Origin: a virus | Taxonomy: Duplodnaviria; Heunggongvirae; Uroviricota; Caudoviricetes | Length of the DNA: 13,687 bases | Virus record (IMG/VR): IMGVR_UViG_2526164652_000005 | Strand: one strand, 5' to 3' | In this document: positions 1-13,687 of the stretch, piece by piece | How positions within the stretch are numbered: position 1 is the stretch's first letter | Layout of the letters: every line of letters starts with the position of its first letter | Position numbers and translations under genes: made by a program | The notes under the pieces: model-generated | Told to the model about the DNA's origin: nothing | Databases searched by the model: none | What the model saw: only the letters and a program-made list of their open reading frames with translations

Positions 1-288
1 TCAATGGTTGGCGTCATTATCTTTTTCTCTTTCTGAACGTGAATATTGCGGTGGACGGTTCATCAGCTGTGGGGCAAGACGTTTTGCCACCTGAAGAATA
101 ACCACCACCGCAGCGGGAAGCATGAGCAAAACACCGAGAAAAATCATCAGAATCTGCACTTCTGGCCGAGAAAATGGCTCAGGCAGCGACAGGGAGTCGC
201 TTACCGACAGCAGAGCCACCGCCAGTAGCATCATTCCGATAAATTCCAGTATCAACACGCCTTTAGGCAATTTACCGATCGCGCGCAT
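1..288 (-). CDS. ybjC: small inner-membrane protein YbjC (95 aa), complete; stop codon at 1-3
   Basis: Translation matches remembered E. coli YbjC; hydrophobic two-helix profile; divergent from grxA as in E. coli. Confidence 0.8.
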   Translation of the reverse strand: MRAIGKLPKGVLILEFIGMMLLAVALLSVSDSLSLPEPFSRPEVQILMIFLGVLLMLPAAVVVILQVAKRLAPQLMNRPPQYSRSEREKDNDANH

Positions 289-447
289 ACGCTTCCCTCT
301 GCAAAGTGAGCCTTCAGTCTAAAACTTTTCACTGTATTGTGTTTAACAGTTATAGCTTTTAGCAATTAATGCAACAGGTTAAACCTACTTTCAGCGAATA
401 CATTTTAGCGTGATCATTACAGGCATAAATCTATGAGGAGAGAAATA
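289..447. promoter_or_regulatory. Divergent ybjC / grxA promoter region
   Basis: 159-bp AT-rich spacer between divergent starts; GAGGAG Shine-Dalgarno at 435-440 before the grxA ATG at 448. grxA is a known OxyR target, but I could not confidently delineate the OxyR motif by eye. Confidence 0.45.
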
Positions 448-705
448 ATGCAAACCGTTATTTTTGGTCGTTCGGGTTGCCCTTACTGTGTGCGTGCAAA
501 AGATCTGGCTGAGAAATTGAGCAATGAACGCGATGATTTTCAGTATCAGTATGTAGATATTCGTGCGGAAGGGATCACTAAAGAAGATCTACAACAAAAG
601 GCAGGTAAACCCGTAGAAACCGTGCCGCAGATTTTTGTCGATCAGCAACATATCGGCGGCTATACCGATTTTGCTGCATGGGTGAAAGAAAATCTGGACG
701 TCTGA
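448..705 (+). CDS. grxA: glutaredoxin 1 (85 aa)
   Basis: Near-identical to remembered E. coli GrxA (MQTVIFGRSGCPYCVRAKDL...), CPYC active site. The track ORF begins at an upstream in-frame ATG (433), but the SD at 435-440 supports ATG 448. Confidence 0.93.
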   Translation: MQTVIFGRSGCPYCVRAKDLAEKLSNERDDFQYQYVDIRAEGITKEDLQQKAGKPVETVPQIFVDQQHIGGYTDFAAWVKENLDV

Positions 706-714
706 TCGTCTGAC

Positions 715-747
715 AAGCCCTCGCGTTGAGGGCTTTACTGATTTTTT
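715..747 (+). terminator. Putative intrinsic terminator after grxA
   Basis: Stem aagccctc (715-722) / gagggctt (728-735) with 5-nt loop; T6 run at 742-747, not immediately adjacent to the stem. Confidence 0.4.
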
Positions 748-1112
748 CTGTGCTGTGGTTTAAACAAACTACTGATAAATAAGAAACACAGTGCCCCCAG
801 CGCACACCAGAACACCGCGCTTAGTAACCATGCCAGCTCTTGCCAGAATGAGCGCGTCGGTGAAAAAAACAGCCGCATAATGAGCATTGAACAGGGTGCC
901 GCCAGCATTGCGCCAAATAGAGGTTTCAGGACTTCTCTACGCTGTGAAAAGAAACTGGCAACAGCTCCAGGAAGAATGAAAAACAGCAAGCCGATTTCAG
1001 GATGCCCGGCAGCCCGAAAAGCGCCTTTCATGTGCGTCGCCAGAAAAAGGCACACCACAATGAAGAGGACAAAACAGCAGATTGCCCCCGCCCAACGTTG
1101 TTTATGTTTCAC
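735..1112 (-). CDS. ybjM: inner-membrane protein YbjM (125 aa)
   Basis: Translation matches remembered YbjM; multi-helix hydrophobic profile; conserved position between grxA and ybjL. Confidence 0.8.
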   Translation of the reverse strand: MKHKQRWAGAICCFVLFIVVCLFLATHMKGAFRAAGHPEIGLLFFILPGAVASFFSQRREVLKPLFGAMLAAPCSMLIMRLFFSPTRSFWQELAWLLSAVFWCALGALCFLFISSLFKPQHRKNQ

Positions 1113-1381
1113 TCGTTCCTCCTGACACTGCGTCTATCGAACACATTTTTCGCCAGTGTGGCGTTCAGTAAGATAAAGCCGCTTCGCATTCCATGCTAAT
1201 ATAGGCCAACGAAATTCATATAGCCGTTGATACCTAATGTGATTACACTAGTAAAATATATTGTTACTTTACTATCGTTTAGGTGCGCTGAATGAATCTG
1301 CGCCCTGAATTCTGGTAAAAAACATTATCGTAAATTACCATTTCTTTCAACAGCTTACTAGTAAACAAGAAGTTAGCCTCC

Positions 1382-3067
1382 GTGAATATAAACGTCGCCG
1401 AATTGTTAAATGGGAATTACATTCTGTTATTATTTGTGGTCCTCGCGCTTGGGCTATGTCTCGGAAAGTTACGACTTGGTTCGATCCAACTGGGTAATTC
1501 CATTGGCGTTTTAGTCGTATCGCTGTTATTAGGCCAACAACATTTCAGCATTAACACCGATGCGCTTAATCTTGGCTTTATGCTGTTTATTTTCTGCGTC
1601 GGGGTCGAAGCCGGACCGAACTTTTTTTCCATTTTTTTTCGCGATGGGAAAAATTACCTAATGTTAGCTCTGGTGATGGTTGGCAGTGCGCTGGTGATCG
1701 CCTTAGGGTTAGGTAAGCTGTTTGGCTGGGATATTGGCCTGACGGCCGGTATGTTAGCAGGCTCTATGACGTCGACACCGGTTCTGGTCGGTGCTGGCGA
1801 TACACTGCATCATTCCGGCATGGAAAGCAGGCAGCTCTCACTGGCACTGGATAATCTGAGCCTCGGGTATGCCTTAACCTATTTAATCGGTCTGGTGAGT
1901 TTGATTGTTGGTGCGCGTTACTTGCCGAAATTGCAGCATCAGGACTTACAGACCAGCGCCCAGCAAATCGCCCGCGAACGTGGCCTGGACACTGATGCCA
2001 ACCGTAAGGTTTATTTACCGGTGATCCGCGCCTATCGCGTCGGCCCGGAGCTGGTGGCCTGGACCGACGGCAAAAATCTGCGTGAACTGGGTATTTATCG
2101 ACAAACCGGCTGCTACATTGAACGTATTCGACGTAACGGGATTCTGGCAAATCCAGACGGTGATGCCGTGCTACAAATGGGCGATGAAATAGCGTTGGTA
2201 GGCTATCCCGACGCCCATGCCCGACTCGATCCCAGCTTCCGTAACGGTAAAGAAGTTTTCGATCGTGACCTTCTCGACATGCGTATCGTCACTGAAGAAG
2301 TGGTCGTTAAAAACCATAACGCTGTAGGTAAACGTCTCGCACAACTGAAGTTGACCGATCACGGTTGCTTCCTTAACCGCGTCATTCGTAGCCAGATTGA
2401 GATGCCGATAGATGACAACGTCGTGCTTAACAAAGGTGACGTTTTACAAGTCAGCGGTGATGCCCGTCGCGTAAAAACCATCGCCGATCGCATCGGCTTT
2501 ATCTCGATTCACAGCCAGGTCACTGACCTGCTGGCATTTTGCGCCTTCTTTGTTATTGGGCTGATGATCGGGATGATCACCTTCCAGTTCAGCACATTCA
2601 GTTTCGGCATGGGGAACGCTGCCGGGTTGTTATTCGCCGGAATTATGCTGGGCTTTATGCGTGCTAACCACCCGACCTTCGGTTACATTCCGCAAGGTGC
2701 ATTAAGCATGGTGAAAGAGTTCGGCTTGATGGTGTTTATGGCAGGCGTTGGTCTGAGCGCCGGTAGCGGTATTAATAACGGCCTGGGCGCGATTGGCGGT
2801 CAGATGTTGATTGCCGGATTAATTGTCAGTCTTGTGCCCGTGGTTATCTGTTTCTTGTTCGGTGCTTATGTATTGCGAATGAACCGCGCACTGTTGTTCG
2901 GCGCAATGATGGGCGCACGCACCTGCGCGCCGGCAATGGAGATCATCAGTGATACAGCTCGCAGTAACATCCCTGCGCTGGGCTATGCGGGCACCTACGC
3001 AATCGCCAACGTCCTGCTGACGCTGGCAGGGACAATCATCGTCATGGTATGGCCAGGATTAGGATAA
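1382..3067 (+). CDS. ybjL: putative transporter YbjL (561 aa), AAE-family permease with two central TrkA-C/RCK_C domains; GTG start
   Basis: Full-length match to remembered YbjL; membrane domains flank a soluble central region; synteny with ybjM and grxA. Confidence 0.88.
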
Positions 3068-3179
3068 AACTGAAGTTGCCCTGAAAATGAAATTTTTTTG
3101 CACAACCGCAGAACTTTTCCGCAGGGCATCAGTCTTAATTAGTGCCACTGCTTTTCTTTGATGTCCCCATTTTGTGGAG

Positions 3180-3222
3180 CCCATCAACCCCGCCATTTCG
3201 GTTCAAGGTTGATGGGTTTTTT
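3180..3222 (+). terminator. Putative intrinsic terminator downstream of ybjL
   Basis: 10-bp stem cccatcaacc (3180-3189) / ggttgatggg (3207-3216) followed directly by T6 (3217-3222). Confidence 0.5.
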
Positions 3223-3302
3223 GTTGCCTGAAATTTAAGCTGTTTAAAATCATGATGTTAGAAGCACTGTTTTTTAACGATGGCGACAAAATGGCGGCAG
3301 CG

Positions 3303-3521
3303 TCAAAGAGAGAGCGCCACCTGTCCTGATTTCATTGGATGCGGCTGAACCGGATTTGACTCTTTTGGCGTTGCAATCGAACGAACAAAAGTTTCATGGG
3401 TAACAAAAGTATGGCTGCAGTTAATGTTCTGGCACTGGTTGTAACGCTCTTTGGTCAATGAAGATACCTGAAAACTGCTGCGAGTATGGGCGGCACTTCC
3501 ACACAGTGGGCAAATCATCAT
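3303..3521 (-). CDS. ogr: Ogr/Delta-family zinc-finger late-gene transcriptional activator (72 aa)
   Basis: CPLCG...CQNINC zinc-finger motif and overall similarity to P2 Ogr. GGGAGA SD sits 9 nt upstream of the ATG at 3521; the track ORF starts at an upstream GTG (3554), which I judge less likely. Confidence 0.8.
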   Translation of the reverse strand: MMICPLCGSAAHTRSSFQVSSLTKERYNQCQNINCSHTFVTHETFVRSIATPKESNPVQPHPMKSGQVALSL

Positions 3522-3611
3522 TTTTCGAGTTCTCCCAATTTTTGCTAAATTCACAATAATGATACCGAATTATTCCATTTTGCAAACTTAAAAGTTCTCC
3601 ATTGCGAAGAA

Positions 3612-4712
3612 TCATTCCATTTCGAAATCATCAATCCTCACTTCAAGCTCCAGACTGGTCGTAAAACCATTATCCGGGCTTACGGTATGCGTCAGAGTCG
3701 TAATGGTCCATTCCGCATCATCTATCGGCTGTTTAAAGCCACTGACTTTCACTGGCATTTCCGTGTAGAGATCTGCCCGCCCTTCCGCCAGTTGTAACGA
3801 GAATGACGCAACGCCGCGTTGCAGGCGTTCCCACTGCATTTTCGCCGCTCGTTCGGTGTTGCTCCGGTTGGCATAAGTGCGATTAAGTACCAGCACGTTT
3901 TCATCCGTACCCACCAGGTAATCGCCCTGCTTCGCTTCCGGCTCTTTCTTCTGCTTCTTAGTCCTGCGCTTACGCTTCACCGTGGTGCTTTCTTTCTTCG
4001 CGGGTTCGCGGGTATGCAACCAGCTGGCAATTACGCCCGTGTAGGCTCCGCGATCTGCCAGGGTAAAGCGGTGACTGTCGCCGTCCTTACGTGTGATAGT
4101 GATAACCGGTAGTGGTTTACCGCTGGCGCTTTTACCCTGTCCCTGCCGGATGAATACCAGATTGCCATTTTTCACCGACGCAATAGCACCGTACTGGCGC
4201 GCCAGCCGCATCAGAAAACTGCCGTCACTCTCATTGGTCTGGTCTATATGCTCCACGGGTTTATCCGACAGGTCTTCACCCAATGCCATCTTCAGTTTGT
4301 GCCGCGCAGATATTTCCTTCACGACTTCCCCAACGGTGGTCTTGTGCCACGATTTTTCACGGCGGGTATTCAGCGTTTCACGAAAATCAGCACTTCGCGC
4401 CCGGATAGTCAGGCGGTCCGGTGCGCCAGTGTGTTCAATCTCGTCCACCGTGAATGCCCCTTTCGGGAAAAGCGGCTGCCCCTTCCACCCCAGCGCCAGC
4501 GTAATGACCGCACCACGGCGCGGCAGCACGATTTTTCCGTCGGCGTCGTCCAGCTCCAGATCAAGCTGGTCCGCTTCAAATCCCCGATTGTCCGTCAGCG
4601 TCAGACTCATCAGGCGGTTATCCAGCACAGTAGTGATATCCCTGCCCTCAATACTGATGCTGAATGCAGGAGTTTTGTTGCCTTTGTTAAGCAGTTCAGA
4701 GCTGAAATTCAC
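3612..4712 (-). CDS. D: P2 gpD-family tail protein (366 aa); GTG start overlapping the U stop (GTGA)
   Basis: Similarity to P2 gpD; conserved position between U and ogr; translational coupling to U. Confidence 0.85.
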   Translation of the reverse strand: MNFSSELLNKGNKTPAFSISIEGRDITTVLDNRLMSLTLTDNRGFEADQLDLELDDADGKIVLPRRGAVITLALGWKGQPLFPKGAFTVDEIEHTGAPDRLTIRARSADFRETLNTRREKSWHKTTVGEVVKEISARHKLKMALGEDLSDKPVEHIDQTNESDGSFLMRLARQYGAIASVKNGNLVFIRQGQGKSASGKPLPVITITRKDGDSHRFTLADRGAYTGVIASWLHTREPAKKESTTVKRKRRTKKQKKEPEAKQGDYLVGTDENVLVLNRTYANRSNTERAAKMQWERLQRGVASFSLQLAEGRADLYTEMPVKVSGFKQPIDDAEWTITTLTHTVSPDNGFTTSLELEVRIDDFEME

Positions 4713-5194
4713 GACAGCAGCCCTCCCACCGTTTTACTGATATCGCTTAATGCAGATGTTGCCGTGTCCTGCAGATTATTCAGCTGCGCACTGAGATCAC
4801 CGAACATATCGGACAGGGATTCATCCACCCGTTTGAGCGACAGGGTGAACTCAATCCGGCGCGGCATACCGTCGCGGAAAAACTCCGTTTTAGTCTGATT
4901 CAGTCCCTCAATCACATACATGCCGTAAATCGTGCCGCTGCCTTCAATCAGGGGCCATGCTTTCCCCTGTTCTGCCATCTGCTCAAGTGCCAGCAACGAC
5001 AGCCTGCCGCCTGTTATCTCCGGCATAAGAACACCGGAAAGCGTCAGCATGTCGTTGTCCGGTCCCAGAAACTGCGTGGACGGACGACGATTTACCCGGC
5101 TGTTAGCCGCATGTCGCCAGCTGCGTTGATACTGCAGTTCCTGATACGGCACGGTGCGCAGCATAAACACGTACAATCCCAGCACCATCATCAT
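4709..5194 (-). CDS. U: P2 gpU-family tail protein (161 aa)
   Basis: Similarity to P2 gpU (MMVLGL..., QRSWRH motif); ATGA start/stop overlap with the end of T. Confidence 0.85.
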   Translation of the reverse strand: MMMVLGLYVFMLRTVPYQELQYQRSWRHAANSRVNRRPSTQFLGPDNDMLTLSGVLMPEITGGRLSLLALEQMAEQGKAWPLIEGSGTIYGMYVIEGLNQTKTEFFRDGMPRRIEFTLSLKRVDESLSDMFGDLSAQLNNLQDTATSALSDISKTVGGLLS

Positions 5195-8100
5195 GCGTCG
5201 TATCCCCCCTGATCGCTGTAGTTACTCCTGGCTTTTGCCTTCAACCTGCGTTCACGTTCATCAAGCTGGCGGGCCACCTCCCGCGCAATATCCTGCGCAC
5301 TTTGTCCTGGCTGTGTCTGGATGATGATCTGCGTCGGTGCTTCAATCCGGTAAATGGGCGGCACAGTAGCTGCACGACTCACCATCGCTTCACCGCCTTT
5401 CGCGGGAAGCGCCAAAGGATGCAACGGTGGAAGCTCTGCTGGCGCGGCAGCAACGCCCATCATTCCGGCGACAACGGCAGCCAGTGCAGCTGTATTTCTC
5501 CGGCTGGTCACGTTTGCCGGGCCGTTAACAATTTCCGGCCCGTTTTCACCGACGATGCCAAACTGCCCACGCGGGATATAGCCGCCGCTGTCATACATAC
5601 CCGCAAAGCCATATCCCCATGACGGAAAATCACCCGATGGCATCATCACTTTACCGTCTGCATTCACCGTCGCAGGTTGCTGACTCGTCACGCTTTCCGG
5701 TAGTTTTGCCTTTGCGGCCTCTTTACTGACAATGCCGAGTTTCTCCAGCAACCAGGAAACGCCGGATTTCAGGGAGTCCAGCGGATGCATGACCATATTC
5801 AGCCCTTCCGCCAGTGCCTCCCCGAATCGCCGCCCCATTGCCGCTGCACTCTGCAGTTCGGCAGAGGTCGACTTAACGGGCGTCAGCAGATCAGTAAACC
5901 AGCCCCACAGCGCCTGTACTTTGTCGCCAATCCACTGAAACACGGGCTTAAGCGGTTCGAATGCAGCACTGATGGGACCTGCCGCCGCTTTGAATCCTTC
6001 CACCACGCCACCGAGAAATGCGGTGATGGGTTGCCAGTATTTCCAGACAACCAGCGCCACGCCCGCCAGTGCAGTAACCACAAGACCTATCGGACTGAGC
6101 AGAGCACCTAACAGACCAGATACGGCATACAGGGCAACGCGCAGCATCGCCAGCGGACCGGATGCCAGCACACGCAGCACCGCGCCTGCGGCAGCCAGTC
6201 CACCGCGTAGTGCTGCCAGTGGATTCATAAACATCACAGCAACCGCACGTAACCCGGATAATCCAGACCGCAAAAGTGCAACCGGCGCACCTGCTACCGT
6301 TTTCAGGACATTTCCCGTCAGTGATGCCGTGCGGCGCAAAGACGACAACGGCGCAGTAAGTAAACCTGCGGCGTTGCCCGATGAAGCAAGCCCGCGTCGC
6401 AGCAGTGCCTGTGGTGCGCCAGCCAGGACAACGCACTGCTGGTTCGAGTTACTGCTGCCGTAACGGAAGGTAACATTTTGATACCCAGCACAGAGAATCC
6501 CAGACGGATCACTGCCAGCGGCCCCAGCACTGCAGCCAGCGCCACCGCTAAGGTGCCGAGGCCCACGGTAACGGCAGCCACCACAGCGGCTACTTTCATC
6601 AGTGTGCCTGTCAGTTCCGGGTTAGCTTCCACCCAGCGACGCAACGCCCCTGTGACGCTTTTCACCGTGAACAGAATATCCATCAGCGGCTGGCGCAGCG
6701 TTTCGCCCAGGCTGCTGAAGGTGTTCTGCGCTCCGGTTTTGACCAGCAACCACTGAGCAGAAAGTGAGTCCTTGTTGATGTCGGATTCTTTCTGCATGGA
6801 ACCGAGCGCATCATTGCCCGTTGTCAGTTTTAGCTGGCGCTGCAGTTCCGGAAGGTTGTTTGCCAGTTTCGCTGCGTCATCGCCAAACTCTTTACCAAAC
6901 AACATGGTCATGGCAGACAGGCGCTTATCCTGCGGCAGTGCGTTCACCTTCTCCAGCACGCGCTGGATGGTTCCCATCGCATCCTTCGTCATCTGCTTTT
7001 CAATCACTTCAGGATTGAGTTTCAGCAGATTCATCCCTTCAAAGAAACTCTTGCTCTGCATGGTGGCAATGGACAATTCACGCACCATCGCGTTTGCTGC
7101 ACTGGCTGCAACCTCTGGCGCAGCGCCCAGTGTCAGGAAGGTGGAACCCAGCGCCGCCGCTTTACGATAATCCAGACGATCAGCCACACCGCCCAGGCGT
7201 TGCATGACATCAATGATGTCTACCCCTTTCGACATGGCGTTATCATCCAGATAGTTCAGCGCATCACCGAGCTGTTCAATATTGCGGGTAGGGATTTTGT
7301 AGAGCTGGGCGATTTTCCCCAGACTTTCTGACAGTTCATCCGCTGGCAGCTCAAAGGCTGTTGCCGCCTTTGCTGCCGTACTGGCGAAGGCCAGCAGGTC
7401 ACGTTTCTGGTCCTCCCAGCTGTCGTCAGGGTTTGCAACGTTCATACGCGCACCACCTTCAACCAGTGCAGCGAAGTCCACCGCACCGTTTTCCATCGGC
7501 AACTGTTCGCTGGCAGCTTTGATGGCATCCTGCATTTCATAAAAACGTGCAGTGCGGTTGCCATTATCGTCACGCAGACCATTGACCTGCTTTGTCACAC
7601 CTTTCATGGCATCTTCCATGCTGGTATAGCTTTTTACTGCCGCCATCACTGGCGTCCCCATTGCCAGCCCTGCCGCCGTGGTGGTGGCTCCGGCTCCTGC
7701 GATGCGATCGCGCACCTCCAGCGAACGGGCATAACTGGCACGCGCTGCATTCATCCTGCGCTGAGCTTCCCCCAGTCGCTTCAGCCGCGCCTCCTGTTTC
7801 GACAGTTCCTGGTTATAACGTGATGTTTCACGGGCTAAACGGGCAGTTGCTCCCGCATCATCTTTCGCAGAAATTCCCGCCCGGTACAGTTCTGCACGCA
7901 CAAGCGCCGTTTGCTTCTGCAAATATTTTTGTTGTTCTTCCAGGCGTTGGACTGCCAGCGTTTGCCGACCTAAAGCCACAAGGTGCCGTTGTGATGGTTG
8001 TTCCATCGCTTCCAGCTCAGAACTAAGCAAATTTGCCTTCTGTCTGGCATAGTTCAGCCTGTCGCCTAACTTTTTGTTATCGGCCTGCAGCTTGCGAAAT

Positions 8101-8264
8101 TTTTCCAGGCTGTTACCCGCCTGATTGAGTTGCTTTAATGCGTCACGGGAGTTTCTGATTGCGCCAGCCAGCTCTTTCGAACTGGCCTGTGCAGCACGGA
8201 ATGGGCGGGTGAGTTTGTCAACCGCATTAAGAATGACCTGCAGGCGCAGGTTATTATCACTCAT
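5191..8264 (-). pseudogene. T: Tail tape-measure protein gpT, reading frame disrupted: N-terminal ORF 6318-8264 and C-terminal ORF 5191-6348 in a different frame
   Basis: N-terminal ORF begins MSDNNLRLQ..., coiled-coil rich, P2 gpT-like. Its last ~35 codons are low-complexity out-of-frame-looking sequence. The other frame carries proline-terminated 21-22 aa repeats that continue to the U overlap and is open upstream to a stop at 6622-6624. Together these imply a -1 register change around 6380-6500. Confidence 0.7.
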
Positions 8265-8693
8265 CGTTAGCCCCGCTTCTCTGAATCGCTTTATACCGCC
8301 ATTCCAGCACTTCGGTCAGCGGCATAACGTCAGTAACGGATGGCGGCCAGTGAAAGATGGTGGCGATATCAGCCACCAGATCGTCAACCGTCAGGCTGTC
8401 GGTAAACCGGCAAGCACCGACTTCTTCAACAAAAAAGTGACAACCTCAACCGACATAGCGGTGAGATCTGCCGAGTCCATCTCTGCAATTTCTTGTGCGG
8501 TCAGTGCCGGACTGGAAATGCAGGGGATCACGGTCATCATCGCGTTCACATCCATATCCATAATGGCCTGCAGGCGTATACCGCGCAGCGCACCGGACTG
8601 CGGTTTACGCAGCACAATTTCGGTAATTTCTGTTTTACCGCGCATGATGGGGGTATCCAGTTGAATGGTCTTTTCAGTCTGCTTATCGCTCAT
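8257..8693 (-). CDS. E': E+E' fusion product via programmed -1 ribosomal frameshift (about 145 aa)
   Basis: The -1 frame is open from the slippery site to a TGA at 8257-8259, ending ...RSGANDE and overlapping the T start codon. Geometry matches the P2 E/E' arrangement (analogous to lambda G/GT). Confidence 0.55.
8391..8693 (-). CDS. E: P2 gpE-family tail assembly chaperone (100 aa)
   Basis: Position immediately upstream of T and similarity to P2 gpE; contains the slippery heptamer near its 3' end. Confidence 0.8.
   Translation of the reverse strand: MSDKQTEKTIQLDTPIMRGKTEITEIVLRKPQSGALRGIRLQAIMDMDVNAMMTVIPCISSPALTAQEIAEMDSADLTAMSVEVVTFLLKKSVLAGLPTA
8430..8436 (-). other. Slippery heptamer T_TTT_TTG for the E/E' -1 frameshift
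   Basis: Minus-strand codons ACT TTT TTG in the E frame (plus-strand caaaaaa at 8430-8436). Confidence 0.6.
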
Positions 8694-8747
8694 TTTATTG
8701 TCCTGTAAATTGGGTTCTGGCGCGGTATCCCGCGCCGTTCAGATACA

Positions 8748-9263
8748 TCAGAGGCCGAGGGCGTTGCGGTGCGCTTCCATCAGGTCCACACCGTCCACAA
8801 TTTCCACCATGTTGATAAGGTCCACTTCATAGAGCACCTCACCATTGATGGTCAGCTTCGCGTAGCTGTTGGTACTGGTCACTTTGGTGGTGTTGCTTTC
8901 GCCCGTCTTCCACTCGCCGGAATCCACTTCTTTGTGACGTCCTCGCACCACAAGCTCCACAGCCTGCACTTCCCCGGTATCGTCACGCTGGATAGAGCCA
9001 GTAAAGCGCAGCTGGATGCCATCCACAGTGGCTTTGCCCATCTGCTTAAACAGCAGCAGTTCAGTACCACCAATGGAAAATTCTGTGTCCAGAGCACTGT
9101 CATCAAGCCCCAGATCCACATCCACCGCCCCCGGCATTCCGCCGCCGCGATACTTCTCATATTTGCGGGTGAATTTCGGCAGCGTCAGCGACTCAACGAT
9201 CCCCTGCCAGTTGTTCCCGTCGTTAAACAGGTTCAGGTGTTTTAATTTGCGTGGTAAAGCCAT
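8748..9263 (-). CDS. FII: P2 gpFII-family major tail tube protein (171 aa)
   Basis: MALPRKLKHLNLFNDGNN... matches the P2 FII N-terminus; located between FI and E. Confidence 0.88.
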   Translation of the reverse strand: MALPRKLKHLNLFNDGNNWQGIVESLTLPKFTRKYEKYRGGGMPGAVDVDLGLDDSALDTEFSIGGTELLLFKQMGKATVDGIQLRFTGSIQRDDTGEVQAVELVVRGRHKEVDSGEWKTGESNTTKVTSTNSYAKLTINGEVLYEVDLINMVEIVDGVDLMEAHRNALGL

Positions 9264-9272
9264 GTTGTCCCC

Positions 9273-10445
9273 TTACGCGCTGACCTGGCTGGCGAAATTC
9301 ACCAGGTACTGATCGGTGATGCGCTGACGCAGCATCAGGTTTTCAAGTGGCGGCACTGGCGTGTAGTCGTAGTCGATAGTGAGTTTCCCGGCTTTCAGAG
9401 TGTCTTTGTCGTTCACCGACTCGTCCAGCCAGCAATCACCACCAATGAGATACCCCTGACTGACCAGGCTGCGCATTTTGGCGCGGATACCTTCGATAAT
9501 GTCGCGGGCCAGCGACGGATTCAGCGGTTTGTCCACTGCCCACATGTGCGCTTCTGCCATCGTGTCCATCAGTACCTGCGCCGTGCGGGTGTAGTTTTCG
9601 AAGGCAAAGAGCGGGTCATCGCTCAGACAGCGGGAACCCCAGAAGCGGAAACCGTCTTTGCGGATAAGCGTGGTAACGTCGTTCTGGTTAAGCAGACCTG
9701 CATCGGTTGCCGGGTCCTGCAGATCCCAGAACACATCAGCAGAAATTCCGGTGACACCGTTCACGCCCACGTTGGACAGGCTTTTGTGCCATCCGGTCTG
9801 CTCATCAATTTTGGCGCGCAGACCGAGCGCACGGGCGGTGGCATATGCCGTTGCTTCGGCATTCAGCACCGTGTCCCAGCCCGTAAAGTCAGGCCAGATC
9901 AGCATCCCTTCGCGCTGGCTGAAGTTTTCACGGTAAGTGATCGCCTCCTGTACCGTCTTGCAGCCATACGCTGACAGGTAAGCAAACCCACGCAGGCTTT
10001 GCGCCACGCTCAGCAACTCAGTCGCAACGGCTTTGTTATCGTGGCCTGGCACGCCGAGAATGCGCGGTTTAACGCCGAGCTGTGACTGGGCAGATAACAG
10101 GGCTTTCATACCTGTTTTTTTACCTTCAGCAGTCACTGCGCCGATGATATTGGTCGTGGTTTCGTCTTCCGTTTCACCCTGCGGCACACGCACAACAACG
10201 GTCACGGGTTTTGCCTGGTCAGCGATGGCATCCAGCGAACGGGCCAGAGTACCGGACTCACCCGCTTTACCGCTGGCAGTCAGCACATCAGTGATCAGCA
10301 CGGGTTTATTAAGAGGAAACATTTTTGCATCGGCATCATCGCCCGTGCAGACCATACCCACAATGGCGGTGCTCACCGTGGTAATGGATCGGGTGCCTTC
10401 GTTGACTTCAACAACGCGCACCCCGTGGTGGTAATCCTGAGCCAT
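9273..10445 (-). CDS. FI: P2 gpFI-family contractile tail sheath protein (390 aa)
   Basis: Strong similarity to P2 FI along its length (DYHHGV..., [13 protein letters not shown]..., [14 protein letters not shown]...). AGGAGG SD lies 9 nt upstream of the ATG. Confidence 0.9.
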
Positions 10446-10521
10446 AGTGGCGAACCTCCTGATTGGATTAGGCTTCGCCCTATGTTGAAGTGATTGTGCC
10501 TGACAAACAGCTAAGCGCAGT

Positions 10522-10539
10522 TGTACCGTTATTCATACA
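10522..10539 (-). promoter_or_regulatory. Candidate Ogr-dependent late promoter element (TGT-N12-ACA dyad) upstream of FI
   Basis: tgtaccgttattcataca has the TGT-N12-ACA dyad characteristic of P2/P4 late promoters and lies about 85 bp upstream of the FI start. Confidence 0.4.
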
Positions 10540-10587
10540 AAATGACGGTATTTGTCTGCTTGCAGGGATAATCAACATAATGCTGAT

Positions 10588-11160
10588 TCAGGGGGATTCA
10601 TTGCTCTTATTTGCCGGAAATTTTCTATAAATTGTGGAAACACCTACATCAAAAATCAGTGCAATACGCTGTCTTGATTCTCCGGCCTCGAGTAAACGTC
10701 CAATCTGTGCCCACTGTTCGGTGATCAACTTAGGACGGCGTCCACCTACTCTGCCTTTGGCGCGAGCTGCAGCCAGCCCCGCCTTGGTACGTTCAACTAT
10801 CAGTTCGCGCTCCATTTCAGCCAGGGCCCCCATGACATGAAAAAAGAAACGGCCCATTGGGGTACTGGTATCAATACTGTCAGTCAGGCTTCGGAAATTC
10901 ACGCCACGCTGGCGCAGCTCTTCTATCAGCGTAACGAGATGCCGCATACTGCGCCCCAACCTGTCCAGCTTCCAGACAACCAGAGTGTCACCTGCCGATA
11001 ATGTCCTGAGCAGTTTTTTCAGTCCCGGTCTGTCGGACTTAGTGCCACTGATTTTGTCCTCAAAAATCCGCTCACATCCCGCGCAGTTCAGTGCATTACG
11101 TTGCAAATCGGTGTTCTGGTCATTTGTTGACACGCGTACATAGCCAATAAGCATGATCAA
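10588..11160 (-). CDS. Serine-recombinase DNA invertase, Hin/Gin/Pin/Cin family (190 aa)
   Basis: Very high similarity to Hin/Pin: catalytic-serine motif GYVRVSTNDQ, conserved core, C-terminal helix-turn-helix. True start may be the second in-frame ATG. Confidence 0.9.
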   Translation of the reverse strand: MIMLIGYVRVSTNDQNTDLQRNALNCAGCERIFEDKISGTKSDRPGLKKLLRTLSAGDTLVVWKLDRLGRSMRHLVTLIEELRQRGVNFRSLTDSIDTSTPMGRFFFHVMGALAEMERELIVERTKAGLAAARAKGRVGGRRPKLITEQWAQIGRLLEAGESRQRIALIFDVGVSTIYRKFPANKSNESP

Positions 11161-11172
11161 TCCCCTGAATAA

Positions 11173-11472
11173 AAACCGGGGATGATGCCAGTTAGCCGTT
11201 ATCTCTGCATTTTCATAAACGTTGGTTTGGGAGAAGCGGCTAAAAGAAATGTAGGGACAGGGGCGAATCAGATACCTGATATGGGTAGTTTTATGCTTTC
11301 TGCTTCAGTTCCTGGATATCAAAAATTGCCATCCGGTTTAATTATTCAATGGGGGCCAATTGATGTTCCGCTGACGTCTCAGGACACAGTAACCTATTTT
11401 CCGATTGCATTTCCGAATAGATGTCTGCGGGTATTTGCGACTCAGGATTACACTCCCGGCAGTGCAAATGTT
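11173..11472 (+). pseudogene. Truncated variable tail-fibre C-terminal segment (alternative Sv'-type cassette), cut by IS1
   Basis: Reading frame open from 11173, passes through the crossover site and runs into the IS1 left end at 11472/11473; the last 8 codons and stop of the tracked ORF are IS1 sequence. Tail-fibre assignment is by context and a weak remembered resemblance ([14 protein letters not shown]). Confidence 0.4.
11210..11235. other. Candidate Hin-family crossover site (hix/gix/pix-like 26-bp imperfect palindrome)
   Basis: ttttcataaacg-tt-ggtttgggagaa; reverse complement ttctcccaaaccaacgtttatgaaaa resembles hixL TTCTTGAAAACCAAGGTTTTTGATAA. Lies between the invertase gene and the divergent tail-fibre fragment, inside the latter's reading frame. 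Confidence 0.4.
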
Positions 11473-11495
11473 GGTAATGCTGCCAACTTACTGAT
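11473..11495. repeat. IS1 left terminal inverted repeat
   Basis: ggtaatgctgccaacttactgat; matches the reverse complement of the right end with few mismatches. Confidence 0.85.
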
Positions 11496-11527
11496 TTAGT
11501 GTATGATGGTGATTTTAAGGTGCTTGC

Positions 11528-11803
11528 GTGGCTTCCATTTCCATCAGATGTCCTTCCTGCTCCGCTACTGAAGGCGTGGTGCGTAACGGCAAAAGCACTG
11601 CCGGACATCAGCGCTATCTCTGCTCTCATTGCCGTAAAACATGGCAACTACAGTTCACTTACACCGCCTCTCAGCCCGGTACGCACCAGAAAATCATTGA
11701 TATGGCCATGAATGGCGTCGGATGTCGCGCCAGTGCACGCATTATGGGCGTTGGCCTCAACACGGTTTTACGTCACTTAAAAAACTCAGGCCGCAGTCGG
11801 TAA
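11528..11803 (+). CDS. insA: IS1 InsA (91 aa)
   Basis: Matches remembered IS1 InsA ([23 protein letters not shown]...). Confidence 0.95.
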
Positions 11804-12225
11804 CCTCGCGCATACAACCGGGCAGTGATGTGATTGTCTGCGCTGAAATGGACGAACATTGGGGCTACGTCGGTGCTAAATCACGTCAGCGCTGGCTGTT
11901 TTACGCGTATGACAGGATACGGAGGACGGTTGTGGCGCACGTCTTCGGTGAACGCACTCTGGCCACACTGGAGCGTCTTCTGAGCCTGCTGTCGGCCTTT
12001 GAGGTCGTGGTATGGATGACGGATGGCTGGCCGCTGTATGAATCACGCCTGAAGGGAAAGCTGCACGTTATCAGCAAGCGTTACACTCAGCGCATTGAGC
12101 GACATAATCTGAATCTGAGACAACATCTGGCAAGGCTGGGACGGAAGTCACTGTCGTTCTCAAAATCGGTGGAGCTGCATGACAAGGTCATCGGGCATTA
12201 TCTGAACATAAAACACTATCAGTAA
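11722..12225 (+). CDS. insB: IS1 insB' frame; expressed as the InsAB' transposase by -1 frameshift at A6C (11779-11785)
   Basis: Matches remembered IS1 InsB; the ttaaaaaac motif lies in the insA/insB overlap. Confidence 0.9.
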
Positions 12226-12240
12226 GTTGGAGTCATTACC
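12218..12240. repeat. IS1 right terminal inverted repeat
   Basis: atcagtaagttggagtcattacc. Confidence 0.85.
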
Positions 12241-12242
12241 GT

Positions 12243-12551
12243 GTTCGTGAACTCGGTGATGCTAGTGTTCCTTTTTCGTTCGATGTTCATGCGATGATTT
12301 ATAGTGATGATGCACCATCATTAGAAAATCATCTGCATAAAGTCTTCAACGAAAAACAGGTCAATAAAATTAACTCACGAAAAGAGTTTTTCAACGTAAA
12401 TATTAAAGAAATTAAGTCTGTTATTGAAGATATGAACATCAACGCACAATGGACAATGTTTGCGGAAGCGAAAGAATATAGAGAGTCACTGGCGATTGAG
12501 CAAGAGCGCAAAGCAGCAACTTCCGCCAACGATGAACTGCATGTTGCTTAG
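12243..12551 (+). pseudogene. 3' fragment of a T5orf172-domain (GIY-YIG-like) protein gene, truncated at its 5' side by IS1
   Basis: Frame is open directly from the IS1 right end (...RVRELGDASVPFSFDVHAMIYSDDAPSLENHLHKVFNEKQVNKINSRKEFFNV...); this resembles the C-terminal T5orf172 motif. No start codon of its own until 12294. Confidence 0.5.
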
Positions 12552-12610
12552 CAATGTATGTTTCATAGTAATCACACATTGATTACTGGTTGTATATACA
12601 GTTAAATTTA

Positions 12611-12634
12611 GCCCTCTGATATGAGGGCTTTTTT
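12611..12634 (+). terminator. Intrinsic terminator-like hairpin immediately upstream of int
   Basis: Stem gccctc (12611-12616) / gagggc (12623-12628), 6-nt loop, then T6 (12629-12634). Confidence 0.5.
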
Positions 12635-13687
12635 ATGGCAGTACGAAAACTCACCACAGGAAAATGGCTTTGCGAATGTTACCCCGCCGGACGTAGTGGA
12701 CGTCGTGTGCGTAAACAATTCGCCACCAAAGGCGAAGCTCTGGCTTTTGAGCGTCACACGATGGAAGAAACCGAAGCAAAGCCCTGGCTGGGTGAATCAG
12801 TGGATCGTCGAACACTGAAAGACGTGGTTGAACTATGGTTCAAACTACATGGTAAATCTCTGACAGCTGGGCAGCATGTCTATGACAAATTGCTGTTGAT
12901 GGTTGACGCTCTGGGCAATCCTCTTGCAACCGATCTCACCTCTAAAATGTTTGCCCACTATCGAGATAAACGCCTGACAGGCGAGATCTACTTCAGCGAG
13001 AAATGGAAGAAAGGAGCAAGCCCGGTCACCATTAACCTGGAGCAAAGCTATCTAAGTAGTATTTTTAGCGAACTATCCCGTCTGGGCGAATGGTCGTATC
13101 CGAACCCACTGGAGAACATGCGAAAATTCACCATCGCAGAAAAAGAGATGGCATGGCTTACCCATGAGCAGATTGTTGAATTGCTGGCTGATTGCAAACG
13201 TCAGGACCCAATTCTGGCACTGGTAGTTAAGATATGCTTAAGCACAGGCGCACGCTGGCGTGAAGCCGTAAATCTTACTCGCTCACAGGTGACCAAATAC
13301 CGAATTACCTTTGTCAGAACGAAGGGGAAGAAAAACAGAAGCATCCCTATCAGTAAAGAGCTTTACGAAGAGATCATGGCGCTTGATGGGTTCAATTTCT
13401 TCACAGACTGCTATTTTCAATTTTTATCCGTGATGGAAAAAACGTCTATCGTGCTCCCTCGCGGTCAACTCACACACGTTCTGCGCCATACGTTTGCGGC
13501 GCACTTCATGATGTCGGGTGGAAACATTCTGGCCTTACAAAAAATTCTCGGACACCACGATATAAAAATGACTATGCGTTACGCACATCTGGCACCGGAT
13601 CATCTGGAAACGGCGCTCCGTTTCAATCCTCTGGCAACGCTGCCAAGTGGCGACAAAGTGGCGGCAGCGGTTGGCATTACCCCGTAA
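12635..13687 (+). CDS. int: P2-family tyrosine integrase (350 aa), complete; TAA at the window end
   Basis: Similarity to P2 Int (MAIKKLDDGRYEV... versus MAVRKLTTGKWLCE...); conserved catalytic region LSTGARW, RHTFAAHFM, LGHHDIKMTMRYAHL. Confidence 0.88.
   Translation: MAVRKLTTGKWLCECYPAGRSGRRVRKQFATKGEALAFERHTMEETEAKPWLGESVDRRTLKDVVELWFKLHGKSLTAGQHVYDKLLLMVDALGNPLATDLTSKMFAHYRDKRLTGEIYFSEKWKKGASPVTINLEQSYLSSIFSELSRLGEWSYPNPLENMRKFTIAEKEMAWLTHEQIVELLADCKRQDPILALVVKICLSTGARWREAVNLTRSQVTKYRITFVRTKGKKNRSIPISKELYEEIMALDGFNFFTDCYFQFLSVMEKTSIVLPRGQLTHVLRHTFAAHFMMSGGNILALQKILGHHDIKMTMRYAHLAPDHLETALRFNPLATLPSGDKVAAAVGITP

Follow-up and report, generated by a model that had tools for sequence, protein, structure and literature searches.

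A decayed P2-family prophage in the 3' end of rybB of Shigella flexneri, with an IS1-associated deletion and a frameshifted tape-measure gene

The integration site in rybB

The window, by which we mean the whole stretch of 13,687 nucleotides analysed, is 100% identical to contig AFGX01000012.1 of Shigella flexneri K-272 and 99.99% identical to the corresponding region of S. flexneri 89-141 (CP026803.1). The integration target within it is the host sRNA gene rybB (3147-3225, plus strand), which matches Rfam RF00110 over model positions 1-79 of 79 with 105.3 bits (gathering score 40) and is identical to the K-12 gene up to and through the U-tract. The MG1655 annotation places rybB between rcdA and ybjL, and the site is empty there. 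The phage sits in the last 14 bp of the gene, 145 bp downstream of ybjL. This 14-bp att core, ATGGGTTTTTTGTT, spans the final bases of the rybB terminator stem and the U-tract; it is the sole identity common to the empty K-12 site, the attR copy (3212-3225) and attL, the last as found in both the source contig and E. coli L73. The second copy, attL, lies at window-equivalent positions 13762-13775, 75 bp past the window end.

Host DNA accordingly occupies 3068-3211 and the first phage base is 3226. An earlier, sequence-only reading had begun the phage block at 3068, directly abutting ybjL, and had taken the hairpin at 3222 for a ybjL terminator; Rfam assigns that hairpin to rybB, and the element starts at 3212/3226. 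Its bracket for the host junction, 3222-3303, does contain the true one (3225/3226). It had also found no recognisable P2 att core; ATGGGTTTTTTGTT differs from the core of P2, but a core is recognisable once attL and the empty K-12 site are set beside attR. Just inside the phage DNA, two tandem CGCCAT-containing motifs, TGCCGCCATTT and TGTCGCCATCG (3278-3299, minus strand), were read from the sequence; they are similar to YAYCGCCAYTY, the consensus given for arm sites in the annotation of phage 186, and are possible candidates for Int arm-type sites of the P arm. The use of rybB as an integration site by such phages has already been published (PMC10121019; PMC4048246).

The late operon and tail module

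The tail module lies entirely on the minus strand. Nearest the host junction is an intact late-gene activator of the ogr/B type (3303-3521, 72 aa; Pfam Ogr_Delta, 77.6 bits), which shares 100% identity with its counterpart in the prophage of E. coli L73, 55% with Ogr of P2 and 54% with B of 186. A consensus scan predicts a sigma-70-like ogr promoter, TTTGCA-16-TATCAT (3559-3586, minus strand), whose -10 hexamer is the same as that of the annotated 186 pB. There follow the gpD homologue, a tail/baseplate hub protein (3612-4712, 366 aa; Pfam Phage_GPD; 98% identical to the L73 copy and 54% to D of P2 and 186), and the gpU homologue (4709-5194, 161 aa; Pfam Phage_P2_GpU, 150 bits; 99% identical to L73), both intact. 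Farther along are the tail assembly chaperone genes (8257-8693), comprising E (8391-8693; Pfam Phage_TAC_7) and the -1 frame E', which extends to 8257; the slippery heptamer TTTTTTG at 8436-8430(-) matches the annotated P2 frameshift site, the E' frame is open and reaches the T start, and the ORF downstream of E matches Pfam Phage_P2_GpE. The tail tube gene FII (8748-9263, 171 aa; Pfam Phage_tube, 201.7 bits) is 100% identical to its L73 copy, and the tail sheath gene FI (9273-10445, 390 aa; three sheath Pfam domains) is 99.2% identical to that of L73, 68% to P2 FI and 69% to 186 J. Both are intact, as had been proposed from the sequence.

The late-promoter dyad claimed for this operon likewise remains. 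A pattern search for TGT-N12-ACA predicts an activator site upstream of FI, TGTATGAATAACGGTACA (10522-10539), with its centre 85 nt from the FI ATG as compared to 83 nt for the annotated P2 pF activator site; the six further dyads of this pattern in the window all fall outside any late-promoter position.

The exception to this integrity is the tape-measure gene T (5191-8264; Pfam PhageMin_Tail), reduced to a pseudogene by the loss of 4 nt at 6417/6418, one unit of a GCCA tandem run, which shifts the reading frame past codon 616. A stop is reached at codon 649, and the sequence for the rest of the C-terminal part lies in another frame, whereas base-by-base comparison shows T of E. coli FDAARGOS_1248 to be a single ORF of 1025 codons. 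The same truncated 648-aa product occurs in at least three NCBI assemblies and in several sequencing runs. The sequence-only reading, which had described a contiguous late operon from FI to D, had the gene order right and missed the lesion in T; Pfam matches confirm its placement of ogr, D, U, T, E/E', FII, FI, the invertase and the integrase.

The invertase, IS1 and integrase side

Beyond FI lies an intact serine DNA invertase of the Hin/Gin/Cin type (10588-11154, minus strand, 188 aa; Pfam Resolvase, 180.7 bits, and HTH_7), whose RefSeq relatives carry the annotation "recombinase family protein". It is followed by a 26-bp inversion crossover site, TTTCATAAACGTTGGTTTGGGAGAAG (11211-11236), recognised by comparison with two intact relatives (L003 and L001). 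In these a second, inverted copy with 21/26 matches lies about 1.6-1.9 kb off, inside the fibre gene; no such second site is present in the window, and the invertase, now orphaned, has lost its partner crossover site. The adjoining plus-strand segment (11182-11472) is a fragment of an alternative, gp53-like tail-fibre C-terminal cassette belonging to the invertible segment. Only profile positions 1-46 of 84 of Pfam Gp53-like_C are matched, IS1 having cut the cassette at its 3' end, and E. coli homologues match until window position 11474 and diverge after it. In two relatives, a contig of K-227 (L006) and sequencing run SRR059822 (L011), the sheath and invertase genes carry additional frameshifts, which may reflect genuine continued decay or errors in sequencing.

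The IS1 copy (11473-12240, plus strand, 768 bp) is intact, with terminal inverted repeats, insA (11528-11803), insB' (11722-12225) and an A6C frameshift motif (11778-11784); it matches Pfam Zn_ribbon_InsA, HTH_Tnp_IS1 and DDE_Tnp_IS1, and is 90.7% identical to the annotated IS1A of E. coli MB20. Its left end with flank reads GCAAATGTT and its right end with flank GTGTTCGTG; there is no 9-bp target duplication at the two ends. IS1 connects the fibre cassette fragment with the 3'-terminal 102 codons of a PD-Lambda-1/DUF4041-T5orf172 anti-phage gene (12243-12551, plus strand), identified by PADLOC over PD-Lambda-1 profile positions 387-481 of 491 and by a partial Pfam MUG113/T5orf172 match. The 5' 82% of this gene is deleted, and what is left matches, at 100% identity, the 3' end of a 558-aa gene that lies between cI and int in E. 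coli L73. A putative terminator-like hairpin with a T-run (12610-12629, plus strand; consensus scan) directly precedes the start codon of the intact tyrosine integrase (12635-13687, plus strand, 350 aa; Pfam Int_N and Phage_integrase), which has 99.7% identity with Int of L73, 54% with that of 186 and 35% with that of P2. Transcription of int runs toward attL, with rcdA after attL in the source contig; the last base of the window belongs to the int stop codon, hence attL falls outside it. IS1, the fibre cassette fragment and the defence-gene fragment had all gone unmentioned in the sequence-only reading, as had the cause of the truncation (IS1), the T frameshift and the invertase's lost partner site.

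Measured from att core to att core, the remnant is 10,550 bp long as compared to 35,016 bp for the prophage of E. coli L73, and is a one-third-size remainder of a P2-family prophage of a common kind. In E. coli L73, FDAARGOS_1248 and MB20 the interval between ybjL and rcdA is occupied by a complete prophage with its genes in P2 order, ogr to int, and at least 80% of the window is found at one place in 482 of 5426 complete E. coli genomes; both IS1 junctions are absent from all 5426 genomes searched. In the intact relative L003, positions 2655-13941 align with window 1-11283 and positions 39360-40807 with window 12240-13687, both on the same strand, and these colinear flanks argue for a deletion and against an inversion or relocation. 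The IS1 without target duplication marks the deletion point.

A dead prophage and its relation to known systems

We conclude, with a probability of roughly 93%, that this is a decayed, dead prophage of a P2-family (Peduoviridae) temperate phage, integrated at rybB and reduced by an IS1-associated deletion and the T frameshift. Its tail proteins share about 50-70% identity with those of P2 and 186, its integrase is 186-like, and no observation contradicts this reading. Int-mediated site-specific recombination inserted the phage into the last 14 bp of rybB, leaving rybB unchanged at attR. The lesions can be read directly from the comparison with intact relatives; as to mechanism, we infer a single IS1-associated deletion of about 25 kb, produced either when IS1 transposed intramolecularly or when two IS1 copies in direct orientation recombined. 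It removed the rest of the invertible fibre segment, fibre genes H and G, baseplate genes I-J-W-V, and the tail completion, lysis, head and terminase genes, together with cos, the replication genes, cII, apl, cI and 82% of the defence gene, while slippage probably frameshifted the tape-measure gene separately by its 4-nt deletion. There survive attR, ogr, D, U, the T pseudogene, E/E', FII, FI and the orphan invertase with one crossover site, and, on the int side, IS1, the defence-gene stub, int and attL. The window contains no gene for the head, terminase, baseplate, lysis or replication, as the sequence-only reading had stated in describing a defective P2-family remnant that could form no particles alone, a description that holds. 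The element is probably unable to replicate, package, lyse or build a tail, and with the loss of its Apl/Cox-type excisionase it probably cannot excise either. Most likely it is inert cargo; residual activity, if any, would go no further than transcribing ogr and the FI operon that depends on Ogr.

A rival reading is that the remnant is not inert. With cI deleted, ogr could be constitutive and drive the FI operon, switch on in trans the late genes of P2-family phages or P4-type satellites that enter the cell, and send antisense transcription into the convergent rybB, altering RybB levels. The homologous B promoter of phage 186 is annotated as directly repressed by CI, the promoter-like site with the same -10 hexamer is retained, and a crude scan detected no minus-strand intrinsic terminator from the ogr stop to rybB. 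That scan, however, also overlooked the real terminator of rybB, since its rules do not admit so long a loop, and no CI operator was identified; the GAAT-N-ATTC and AATGGA repeats that lie upstream of ogr do not recur between cI and apl in an intact relative. We regard this scenario as doubtful, at perhaps one chance in ten.

Far less probable is a domesticated contractile-tail device, an R-type tailocin or similar, in which the surviving sheath, tube, D and U genes would be kept under Ogr for host benefit. FI, FII, E/E', U, D and ogr are indeed intact and nearly identical to functional relatives, and the late-promoter dyad and ogr promoter-like site are present, but baseplate (V, W, J, I), tail fibre, tail completion (R, S, X) and lysis genes are wanting, the gene for the tape measure, which tube and sheath assembly requires, carries a frameshift, and the close match to intact prophages, along with the IS1, points to recent decay rather than long-term maintenance. 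That the window merely truncates an intact prophage, with the missing modules beyond base 13687, might be supposed from its stopping exactly at the int stop codon with attL out of sight, but this is refuted by the K-272 contig, in which attL and then the host genes rcdA (TetR-type), ybjJ (MFS) and ybjI (HAD), not further phage genes, directly follow the integrase, int being the terminal gene at attL in P2-family prophages and the missing genes' place, from fibre cassette to int, being exactly that of IS1.

The dead prophage is an ordinary example of prophage decay. Its closest counterparts are the rybB-integrating Peduoviridae prophages of E. coli, described as defence hotspot #29 and called Felsduovirus (PMC10121019), and the Klebsiella pneumoniae prophage Kpn38RybB, which also integrates at rybB (PMC4048246). 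These share the target at the rybB 3' end between ybjL and rcdA, the gene order, 96-99.6% nucleotide identity across the surviving tail module, int, and the PD-Lambda-1/DUF4041 cargo gene adjoining int; the S. flexneri copy differs in lacking about 25 kb through its IS1-associated deletion and in its frameshifted T.

In integrase and in the regulatory layout of its intact relatives, the element resembles phage 186 (Eganvirus) more closely than P2. The 186 tail operon J-I-H-G-F-D-B corresponds to FI-FII-E-T-U-D-ogr; its late activator gene adjoins attP with its own sigma-70 promoter, which in the remnant is predicted; its Int and CGCCAT arm-type motifs are similar, the remnant's motifs being candidates; the cI/apl/cII/fil layout recurs in the intact relatives; and in both systems attP overlaps the lysogenic-operon terminator and integration is into the 3' end of an RNA gene. 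The target of 186, however, is tRNA-Ile (ileY) rather than rybB, the tail proteins are only 29-69% identical, and 186 has neither an invertase and invertible fibre segment (only a relic crossover site) nor a PD-Lambda-1 gene. With P2 (Peduovirus) the remnant shares FI-FII-E/E'-T-U-D-ogr synteny, the TTTTTTG site of E/E', the TGT-N12-ACA dyad at a comparable distance from FI, and a slot for non-essential cargo that separates the fibre genes from FI. In contrast, the proteins are 31-68% identical (Int only 35%), the att core is another, P2 has Z/fun at the position of the invertase, and the immunity region of the remnant's relatives is of the 186 type, not the P2 C/cox type.

Prophage decay driven by insertion sequences is familiar in Shigella, where these elements act as agents of erosion, as they appear to have done here. 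The ogrK-yegZ region of E. coli K-12 is a cryptic P2 relic likewise reduced to its attR-proximal end (ogr, D and neighbours). The S. flexneri remnant retains more than such P2 relics, having seven intact tail and regulatory genes as well as int and both att sites.

Integration at rybB

We note that all 13,687 bases of the window match contig AFGX01000012.1 of Shigella flexneri K-272 (assembly GCA_000213715.2) at 100%, and that the chromosome of S. flexneri 89-141 (CP026803.1) differs from it by one base. The first 3.2 kb of the window are unremarkable host sequence (ybjC, grxA, ybjM and ybjL by the annotation of E. coli relatives), and phage DNA follows from 3226 on. The sequence-only reading had described this phage DNA as a defective P2-family prophage remnant abutting the 3' end of ybjL, with no recognisable att core. 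A defective remnant it is, but the adjoining gene is rybB, not ybjL, and a 14-bp core was found. The sRNA gene rybB occupies 3147-3225 (+), matching Rfam RF00110 over model positions 1-79 of 79 at 105.3 bits (threshold 40), and its placement between ybjL and rcdA is that of the annotated rybB of MG1655. The hairpin at 3178-3225, previously assigned to ybjL, is the RybB terminator and should be annotated as rybB.

The att core, ATGGGTTTTTTGTT, is the terminator stem end and U-tract of rybB. It is present once in the empty K-12 site, and is shared by attR in the window (3212-3225) and by attL, both in the source contig (13762-13775) and in the intact prophage of E. coli L73, so that the RybB terminator doubles as the phage att core and rybB is regenerated without change. 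Direct repeats of the core at both ends, with a tyrosine integrase (12635-13687, +; Pfam) at the attL end, are as in the P2 family. Immediately beyond int the phage contributes a hairpin that has a U-tract, and the attL core makes up the 3' half of this hairpin; the phage attP therefore overlaps the phage's own terminator, as is likewise annotated for 186. Possible Int arm sites lie at 3278-3299, where two CGCCAT motifs are similar to the consensus of the 186 Int arm sites.

It had been allowed that the window might merely truncate an intact prophage whose remaining genes lay outside it. This is rejected, since the source contig continues past the integrase with attL and then the host genes rcdA, ybjJ and ybjI. 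Further Shigella-type gene decay lies near the locus: rimK, a host gene close by, is broken into two ORFs in S. flexneri K-272, K-227 and 89-141, and an IS4-family element lies past ybjI, where E. coli has ybjH (rimK and IS4-family sites, L005 19031-19933 and L005 364-1710 of the source contig, outside the window). Among the E. coli relatives, FDAARGOS_1248 has an internal stop in nfsA (L001 11295-12017), and MB20 carries an IS1A between nfsA and ybjC (L002 8064-8761), because of which whole-window searches return 88% coverage in two pieces.

The surviving late operon and the parent phage

Pfam assigned every gene that had been named from sequence alone, in P2 order within a minus-strand tail operon, and gene identities were settled by annotated near-identical relatives. 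Reading along that strand, a serine invertase (10588-11154) is followed by the sheath gene FI (9273-10445), the tube gene FII (8748-9263), E (8391-8693), the tape measure gene T (5191-8264, frameshifted), U (4709-5194), D (3612-4712) and, last, the Ogr/Delta zinc-finger activator gene ogr (3303-3521), which is the FI-FII-E/E'-T-U-D-ogr order of the P2 family. A TTTTTTG heptamer at 8436-8430 (-), from which the -1 frame is open up to the start of T, represents a P2-type E+E' arrangement; the annotated E+E' frameshift site of P2 bears the identical heptamer. An Ogr-dependent late promoter is expected to carry a TGT-N12-ACA dyad some 55 nt ahead of its start site. A candidate dyad, TGTATGAATAACGGTACA, was found at 10522-10539, 85 nt upstream of the FI ATG, as compared to 83 nt for the annotated activator site of P2 pF.

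With the exception of T, the genes that remain (ogr, D, U, E/E', FII, FI, the invertase and int) are open over their full length, with 91-100% identity to their intact-prophage copies. Every tail gene has 29-69% protein identity to P2 and 186 (tblastn), and Int shares 54% with the integrase of 186 and 35% with that of P2. The parent was therefore a P2-family (Peduoviridae) phage that was neither P2 nor 186 itself.

In a wider comparison, the tail module (3337-11285) has about 96% DNA identity to records named Klebsiella phage Kp48xx and 4LV2017 (OK490418, OK490395 and others). Prophages of Klebsiella and those of E. coli/Shigella share nearly the same circulating tail cassette, and a rybB-integrated prophage is known from Klebsiella as well (cf. 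Kpn38RybB).

At least 80% of the window was found in one place in 482 of the 5426 complete E. coli genomes searched. In L73, FDAARGOS_1248 and MB20, an intact prophage of the same lineage lies between ybjL and rcdA: ogr comes first, then the tail, fibre, baseplate, lysis, head, terminase, cargo and replication genes, and finally cII, cI, a DUF4041 gene and int. Window 1-11283 is colinear with 2655-13941 of the L73 locus (L003), and window 12240-13687 with 39360-40807, and the distance from att core to att core is 10,550 bp here versus 35,016 bp in L73. Neither the window nor the source contig contains capsid (N, O), terminase (P, M), portal (Q), baseplate (V, W, J, I), lysis or A-type replication genes, while P2-type head, baseplate, lysis and replication genes are present in the intact relatives at the same site. 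The element is therefore the remnant of a member of the family and not a functional member, which supports the original interpretation with corrections: the target is rybB, there is an att core, and the element bears an IS1 scar, a T pseudogene and the stub of a defence gene.

An IS1 deletion scar and further lesions

The scar is a complete IS1 of 768 bp (11473-12240), with inverted repeats GGTAATGCTGCCAACTTACTGAT and GGTAATGACTCCAACTTACTGAT, Pfam matches to InsA and DDE_Tnp_IS1, both insA and insB', and the A6C frameshift motif AAAAAAC at 11778-11784. Simple insertion of IS1 is expected to leave a target-site duplication of 8-9 bp. No such duplication is present at this IS1: its 9-bp flanks, GCAAATGTT and GTGTTCGTG, differ, so it is the mark of a deletion, not of a simple insertion. 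To its left is a gp53-like C-terminal tail-fibre cassette, part of the invertible segment, which breaks off after profile position 46 of 84; to its right are the last 102 codons of a 558-aa PD-Lambda-1 (DUF4041-T5orf172) defence gene. Compared with L73, the phage has lost about 25.2 kb. Inversion or relocation of the lost modules is rejected, as both flanks keep their original relative orientation and are colinear with, and on the same strand as, the intact prophage. The deletion may have involved either one IS1 (adjacent deletion) or two (homologous recombination). Neither IS1 junction occurs in the 5426 complete E. coli genomes, a collection that excludes Shigella.

An intact invertase of the Hin/Gin/Cin type is retained with one 26-bp crossover site (11211-11236), as compared to two inverted sites in the intact relatives. 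A complete tail-fibre switch of this type would comprise the invertase and an inverted pair of sites on either side of alternative fibre cassettes, a pair that the window no longer has. The window site was defined from the inverted pair in the intact relatives; the “Mu-like inversion crossover site” annotated in 186 was rejected as a reference, as it matches the window site at 9 of 26 positions. Full-length PD-Lambda-1 proteins have about 490-560 aa with DUF4041 and T5orf172/MUG113 domains, and the stub covers only profile positions 387-481 of 491; L73 retains the full 558-aa gene between cI and int. The remnant shows the loss of a phage-borne PD-Lambda-1 defence gene.

The lesion in T is independent of the IS1 deletion. 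A GCCA tandem run is one unit short at 6417/6418, shifting the frame after codon 616 of 1025, and no fewer than three NCBI assemblies, along with several sequencing runs, encode the same truncated 648-aa product, which is therefore a lineage trait and not the assembly error of one genome. The K-227 contig (L006 7113-8992) and sequencing run SRR059822 (L011 187-1746) have two extra single-base indels, splitting the invertase and sheath genes, which may reflect either continued decay or sequencing errors in homopolymers.

Possible residual activity and comparison with known phages

On gene content, formation of particles or tailocins is impossible without tape measure, baseplate, fibre, head, cos, replication and lysis genes. 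An R-type tailocin, or a domesticated contractile tail, would keep a full set of sheath, tube, tape measure, baseplate, fibre and lysis genes while lacking head genes. This reading is rejected, as the window has no baseplate, fibre or lysis genes and its tape measure carries a frameshift. Int and both att sites remain, but excision is not expected in the absence of an Apl/Cox excisionase. A terminator-like hairpin with a T-run at 12610-12637 (+) ends 5 nt before the int ATG, which comes directly after the T-run (TTTTTATGG); int would have to be expressed by read-through or from a promoter that escaped recognition.

The sole twist still standing is a speculative one, in which derepressed ogr transcription converges on rybB. 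RybB is the sigma-E envelope-stress sRNA, and its gene faces convergent transcription from both ogr and the FI operon. A sigma-70-like promoter, TTTGCA-16-TATCAT, precedes ogr (3586-3559), and its -10 hexamer is the same as that of 186 pB, the homologous promoter, which is annotated as repressed by CI; here cI is deleted. It is conceivable that Ogr would be made constitutively and drive Ogr-dependent transcription of the FI operon. At 3575-3620 (-), upstream of and over this promoter-like site, are three (A/C)AATGGA(A/G) direct repeats and two GAAT-N-ATTC palindromes (3567-3575 and 3609-3617), which are absent near cI in the intact relative. No CI operator shared by the region upstream of ogr and the cI-apl intergenic region of an intact relative was found, so the case for CI control of ogr is the analogy with 186 only. 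A consensus scan of both strands over 3000-3700 returned no terminators, but it also missed the real rybB terminator (17-nt loop), so its failure to find one downstream of ogr carries little weight; RNAfold predicted just a weak hairpin that lacks a U-tract. If loss of cI had left ogr and its promoter unrepressed, Ogr and, through it, sheath, tube, U and D might be produced constitutively and, since no terminator is evident between ogr and rybB, antisense RNA might extend across RybB. The dead prophage would then tune a host stress regulon, or trans-activate incoming P2-family phages and P4-type satellites. We regard this chain of events as very improbable.

The value of the locus lies mainly in its correct annotation, as a defective Peduoviridae prophage in rybB that bears an IS1 deletion scar and a pseudogene of T. 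Convenient lineage markers are provided by the two IS1 junctions and by the loss of 4 nt from T, all common to K-272, K-227 and 89-141. With the two att sites, the precise deletion joint and a nearly identical intact relative all available, the element is a clean and datable case of IS-driven erosion of a prophage in S. flexneri. Integration of these phages at rybB has been published for E. coli (hotspot #29, 109 genomes; PMC10121019) and for Klebsiella (Kpn38RybB; PMC4048246). None of our findings falls outside what is well described: the prophage lineage and the integration hotspot are both known, and IS-driven decay is typical of Shigella.

Follow-up and report, generated by a model that had tools for sequence, protein, structure and literature searches.

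The question raised by this locus is why the tail tape measure gene of a P2-like prophage, gene T, is spread over two reading frames, and whether this layout reflects an inactivating mutation, an error in the sequence or a recoding signal. In the window, by which we mean the whole stretch of 13,687 nt that was analysed, T occupies positions 5191-8264 of the minus strand (3074 nt). The list of open reading frames divides it into two minus-strand ORFs, 6318-8264 (648 aa) and 5191-6348, which lie in different frames, as a first-pass annotation of this DNA had recognised. That annotation had also placed the authentic continuation of the gene in the frame of the second ORF, and this is borne out by translation, the downstream frame being free of stop codons from at least position 6600 down to 5191; the two frames thus overlap broadly. 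The reading that we favour, with a probability of roughly 0.93, is that a real spontaneous mutation shifted the frame of T and inactivated the gene, namely the loss by slippage of one unit of a (CTGG)3 repeat, which became fixed in a lineage of Shigella flexneri.

The identification of 5191-8264 as T is based on a whole-length identity of 97-99.7% to annotated intact tape measure genes, on synteny, the gene being located between the E/E' chaperone genes and U-D, and on the match of the PF10145 (PhageMin_Tail) domain to residues 246-457 (E = 2.5e-18). The order E-E'-T-U-D and the PF10145 domain are shared with the P2-like gpT of the Peduoviridae, represented by Klebsiella phage 4LV2017 (YP_009789858.1) and E. 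coli WP_097765208.1, to which the window gene is 96.7-99.7% identical at the nucleotide level. A megablast search with positions 5100-8400 of the window (3301 nt) against phage records yielded 33 records that matched 80% or more of the query with an identity of about 97%, and in each phage record among the matches listed the matched span was 3305 nt for the query of 3301 nt. In these relatives, for example in the phage-plasmid CP019275 and in phage 4LV2017, T is annotated as a single CDS of 3078 nt encoding 1025 aa, a length slightly above the approximately 1020 aa that had been estimated by joining the two ORFs. More than 95% of the homologues have a single uninterrupted ORF of 1025 aa. The nearest relative, in E. 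coli FDAARGOS_1248, differs by 9 mismatches over 3078 nt, carries (CTGG)3 and retains the intact 1025-aa ORF. In that strain the neighbouring chromosomal gene nfsA (locus L003, 3295-4017) is listed as a pseudogene interrupted by a stop codon, which has no relation to the prophage.

Alignment of the 3074-nt window gene with the intact 3078-nt genes revealed one gap of 4 nt and no other indels, so the exact lesion could be placed by DNA comparison with intact gpT genes. At the junction the sequence is GTC CTGG CTGG CTGG CGC in the relatives but GTC CTGG CTGG CGC in the window. All of the intact alleles contain CTGGCTGGCTGG at gene nucleotides 1839-1850, the sole tetranucleotide repeat of three or more units within T, while the site of the lost unit in the window is marked by the residual CTGGCTGG, i.e. 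(CTGG)2, at 6419-6426 on the minus strand. The mutant and intact alleles differ at the repeat by exactly one CTGG unit, with no further change there. The site falls within the interval 6380-6500 to which the junction had been assigned, and the register change is indeed -1 as had been described; the lesion itself is neither a 1-nt deletion nor a 2-nt insertion, the loss of 4 nt being equivalent to a 1-nt deletion only modulo 3. Comparison of the translation with the intact alleles shows that residues 1-616 of the 648-aa product are authentic T and residues 617-648 form an out-of-frame tail of 32 codons (about 35 had been proposed) that ends at a TGA stop. The 3' part of the gene, from 6426 to 5191, follows in the -1 register, corresponds approximately to residues 615-1025 of the intact protein and extends to the authentic stop codon, which overlaps the beginning of U. 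A ribosome translating this gene would leave the authentic frame after residue 616 and terminate 32 codons further on; the C-terminal 408 residues of the tape measure would be missing from the product. The window T is not one uninterrupted full-length ORF and, because it is frameshifted after residue 616, is a pseudogene of the P2-like gpT family rather than a functional member of it. Unlike the P2-like gpT genes considered above, the window copy is frameshifted at this point and resides in a prophage that lacks about 25 kb.

The repeat concerned has a well-known precedent. A passage of PMC12606429 citing Farabaugh et al. 1978 describes (CTGG)3 as the classic spontaneous hotspot of lacI, at which one unit is lost or gained, and presents this result as the founding example of replication slippage at short tandem repeats. 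The lacI hotspot and the T site have the same motif in the same copy number (CTGG x3), and in both a frameshift results when precisely one unit is lost or gained, such events recurring independently. Unlike the selected laboratory spectrum of lacI, the evidence for T consists of natural variation among prophages, and the gene affected encodes a phage structural protein and resides in a lysogen. On the basis of the repeat structure and the lacI precedent we infer that the lesion in T was made by slipped-strand mispairing during replication, by which one unit of (CTGG)3 would have been lost. The T site would then be a natural case of this textbook hotspot, one at which slippage has recurred within a gene for a phage structural protein. 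The lacI hotspot was measured again in Pseudomonas putida carrying lacI, where CTGG deletions predominate if the orientation of the gene is co-directional with the replication fork and insertions predominate if it is head-on (PMC3485313). The record of E. coli HS begins at thrL on the plus strand and has T at 945 kb, also on the plus strand. In the K-12 layout oriC lies near 3.9 Mb and the terminus near 1.6 Mb, and T in E. coli HS is probably co-directional with the replication fork. With this orientation a deletion bias would be expected, as in a co-directional lacI, and the ratio of CTGG losses to gains among full-length T genes, 6:1, fits it.

This ratio comes from an alignment of 68 full-length T genes taken from the fetched loci, in which the CTGG site is the only recurrent indel site and accounts for seven of eight indel events. 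One unit has been lost in the window lineage and in loci L004, L005, L127, L128 and L130, and one unit has been gained in L131. The slipped alleles stand on divergent backgrounds, 61-188 mismatches apart, and for most of them the closest slipped allele is far more distant than the closest (CTGG)3 allele: the distances to the nearest (CTGG)3 allele and to the nearest other slipped allele are 9 and 101 mismatches for the window allele, 12 and 79 for L005, 1 and 95 for L130, and 0 and 95 for L131. Because L004 and L128, which are 61 mismatches apart, could share one event, the independent losses number five or six; at least five independent losses and one gain thus appear to have taken place at a 12-nt site on divergent T backgrounds. 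Some of the slipped alleles known from single assemblies could be assembly errors, notably L280 (2x coverage) and L131. Taken together, these comparisons indicate that (CTGG)3 is an intrinsic mutational hotspot of the T family, which has apparently slipped independently in several other prophages. The feature is of modest interest as a lesion at a recurrent hotspot common to this tape measure family, and predictors of prophage integrity could check the CTGG site of T.

Two further features of the alignment may be mentioned. A second CTGGCTGG, also of two units, is found in the 5' region of T at 8164-8171 on the minus strand (gene nucleotides 94-101), and its length is constant in 68 of 68 aligned T genes, an invariance that fits a requirement for three units in hotspot behaviour. 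The only T gene of the 68 with an indel outside the CTGG repeat is that of L135 (IMGVR_UViG_2872174743_000010), where an unrelated 1-nt insertion at alignment column 2003 gives a gene of 3079 nt.

In wider collections the slipped alleles are rare. The 94 IMG/VR matches comprise four (CTGG)2, 89 (CTGG)3 and one (CTGG)4 alleles, i.e. five slipped contigs, and the 63 metagenome matches comprise one (CTGG)2, 62 (CTGG)3 and no (CTGG)4 alleles. Among approximately 950 complete E. coli genomes with the site, two have confirmed (CTGG)2 alleles and nearly all of the others have (CTGG)3; a synthetic (CTGG)4 query found no (CTGG)4 allele in these complete genomes, its best matches (96.4%) being the (CTGG)3 allele. 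In E. coli F829 and K99B the T gene is labelled 'frameshifted' by PGAP. A search of genome contigs with the loose variable-gap pattern GCGTTGTCCTGGN{0,12}CTGGCGC returned only chance matches in unrelated high-GC genomes, and the metagenome census of repeat number was made with a longer pattern.

The genomic context of T is that of a decayed element. Gene assignments were made from the ORF list and the annotation of near-identical E. coli loci and phage records. Positions 1-3067 carry the chromosomal genes ybjC, grxA, ybjM and ybjL of the E. coli/Shigella type, and beside ybjL, at 3303-11472 on the minus strand, lies the right-end remnant of a P2-like prophage, recognised from the annotation of near-identical E. 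coli loci and from Pfam labels in S. flexneri loci. On the minus strand this remnant, starting at 3303, comprises ogr, D (3612-4712), U (4709-5194), T, E' and E (8261-8693), the FII tube gene (8748-9263), the FI sheath gene (9273-10445) and a Hin/Cin-type serine invertase gene (10588-11160), followed on the plus strand by a C-terminal tail-fibre fragment (11182-11472). A complete IS1 of 768 bp, whose terminal inverted repeats were read directly, occupies 11473-12240 (plus strand). The left end of the prophage, at 12241-13687 (plus strand), consists of a DUF4041 gene fragment and a phage integrase gene (12635-13687; Pfam Phage_integrase), and is 99.9% identical to the integrase-bearing end of prophages of this type in E. 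coli genomes. The IS1 interrupts the tail-fibre gene segment and abuts the truncated DUF4041 gene. The invertase gene and the oppositely oriented tail-fibre fragment adjoining it are probably the remains of an invertible host-range segment.

Since the distance from the T repeat to the integrase end is 30.3 kb in the intact lysogen STEC309 and 5.8 kb in the window, IS1 included, about 25 kb of the prophage is missing; by comparison with STEC309 this part contained the fibre, baseplate, lysis, head, replication and immunity genes. Because the prophage is already a dead remnant, with approximately 25 kb replaced by IS1, the lesion in T would not be selected against and the gene would drift as a pseudogene. 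T has six private substitutions absent from the other sampled alleles, five non-synonymous and one synonymous, compared with 225 non-synonymous and 479 synonymous changes among 60 intact T alleles (Fisher one-sided p = 0.015, on just six substitutions), and this excess is consistent with the lack of selection maintaining T in the remnant. A tailocin-like function of the remnant was considered and rejected, as the baseplate genes and most of the fibre genes are missing and T is broken. The window resembles prophage decay by IS expansion in Shigella both in the IS1-associated deletion and in the presence of frameshifted genes in or beside the element, rimK being split in several strains; nothing essential sets it apart from that process, of which it is a typical example.

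Two other interpretations give the repeat itself a role. According to one of them, (CTGG)2, (CTGG)3 and (CTGG)4 are the states of a reversible contingency switch that toggles production of the tape measure, and hence of virions, ON and OFF. Both the loss and the gain of a unit on several backgrounds would suit such a switch, as would the occurrence of some slipped alleles in full-length prophage contigs at 0-1 nt from an intact allele (L130 and L131). However, the tract is just three units long, slipped alleles are rare (two among about 950 E. coli genomes, five among 94 contigs of IMG/VR and one among 63 contigs from metagenomes), the S. flexneri lineage is uniformly OFF, and the window prophage cannot form particles in either repeat state. 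No (CTGG)3 allele with the private SNPs of this lineage (AGT at codon 610 and CAG at codon 620) was found in IMG/VR or in the metagenomes; the combination of ON and OFF states on one background, by which a phase-variable locus is recognised, was thus not encountered in the S. flexneri lineage. We regard a switch as very unlikely. It is likewise very doubtful that (CTGG)3, beyond coding for Ser-Trp-Leu-Ala-Gly in T, has been kept as a 'fuse' through which P2-like prophages are inactivated unusually often or are toggled reversibly. If it had, the domestication of these prophages by enterobacterial hosts would proceed in large part through a defined tetranucleotide hotspot.

A sequencing or assembly error, with (CTGG)3 and an intact T in the true genome, had been left undecided against mutation by the first-pass annotation; the earliest assemblies of the lineage are indeed old drafts, and two S. 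flexneri loci, L222 and L227, show additional split genes (sheath and invertase) that could be homopolymer errors. Against this, the identical 648-aa truncated product was read in at least 24 contigs (33 blocks indexed in a public assembly collection), which differ in project and sequencing platform and include one complete genome, two NCBI drafts and several Logan read sets that were assembled independently. The entire window is an exact substring of GCA_000213715.2, identified in a passage of PMC6397287 as S. flexneri K-272, and the finished sequence CP026803.1, which also carries the allele, is given in PMC9455713 as the complete chromosome of S. flexneri 89-141. Of the eight loci shown, six have exactly this 3074-nt T and two depart from it by a single substitution, and all of the S. 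flexneri-lineage copies found have (CTGG)2. A clean loss of one 4-nt repeat unit is, moreover, atypical of platform errors, and the error would have had to strike a gene that has an excess of non-synonymous private changes and lies in an already deleted prophage. An error is in our opinion extremely unlikely, and of the two possibilities formerly left side by side the mutation is the one that stands. Because a finished genome, draft assemblies and several read sets agree on this allele, (CTGG)2 in T is best regarded as a mutation fixed in the S. flexneri lineage that includes K-272, 89-141 and others, where it could be used as a lineage marker.

Further split genes, inside and outside the region of the window, occur in individual S. 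flexneri strains of the window lineage (loci L221-L227). Several strains have rimK in two pieces of 89 + 197 aa; the sheath and invertase genes of L222 and L227 are split into 112 + 278 aa and 117 + 75 aa, respectively; L221 has shortened D and ogr genes; and L224 has a split nfsA. Real Shigella pseudogenes may account for some of these cases and homopolymer errors of the 454 era for others.

There is next to no chance that a full-length T is produced from the two frames by programmed -1 ribosomal frameshifting or transcriptional slippage, for although tail gene clusters do employ programmed -1 frameshifting, a -1 shift is what would restore the T frame and a canonical T TTT TTG heptamer lies 2 kb upstream in gene E (8436-8430), the zone in which both frames are open (gene nucleotides 1641-1947) contains neither an X XXY YYZ heptamer nor a homopolymer of five or more, and nearly all homologues have one 3078-nt T ORF, with (CTGG)3 in 89 of 94 IMG/VR and 62 of 63 metagenome matches, from which the two-frame layout differs by the 4-nt deletion only. 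Programmed frameshifting in T was rejected on these two grounds, the missing slippery site and the missing conservation, and the earlier preference for mutation or error over recoding proves well founded. Slippery heptamers are found within T only at nucleotides 231 and 831. The earlier remark that no slippery heptamer or homopolymer is visible at the junction held for runs of five or more, while the tetranucleotide tandem repeat located there had been overlooked. T shares the tail cluster and the -1 change with the tail assembly chaperone frameshifts, E/E+E' in P2 and G/GT in lambda; these have a slippery heptamer and are conserved across homologues, whereas the T junction has neither property.

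With a spontaneous frameshift by loss of a CTGG unit as the preferred explanation, the lesion in T is an ordinary prophage pseudogene produced by slippage at a recurrent hotspot, an already-known kind of event, and the current understanding of tape measure proteins and of recoding is unchanged by it. For annotation, 5191-8264 should be treated as one frameshifted tape measure pseudogene in a defective prophage, and neither as two genes nor as a recoding site.

The recoding site of this cluster lies in the neighbouring gene E. The T TTT TTG sequence is a canonical -1 heptamer located in frame in E (8391-8693, minus strand), and a short ORF of the GpE family follows it in the -1 frame, extending to about 8261, with an ATGA overlap with the start of T. 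We take this site to be the conserved programmed frameshift of the E/E+E' tail chaperones of P2-like phages, and in the window it looks intact.

What the first reader, a model, noticed from the sequence alone, without database searches (positions are those of the whole stretch)
8257..8693. Conserved E/E' programmed -1 frameshift cassette is intact
A T_TTT_TTG slippery heptamer sits near the 3' end of E (minus strand, plus coordinates 8430-8436). The -1 frame stays open for about 58 codons and stops at a TGA that overlaps the T start (ATGAGTGA). This is the classic tail-chaperone recoding arrangement and suggests the tail assembly module was under selection until recently, despite the loss of the rest of the phage.
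Basis: partly seen in the sequence, partly recalled or inferred. Interest (0 to 1): 0.4.

Follow-up and report, generated by a model that had tools for sequence, protein, structure and literature searches.

The report
P2-type tail-chaperone frameshift site, decaying prophage

Summary
E is 8693..8391 on the minus strand. An in-frame T_TTT_TTG lies at 8436..8430. The -1 frame then runs for 57 sense codons to TGA 8259..8257, which overlaps the tape-measure (T) start inside ATGAGTGA. E matches Pfam PF10109 and the extension matches PF06528. The fused 145-aa product is 47% identical to P2 gpE+E' without gaps. P2 has the same heptamer and the same stop/start overlap. The two-frame layout recurs in 376 phage records. 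This is the known P2 E/E+E' recoding cassette.

The selection inference is not supported.
- The remnant is 99.5% identical to an intact prophage, so neutral decay would leave the cassette untouched with P about 0.9.
- T, the protein this chaperone serves, is frameshifted by loss of one CTGG unit (648 aa instead of 1025).
- Substitutions specific to this lineage are 11 nonsynonymous to 2 synonymous. Intact relatives show 64 to 223.
- Both substitutions in E change amino acids. One is R58C, at an arginine that is invariant in every relative examined.
- An IS1-associated deletion removed the baseplate, fibre, head and replication genes.

Verdict: an ordinary, already known feature in a decaying prophage.

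The parts
8391..8693 (-). Gene E (zero-frame tail assembly chaperone, 100 aa, stop TGA 8393..8391). Carries the lineage-specific changes R58C (8522) and P74S (8474).
   Evidence: (PF10109 Phage_TAC_7, E 4.9e-17)
8430..8436 (-). Slippery heptamer T_TTT_TTG, in phase with E (ACT TTT TTG = T86 F87 L88). Identical to the annotated P2 shift site.
8257..8430 (-). E' extension in the -1 frame: GTT 8430..8428 through 57 sense codons to TGA 8259..8257. The last 37 residues match the P2 GpE domain.
   Evidence: (PF06528, E 4e-19)
8257..8264 (-). ATGAGTGA: the E' stop (TGA 8259..8257) overlaps the start of T (ATG 8264..8262).
   Evidence: the same overlap is seen in P2 and its enterobacterial relatives
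6318..8264 (-). Tape-measure gene T, N-terminal 648 codons, ending at a premature stop created by a frameshift.
   Evidence: (PF10145)
6410..6425 (-). Site of the 4-bp loss in T: (CTGG)3 in intact relatives is (CTGG)2 here. On the plus strand, GCCA is missing after 6417.
5191..6417 (-). Remainder of T, now out of frame. Intact T is 3078 nt (1025 aa) in relatives.
8748..9263 (-). FII, the tail tube gene (171 aa), immediately upstream of E.
   Evidence: PF04985, 8.8e-60
9273..10445 (-). FI, the tail sheath gene (390 aa).
10522..10539 (-). TGT-N12-ACA dyad 77-94 nt upstream of the FI start. It resembles the Ogr-dependent P2 late-promoter element, so this is a candidate PF promoter for the FI-FII-E-T-U-D operon.
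   Evidence: The assignment rests on my own knowledge of P2 late promoters and was not tested.
4709..5194 (-). U (161 aa).
   Evidence: PF06995
3612..4712 (-). D (366 aa).
   Evidence: PF05954
3303..3521 (-). ogr, the late-gene activator (72 aa). This is the last prophage gene before the host gene ybjL.
   Evidence: PF04606
10588..11160 (-). Hin/Cin-type DNA invertase of the tail-fibre inversion segment.
   Evidence: PF00239, PF02796
11182..11472 (+). Fragment of an alternative tail-fibre C-terminus (Gp53-like_C), cut off by IS1.
11473..12240 (+). IS1 (768 bp) with no flanking target-site duplication. It marks the deletion that removed most of the prophage.
12294..12551 (+). 3' remnant (85 codons) of a DUF4041/T5orf172 gene that is 558 aa in an intact relative.
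12635..13687 (+). P2-type integrase gene. It runs to the end of the window.

Best explanation
This is the E/E+E' tail-assembly-chaperone gene pair of a P2-like (Peduoviridae) prophage integrated between ybjL and rcdA of an E. coli/Shigella-type chromosome.

How it works, by homology with P2 and by analogy with lambda G/GT:
- Most ribosomes translate E (100 aa) and stop at 8393..8391.
- A minority slip back one base on U_UUU_UUG. tRNA-Phe in the P site and tRNA-Leu in the A site re-pair on UUU_UUU.
- Those ribosomes continue in the -1 frame and make a 145-aa E+E' protein. It ends just inside the start of the tape-measure gene T.
- The two proteins share the N-terminal domain that binds the tape measure. 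The E' domain recruits the tube protein, and the fixed low ratio is what the frameshift provides.
- No downstream RNA structure is needed or conserved.

In this window the recoding signal and both ORFs are sequence-intact, but the cassette is a passenger in a recently inactivated, neutrally decaying remnant.
- Its client T is frameshifted.
- E carries R58C at an invariant arginine.
- The baseplate, fibre, head, lysis and replication genes were deleted in association with IS1.
- The intactness reflects youth (about 0.2% lineage-specific divergence), not selection.

Shown here: the anatomy, the homology, the conservation and the decay signatures. Inferred: that frameshifting would occur if the mRNA were made, and the chaperone mechanism.
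For: Anatomy and phase.

Homology: E matches PF10109 and E' matches PF06528. The fused product is 47% identical to P2 gpE+E' over 141 aa with no gaps. The P2 record annotates a -1 frameshift at the same TTTTTTG and has the same stop/start overlap.

Conservation: tblastn of the fused product finds 423 phage records, and 376 of them cover at least 80% of it; every near-full-length hit among the 60 rows listed is split into two frames. In 18 relatives (15 diverse phages and 3 close E. coli records), E' is always in the -1 frame. Twelve of the 15 diverse phages have in-phase TTTTTTG. The other three have other X_XXY_YYZ heptamers. Of 79 close IMG/VR relatives, 77 have TTTTTTG and 2 have TTTTTTA, and all have both frames open.

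No stimulatory structure: downstream folding z-scores range from -2.2 to +1.2 across relatives, with the window at -0.89 for 60 nt and -1.99 for 90 nt. The consensus fold is only -1.6 kcal/mol. Rfam finds nothing. This agrees with PMC3091744, which cites Xu 2004 and Christie 2002.

Decay: 4-bp CTGG loss in T. Private substitutions are 11 N to 2 S, against a baseline of 64 N to 223 S. P(at least 11 of 13 nonsynonymous) at comparable purifying-selection fractions (0.20-0.25; the measured baseline is 0.22) is about 1e-6 to 1e-5, and 0.2-0.33 under neutrality. R58 is invariant in 16/16 diverse and 82/82 close relatives. P(cassette untouched under neutral decay) = 0.905. IS1 has no target duplication, and an intact relative shows what is missing.
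Against: There is no expression or protein evidence for this locus, so frameshifting here is inferred from homology.

The neutral-decay statistics rest on only 13 coding substitutions. Polarity for the D, U and distal T sites rests on just three outgroups.

The effect of R58C on function is inferred from conservation only.

FI, FII, U, D, ogr, the invertase and a candidate late promoter are still full length, so residual expression cannot be excluded.

The 4-bp loss in T could in principle be an assembly error. However, it recurs in L084 (99.95% identical, including the IS1 junction), in L036 and in L059.
Confidence: 0.9

Rival explanations
1. The cassette, with FI, FII, U and D, is retained by selection. 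Possible reasons would be a domesticated tail or tailocin-like module, or a source of parts that complement or recombine with incoming P2-like phages. This is what the first reader suggested.
For: FI, FII, E/E', U, D, ogr and the invertase keep their full lengths. A late-promoter-like dyad is retained.
Against: T is frameshifted. No baseplate, spike, fibre or lysis genes remain. Private changes are 11 N to 2 S, matching neutrality and not the 0.22 nonsynonymous fraction of intact relatives. E has R58C at an invariant residue. Intactness is expected by chance at P = 0.9. None of 5,426 complete E. coli genomes carries the same junction, so the remnant is not widespread.
Confidence: 0.04
2. E' is not made by frameshifting but is translated independently as a 39-aa peptide from GTG 8376. 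This is how PGAP annotates the homologous 'GpE family phage tail protein' ORFs.
For: RefSeq and GenBank records list a separate 120-nt CDS. Many relatives have Met at that position.
Against: No Shine-Dalgarno-like sequence precedes GTG 8376; the upstream sequence is CGACAGCCTGACGGTTGACGATCTG. In all 18 relatives examined the -1 frame stays open from the heptamer to the E' domain, and length differences in the linker are multiples of 3. The heptamer is conserved at the nucleotide level where the proteins are 35-50% identical. For P2 the fused product was shown experimentally and annotated (Christie et al. 2002 as cited in PMC3091744).
Confidence: 0.03
3. The -1 product arises from RNA-polymerase slippage on the T6 run, for example one U fewer in the transcript, and not from ribosomal slippage.
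For: The site is a homopolymeric run. Nothing in this analysis separates the two mechanisms.
Against: Three relatives use CCCTTTC, GGGAAAG and TTTTTTC. The first two are classic tandem-tRNA slippage heptamers but poor transcriptional slippage sites. The X_XXY_YYZ phase is kept in every relative examined, which matters only to ribosomes. From my own knowledge, runs of 6 give little transcriptional slippage in E. coli.
Confidence: 0.03

Closest known systems
Bacteriophage P2 gpE / gpE+E' (FETUD tail operon; Christie et al. 2002, cited in PMC3091744; GenBank AF063097 annotation)
   Same: Same gene order FI-FII-E/E'-T-U-D-ogr. Same TTTTTTG heptamer in the same phase. Same 57-codon -1 extension. 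Same overlap of the E' stop with the T start. 47% amino-acid identity without gaps, and the same two Pfam families.
   Different: This belongs to a different sublineage of P2-like prophages, 96-98% identical to Klebsiella and E. coli prophages and not to P2 itself. E is 100 aa here and 91 aa in P2. This copy carries R58C and P74S and sits next to a broken T in a truncated prophage.
Phage lambda gpG / gpGT tail assembly chaperones (Levin 1993; Xu, Hendrix and Duda 2004, 2013, 2014, as summarised in PMC5009743)
   Same: [quoted passage not shown] The gene lies between the tube gene and the tape-measure gene. The short form binds the tape measure and the extension recruits the tube protein.
   Different: No detectable sequence similarity. 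Lambda uses G_GGA_AAG and belongs to a non-contractile tail. This is analogy of mechanism and not family membership.
E/E+E' of other sequenced Peduoviridae (PSP3, phiCTX, Burkholderia KL3/KS5/KS14/AP3, Fels-2-like SEN8, Klebsiella prophages)
   Same: Same two-frame arrangement and usually the same TTTTTTG (PMC3091744).
   Different: These are in complete, functional phages with an intact T. A few use other heptamers: CCCTTTC, GGGAAAG, TTTTTTC.

Membership tests
P2-type E/E+E' tail assembly chaperone with programmed -1 frameshift | Located between the tail tube gene (FII) and the tape-measure gene (T) | tested here: met
   FII is at 8748-9263, E at 8391-8693 and the T start at 8264, all on the minus strand.
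P2-type E/E+E' tail assembly chaperone with programmed -1 frameshift | Zero-frame product homologous to gpE (Pfam PF10109 Phage_TAC_7) | tested here: met
   E 4.9e-17, 62 bits against a cutoff of 25, covering profile positions 1-78 of 79.
P2-type E/E+E' tail assembly chaperone with programmed -1 frameshift | The -1-frame extension is homologous to the E' domain (Pfam PF06528 Phage_P2_GpE) | tested here: met
   E 4e-19, 68 bits against a cutoff of 23, covering the full 37-position profile. The fused product aligns to P2 gpE+E' without gaps.
P2-type E/E+E' tail assembly chaperone with programmed -1 frameshift | An X_XXY_YYZ slippery heptamer in phase, inside the region where both frames are open | tested here: met
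   T_TTT_TTG at 8436..8430 inside a 52-nt overlap. The same site occurs in P2 and in 12 of 15 diverse phages.
P2-type E/E+E' tail assembly chaperone with programmed -1 frameshift | E' lacks its own translation start | tested here: inconclusive
   A GTG at 8376 exists, and PGAP annotates homologues from it. No SD-like sequence precedes it, and the frame is open back to the heptamer in every relative examined.
P2-type E/E+E' tail assembly chaperone with programmed -1 frameshift | The frameshift product is actually made (about 10% in P2, from my own recollection of Christie 2002) | not testable with these tools
   Needs a reporter assay, ribosome profiling or mass spectrometry.
P2-type E/E+E' tail assembly chaperone with programmed -1 frameshift | Functional partner present: an intact tape measure for the chaperone to act on | tested here: not met
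   T is frameshifted by loss of one CTGG unit, giving 648 aa instead of 1025 aa. This concerns function in this genome and not homology.
Lambda G/GT-type chaperones (mechanistic analogue) | Sequence homology to gpG/gpGT | not tested
   No lambda family appeared in the Pfam hits. The analogy is taken from the literature (PMC5009743, PMC3091744).
R-type tailocin / domesticated contractile tail module | A complete set of sheath, tube, tape measure, baseplate, spike, fibre and lysis genes | tested here: not met
   Only FI, FII, E/E', a broken T, U and D remain. IS1 replaces the rest.

The most novel reading that the evidence does not exclude
The (CTGG)3 tract in the tape-measure gene may be a recurrent contraction hot spot. 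It would repeatedly switch off, and perhaps reversibly switch, tail production in this family of P2-like prophages. The same loss of one unit and the same 648-aa truncation are seen in the window lineage and in two relatives that are only 96.7% identical. One of those, L036, lies on a 33.8-kb contig that is apparently a full-length prophage. If so, the intact E/E' cassette would stay useful after reversion.
Probability: 0.05. Interest if true: 0.4.

Novelty: already known. Interest (0 to 1): 0.08.

Why it matters
It matters little in itself. The P2 E/E+E' frameshift has been established experimentally since 2002 and is conserved across Peduoviridae.

The useful lessons are about method.
- An open reading frame or intact recoding signal in a prophage remnant that is 99.5% identical to a live phage carries almost no information about selection. 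Neutral decay leaves it intact about 90% of the time.
- Lineage-polarised N:S counts and a check of neighbouring genes reveal decay that ORF intactness hides. Here those signs are 11:2, R58C and a frameshifted T.
- Automated annotation still lists E' as a free-standing 39-aa gene and not as a joined frameshift CDS.

Tried and rejected
- Downstream stimulatory structure. I folded 60 nt and 90 nt downstream in the window and in 15 relatives, ran RNAalifold on 13 sequences, and scanned Rfam. Nothing is conserved. The window's z of -1.99 for 90 nt comes from stems that start 12 nt or more downstream and are not shared by relatives.
- Upstream SD-like stimulator. A (G/A)AGGT motif lies about 7 nt 5' of the heptamer in many relatives. 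It coincides with conserved (E/K)-V codons and is absent in ENT90, KL3 and others. It is left as an untested possibility.
- NCBIfam gave no hit for E or E+E'. A PDB sequence search found no solved relative.
- Christie et al. 2002 (PMC135442) is not held in the library. Its content is cited through PMC3091744 and from my own recollection.
- Search for the same IS1 junction in complete E. coli genomes: none of 5,426 has it. Only IMG/VR contig UViG_2526164651_000004 (L084) shares it. The exact source strain was not identified.
- Tailocin or domestication reading: rejected because the parts list is incomplete and the N:S ratio is neutral.
- I did not use the large protein-database, structure-prediction or metagenome tools, because the identity was already unambiguous.

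Full report
**1. The observation**

On the minus strand, E is the 100-codon ORF 8693..8391. The run TTTTTTG occupies 8436..8430. Counting from the ATG, it is phased ACT(86) TTT(87) TTG(88), which is T_TTT_TTG in X_XXY_YYZ register.

Translating from 8436 in the -1 frame gives FFVEEVGACRFTDSLTVDDLVADIATIFHWPPSVTDVMPLTEVLEWRYKAIQRSGANDE*. That is 57 sense codons after the slip (GTT 8430..8428 onward) and a TGA at 8259..8257. The tape-measure ORF begins at ATG 8264..8262, so the two overlap as ATGAGTGA. Every coordinate in the finding is right.

The heptamer alone is not remarkable: 4 copies in the window against 4.5 expected. The significance comes from its phase, its position and the homology of both frames.

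**2. What it is**

- Pfam assigns E to PF10109 (tail assembly chaperone E/41/14; 4.9e-17).
- Pfam assigns the -1 extension to PF06528 (Phage P2 GpE; 4e-19).
- The neighbouring ORFs are FI sheath, FII tube, tape measure, gpU, gpD, Ogr and a Hin-type invertase.
- The conceptual 145-aa fusion is 47% identical (70% similar) to P2 gpE+E' over 141 residues without a gap.
- The GenBank record of P2 annotates gpE, a joined gpE+E' CDS and a 'site of -1 translational frameshift' at the same heptamer (GGT TTT TTG). P2 has the same overlap of stop and start, ATGAGTAA.
- Lynch et al. 2010 (PMC3091744) summarise the primary work (Christie 2002; Xu, Hendrix and Duda 2004). The -1 shift at TTTTTTG yields 91-aa E and 142-aa E+E'. 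The site is conserved in Burkholderia P2-like phages, and no downstream hairpin is present.

**3. Conservation in relatives**

tblastn of the fused protein against 50,697 phage records finds 423 records. Of these, 376 cover at least 80% of it, and every near-full-length hit among the 60 listed rows is split into two frames.

I fetched P2 plus 14 taxonomically spread relatives (Salmonella, Klebsiella, Erwinia, Yersinia, Burkholderia, Ralstonia, Pseudomonas, Mannheimia, Vibrio, Acidovorax and a faecal contig). I analysed them together with three close E. coli records.
- E' is in the -1 frame in all 18.
- Twelve of the 15 diverse phages have in-phase TTTTTTG, although their E proteins are only 34-52% identical to the window's in most cases.
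- The remaining three have other canonical heptamers: CCCTTTC, GGGAAAG and TTTTTTC.
- The extension after the heptamer is 51-70 codons.

Among 79 close IMG/VR relatives, 77 have TTTTTTG and 2 have TTTTTTA, and both frames are open in all.

**4. Stimulatory elements**

- Folding the 60 nt downstream gives z-scores from -2.2 to +1.2 across 16 sequences. The window is at -0.89.
- The tool fold of 90 nt gives z = -1.99. Its stems begin 12 nt or more from the site and are not shared by relatives.
- RNAalifold on 13 sequences finds only a 5-pair helix at -1.6 kcal/mol.
- Rfam finds nothing.

So the heptamer appears to act alone, as reported for P2. An SD-like (G/A)AGGT about 7 nt upstream is frequent but is confounded with conserved (E/K)-V codons.

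**5. Context: a truncated prophage**

- The left 3.3 kb is ybjC-grxA-ybjM-ybjL, about 99.3% identical to E. coli.
- 3337-11283 matches P2-like prophages of Klebsiella and E. coli at 96-99.5%.
- At 11473-12240 lies a 768-bp IS1 with no flanking target duplication.
- To its right are the last 85 codons of a DUF4041/T5orf172 gene and the integrase gene.
- In an intact relative the order is ...cI-DUF4041(558 aa)-int-attL-rcdA. An IS1-associated deletion has therefore removed everything from the tail-fibre genes through the head, lysis, replication and immunity genes.
- The same junction occurs in IMG/VR contig UViG_2526164651_000004 (L084), which is 99.95% identical. It occurs in none of 5,426 complete E. 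coli genomes.

**6. Is the tail module intact and selected?**

No, on four counts.

(a) T is broken. Against both an intact 97% relative and an intact 99.5% relative, T lacks 4 bp after plus-strand 6417. The alignment shows (CTGG)3 reduced to (CTGG)2. This ends T at 648 aa instead of 1025 aa.

(b) The substitution pattern is neutral.
- I polarised the 20 differences from the nearest intact relative using up to 82 other relatives. Fifteen are private to the window lineage: 2 intergenic, 11 nonsynonymous and 2 synonymous.
- Two intact prophages compared over the same genes differ by 64 nonsynonymous and 223 synonymous changes, a fraction of 0.22.
- The neutral expectation for these genes is 0.71-0.76.
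- Seeing at least 11 of 13 nonsynonymous has probability about 1e-6 to 1e-5 at comparable purifying-selection fractions (0.20-0.25), and 0.2-0.33 under neutrality.
- Twelve of the 15 private changes are GC to AT, the direction of raw mutation.

(c) E itself is hit. Its only two differences from the nearest relative are both nonsynonymous.
- R58C (8522): the Arg lies in the (L/V)PR(I/M)(T/S) motif and is invariant in 16 of 16 diverse relatives and 82 of 82 close ones.
- P74S (8474): Pro is present in 11 of 16 diverse relatives.

(d) Intactness is expected by chance.
- Only 5.4% of the possible single substitutions in the 437-bp cassette would create or remove a stop or start codon or alter the heptamer.
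- At the lineage's observed rate (15 substitutions and 1 indel in 7,947 bp), the cassette stays 'intact' with P = 0.905 without any selection.

**7. Mechanism**

Shown here: the sequence anatomy, homology and conservation of a -1 recoding site.

Taken from established work on P2 and lambda (PMC3091744, PMC5009743, and my own recollection of Christie 2002 for the figure of about 10%):
- Tandem slippage of tRNA-Phe and tRNA-Leu on U_UUU_UUG produces a minor E+E' species alongside the major E.
- Both bind the tape measure through the shared N-terminal domain.
- The E' domain recruits the tube protein.
- Neither protein ends up in the virion.

In this genome the pathway has no substrate, because T is truncated and there is no baseplate. 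Even if the retained late-promoter-like dyad (10522-10539) and ogr allowed transcription, no tail could be built.

**8. Rivals**

- Independent initiation of E' at GTG 8376, as PGAP annotates it. This is disfavoured by the lack of an SD sequence, by the -1 frame being open back to the heptamer in every relative examined, with linker indels in multiples of three, and by the P2 experiments.
- Transcriptional slippage. This is disfavoured because phase is conserved and because two relatives use the non-homopolymeric heptamers CCCTTTC and GGGAAAG.
- Domestication or selection. This is disfavoured by point 6.

**9. Verdict**

The selection inference is unsupported. The feature is already known and ordinary. 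The only mildly curious by-product is that the same CTGG-unit loss in T recurs in two relatives that are 96.7% identical (L036, L059). That hints at a slippage hot spot.

Noticed in passing
window 6410-6425 (minus strand); L036 and L059 around 5330-5345: The tape-measure gene T is frameshifted by contraction of a (CTGG)3 microrepeat to (CTGG)2, giving 648 aa instead of 1025 aa. The identical contraction and truncation occur in two IMG/VR relatives only 96.7% identical to the window. One of them lies on a 33.8-kb contig that is apparently a full-length prophage. This could be a recurrent slippage hot spot or could have spread by recombination.
   Followed up: partly
window 11473-12240, with flanks 11464-11472 and 12241-12250: A 768-bp IS1 with no target-site duplication joins a truncated tail-fibre C-terminus fragment to the last 85 codons of a DUF4041/T5orf172 gene. 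This signature fits an IS1-associated deletion of roughly 25 kb of prophage. The junction is absent from 5,426 complete E. coli genomes and present in IMG/VR UViG_2526164651_000004.
   Followed up: partly
window 12294-12551; L099 2636-4312: Intact relatives carry a 558-aa DUF4041 (T5orf172/MUG113-like) gene between cI and int of this P2-like prophage. It may be accessory or defence-type cargo at the int-proximal end. Only its 3' end survives here.
   Followed up: no
window 3337-11283: Twelve of the 15 substitutions private to this lineage are GC to AT. This is the raw mutational bias expected for unselected DNA.
   Followed up: partly
L035 and L046, position 3323 onward: Two close relatives have TTTTTTA instead of TTTTTTG at the shift site, with both frames still open.
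   Followed up: no
L092 (Klebsiella ST16-OXA48phi5.4), L095 (Mannheimia 587AP1), L096 (Vibrio MAR): Distant homologues keep the -1 arrangement but use different in-phase heptamers: CCCTTTC, GGGAAAG and TTTTTTC. The signal has turned over while the architecture is conserved.
   Followed up: partly
L001 6525-6644; L002 11551-11670; L003 9162-9281; L085-L089, L093: PGAP and many submitters annotate E' as a free-standing 39-aa 'GpE family phage tail protein' CDS and not as a joined -1 frameshift CDS with E. This is a systematic annotation artefact. Pfam PF06528 covers just this piece.
   Followed up: partly
window 10522-10539: A TGT-N12-ACA dyad (TGTATGAATAACGGTACA) lies 77-94 nt upstream of the FI start codon. 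It resembles the Ogr-responsive element of P2 late promoters. ogr (3303-3521) is also retained, with two private substitutions just upstream of it (3537, 3568).
   Followed up: no
L003 2987-4422 (E. coli FDAARGOS_1248): In the closest intact relative, the int gene lies only about 165 bp from ogr of the matching prophage. This suggests two P2-like prophages in tandem at that site.
   Followed up: no
window 10588-11472: A Hin/Cin-type invertase gene is retained next to the stump of the invertible tail-fibre segment (Gp53-like_C fragment, 11182-11472). The invertase has one private nonsynonymous change (R126K).
   Followed up: no

Follow-up and report, generated by a model that had tools for sequence, protein, structure and literature searches.

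The window (the whole stretch of DNA analysed, 13,687 bp long; IMG/VR record IMGVR_UViG_2526164652_000005) very probably carries the stump of a tail-fibre host-range inversion switch, left in a degraded P2-like (Peduoviridae) prophage of clonal Shigella flexneri by an IS1-associated deletion of about 25 kb. An intact gene for a serine DNA invertase survives together with one crossover site and most of one alternative tail-fibre tip (Table 1), and the remainder of the invertible segment is gone. The element is of a known kind, an ordinary product of prophage decay, and public records already list its gene as a DNA invertase. Its value lies in showing, cleanly and in a form that can be dated, how IS1 erodes prophages in Shigella and how an invertase can end up with no substrate. 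Beyond annotation it is of little importance, and that would change only with proof that the enzyme inverts DNA at another place in the genome.

Table 1. Features of the remnant, with positions numbered from the first base of the window
Feature	Position	Strand	Basis and remarks
P2-like late genes ogr, D, U, T (frameshifted), E/E', FII (tube), FI (sheath)	3303..10445	-	Collinear with the L73 and NQ3 prophages, 96–97% identity
Gin/Pin/Hin-family serine DNA invertase gene, intact	10588..11154	-	188 aa; Pfam and alignments
Candidate recombinational enhancer	11070..11132		Two Fis-consensus-like 15-mers within the 5' end of the invertase gene
Single residual 26-bp gix/pix-like crossover site, invertase-proximal	11210..11235		Consensus scan; core TT
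Truncated alternative tail-fibre C-terminal cassette (Sv'-type)	11236..11472	+	79 codons kept, about 33 lost at the 3' end
Intact IS1, 768 bp, without target-site duplication; deletion junction	11473..12240	+	23-bp terminal inverted repeats
3' remnant of DUF4041/T5orf172 accessory gene	12241..12551	+	Last 311 bp including the stop codon; Pfam MUG113/T5orf172
P2-type prophage integrase, intact, 350 aa	12635..13687	+	Pfam Int_N and Phage_integrase

A degraded P2-like prophage between ybjL and rcdA

The locus is that of a Shigella flexneri prophage situated between ybjL and rcdA. Positions 588–13687 of the window are 100% identical to contig AFGX01000012.1 of GCA_000213715.2. The same junctions are present in the closed chromosome CP026803.1 and in several draft assemblies, with no more than three SNPs over 11–13 kb; short-read contigs of related assemblies break at IS1. 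None of the complete E. coli RefSeq genomes has this junction, and exact look-up of the open reading frame that spans it (11182–11499) returned no record, whereas the same kind of look-up with the invertase and with the truncated DUF4041 frame led to the source contig.

The remnant displays the P2-like (Peduoviridae) gene order FI-FII-E/E'-T-U-D-ogr, with a P2-type integrase at the opposite end. To the left of IS1, the genes for sheath, tube, E/E', T, U, D and ogr run back to ybjL, and ybjL and rcdA flank the remnant in the order and orientation native to the chromosome. An intact 34.9-kb P2-like prophage occupies the same ybjL–rcdA position in E. coli L73 and carries an invertase with two crossover sites. 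The window aligns with it at 97.1% identity over positions 1–11283 and at 99.9% over 12240–13687. The integrase is annotated in L73 as a phage integrase beside rcdA, and it adjoins rcdA in many E. coli genomes.

Loss of the switch is not the only damage to the prophage. The tape-measure gene T (within 5191–8264, minus strand) has lost 4 bp relative to L73, one unit of a GCCA repeat at about position 6418 (6410–6425), and the resulting frameshift leaves 648 residues and a remainder where relatives have a protein of 1,025 residues. This is a second, independent inactivating lesion, and the whole phage is dead, not the switch alone. Insertion sequences of other families are also found in the neighbourhood: no more than 10 kb from the remnant, IS4-family and IS3-family elements interrupt chromosomal genes in the ybjH region and at dacC. 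They lie about 3–6 kb beyond the integrase and near dacC, a pattern typical of IS-driven erosion in Shigella.

An intact invertase of the Fis-dependent family

The open reading frame at 10588–11160 (minus strand) holds the invertase. Its real ATG is at 11154, which gives a 567-bp reading frame and a protein of the same length as in intact relatives. The N terminus, MLIGYVRVSTNDQ, includes the nucleophilic Ser9, and Pfam matches account for both the catalytic domain (Resolvase, E=2e-53) and the DNA-binding domain (HTH_7, E=1e-14). Among solved structures the best match is Mu Gin (3uj3/4m6f), which aligns over residues 1–184 (E about 1e-91). The initial annotation had called a full-length Hin/Gin/Pin-family invertase, and these matches bear it out. 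In a six-way alignment the protein is 98–99% identical to the invertases of NQ3, L73 and Cartapus, all from intact P2-like phages or prophages and only two or three residues away, 84% identical to e14-type PinE and 73% identical to Mu Gin. The exact protein is on record as 'DNA-invertase [Shigella flexneri]' on 43 contigs. A 'defective pinF' has been described in S. flexneri and might be the same gene.

Position 114 of the invertase is Met, where the Gin crystal constructs have Val; we take M114V to be an enhancer-independent mutation of Gin. [quoted passage not shown] Applying a numbering offset of −1, which was inferred in this analysis, the Fis-contact residues correspond to Q150, R153 and L154 of the present enzyme, all invariant in the alignment, and the basic residues of helix B to K46, K47 and R50. 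Judged by these residues the invertase is a member of the Fis/enhancer-dependent Hin/Gin/Cin/Pin family, and it is the switch around it that is incomplete.

The 5' end of the gene also contains a candidate for the enhancer itself. Two Fis-like 15-mers, at 11118–11132 and 11070–11084, are 48 bp apart, a motif-level match to a degenerate motif inside conserved coding sequence and so confounded by coding conservation. Measured to the middle of the crossover site, their distances are 97.5 and 145.5 bp, compared with 95.5 and 143.5 bp for the pair in Mu gin. The hin enhancer comprises two Fis sites with centres 47 bp apart, about 100 bp from hixL (PMC3798978).

Could the invertase already be non-functional or silent, through the lineage-specific substitution T144I, where the DNA-binding domain begins, or through loss of transcription, leaving an inert locus? 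We consider this unlikely. Codon 144 (10723–10725, minus strand) encodes Ile and the five proteins compared with it (NQ3, L73, Cartapus, PinE-like and Gin) all have Thr, which makes Ile144 unique among the six aligned invertases at the point where the minor-groove arm meets the DNA-binding domain. Residue 144 is, however, neither a catalytic nor a Fis-contact residue, and the frame is open and of the length seen in intact phages. K124 also differs from most relatives, at a variable position. As for transcription, a promoter scan of the invertase strand across the retained 318 bp upstream found no consensus sigma-70 promoter, and a possible hairpin there could hide the ribosome-binding site. 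Against silencing on either ground, these 318 bp, hairpin region included, are essentially the same as in intact phages, so that whatever drives expression of the invertase there is retained here. To judge from its sequence, the invertase most likely still works, mutation having simply not reached it yet.

The hairpin (11155–11197, in minus-strand RNA) is directly upstream of the invertase and can pair the Shine–Dalgarno sequence and the start codon; a consensus scan also flagged it as terminator-like (stem and T-run). All P2-like and e14-like relatives have this region, somewhat altered in sequence, and its folding is not significantly different from that of shuffled sequence (z=−1.6). The hairpin might keep expression of the invertase low.

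A single crossover site and a truncated tail-fibre tip

The crossover site, TTTTCATAAACG TT GGTTTGGGAGAA, is a 26-bp imperfect palindrome with a 2-bp core. We scanned for such sites with a gix/hix consensus pattern, allowing up to three mismatches. This site is the only match to the gix/hix consensus in the window, none of 200 shuffled sequences gives a match, and 11210–11235 remains the sole match in the window when up to five mismatches are allowed. Positive controls behaved as they should: the pattern finds exactly two sites in phage Mu, straddling the annotated boundaries of the G segment, and two inverted sites, 1.5–1.9 kb apart, in each of the relatives NQ3, L73, Cartapus and the e14-like element of E. 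coli S51. No partner site is present in the window or in about 27 kb of the source contig, which extends the search by about 10 kb on either side. With the enzyme, the probable enhancer and one site remaining and the second site gone, inversion in cis is impossible and the switch cannot operate there. The initial annotation was therefore right to describe a lone hix/gix-like 26-bp site, to regard the partner site and the rest of the invertible segment as missing, and to pronounce the host-range switch dead.

Base for base, the surviving site equals the one nearest the invertase in phage Cartapus and in the E. coli L73 prophage. Moreover, its core and inner half (11222–11237) match the crossover repeat of the e14 P segment, TTGGTTTGGGAGAAGG (PMC12529663), at 15 of 16 bases.

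The frame of the tail-fibre cassette opens at the crossover site and ends at 11472, where it is cut by IS1. The cassette matches Pfam Gp53-like_C (E=1e-14) and shares 99% identity with the silent, alternative tip in E. coli NQ3, with which it is collinear until the IS1 boundary. The protein is 75% identical to the e14-like tip and has no similarity to Mu S', which we accordingly set aside as a relative; the comparison that matters is with the Gp53-like tips found in P2-like and e14-like elements. On these alignments the cassette is genuine and a common allele. The similarity to tail fibres that had been proposed for it is thus real, whereas the description of the cassette as divergent does not hold. 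Of the comparisons suggested for the frame at 11173–11472, that with an e14-like tip showed similarity and that with Mu S' none.

The invertase in trans and the age of the locus

Although the switch is dead in cis, it is plausible, by analogy with other Pin-type enzymes, that the invertase could flip compatible segments elsewhere in the cell, if any exist. A second alternative goes further and holds that the gene has been kept as useful, acting in trans on a segment in another prophage, such as an e14-type P segment, and phase-varying a tail-fibre-like protein, perhaps in phage defence. There is precedent for such action. PinQ and PinR, encoded by two cryptic prophages (Qin and Rac), act in trans to invert the e14 P segment and prevent T2 from adsorbing, and trans-acting invertases of cryptic prophages have thereby recently been tied to phage defence (PMC12529663). 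The near-match of the crossover site to the e14 repeat fits this alternative, as do the identity of 84% to PinE with all residues for Fis/enhancer dependence kept, and a close homologue in Salmonella, likewise 84% identical, that is named 'serine-type DNA invertase Fin'.

The age of the locus argues the other way. With no more than three SNPs per 11–13 kb the event must be recent, and in so young a lineage an intact invertase is what chance would leave and says nothing about selection. The phage genes around it are for the most part just as intact, T alone being broken. The phage DNA that remains, about 9.6 kb, has one inactivating indel, so that an undamaged 567-bp gene is to be expected under neutrality and does not speak for selection. 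In addition, the eight paralogous invertase clusters listed gave no S. flexneri lead to a second Pin-type gene. Retention for use in trans is therefore a distinctly unlikely account. Still less likely, and in our view quite improbable, is that the invertase has been co-opted in this lineage, either to flip a Pin-type segment of another prophage remnant in trans, as a PinQ-like, recombinase-activated switch of phage defence or surface variation, or with the lone site recombining with chromosomal quasi-sites to produce large rearrangements. We retain the reading of a stranded switch; the shared junctions and the few SNPs indicate that its deletion is recent and fixed in a clonal S. flexneri lineage.

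IS1 marks an internal deletion of about 25 kb

IS1 begins at 11473, 237 bp past the crossover site. Its InsA and InsB' frames are intact and match NCBIfam transpos_IS1, and the A6C frameshift motif, TTAAAAAAC, is seen at about 11778. There is no 9-bp target duplication around the element, the flanking 9-mers GCAAATGTT and GTGTTCGTG being different. IS1 is therefore not a simple insertion but sits at a deletion or recombination junction.

The far side of IS1 identifies what the junction has joined. Positions 12241–12551 are 99.9% identical to the end of a 1,677-bp DUF4041/T5orf172 gene in E. coli L73, which in intact relatives lies between the integrase and the CI repressor, and the two flanks of IS1 are about 25.2 kb apart in the L73 prophage. 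The missing target duplication, together with the fact that IS1 is followed by the integrase end of the very prophage it sits in, means that the interior has lost about 25 kb; on alignment with L73 this is an IS1-associated internal deletion within one P2-like prophage. The initial annotation placed the interruption by IS1 correctly, but mere interruption it is not. Relative to L73, the end of Sv', both tail-fibre assembly genes, the partner site and the tail-fibre gene H are lost, along with the baseplate, lysis, head, terminase, replication and immunity genes and most of the DUF4041 gene.

The position of the DUF4041 gene between integrase and CI suggests that it may have been an accessory gene of the phage, possibly one for defence, and it is now destroyed. 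In one E. coli record the gene is annotated 'SNIPE associated domain-containing protein'.

That IS1 arrived by simple insertion or inversion, with the rest of the switch surviving elsewhere beside another IS1 copy, is conceivable in a species as rich in IS elements as S. flexneri, with IS4-family and IS3-family elements within 10 kb, but it is extremely improbable given the native flanks, the collinear int end of the same prophage to the right of IS1 and the missing target duplication.

The IS1 copy is roughly 90% identical to IS1A/IS1B-type copies, judging from its appearance in mixed E. coli matches. It starts with GGTAATG, whereas IS1A canonically starts with GGTGATG.

A model for the loss of the switch

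In an intact phage of this type, dimers of the invertase would bind the two inverted 26-bp sites and two Fis dimers would bind the enhancer within the 5' end of the invertase gene. The resulting complex would exchange strands at the 2-bp core and so flip a segment of about 1.6–1.9 kb, joining the constant part of the tail-fibre gene H to either of two C-terminal tips. The mechanism of inversion is that of Hin and Gin (PMC3798978), and inversion in a P2-like prophage has been shown by sequencing in EPEC (PMC4272514). In the lineage described here, about 25 kb would have been removed by an IS1 adjacent deletion or by recombination between two IS1 copies. The deletion would begin midway through the silent alternative tip and reach as far as the 3' end of the DUF4041 gene beside int, leaving behind the invertase gene, a probable enhancer, one site, the tail module with its frameshifted T, ogr and int.

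Relation to known inversion systems

The closest counterparts are the P2-like switches of Cartapus, NQ3 and L73, which have the same order of sheath, invertase and invertible tail-fibre segment. L73 shares the chromosomal attachment site as well. In contrast to these switches, the window is without a second site, and deletion from mid-Sv' to DUF4041 leaves no invertible segment.

The G segment of Mu, with Gin, employs the same enzyme family and a 26-bp imperfect palindrome upstream of the invertase gene, and Fis-like sites lie inside that gene at similar distances, again a motif-level likeness. Mu is, however, a different type of phage with unrelated tail-fibre tips, and both of its sites are present. 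The P segment of e14 in E. coli K-12, with PinE, resembles the window in its invertase, its Sv' cassette and its inner half-site and core, the last being nearly identical. It differs in being a lambdoid remnant that has kept both sites and still inverts.

PinQ and PinR resemble the window invertase in another respect: the prophage that carries each of them is defective, and any substrate would have to be in a different element. They differ in that flipping of the e14 P segment in trans, and a phenotype, have been demonstrated for them, whereas action in trans by the window invertase is a prediction from sequence. PinQ is 38% identical to PinE (PMC12529663).

E. coli matches (H1 and others) that seem to join pinE, IS1 and a GIY-YIG gene proved to be a different, e14-like locus. 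In the e14-like element of E. coli S51 (NZ_CP015995.1, 5061–7593), IS1, a LEM-3-like GIY-YIG gene, pinE and a gp53-like cassette stand side by side. This arrangement, found in several E. coli genomes, mimics the window superficially and has both crossover sites intact.

Follow-up and report, generated by a model that had tools for sequence, protein, structure and literature searches.

The question raised by this locus is how a complete IS1 element came to lie between a truncated tail-fibre cassette and a truncated nuclease gene, with no target-site duplication around it. The window, meaning the whole stretch of 13,687 nucleotides that was analysed, is Shigella flexneri DNA; its identity is 100% with strain K-272 and 99.99% with strain 89-141. 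Positions 2294-13687 matched contig AFGX01000012.1 at 100% identity and chromosome CP026803.1 at 99.99% identity. Two papers assign these records to S. flexneri K-272 (GCA_000213715.2) and S. flexneri 89-141 serotype Y, respectively. The arrangement of left flank, IS1 and right flank is shared by the draft genome of S. flexneri K-227 (AFGY).

The element between the two flanks has the length and ends that are characteristic of IS1, which is about 768 bp long with imperfect terminal inverted repeats of about 23 bp starting GGTRATG. Its features were as follows.

11473-12240, plus strand: complete IS1, 768 bp, with the left inverted repeat (IRL) at 11473-11495 and the right inverted repeat (IRR) at 12218-12240
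11528-11803, plus strand: insA, open frame (Pfam Zn_ribbon_InsA/HTH_Tnp_IS1)
11722-12225, plus strand: insB frame, open (Pfam DDE_Tnp_IS1)
11779-11785, plus strand: A6C slip site AAAAAAC, intact

The terminal inverted repeats are 23 nt each and 87% complementary. The coding region has the insA/insB' organisation with a -1 frameshift at the A6C site, and the InsA zinc-ribbon and HTH domains and the DDE_Tnp_IS1 domain were recognised in the IS1 ORFs using Pfam (PF03811, PF12759 and PF03400). The NCBIfam profile transpos_IS1 was covered at positions 1-81 and 75-199 by the two ORFs. The IS1 sequence does not differ among K-272, K-227 and 89-141 (100% identity), and its identity with the IS1 that lies between nfsA and ybjC in E. 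coli PSJ-12 is 99.35%.

The 9 bp immediately outside the element are GCAAATGTT on the left (11464-11472) and GTGTTCGTG on the right (12241-12249), identical at 3 of 9 positions. Comparison of the flanks revealed no target-site duplication of 7-12 bp around IS1, and no 5-mer or longer sequence was shared between the two 25-bp flanks. Since the 8-9 bp duplication that marks a simple IS1 insertion is absent, the present context is not that of a simple insertion; the element itself is still IS1. An earlier note, made from the sequence alone, had reached the same view from the differing 9-bp flanks. Re-inspection of the window found its IS1 coordinates and flank sequences to be exact, and a search for an 8-9 bp direct repeat at the IS1 ends, which would have contradicted it, gave none.

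Both flanks of the IS1 belong to a P2/186-like prophage. The window runs through ybjC, grxA, ybjM and ybjL and then enters the prophage from the ogr end, passing ogr, D, U, T, E, the tail assembly chaperone, FII and FI before reaching a serine invertase. The surviving backbone features, with the integrase beyond the right flank, are listed below.

3212-3225, no strand: att core ATGGGTTTTTTGTT at the ogr-side prophage end; the second copy lies just past int, outside the window
3303-3521, minus strand: ogr/Delta late-gene activator (same coordinates in the 99.6%-identical relative L015; PF04606 for the called gene in L006)
3612-4712, minus strand: gpD (ORF; Pfam Phage_GPD; annotation of relatives)
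4709-5194, minus strand: gpU (ORF; Pfam Phage_P2_GpU; annotation of relatives)
5191-8264, minus strand: tape-measure gene gpT, inactivated (ORFs 5191-6348 and 6318-8264)
8391-8693, minus strand: tail assembly chaperone (ORF; Pfam Phage_TAC_7)
8748-9263, minus strand: tail tube gpFII (ORF; Pfam Phage_tube)
9273-10445, minus strand: tail sheath gpFI (ORF; Pfam Phage_sheath)
12635-13687, plus strand: intact prophage tyrosine integrase, 350 aa (Pfam Int_N and Phage_integrase)

Hundreds of E. coli genomes carry an intact version of this prophage at the ybjL-rcdA site. The gene order ogr-D-U-T-E-FII-FI ... cI-int, the att cores at both ends and the ybjL/rcdA site place it among the P2/186-like prophages (Peduoviridae), and the genes that survive in the window keep the order and orientation of the intact relatives. 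Intact prophages at this site encode exactly the same integrase protein. The att core is a 14-bp exact repeat shared by the ybjL-ogr spacer and the int-rcdA spacer of the S. flexneri locus (L005). The phage record OM835953, in which int is followed directly by ogr as in a circular phage form, aligns to both prophage arms, and its alignment to the window begins exactly at 3212, the position of the att core. This record (OM835953.1, L040; deposited as 'Klebsiella phage KP12 clone KP12_3') is 95-98% identical to the E. coli/Shigella P2-like prophage. It is classified under Vequintavirinae, apparently through mislabelling or co-assembly of a host prophage.

The tape-measure gene carries a lesion of its own. 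A 4-bp loss at about position 6417 splits gpT into 347/385-aa and 648-aa ORFs, and alignment with the intact 3078-bp gene of FDAARGOS_1248 (L015; 99.6% identical) gave a single 4-bp gap in a GCCA repeat. This inactivating loss of one GCCA unit is independent of the IS1-bounded deletion described below, and the prophage remnant is therefore decaying further. The invertase and sheath genes of the K-227 draft are each split into two ORFs (L018 5083-5648 and 5791-6962), which could reflect further decay or homopolymer sequencing errors of an older assembly.

The left flank of the IS1 is a truncated cassette of the pin-type invertible tail-fibre segment, with an invertase gene before it.

10588-11160, minus strand: intact Pin/Gin-type serine DNA invertase (Pfam Resolvase, E 2e-53, and HTH_7)
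11185-11472, plus strand: truncated gp53-like tail-fibre C-terminal cassette; the left deletion breakpoint follows 11472
11210-11235, plus strand: crossover site, the sole survivor of the invertible tail-fibre segment

The cassette was identified as Gp53-like_C (PF21882, E 1.5e-14) over profile positions 1-46 of 84. It keeps about 96 of the 130 codons of the intact cassette in L001, and the alignment to L001 stops at 11472-11474, bearing out the earlier description of the left flank as a truncated prophage tail-fibre cassette. Invertible tail-fibre segments of the Pin/Gin/Cin type include the P segment of e14, the G segment of Mu and the C segment of P1. The intact relatives of the window resemble them in having an invertase, annotated as "recombinase family protein" in all of them, beside alternative tail-fibre C-terminal cassettes and assembly genes, with short inverted sites. 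In these prophages an invertible segment of about 1.9 kb comes after the invertase and is flanked by inverted crossover sites, each 27-nt site having its inverted partner 1.8-1.9 kb away (L001 19214-19240 and 21116-21142; L015 11214-11240 and 13055-13081). The IS1 of the window lies inside this segment. Unlike the Pin/Gin/Cin systems, the window has lost the distal crossover site and most of the segment, and no second crossover site was found in it even at up to 3 mismatches. An invertase with a single site is a disabled remnant of a Pin/Gin-type switch, and with the rest of the segment deleted the switch is frozen and the invertase is an orphan without a local substrate.

The 200 bp to the left of the IS1 (11273-11472) are 100% identical to a gp53-like gene beside yfdK in the CPS-53 prophage of E. 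coli K-12 (L038 2667-3302). Unrelated prophages therefore share this tail-fibre cassette, which circulates among them.

The right flank opens, directly after the IS1, with the end of a second interrupted gene.

12241-12551, plus strand: 3' remnant of a SNIPE/PD-lambda-1 gene, last 102 codons; the right deletion breakpoint precedes 12241

The parent of this remnant is a 558-aa protein containing DUF4041 and T5orf172/MUG113 (a GIY-YIG nuclease), and it is interrupted at about codon 456, within T5orf172 (residues 427-520). The remnant matches MUG113/T5orf172 partially, over positions 30-100 of the 101 in the Pfam T5orf172 profile. The PADLOC model PD-Lambda-1 gave an E value of 9e-45 for the remnant and 5e-120 for an intact 558-aa relative, which was matched end to end. 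The flank is 99.9% identical to E. coli L73, from position 20001 of locus L004. In L73, ECCHD184, a Logan contig and two deposited phage records the gene occupies the cI-int interval of the same prophage. The earlier note had described this flank as the middle of an unrelated T5orf172-domain gene; the T5orf172 identity was confirmed using Pfam, while the gene is not unrelated, being cargo of the same prophage between cI and int, and the break is not in its middle, being at about 82% of its length (around codon 456 of 558). That the T5orf172 gene belongs to the same prophage strengthens the reading of the junction as a simple deletion.

PD-lambda-1 now goes by the name SNIPE; it is a GIY-YIG nuclease anchored in the membrane that cleaves phage DNA as the DNA is injected, and its defence requires both DUF4041 and the nuclease active site (PMC13190303). 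The intact 558-aa relative of the right-flank gene resembles SNIPE in its layout of DUF4041 followed by a C-terminal T5orf172/GIY-YIG domain. The remnant in the window differs from SNIPE, which combines a transmembrane segment, DUF4041 and a complete GIY-YIG domain, in that it retains residues from about 457 to 558 and lacks the transmembrane region, DUF4041 and the first 29 or so residues of the nuclease domain. Since DUF4041 and the active site are needed for defence (PMC13190303), the remnant is expected to be inactive.

The slot between cI and int holds variable cargo across the prophage family and looks like a hotspot for defence genes. It contains SNIPE/PD-lambda-1 in ECCHD184 (L003 39145-40821) and L73 (L004 18635-20311), and an AAA-ATPase and DUF4276 pair in AMSHJX01 (L016 10019-11766). 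This pair was first read as PARIS-like and is assigned by PADLOC to HEC-01. The slot is occupied by a 63-aa YdcA-like ORF in FDAARGOS_1248 (L015 35135-35326) and by a gene for a 324-aa protein in another genome (L029 3945-4919).

When the two flanks were located in relatives without the IS1, the breakpoints were found 25.0-25.9 kb apart, collinear and in the same orientation within a single prophage of about 35 kb. The separations were as follows.

E. coli L73: about 25.2 kb
E. coli ECCHD184: about 25.9 kb
OM835953, 34,795 bp: about 25.0 kb, or 72% of the genome

This comparison with genomes carrying the intact prophage had been proposed in the earlier note, together with the suggestion that most of the prophage had probably been removed, and about 72% of it is indeed missing relative to the intact relatives. 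Relatives in which the two flanks are contiguous without IS1, which would have argued the other way, were looked for and none was seen. The flank alignments end within 1-2 bases of the IS1 termini. Collinear flanks, extra DNA between them in the IS-less relatives (L027, L003 and L040) and homology that stops at the IS1 are the geometry of an IS-mediated deletion: the endpoints coincide with the termini of the element, as predicted for a deletion made by transposase or by IS homology. The functional-looking IS1 therefore sits exactly on the junction of an internal prophage deletion of about 25 kb, equivalent to about 72% of the phage genome, which runs from the gp53-like cassette of the invertible segment to about codon 456 of the SNIPE gene adjoining int. 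The lost interval contained the remaining tail-fibre and baseplate genes, the lysis, head and terminase genes, the variable cargo region, the replication genes, the control genes cII/fil, cI and apl (cox), and four-fifths of SNIPE; a small gene beside cI that is labelled Cox in one record was among them. The genes kept are ogr, D, U, T, E, FII, FI, the invertase and int, together with both att cores.

A different deletion at the same locus was observed in ON470620.1 (L039 1-5185 and 30706-38938), deposited as 'Escherichia phage vB_EcoM-813R9', which represents a prophage region of a chromosome, bordered on either side by host genes. In this record gpH abuts ybjT and the arm from sheath to ogr is missing, and the deletion is a second, independent route of decay.

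Taken with the surrounding geometry, the junction is almost certainly the product of an IS1-associated deletion within one prophage, made either by adjacent deletion or by recombination between two IS1 copies. The earlier note had named these same two processes from the signature of the junction, and its reading is supported by the geometry of the intact relatives, which fits both. The chance that a one-ended adjacent deletion was the route taken is put at about even. By this route, a single IS1 would have inserted at one of the two sites in the prophage and then entered the other site of that chromosome by intramolecular, one-ended (replicative) transposition; the interval would have been deleted and a single IS1 left without a target duplication, the classical 'adjacent deletion'. 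The complete IS1, the absence of a duplication and the position of both flanks in one prophage, collinear and in the same orientation, are all consistent with this, and the route is slightly favoured by parsimony, as it takes two events rather than the three of the two-copy route. Further support comes from an IS1 evolution experiment in which 99% of 457 rearrangements were IS-associated, 363 of them deletions (PMC12065110). Against it, the end product is identical to that of direct IS1-IS1 recombination, so the sequence does not separate the two, and as no relative with IS1 at just one site was found among the E. coli genomes and contigs searched, the single-copy ancestor that is assumed is hypothetical.

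RecA-dependent homologous recombination between two independently inserted IS1 copies of like orientation, with one copy in the tail-fibre cassette and the other in the SNIPE gene, is given somewhat less than an even chance. The crossover would loop out the 25 kb and leave a hybrid IS1 whose left duplication came from one copy and whose right duplication came from the other, which is exactly the structure observed. Prophages are neutral targets in which several insertions can accumulate, and the high IS1 load of Shigella (PMC7373316) favours this route. The authors of the evolution experiment speculate that adjacent deletions cluster near 1 kb and deletions between ISs near 10 kb (PMC12065110). 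On these size classes a deletion of 25 kb, being tens of kb, fits the 'between ISs' class better. Three events are needed for this route instead of two, and no mosaic is visible in the IS1, though recombination between identical copies would leave none.

The intermediate expected of either route, with IS1 at one or both sites, was searched for in several collections. Queries of 240 bp, made of 200 bp of flank and 40 bp of IS1, were compared with 5,426 complete E. coli genomes; none had IS1 at either site, and the best matches covered the flank only (84%). E. coli matches that appeared to cover window positions 1-12240 were rejected as cases of IS1 at the same site, as their IS1 lies between nfsA and ybjC and the pieces had been joined by the tool. 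One degenerate pattern of 38 nt covering both junctions, verified on the window (2 of 2 matches) and on fetched loci, gave no match in the GTDB representative genomes or the JGI metagenome contigs; in the GTDB set Shigella is probably folded into one E. coli representative, the probable cause of this null result. Exact look-up of the sense chimeric ORF at 11182-11499 gave no record, and the antisense junction-spanning ORF at 11342-11647 was found only in K-272 and K-227. Exact look-ups of the 85-aa remnant ORF, the frameshifted tape-measure fragment and the integrase returned more carriers of the deletion as well as intact E. coli prophages, with no intermediate among them. IS1 was thus seen at neither site in the E. 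coli genomes, the GTDB and JGI contigs or the contigs with junction ORFs, which counts against the two-copy route. The search for other IS1 copies with matching flanks that the earlier note had suggested came up empty in the E. coli genomes and the two contig collections. As no relative with IS1 at one site was present there, the two routes are not told apart.

A more complex history is improbable. It would involve either a deletion across two tandem prophages at this site, which joined the left arm of one to the right arm of the next, or a deletion independent of IS1 followed by insertion of IS1 exactly at the junction. Tandem lysogens do exist, as E. coli FDAARGOS_1248 has two tandem copies of the prophage at ybjL-rcdA, and the two arms of the window have different closest relatives: the left arm is nearest to FDAARGOS_1248 (99.6%) and the right arm to the L73-type prophages (99.9%), whose left arms are only about 96% identical to the window. 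P2-like prophages are mosaic in any case, so differing best relatives for each arm are expected, and a tandem origin would still require an IS1-bounded deletion and would change only its size. A later insertion of IS1 at the junction would have produced a 9-bp duplication, which is absent. The tandem copies of FDAARGOS_1248 (L015 3303-36567 and 36732-46401) have their invertible tail-fibre segments in opposite orientations.

Very improbable is the proposal that the deletion was selected and not neutral, with the lethal lytic and replication modules removed together with SNIPE, which acts where phages inject at the inner membrane, and with int, the invertase and ogr kept for the host, or that the nuclease fragment of 85-102 residues is expressed and active. 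An assembly artefact, in which two contigs were misjoined through a collapsed IS1 repeat, was rejected and is effectively excluded, because several S. flexneri assemblies made independently have the same junction. Short-read assemblies of Shigella are often broken or misjoined at IS1, which is present in many copies, and several contigs do end within IS1 (L008, L009, L020 and L035), but the identical arrangement is present in the complete 4.48-Mb chromosome CP026803.1 and in the independent drafts K-272 and K-227, no contig of the lineage was found to extend either flank into the missing prophage DNA, and a 4.36-kb right-flank contig beginning at the junction was seen in at least 20 samples. 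In all, the left junction was present in 4 and the right junction in 7 independent assemblies, the carriers being one complete chromosome, two older drafts and short-read contigs that stop inside the IS1.

An IS1-associated deletion of this form has precedents. Adjacent deletions mediated by IS1 were reportedly described by Reif and Saedler in 1975 in the gal region of E. coli. The window resembles the gal-region and Shigella cases in that an IS1 is kept at the junction, the deletion starts from the exact end of the IS1, there is no duplication, the host is rich in IS1 and the surrounding DNA is otherwise collinear with undeleted relatives. It does not differ from them in kind and is a natural, lineage-fixed example. 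No other IS is as abundant in Shigella as IS1, and deletions linked to IS elements are an acknowledged form of genome decay there, held responsible for much of it (PMC7373316). The remnant also resembles the cryptic K-12 prophages CPS-53/KpLE1, e14 and Rac, which have kept int, att and scattered tail or invertase genes and lost the lysis, head and replication modules, and over 200 bp the cassette at its left breakpoint matches the yfdL/yfdK region of CPS-53 at 100% identity. It is unlike the K-12 cryptic prophages in having a P2/186-like (Peduoviridae) backbone at ybjL-rcdA, and in that its main loss can be assigned to one IS1-bounded event instead of an unknown series.

All components of the locus are of kinds that are already known, and together they amount to a genuine though unremarkable instance of prophage decay driven by an IS. 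This particular junction may be absent from the published literature, though it would be unsurprising to a specialist. No new mechanism or gene family is implied, and the locus matters little beyond bookkeeping. It does provide a clean natural example of IS1 turning an inducible P2-like prophage into a locked-in remnant in Shigella, as both att cores and int are kept and the genes for excision control, replication and lysis are gone. The same event destroyed a prophage-borne SNIPE/PD-lambda-1 anti-phage gene. The junction is also a stable marker specific to this lineage, and the S. flexneri clade that includes K-272, K-227 and 89-141 could be typed or dated with it.

Other IS elements were observed around the prophage site. 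Several E. coli genomes carry an IS1 between nfsA and ybjC (L002 6001-6769; L003 2363-3131), which places it 22 bp upstream of the start of the window. This IS1 is missing from the S. flexneri lineage, and nfsA directly adjoins ybjC in L017-L019. In S. flexneri the DNA downstream of the prophage has an IS4-family element separating ybjI from a gene in the position of ybjH (L005 14262-15608) and an IS3-family element interrupting dacC (L005 18952-20258), giving further IS damage within the same 20 kb.

Follow-up and report, generated by a model that had tools for sequence, protein, structure and literature searches.

The integrase gene at the end of the DNA stretch studied here (13,687 nucleotides, hereafter the window) raises the question of what once stood upstream of it. 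In phages P2 and 186 the immunity repressor occupies this position, as the first-pass annotation of the window correctly stated: the C gene of P2 lies directly upstream of int, 115 nt away, and the cI gene of 186 overlaps the start of int. In the window, the integrase is preceded by the 3' end of a gene with a T5orf172 (GIY-YIG-like) domain. That annotation proposed two origins for it, either a non-canonical module next to int in the prophage itself, or a second integrative element, comprising both the integrase and the T5orf172 gene, that IS1 had fused to a P2-like tail remnant. The comparisons described here make it very likely that the window holds a decayed 186-like prophage with an ancestral cI-SNIPE-int module, the SNIPE gene of which was destroyed by an IS1-associated deletion of about 25 kb. 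The features on which the argument rests are, in the order of the window:

1382-3067, + strand: ybjL (aspartate:alanine antiporter), chromosomal flank (Pfam Asp-Al_Ex and TrkA_C)
3212-3236, no strand assigned: tail-side att core ATGGGTTTTTTGTTGCCTGAAATTT, 25 nt (shared 14-mer and flanking sequence)
3303-10445, - strand: late-gene block with ogr, D, U, T (frameshifted), E/E', tube and sheath (ORF list and colinearity)
10588-11160, - strand: serine invertase (Pin/Cin-like) of the tail-fibre inversion system (Pfam Resolvase and HTH_7)
11182-11472, + strand: tail-fibre C-terminal cassette (gp53-like) of the invertible region, cut by IS1 (Pfam Gp53-like_C)
11473-12240, + strand: IS1, 768 bp, insA/insB, deletion scar (terminal inverted repeats, ORFs, call in an identical contig)
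12243-12551, + strand: 3' remnant of SNIPE/PD-lambda-1, codons 457-558 and stop (translation, Pfam, PADLOC, identity to the L73 protein)
12579-12607, + strand: candidate int promoter TTGATT-17-TTAAAT, directly upstream of the hairpin (by eye and alignment)
12610-12634, + strand: terminator-like hairpin, 7-bp stem, 6-nt loop, T run to the int ATG (terminator scan and RNA fold)
12635-13687, + strand: tyrosine integrase of a 186-like prophage, 350 aa, intact (Pfam Int_N and Phage_integrase)

The frame at 12243-12551 encodes 102 amino acids and a stop codon, without internal stops. The earlier domain call is confirmed, its coordinates being exact and both Pfam matches lying above the curated cut-offs, and the HMM search points to no different domain. 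The MUG113 profile (PF13455) scores 50.5 bits against a cut-off of 22.3 and is matched over positions 13-73 of 73, and the T5orf172 profile (PF10544) scores 34.6 bits against a cut-off of 20 over positions 30-100 of 101. Since the latter is covered only from position 30, the frame is a 3' remnant from which the start of the domain is missing; what it keeps of the T5orf172/GIY-YIG nuclease domain is the C-terminal two-thirds, together with the C-terminal tail of the protein. The PD-Lambda-1 profile of PADLOC is matched with E = 8.9e-45 at positions 387-481 of 491. NCBIfam has no specific family for the remnant or for the full-length protein and returned only sub-threshold coiled-coil noise.

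The genome closest to the int-side piece is that of E. coli L73 (99.9% identity), where the remnant forms the end of an ORF of 558 amino acids. All 102 residues are identical to residues 457-558 of this protein, such that the remnant represents the last 18%, or about one fifth, of the gene. In view of this complete identity to a SNIPE-type protein, a generic T5orf172 homing-endonuclease-like gene was rejected as the source. RefSeq names the L73 protein "DUF4041 domain-containing protein" and, more recently, "SNIPE associated domain-containing protein". It has a hydrophobic N-terminal helix (residues 4-23, mean Kyte-Doolittle value 2.99), DUF4041 at 267-322 (E = 3.1e-12) and T5orf172/MUG113 at 427-520, and it matches the PADLOC PD-Lambda-1 profile with E = 4.7e-120, the profile aligning only from residue 114.

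PD-lambda-1 was obtained in a functional screen of E. coli DNA (Vassallo et al. 2022) and now goes by the name SNIPE (Saxton et al. 2025, bioRxiv 10.1101/2025.11.03.685801). According to the latter work, SNIPE is a single-gene defence in which a transmembrane helix and a coiled coil precede DUF4041 and a GIY-YIG (T5orf172) nuclease; it resides in the inner membrane and cleaves the DNA of incoming siphoviruses, lambda included, at injection. The 558-aa relative shares this order of transmembrane helix, coiled coil, DUF4041 and C-terminal GIY-YIG/T5orf172 domain. It is longer at the N-terminus than the characterised PD-lambda-1, a shorter homologue, which is consistent with the N-terminal variability described among SNIPE homologues (bioRxiv 10.1101/2025.11.03.685801). 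By its sequence, the 558-aa variant is a member of the SNIPE family, and its defence function would be the one known from the characterised homologue.

Little of this architecture survives in the window. The remnant begins at residue 457, past the ...GHVYII...VYKIGMTRRLEPLDR stretch of the full-length relative, and thereby lacks the GIY and YIG strands and the conserved Arg of the T5orf172 domain. DUF4041 and the transmembrane anchor, both present in the intact relative, are likewise gone, as are the original promoter and start codon. All three SNIPE domains are necessary for defence (bioRxiv 10.1101/2025.11.03.685801). Because several of them are lost here, we read the remnant as a pseudogene that is almost certainly inert and predicted to have no defence activity.

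The surroundings of the remnant identify the element. P2/186-type late genes, ogr, an integrase and the att half-sites of one chromosomal site are all present, and complete immunity, replication and head modules are missing. The window, which is Shigella flexneri DNA, holds a decayed 186-like (P2-family; Peduoviridae) prophage whose insertion site lies between ybjL and rcdA. In prophage-free E. coli this pair of genes is adjacent, and the homology to the window ends at 3225-3237; in the element, ybjL adjoins the tail end and rcdA the int end. The sequence past 13687, which the first-pass annotation had suggested examining, was read from a window-identical contig (L008): an int-side att copy downstream of int, at 7128-7152 of that contig, agrees with the tail-side core in 22 of 25 bases. 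The integrase lies directly downstream of the remnant on the same strand, and the window ends exactly with its stop codon. Its sequence shares 56% identity with the Int of phage 186, and exactly the same protein occurs in intact 186-like prophages (L004-L007).

The complete prophage of L73 shows what the element would have contained. From ybjL it reads ogr-D-U-T-E-FII-FI-invertase-fibres-baseplate-lysis-head-Q, then hotspot genes, A-dam-...-cII-apl, cI-SNIPE-int and finally rcdA. The late-gene block of the window is colinear with this prophage at 97.1% identity and with that of FDAARGOS_1248 at 99.5%. The tape-measure gene T has lost 4 bp at about position 6422, one GCCA unit, which shifts its frame. 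The equivalent of the gp53-like cassette is intact in L73, where tail-fibre assembly and fibre genes follow it. With apl and nearly all other phage genes gone, the element cannot excise as a phage.

The full-length gene was recovered from relatives, as had also been proposed, and its neighbours are cI and int. The intact order is apl on the - strand, followed on the + strand by cI (198 aa), SNIPE (558 aa), int (350 aa), about 105 bp and rcdA. It is found in E. coli L73, PA45B and DG351-2, in a Logan contig with an identical integrase and in the record of phage vB_EcoM-813R9, the cI product of the relatives being a 186-type CI by Pfam. In the record of Klebsiella phage KP12, int is directly followed by ogr and D; this is the phage (attP) form, which places SNIPE inside the phage genome. 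The first of the two proposed origins, a non-canonical module next to int, is therefore borne out by intact relatives at the same site, which read cI - DUF4041/T5orf172 - int on one strand, and no relative was found to combine an ordinary repressor-int arrangement with this gene elsewhere. The SNIPE gene is cargo of the 186-like prophage itself, not part of a foreign element.

By megablast the integrase occurs in 1135 of 5426 complete E. coli genomes, and in 165 of them the match covers the remnant too. The figure of 165 also holds for a coverage of at least 80% of a query running from the end of cI to the start of int; all of these matches carry SNIPE, and among the SNIPE-slot matches listed, six out of six lie between annotated CI and integrase genes. 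The context called unusual in the first reading is thus unusual relative to P2 and 186, but not within this integrase family. A 63-aa YdcA-like gene fills the slot in 593 E. coli genomes (those covering at least 80% of a query that spans this gene and the start of int), for example in VTB97584v, 98208, BL21/Rosetta2, L006 and L007. In Ec1117 the slot holds a second, long CI-like protein and a KAP NTPase with a match to PDC-S20, a PADLOC candidate, and other contents are a long CI-like protein together with a protein of 314-324 aa of no known type, once with ISKox3. In every E. coli prophage of this integrase family that we inspected, one gene or more separates cI from int, and across the slot variants homology resumes at window positions 12552-12596, just past the SNIPE stop codon. 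A second slot separates int from att and is occupied by DUF4917 (PADLOC candidate PDC-S21) in 98208 and by a 110-aa ORF in BL21. Phage ESSI2_ev040 is a more distant relative, its int showing about 75% DNA identity; there int comes straight after cI, and the cargo, an Abi-family gene, stands after int.

The loss of the SNIPE gene is marked by the IS1 copy. This has 23-nt inverted repeats at 11473-11495 and 12218-12240 and ORFs of 91 and 167 aa; a DDE_Tnp_IS1 call on the IS1 ORF of the identical contig L008 and IS1-family annotation on the matches agree with the assignment. The remnant begins 2 nt past the right inverted repeat, so that IS1 joins the truncated tail-fibre cassette to SNIPE codon 457. 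The 9-nt flanks differ (GCAAATGTT and GTGTTCGTG), and the absence of a target-site duplication fits an IS1-mediated adjacent deletion or IS1-IS1 recombination, not a simple insertion. Window positions 1-11283 are colinear with 655-11941 of the L73 locus at 97.1% identity, and 12240-13687 with 37360-38807 at 99.93%. It follows from this colinearity on both sides that IS1 stands in place of about 25 kb, equivalent to roughly 12130-37359 of the L73 locus, from the tail-fibre region to SNIPE codon 456.

An exact-protein look-up of the integrase led to the same junction in S. flexneri contigs. The K-272 contig is 100% identical to the window over 6635-13687 and the 89-141 chromosome carries the junction at 99.99% identity, while the contigs of at least 20 short-read assemblies end inside IS1 at the remnant junction. 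A query spanning the junction (window 10400-12700) was covered to 80% or more in no complete E. coli genome of the collection, and the exact IS1/SNIPE junction had no match among contigs representing one genome per species. We also considered NT1F34, which has IS1 beside SNIPE, as a precursor. It was rejected, because its IS1 separates cI from a SNIPE gene that is still intact, and a separate D'-cII' deletion is present; the NT1F34 insertion is an independent event.

Three other explanations were weighed against this one. An origin of the integrase and the T5orf172 gene in a separate integrative element outside the P2 family, such as a defence island or a satellite, which IS1 fused to the tail remnant, would agree with the rearrangement implied by an IS1 without target duplication, and T5orf172 domains are frequent in island cargo. 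We nevertheless consider it very improbable, given that the integrase is related to 186 Int and identical to that of complete 186-like prophages, that the tail-side and int-side att half-sites are the halves of one chromosomal site, and that SNIPE is present in all the well-covered E. coli matches, between CI and the integrase in the six listed. The ybjL and rcdA flanks, neighbours at the empty site, and the colinearity with an intact prophage speak against the same proposal, which had been the second origin offered by the first-pass annotation. Even less credible, to the point of being nearly dismissed, is the idea that the remnant is still functional, with an 85-aa ORF at 12294-12551 read by outward transcription from IS1 to yield either a truncated nuclease fragment or a dominant-negative or regulatory peptide. 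Gene callers do predict this ORF, with MUG113/T5orf172 matches, the junction is kept in many S. flexneri assemblies, and the equivalent of the catalytic Glu is probably retained in the SLENHLH stretch, as suggested by the offset of the PADLOC profile. Yet the motifs and domains listed above are gone, no promoter-like site lies upstream of the ORF (the sole + strand match, at 12450-12477, is inside it), and neutral scars are expected to persist in a clonal pathogen lineage. The 85-aa ORF is most likely an artefact of gene calling.

The third explanation is a tandem double lysogen, with two head-to-tail prophages between ybjL and rcdA and an IS1 deletion that ran from the tail-fibre region of one 186-like prophage into the SNIPE gene of the second, such that the tail remnant and the truncated SNIPE with int come from different prophages of the same family. 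FDAARGOS_1248 has two tandem prophages at exactly this site, the int of one adjoining the ogr of the next. In addition, the best relatives differ between the two sides of IS1: identity to L73 is 97.1% on the tail side and 99.93% on the int side, and the best match of the tail side, FDAARGOS_1248 at 99.5%, has a YdcA-like gene in the slot rather than SNIPE. The mosaicism of P2-like phages, however, accounts for this difference in identity without a second prophage, a single deletion of about 25 kb is a simpler assumption than the roughly 60 kb that two prophages would require, and no precursor was found. We regard the tandem arrangement as unlikely and assume a single mosaic parent. The main conclusion is unchanged in either case, because SNIPE stands between cI and int of a 186-like prophage in both.

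For a single decayed 186-like prophage, the following course of events is proposed. Before the decay, the lysogeny module would have read pL, cI, SNIPE, hairpin, int and att, and SNIPE, made together with the repressor, may have shielded the host, and so the prophage, from incoming siphoviruses. The IS1-associated deletion would then have run from the tail-fibre cassette across the genes for head, replication and immunity as far as SNIPE codon 456. IS1, the last 102 codons of SNIPE, and int behind a leader of its own would have remained.

The arrangement can be compared with a number of known systems. With phage 186 it shares the integrase family, the 186-type CI, Apl and CII of the relatives and the face-to-face pR/pL-like promoters; 186 itself has orf69 between int and attP. 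Relative to 186 and P2, the cI-int interval of the present integrase family contains in addition a cargo gene, followed by a promoter-like element and a hairpin. Genes for defence or exclusion in a lysogeny module are also known from lambda, where rexAB stands behind cI and is expressed with the repressor, and from lactococcal and streptococcal phages, where Sie2009 and Ltp, encoded between int and the repressor, are membrane-associated and block DNA injection. The likeness of rexAB, Sie2009 and Ltp to SNIPE is in position and logic only, the proteins being unrelated.

Within the P2 family, the classic defence hotspots are the gpA-gpQ region, where old and tin are found, and the tail-gene site, which holds fun (Rousset et al. 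2022, PMC9122126), and the region from integrase to primase is already listed as a minor one (NAR 2026, PMC13586616). The seven P2-borne systems of the Vassallo preprint were assigned to the gpA-gpQ and fun loci; its text does not give the genomic position of PD-lambda-1 in its source genome, and the SNIPE preprint (bioRxiv 10.1101/2025.11.03.685801) states nothing on the genomic context of SNIPE. Here, too, the cargo of a variable slot in a P2-family prophage is a defence gene, but the slot is narrower, being the interval that separates cI from int within the lysogenic operon. The SNIPE family, its mechanism and the presence of defence cargo near int in P2-like prophages are already known.

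The leader of int deserves separate consideration. RNA folding of 12552-12660 gives z = -3.5, and a likely Shine-Dalgarno sequence of int, GAGGG, lies within the 3' arm of the hairpin. The hairpin is kept as two pairing-preserving variants in nine loci with differing cargo, and it is part of the conserved int module, not of the cargo. In L73 it is the sole + strand terminator-like site between pL and int. The element at 12579-12607 was not detected by the consensus promoter scan; its counterpart in the YdcA-type relatives is TTGACA-16-TAAAAT. Further upstream in L73, face-to-face pR/pL-like promoters precede cI, as in 186, and cI and SNIPE are separated by 20 nt with no predicted terminator between them. 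From this spacing and the lack of a predicted terminator, we infer that SNIPE is co-transcribed with cI and would hence be constitutive in lysogens.

Taken jointly, these elements allow a more general reading, which we put forward tentatively and hold to be possible but rather doubtful: that the cI-int gap is a purpose-built cargo slot expressed in lysogens, with int insulated by the hairpin, and that this reflects a general rule of wiring to the repressor. The slot cargo would be carried on the repressor transcript, from which the hairpin and its T run would shield int while burying its Shine-Dalgarno sequence. An int mRNA starting at the promoter-like element would begin within the 5' arm of the hairpin, and only that transcript could be translated. 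DUF4041 homologues are found between cI and int in the Streptococcus phages EJ-1 and Javan523, and this cI - DUF4041 - int order in unrelated phages could mean that injection-blocking defences are generally wired to the repressor. The promoter-like element with the hairpin before int and the Streptococcus gene order are mildly new observations in their own right, and neither concerns the remnant.

For annotation, the 85-aa T5orf172/MUG113 ORF of S. flexneri (K-272, 89-141 and many short-read assemblies) is to be read as a SNIPE pseudogene left by an IS1 deletion, and the element that carries it as a non-inducible 186-like prophage remnant between ybjL and rcdA. For this integrase family, the published integrase-primase hotspot can be placed more precisely, in the cI-int interval, and the window adds one more case of IS-driven loss of a prophage-borne defence in Shigella.

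In the window, the int gene is preceded by a conserved leader.

12579-12634: conserved int leader; promoter-like element, then hairpin, then T run

The 5' part of the leader carries the promoter-like TTGATT-17-TTAAAT, the counterpart of which is TTGACA-16-TAAAAT in the relatives having a YdcA-like gene in the cI-int slot. The hairpin has a 7-bp stem, and the T run downstream of it reaches up to the int ATG, while GAGGG, the likely Shine-Dalgarno sequence of int, is located within the 3' arm. The pairing is preserved in two variants of the hairpin, AGCCCTC..GAGGGCT and TGCTCTC..GAGGGCA. A possible role of the leader is to stop the transcript that runs through cI and the cargo and to control the translation of int.

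The phage part of the window shows further features.

10588-11472: Pin/Cin-like invertase and gp53-like tail-fibre C-terminal cassette, opposite orientations
6318-8264 and 5191-6348, minus strand: tape-measure gene, split ORFs; frameshift at ~6422

The tail-fibre cassette is cut by IS1. The stretch 11284-11472 is divergent from the intact prophage of E. coli L73, which would be expected if the segment is invertible and carries alternative cassettes for host range. The tape-measure gene is frameshifted because one GCCA unit is lost at ~6422, (GCCA)2 being found in the window vs (GCCA)3 in L73 and E. coli FDAARGOS_1248. The prophage remnant has thus been inactivated by a second lesion, independent of the first.

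A prophage of the same type has decayed independently in E. coli NT1F34 (L023 2429-7592). Most of the phage is removed, with a D'-cII' deletion junction, and the SNIPE gene is intact, IS1 being inserted between cI and SNIPE. Outside the window, two S. flexneri contigs (L008/L009, 9921-11267) have a transposase of the IS4 family downstream of ybjI, predicted as two separate ORFs (Nterm_IS4 and DDE_Tnp_1), between ybjI and the following gene on the rcdA side, which is a further sign of the IS load at the locus.

FDAARGOS_1248 (L024 1-36675) harbors a tandem pair of 186-like prophages between ybjL and rcdA, with ~165 bp separating int of the first prophage from ogr of the next. Tandem lysogeny therefore occurs at this att site.

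Some relatives encode longer CI-like proteins (292-307 aa).

L019 1013-3479; L005 4018-5919; L022 294-2128: long CI-like protein and next gene

Both of the proteins scanned against Pfam (304 and 307 aa) contain two Phage_CI_repr HTH stretches. The next gene encodes either a KAP NTPase (PADLOC candidate PDC-S20) or an unannotated 314-324-aa protein; in Ec1117, the pair is located behind a normal 189-aa cI. The two genes may constitute a repressor-like sensor and its effector.

Homologues of DUF4041/SNIPE are also present in unrelated temperate phages of Gram-positive bacteria.

L029 800-4291: Streptococcus phage Javan523, homologue locus
L030 577-4803: prophage EJ-1, homologue locus

In both, the homologue is flanked by a cI-like repressor and int, all on the same strand, and the repressor-SNIPE-int order thus recurs across phyla.

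Follow-up and report, generated by a model that had tools for sequence, protein, structure and literature searches.

A conserved hairpin and a candidate LexA-controlled promoter upstream of the integrase gene in 186/P2-like prophages

How an integrase gene can be expressed when its ribosome-binding site is folded into a structure that resembles a transcription terminator is the question raised by a P2/186-like prophage remnant adjoining ybjL. The window, meaning the whole 13,687-nucleotide stretch of DNA that was analysed, closes with int (12635–13687, + strand), whose reading frame is intact and encodes a 350-residue tyrosine integrase of the 186/P2 family; 100% identical copies of it occur in many prophages. 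On the minus strand, the remnant carries ogr, D, U, the tape-measure gene, and the tube, sheath and invertase genes. These are followed by IS1 (11473–12240), the 3′ part of a SNIPE/DUF4041 gene (its last 312 nt), and int. The IS1 copy lies on the + strand, with its left end at 11473–11495 and open reading frames of insA and insB size, and it bridges the tail/invertase region and the final part of the SNIPE gene, which is why cI, cII, apl, and the remaining prophage genes are missing from the window. The loss of cII is thus an IS1-associated deletion.

Homology to intact prophages picks up again at 12240, on the 3′ side of IS1. The remnant of the SNIPE/DUF4041 defence gene, which is the cargo upstream of int, is read on the + strand from 12294 to 12551 (stop codon 12549–12551) and is 99.9% identical to the 3′ end of a 1677-nt DUF4041/SNIPE-associated gene of intact prophages. 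In these intact relatives, cI is followed by the DUF4041 gene, an 83-nt gap, and int. Defence cargo of this kind is expected to be expressed in the lysogen.

The hairpin spans 12610–12629 on the + strand and is built from a 5′ arm AGCCCTC (12610–12616), a loop TGATAT (12617–12622), and a 3′ arm GAGGGCT (12623–12629), which gives a stem of 7 bp with five G-C pairs and a 6-nt loop. The initial annotation had placed the Shine-Dalgarno sequence (SD) of int in the 3′ arm of a GC-rich hairpin followed by six T up to the start codon, and this is what the coordinates read: GAGGG (12623–12627, + strand), for which a duplex with the 3′ end of 16S rRNA is predicted, lies inside the 3′ arm, 7 nt ahead of the ATG at 12635, and the T6 tract (12629–12634, + strand) runs up to that ATG. 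The first T of the tract is paired in the stem, and the tract completes the form of an intrinsic terminator, with a G+C-rich stem of at least 5 bp, a short loop, a U run, and a position 3′ of a co-directional gene, 59 nt past whose stop codon (12551) the hairpin starts. In a terminator scan of the + strand from 11000 to 13687, it is the sole terminator-like site. On the minus strand the fold is equally good, but TAAATTTAA comes after the hairpin, which makes it a poor terminator in that direction.

Folded as RNA, the hairpin reaches −13.3 kcal/mol (z = −3.1 against dinucleotide shuffles, with 1 of 200 shuffles equally good), and it is kept in the minimum-energy fold when 81 or 149 nt of context are included; the structure proposed at the outset is therefore predicted to be stable in its mRNA context. 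The ATG at 12635 corresponds to residue 1 of integrase homologues down to 40% identity, among them 186 Int and P2 Int with their starts as annotated, and in the first 50 residues of the Int alignment M1, K5, and G9 are invariant. Homologues align from M1 at this ATG rather than from a downstream codon, and by this alignment it is the true int start.

Whether the hairpin is particular to this remnant was addressed with about 160 related loci, namely 80 viral contigs and 77 loci from the genomes of other species. The 80 viral contigs have an int gene that is 99–100% identical, and at least 12 different gene sets are found between cI and int. The cargo that was tested consists of defence systems (Old, KAP NTPase PDC-S20, PDC-M18A, PDC-M11A, AriA/OLD-like ATPases, and SNIPE). 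Common to all 80 contigs is a module of about 80 nt that starts directly after the cargo stop codon and contains, in this order, an inverted repeat ATGTWTG-N12/13-CAWACAT, a TTGAC-type −35, CTG(T/G)-N8-ACAG, an A/T-rich −10, the hairpin with the SD in its 3′ arm, and the ATG. The 77 loci from other species, in which int is 48–99% identical, show the same order, and the same spacing, down to about 55% identity; the hosts include Serratia, Yersinia, Rahnella, Pantoea, Pectobacterium, Brenneria, and Kluyvera, among others.

The module is absent from 186, P2, SopEPhi, and several Yersinia, Klebsiella, and Aeromonas phages, because in these cI or the cargo abuts int. In phage 186, the cI and int genes share 1 nt, and no int-proximal module is present; at 186-type loci, as in several phages in which cargo abuts int, the LexA box and the repeat are both missing. 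The module thus accompanies int genes that are uncoupled from the cI operon. As judged from these comparisons, it marks the right-hand border of an enterobacterial prophage defence hotspot.

The hairpin itself is preserved in position rather than in sequence. Its arm pairs are unrelated among clades, with AGCCCTC/GAGGGCT, ATGCTCTCC/GGAGGGCAT, ACTCTCCTAAA/TTTAGGAGAGT, and CACATTCTC/GAGAATGTG, and with the further clade-specific pairs ACCCCCTT/AAGGGGGT, CCTCCATT/AATGGAGG, and ACAGTCC/GGGCTGT; a compensated variant, AGTCCTC/GAGGACT, also exists. RNAalifold returned no consensus structure for a MAFFT alignment of 32 leaders, since from one clade to another the hairpins do not align at the sequence level, and folding z-scores per class were used in its place. 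Of ten unrelated-sequence hairpins from other clades, at the same position, seven have z-scores from −2.5 to −7.0. Taken by sequence and predicted fold, the hairpin is real and conserved.

The T run, by contrast with the stem, is present in the whole E. coli/Klebsiella/Enterobacter clade and lacking from most of the distant clades, so that occlusion of the SD is the most widely shared feature of the hairpin. Nearly every context with a T run (59 of 60) is free of any other terminator in the 200 nt upstream, and in 12 of the 20 contexts that lack one, a canonical terminator directly precedes the module. That the hairpin is retained in clades that already have such an upstream terminator may point to a further role.

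This distribution bears on the simplest explanation of the locus, in which the hairpin is a plain terminator of the SNIPE or other cargo gene, the overlap with the SD is an accident of the short gap, the expression of int relies on leaky read-through of transcripts from the cI operon promoters, and the promoter with the LexA box is non-functional. The canonical terminator form at 59 nt past the upstream stop and the complementary distribution with separate upstream terminators would fit such an explanation, as would phage 186, whose int is itself expressed from the cI operon according to its annotation. Clades without the T run nevertheless keep an SD-pairing hairpin of unrelated sequence in the same place, and the LexA box, which scores among the strongest known sites, and the −35 and −10 elements stand at fixed spacing in 70 distinct sequences across about 45% protein divergence, which would be unexpected of a non-functional promoter. 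We regard a plain terminator as an unlikely account of the module.

As to a promoter of int's own, the one originally suggested is not supported. The initial annotation had pointed to TTGCTT-N17-AGTAAT, which really lies at 12544–12572; the second base of its −10, a critical one, is G, and it was not picked up by the promoter scan, overlaps the upstream stop codon, and falls partly in sequence that is wholly different among relatives with other cargo. The conserved promoter-like element, overlooked at that stage, sits 35 nt further downstream. Its predicted −35, TTGATT (12579–12584, + strand), is conserved in position in all modules and reads TTGACA or TTGACC in most relatives. The predicted −10 is TAAATT (12603–12608, + strand) at an 18-nt spacer, with TTAAAT (12602–12607, 17-nt spacer) as the alternative, and in other clades AAAAAT or TAAAAT is found at the equivalent place. 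The window's version is a mediocre one: TTGATT, the 18-nt spacer, and TAAATT amount to 8 of 12 matches, below the scan threshold, and there is no purine from +4 to +9 after the −10.

A small RNA gene ending at the terminator, either RyhB-like or transcribed from TTGCTT-N17-AGTAAT, was also considered. A search against Rfam gave sub-threshold matches only, the best of which is RyhB at 12568–12636 (30 bits, E = 0.0017, gathering score 55). This match is all that speaks for such a gene; its 30 bits are far under the gathering score and are driven by a generic hairpin followed by a U tail, and the promoter that would be needed lies partly in cargo-specific sequence and does not have the A that is conserved as the second base of the −10. 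A small RNA gene at this place is very improbable.

The spacer of the conserved promoter is filled by a putative LexA (SOS) operator, TACTGGTTGTATATACAGTT (12584–12603, no strand assigned). The E. coli LexA consensus is taCTGtatatatataCAGta, a CTG-N10-CAG palindrome with an A/T-rich centre (PMC7556043), and TACTGGTTGTATATACAGTT agrees with it at 16 of 20 positions. Scored with a matrix from 26 E. coli sites, the consensus alone being confirmed in PMC7556043, TACTGGTTGTATATACAGTT reaches 24.8 bits, within the 12.7–26.8 bits of these 26 sites, and the second-best 20-mer of the window reaches 7.9. Its heterology index is 1.8–5.6, with known sites at 1.0–9.6 and the best of 20,000 random 20-mers at 12.3.

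Among relatives, the distinct sequences upstream of int are bimodal: 70 have a box of 15–27 bits at 27–34 nt from the ATG, and the 27 without the module stay below 7 bits. Across the 70, CTG and CAG are invariant and the centre is variable, a pattern that is the signature of an operator as far as sequence can tell. In an intact relative of 29 kb (L001), the same matrix finds tandem boxes, the int site, and one weak intragenic site, and no others. The tandem boxes lie upstream of a hypothetical-protein/DinI-like operon and occupy the position at which 186 has its p95-tum promoter under LexA control.

Where transcription from this promoter would begin determines what the hairpin does to the int mRNA. 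The −10 abuts the 5′ arm, so that transcription is expected to start where that arm ends or within the loop. From the promoter geometry, the start zone is placed at 12613–12619 (+ strand); 12615 is the 7th nucleotide after the −10, the nearest purines are at 12618–12619, and transcription would begin at about 12615–12619. In 63 distinct modules, the 7th nucleotide after the −10 is the 3′ end of the 5′ arm, and the arm opens 0–2 nt after the −10 or within it.

The consequence for the SD was estimated as its unpaired probability in partition-function folds of transcripts with different starts. For starts from 12500 to 12611, which stand for read-through, the SD is predicted to be unpaired with a probability of 0.00, and for a start at 12613 with a probability of 0.02; from 12615 onwards, the predicted value rises to 0.24–0.5, depending on how the SD is delimited. 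That the SD is only partly free in these shorter RNAs is due to weak pairing with the coding region. In most other clades, the difference in SD folding between long and short RNAs goes in the same direction. The folding model is thus consistent with a start at the predicted 12615 and is sensitive to the exact position of the start.

The folds, together with the terminator form, agree with the initial proposal that transcripts reading through from upstream would terminate or have their SD fully paired. The wider claim of a tight post-transcriptional limitation of integrase holds up for the role given to the hairpin and not as a general limitation of int, for which insulation plus an SOS-responsive promoter is the better fit. 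A general limitation would correspond to a leader attenuator, in which all int transcripts hold the whole hairpin, int is always expressed at a low level, and some factor or ribosome event opens the structure. This is the sense in which the first reading of the locus was meant.

An attenuator would be in keeping with the SD that is still paired when the start lies at 12613 or earlier, with the hairpin that is kept even in clades with an upstream terminator, and with P2 int, which is reportedly under post-transcriptional control. Against it stands the promoter geometry, since the 5′ arm begins 0–2 nt after the −10 or inside it, and a start 6–8 nt past the −10 would exclude the arm in every clade. 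The conserved promoter would moreover be pointless if its transcript, the sole dedicated one, met a terminator in its first 25 nt, and neither an upstream leader ORF nor an alternative anti-terminator pairing is conserved among the compared loci. An attenuator that acts on all int transcripts is accordingly given a low probability.

Directly upstream of the int promoter lies the inverted repeat ATGTATG-N12-CACACAT (12554–12579, no strand assigned), a putative CII site whose half-sites correspond to those at which CII of phage 186 binds. The CII site at 186 pE, as read from the annotation, is ATGTTTG-N13-CAAACAT; the pE of relatives carries this 186 site, and the CII proteins of these relatives are 69% identical to 186 CII. 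The repeat is the one match in the window, with 0.03 expected. Its half-sites agree with ATGTWTG/CAWACAT at 13 of 14 positions and deviate from the 186 half-sites at two, and most int-proximal repeats of relatives match the consensus at 13–14 of 14. The spacing between half-sites in 62 distinct modules is 12 nt in 37, the window among them, and 13 nt in 23. Every pE site examined has 13 nt, which places the half-sites two helical turns apart from centre to centre, so the window departs from pE-type spacing.

The placement of the repeat recalls that at the CII-dependent pE. From the right half-site to the −10 there are 21 nt at 186 pE and 22 nt at the pE of L001, and at int there are 22 nt in the variant with the ATGCTCTCC-type hairpin and 22–23 nt in the window. 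Compared as promoters, 186 pE (NC_001317 annotation; PMC7708051) and the int promoter have closely similar heptamer half-sites (ATGTTTG/CAAACAT and ATGTWTG/CAWACAT) and a like distance to the −10 (21–22 and 22–23 nt). They differ in that pE is located where cII begins and promotes the transcription of cI–int, has the 13-nt spacing, and is without a recognisable −35 and without a LexA box.

At the W positions, each arm changes independently of the other, and the arms keep the consensus, as in ATGTATA...CAAACAT. Because it is the consensus that is kept and not the complementarity, and because the half-sites are always separated by 12 or 13 nt, with two exceptions among the 62 modules, the repeat is read as a protein site rather than an RNA stem. 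On the same two grounds, the upstream repeat as an RNA stem was set aside in the main reading.

It is still conceivable, as a lesser though serious possibility, that the promoter is LexA-controlled and the upstream repeat is no CII site at all, being instead an RNA stem that closes the cargo mRNA or a sequence bound by some other protein. The spacing of 12 nt and not 13 in most modules would suit this, and so would the long perfect palindromes found in some loci, such as ATGTATGAATTT-ATG-AAATTCATACAT in L092, and the good −35 of most relatives, with which the need for an activator is not obvious. The half-sites, on the other hand, agree with those annotated for the CII operator of 186 and with those at pE in the phages themselves, all but two of the 62 modules keep 12 or 13 nt between them, the arms keep consensus and not complementarity, and their position relative to the −10 is that of pE. 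According to Shearwin and Egan, in 2000, CII binding in 186 is said to be sensitive to changes of 1 bp in spacing. Given a spacing unlike that of pE and the lack of cII in the window, the evidence for the CII part of the module is suggestive and weaker than that for the LexA part.

Taken together, these elements lead us to favour, by a modest degree of belief, the reading that the hairpin is part of a compact control module for int, in which a promoter responsive to DNA damage starts inside a terminator, so that integrase would be made from that promoter's RNA alone. The hairpin with its T tract would be the intrinsic terminator of the upstream cI-cargo operon, and in any RNA that reads through it the int SD would be buried. 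Both of these jobs would insulate int from upstream transcription, which in this remnant includes that of IS1. The gene would instead be transcribed from its own sigma-70 promoter, with the −35 at 12579–12584 and the −10 at 12603–12608, a spacer that is filled by what is probably a high-affinity LexA operator, and a 186-CII-type repeat directly upstream, placed as at pE. An mRNA from this promoter could not form the hairpin and so would be neither terminated nor translationally blocked; it would have a leader of about 20 nt with a free SD.

In a healthy lysogen, int would be silent under this module, with LexA bound and read-through blocked, and once LexA is cleaved the integrase would be made, at the time when it is needed for excision. 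A boost of int by CII during the establishment of lysogeny would be probable. A LexA operator in the spacer would be expected to block CII-stimulated transcription in undamaged cells. In the window, where cII is deleted, the LexA input alone could operate.

Parts of this logic have counterparts in well-studied systems. In IS10 and IS50, fold-back inhibition reportedly shields transposase genes from outside read-through, in work attributed to Davis, Simons and Kleckner (in 1985) and to Krebs, Schulz and Reznikoff. The likeness to the proposed module is that transcripts entering from outside hold both arms and have the ribosome-binding site buried, and that the element's own promoter starts inside the hairpin and yields a translatable mRNA. 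In the present case it is a phage integrase that would be protected, the hairpin is also a full intrinsic terminator in form, the internal promoter has a putative LexA operator, and the sequences are unrelated.

In lambda, int is activated by CII (PMC7708051). The arrangement of pI and sib resembles the module in having a dedicated int promoter with a site for the establishment activator, and in that the fate of the int mRNA is set by the promoter of origin. Discrimination in lambda takes place at the 3′ end (sib, RNase III), whereas the discrimination predicted for the module would act at the 5′ end; the CII proteins of lambda and 186 are not related to one another, and lambda pI is without a LexA operator. 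Integrase promoters repressed by LexA are known from integron intI genes (PMC3108266), in which an SOS box of the gammaproteobacterial type lies across the promoter of a gene for a tyrosine recombinase, as the putative box does in the window, although the recombinase subfamily and the genetic context are different.

Within the 186 prophage family, the p95-tum promoter is LexA-controlled and ties these phages to the SOS response (PMC7708051), but the known LexA control is limited there to the antirepressor and does not extend to int. The module of the window has no sequence kinship to IS10/IS50, lambda pI, or integron promoters, and the likeness is one of mechanism and logic. No description of this arrangement, or of int being controlled by LexA or by CII in phages of the P2/186 kind, was found in the openly searchable literature. 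Nor was a direct precedent found among experimentally studied phages, of which 186, P2, and SopEPhi are without the module.

Phage 186 is a textbook system for the decision between lysis and lysogeny, in which int is regarded as being transcribed along with the cI operon. Against this background, it is quite possible, though we stop short of calling it probable, that a widespread class of 186/P2-like prophages has rewired the control of int, with cargo splitting int from cI and int gaining a self-contained cassette made up of a site of the CII type, an operator for LexA, and a promoter that starts within a terminator or SD-occluding hairpin. If so, the synthesis of Int would be directly SOS-inducible, separately from the route through the Tum antirepressor, and Int would be supplied at induction while leftward transcription shuts off. 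Direct input of LexA, and possibly of CII, on int would form a new link in the 186 circuit and an analogue of lambda pI.

A promoter inside a terminator would also act as a portable insulator, allowing cargo to be swapped with int left undisturbed. Prophages could in this way keep constitutive defence genes beside a recombinase gene without deregulating the recombinase, by the same protective logic that shields IS transposases from outside read-through. It is further predicted that the orphan integrases of prophage remnants such as the one in the window stay SOS-inducible.

Variable defence cargo at the same genomic position, between cI and int, is noted by Rousset et al. (2022, PMC9122126) only for Vibrio K139-like P2-related phages. 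The paper describes the cargo, no regulatory module was found in it, and the loci compared here differ from those in belonging to enterobacterial 186-like prophages. A LexA-type box of equal strength is also found in a P2-like phage of Vibrio that carries cargo before int, where TACTGTTTTTATATACAGTT, at 26.5 bits, lies 15 nt ahead of the gene.

In the window, a 186-like prophage has been reduced to an IS1-associated deletion remnant that has retained int, since the genes from the tail fibres to cI are gone at the junction between IS1 (11473-12240) and the remnant of the SNIPE/DUF4041 defence gene that it directly adjoins (combined interval 11473-12551). Only the last 312 nt of this gene remain next to IS1, and the tail fibres, head, replication, cII, apl and cI genes are absent between the invertase/tail region and the junction, while int is intact. 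The tape-measure gene (5191-8264, minus strand) is split into two overlapping ORFs, 6318-8264 and 5191-6348, and appears from its sequence to be frameshifted; the counterpart in the related locus L004 is a single 3078-nt gene (8966-12043).

Enterobacterial 186-like prophages (L001-L084 and L087-L130) have a defence hotspot between cI and int; its cargo includes Old (E = 9e-235), the KAP NTPase PDC-S20, PDC-M18A, PDC-M11A, SNIPE and AriA/OLD-like ATPases, along with several proteins that lack annotation. In the searchable literature, this position is reported as a hotspot for Vibrio K139-like phages only (PMC9122126).

Directly 5' of the CII-like repeat that precedes int, a canonical GC-rich terminator is found in relatives from Pantoea, Mixta, Winslowiella, Rahnella, Ewingella, Pectobacterium and Acerihabitans (L110, L113-L117, L120-L122, L129 and L162), and in these no T run follows the Shine-Dalgarno hairpin. 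The terminator and Shine-Dalgarno hairpin functions appear to be fused into one in the E. coli clade. In Klebsiella phage 4LV2017 (L002), the hairpin and Shine-Dalgarno arrangement is masked because the GenBank int start is placed 24 codons downstream of the family-conserved ATG (2514 vs 2586). In the window, a perfect 8-bp inverted repeat, AGTAATCA/TGATTACT (12567-12587), extends across the -35 and the right-hand CII-like half-site; it is confined to the SNIPE-linked module variant and is not conserved in the other variants.

A strong LexA box, TACTGTTTTTATATACAGTT (2467-2486), lies 15 nt upstream of the int ATG in Vibrio phage 10N.286.45.F8_PE002 (L165), whose integrase is 49% identical, and this box suggests that LexA control of int reaches past Enterobacterales. 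L001, an intact 29-kb relative, carries tandem LexA boxes of 15.7 and 23.6 bits (6727-6761; matrix from 26 E. coli sites) 5' of a hypothetical-protein/DinI-like operon, similar in position to the LexA-controlled p95-tum promoter of phage 186.
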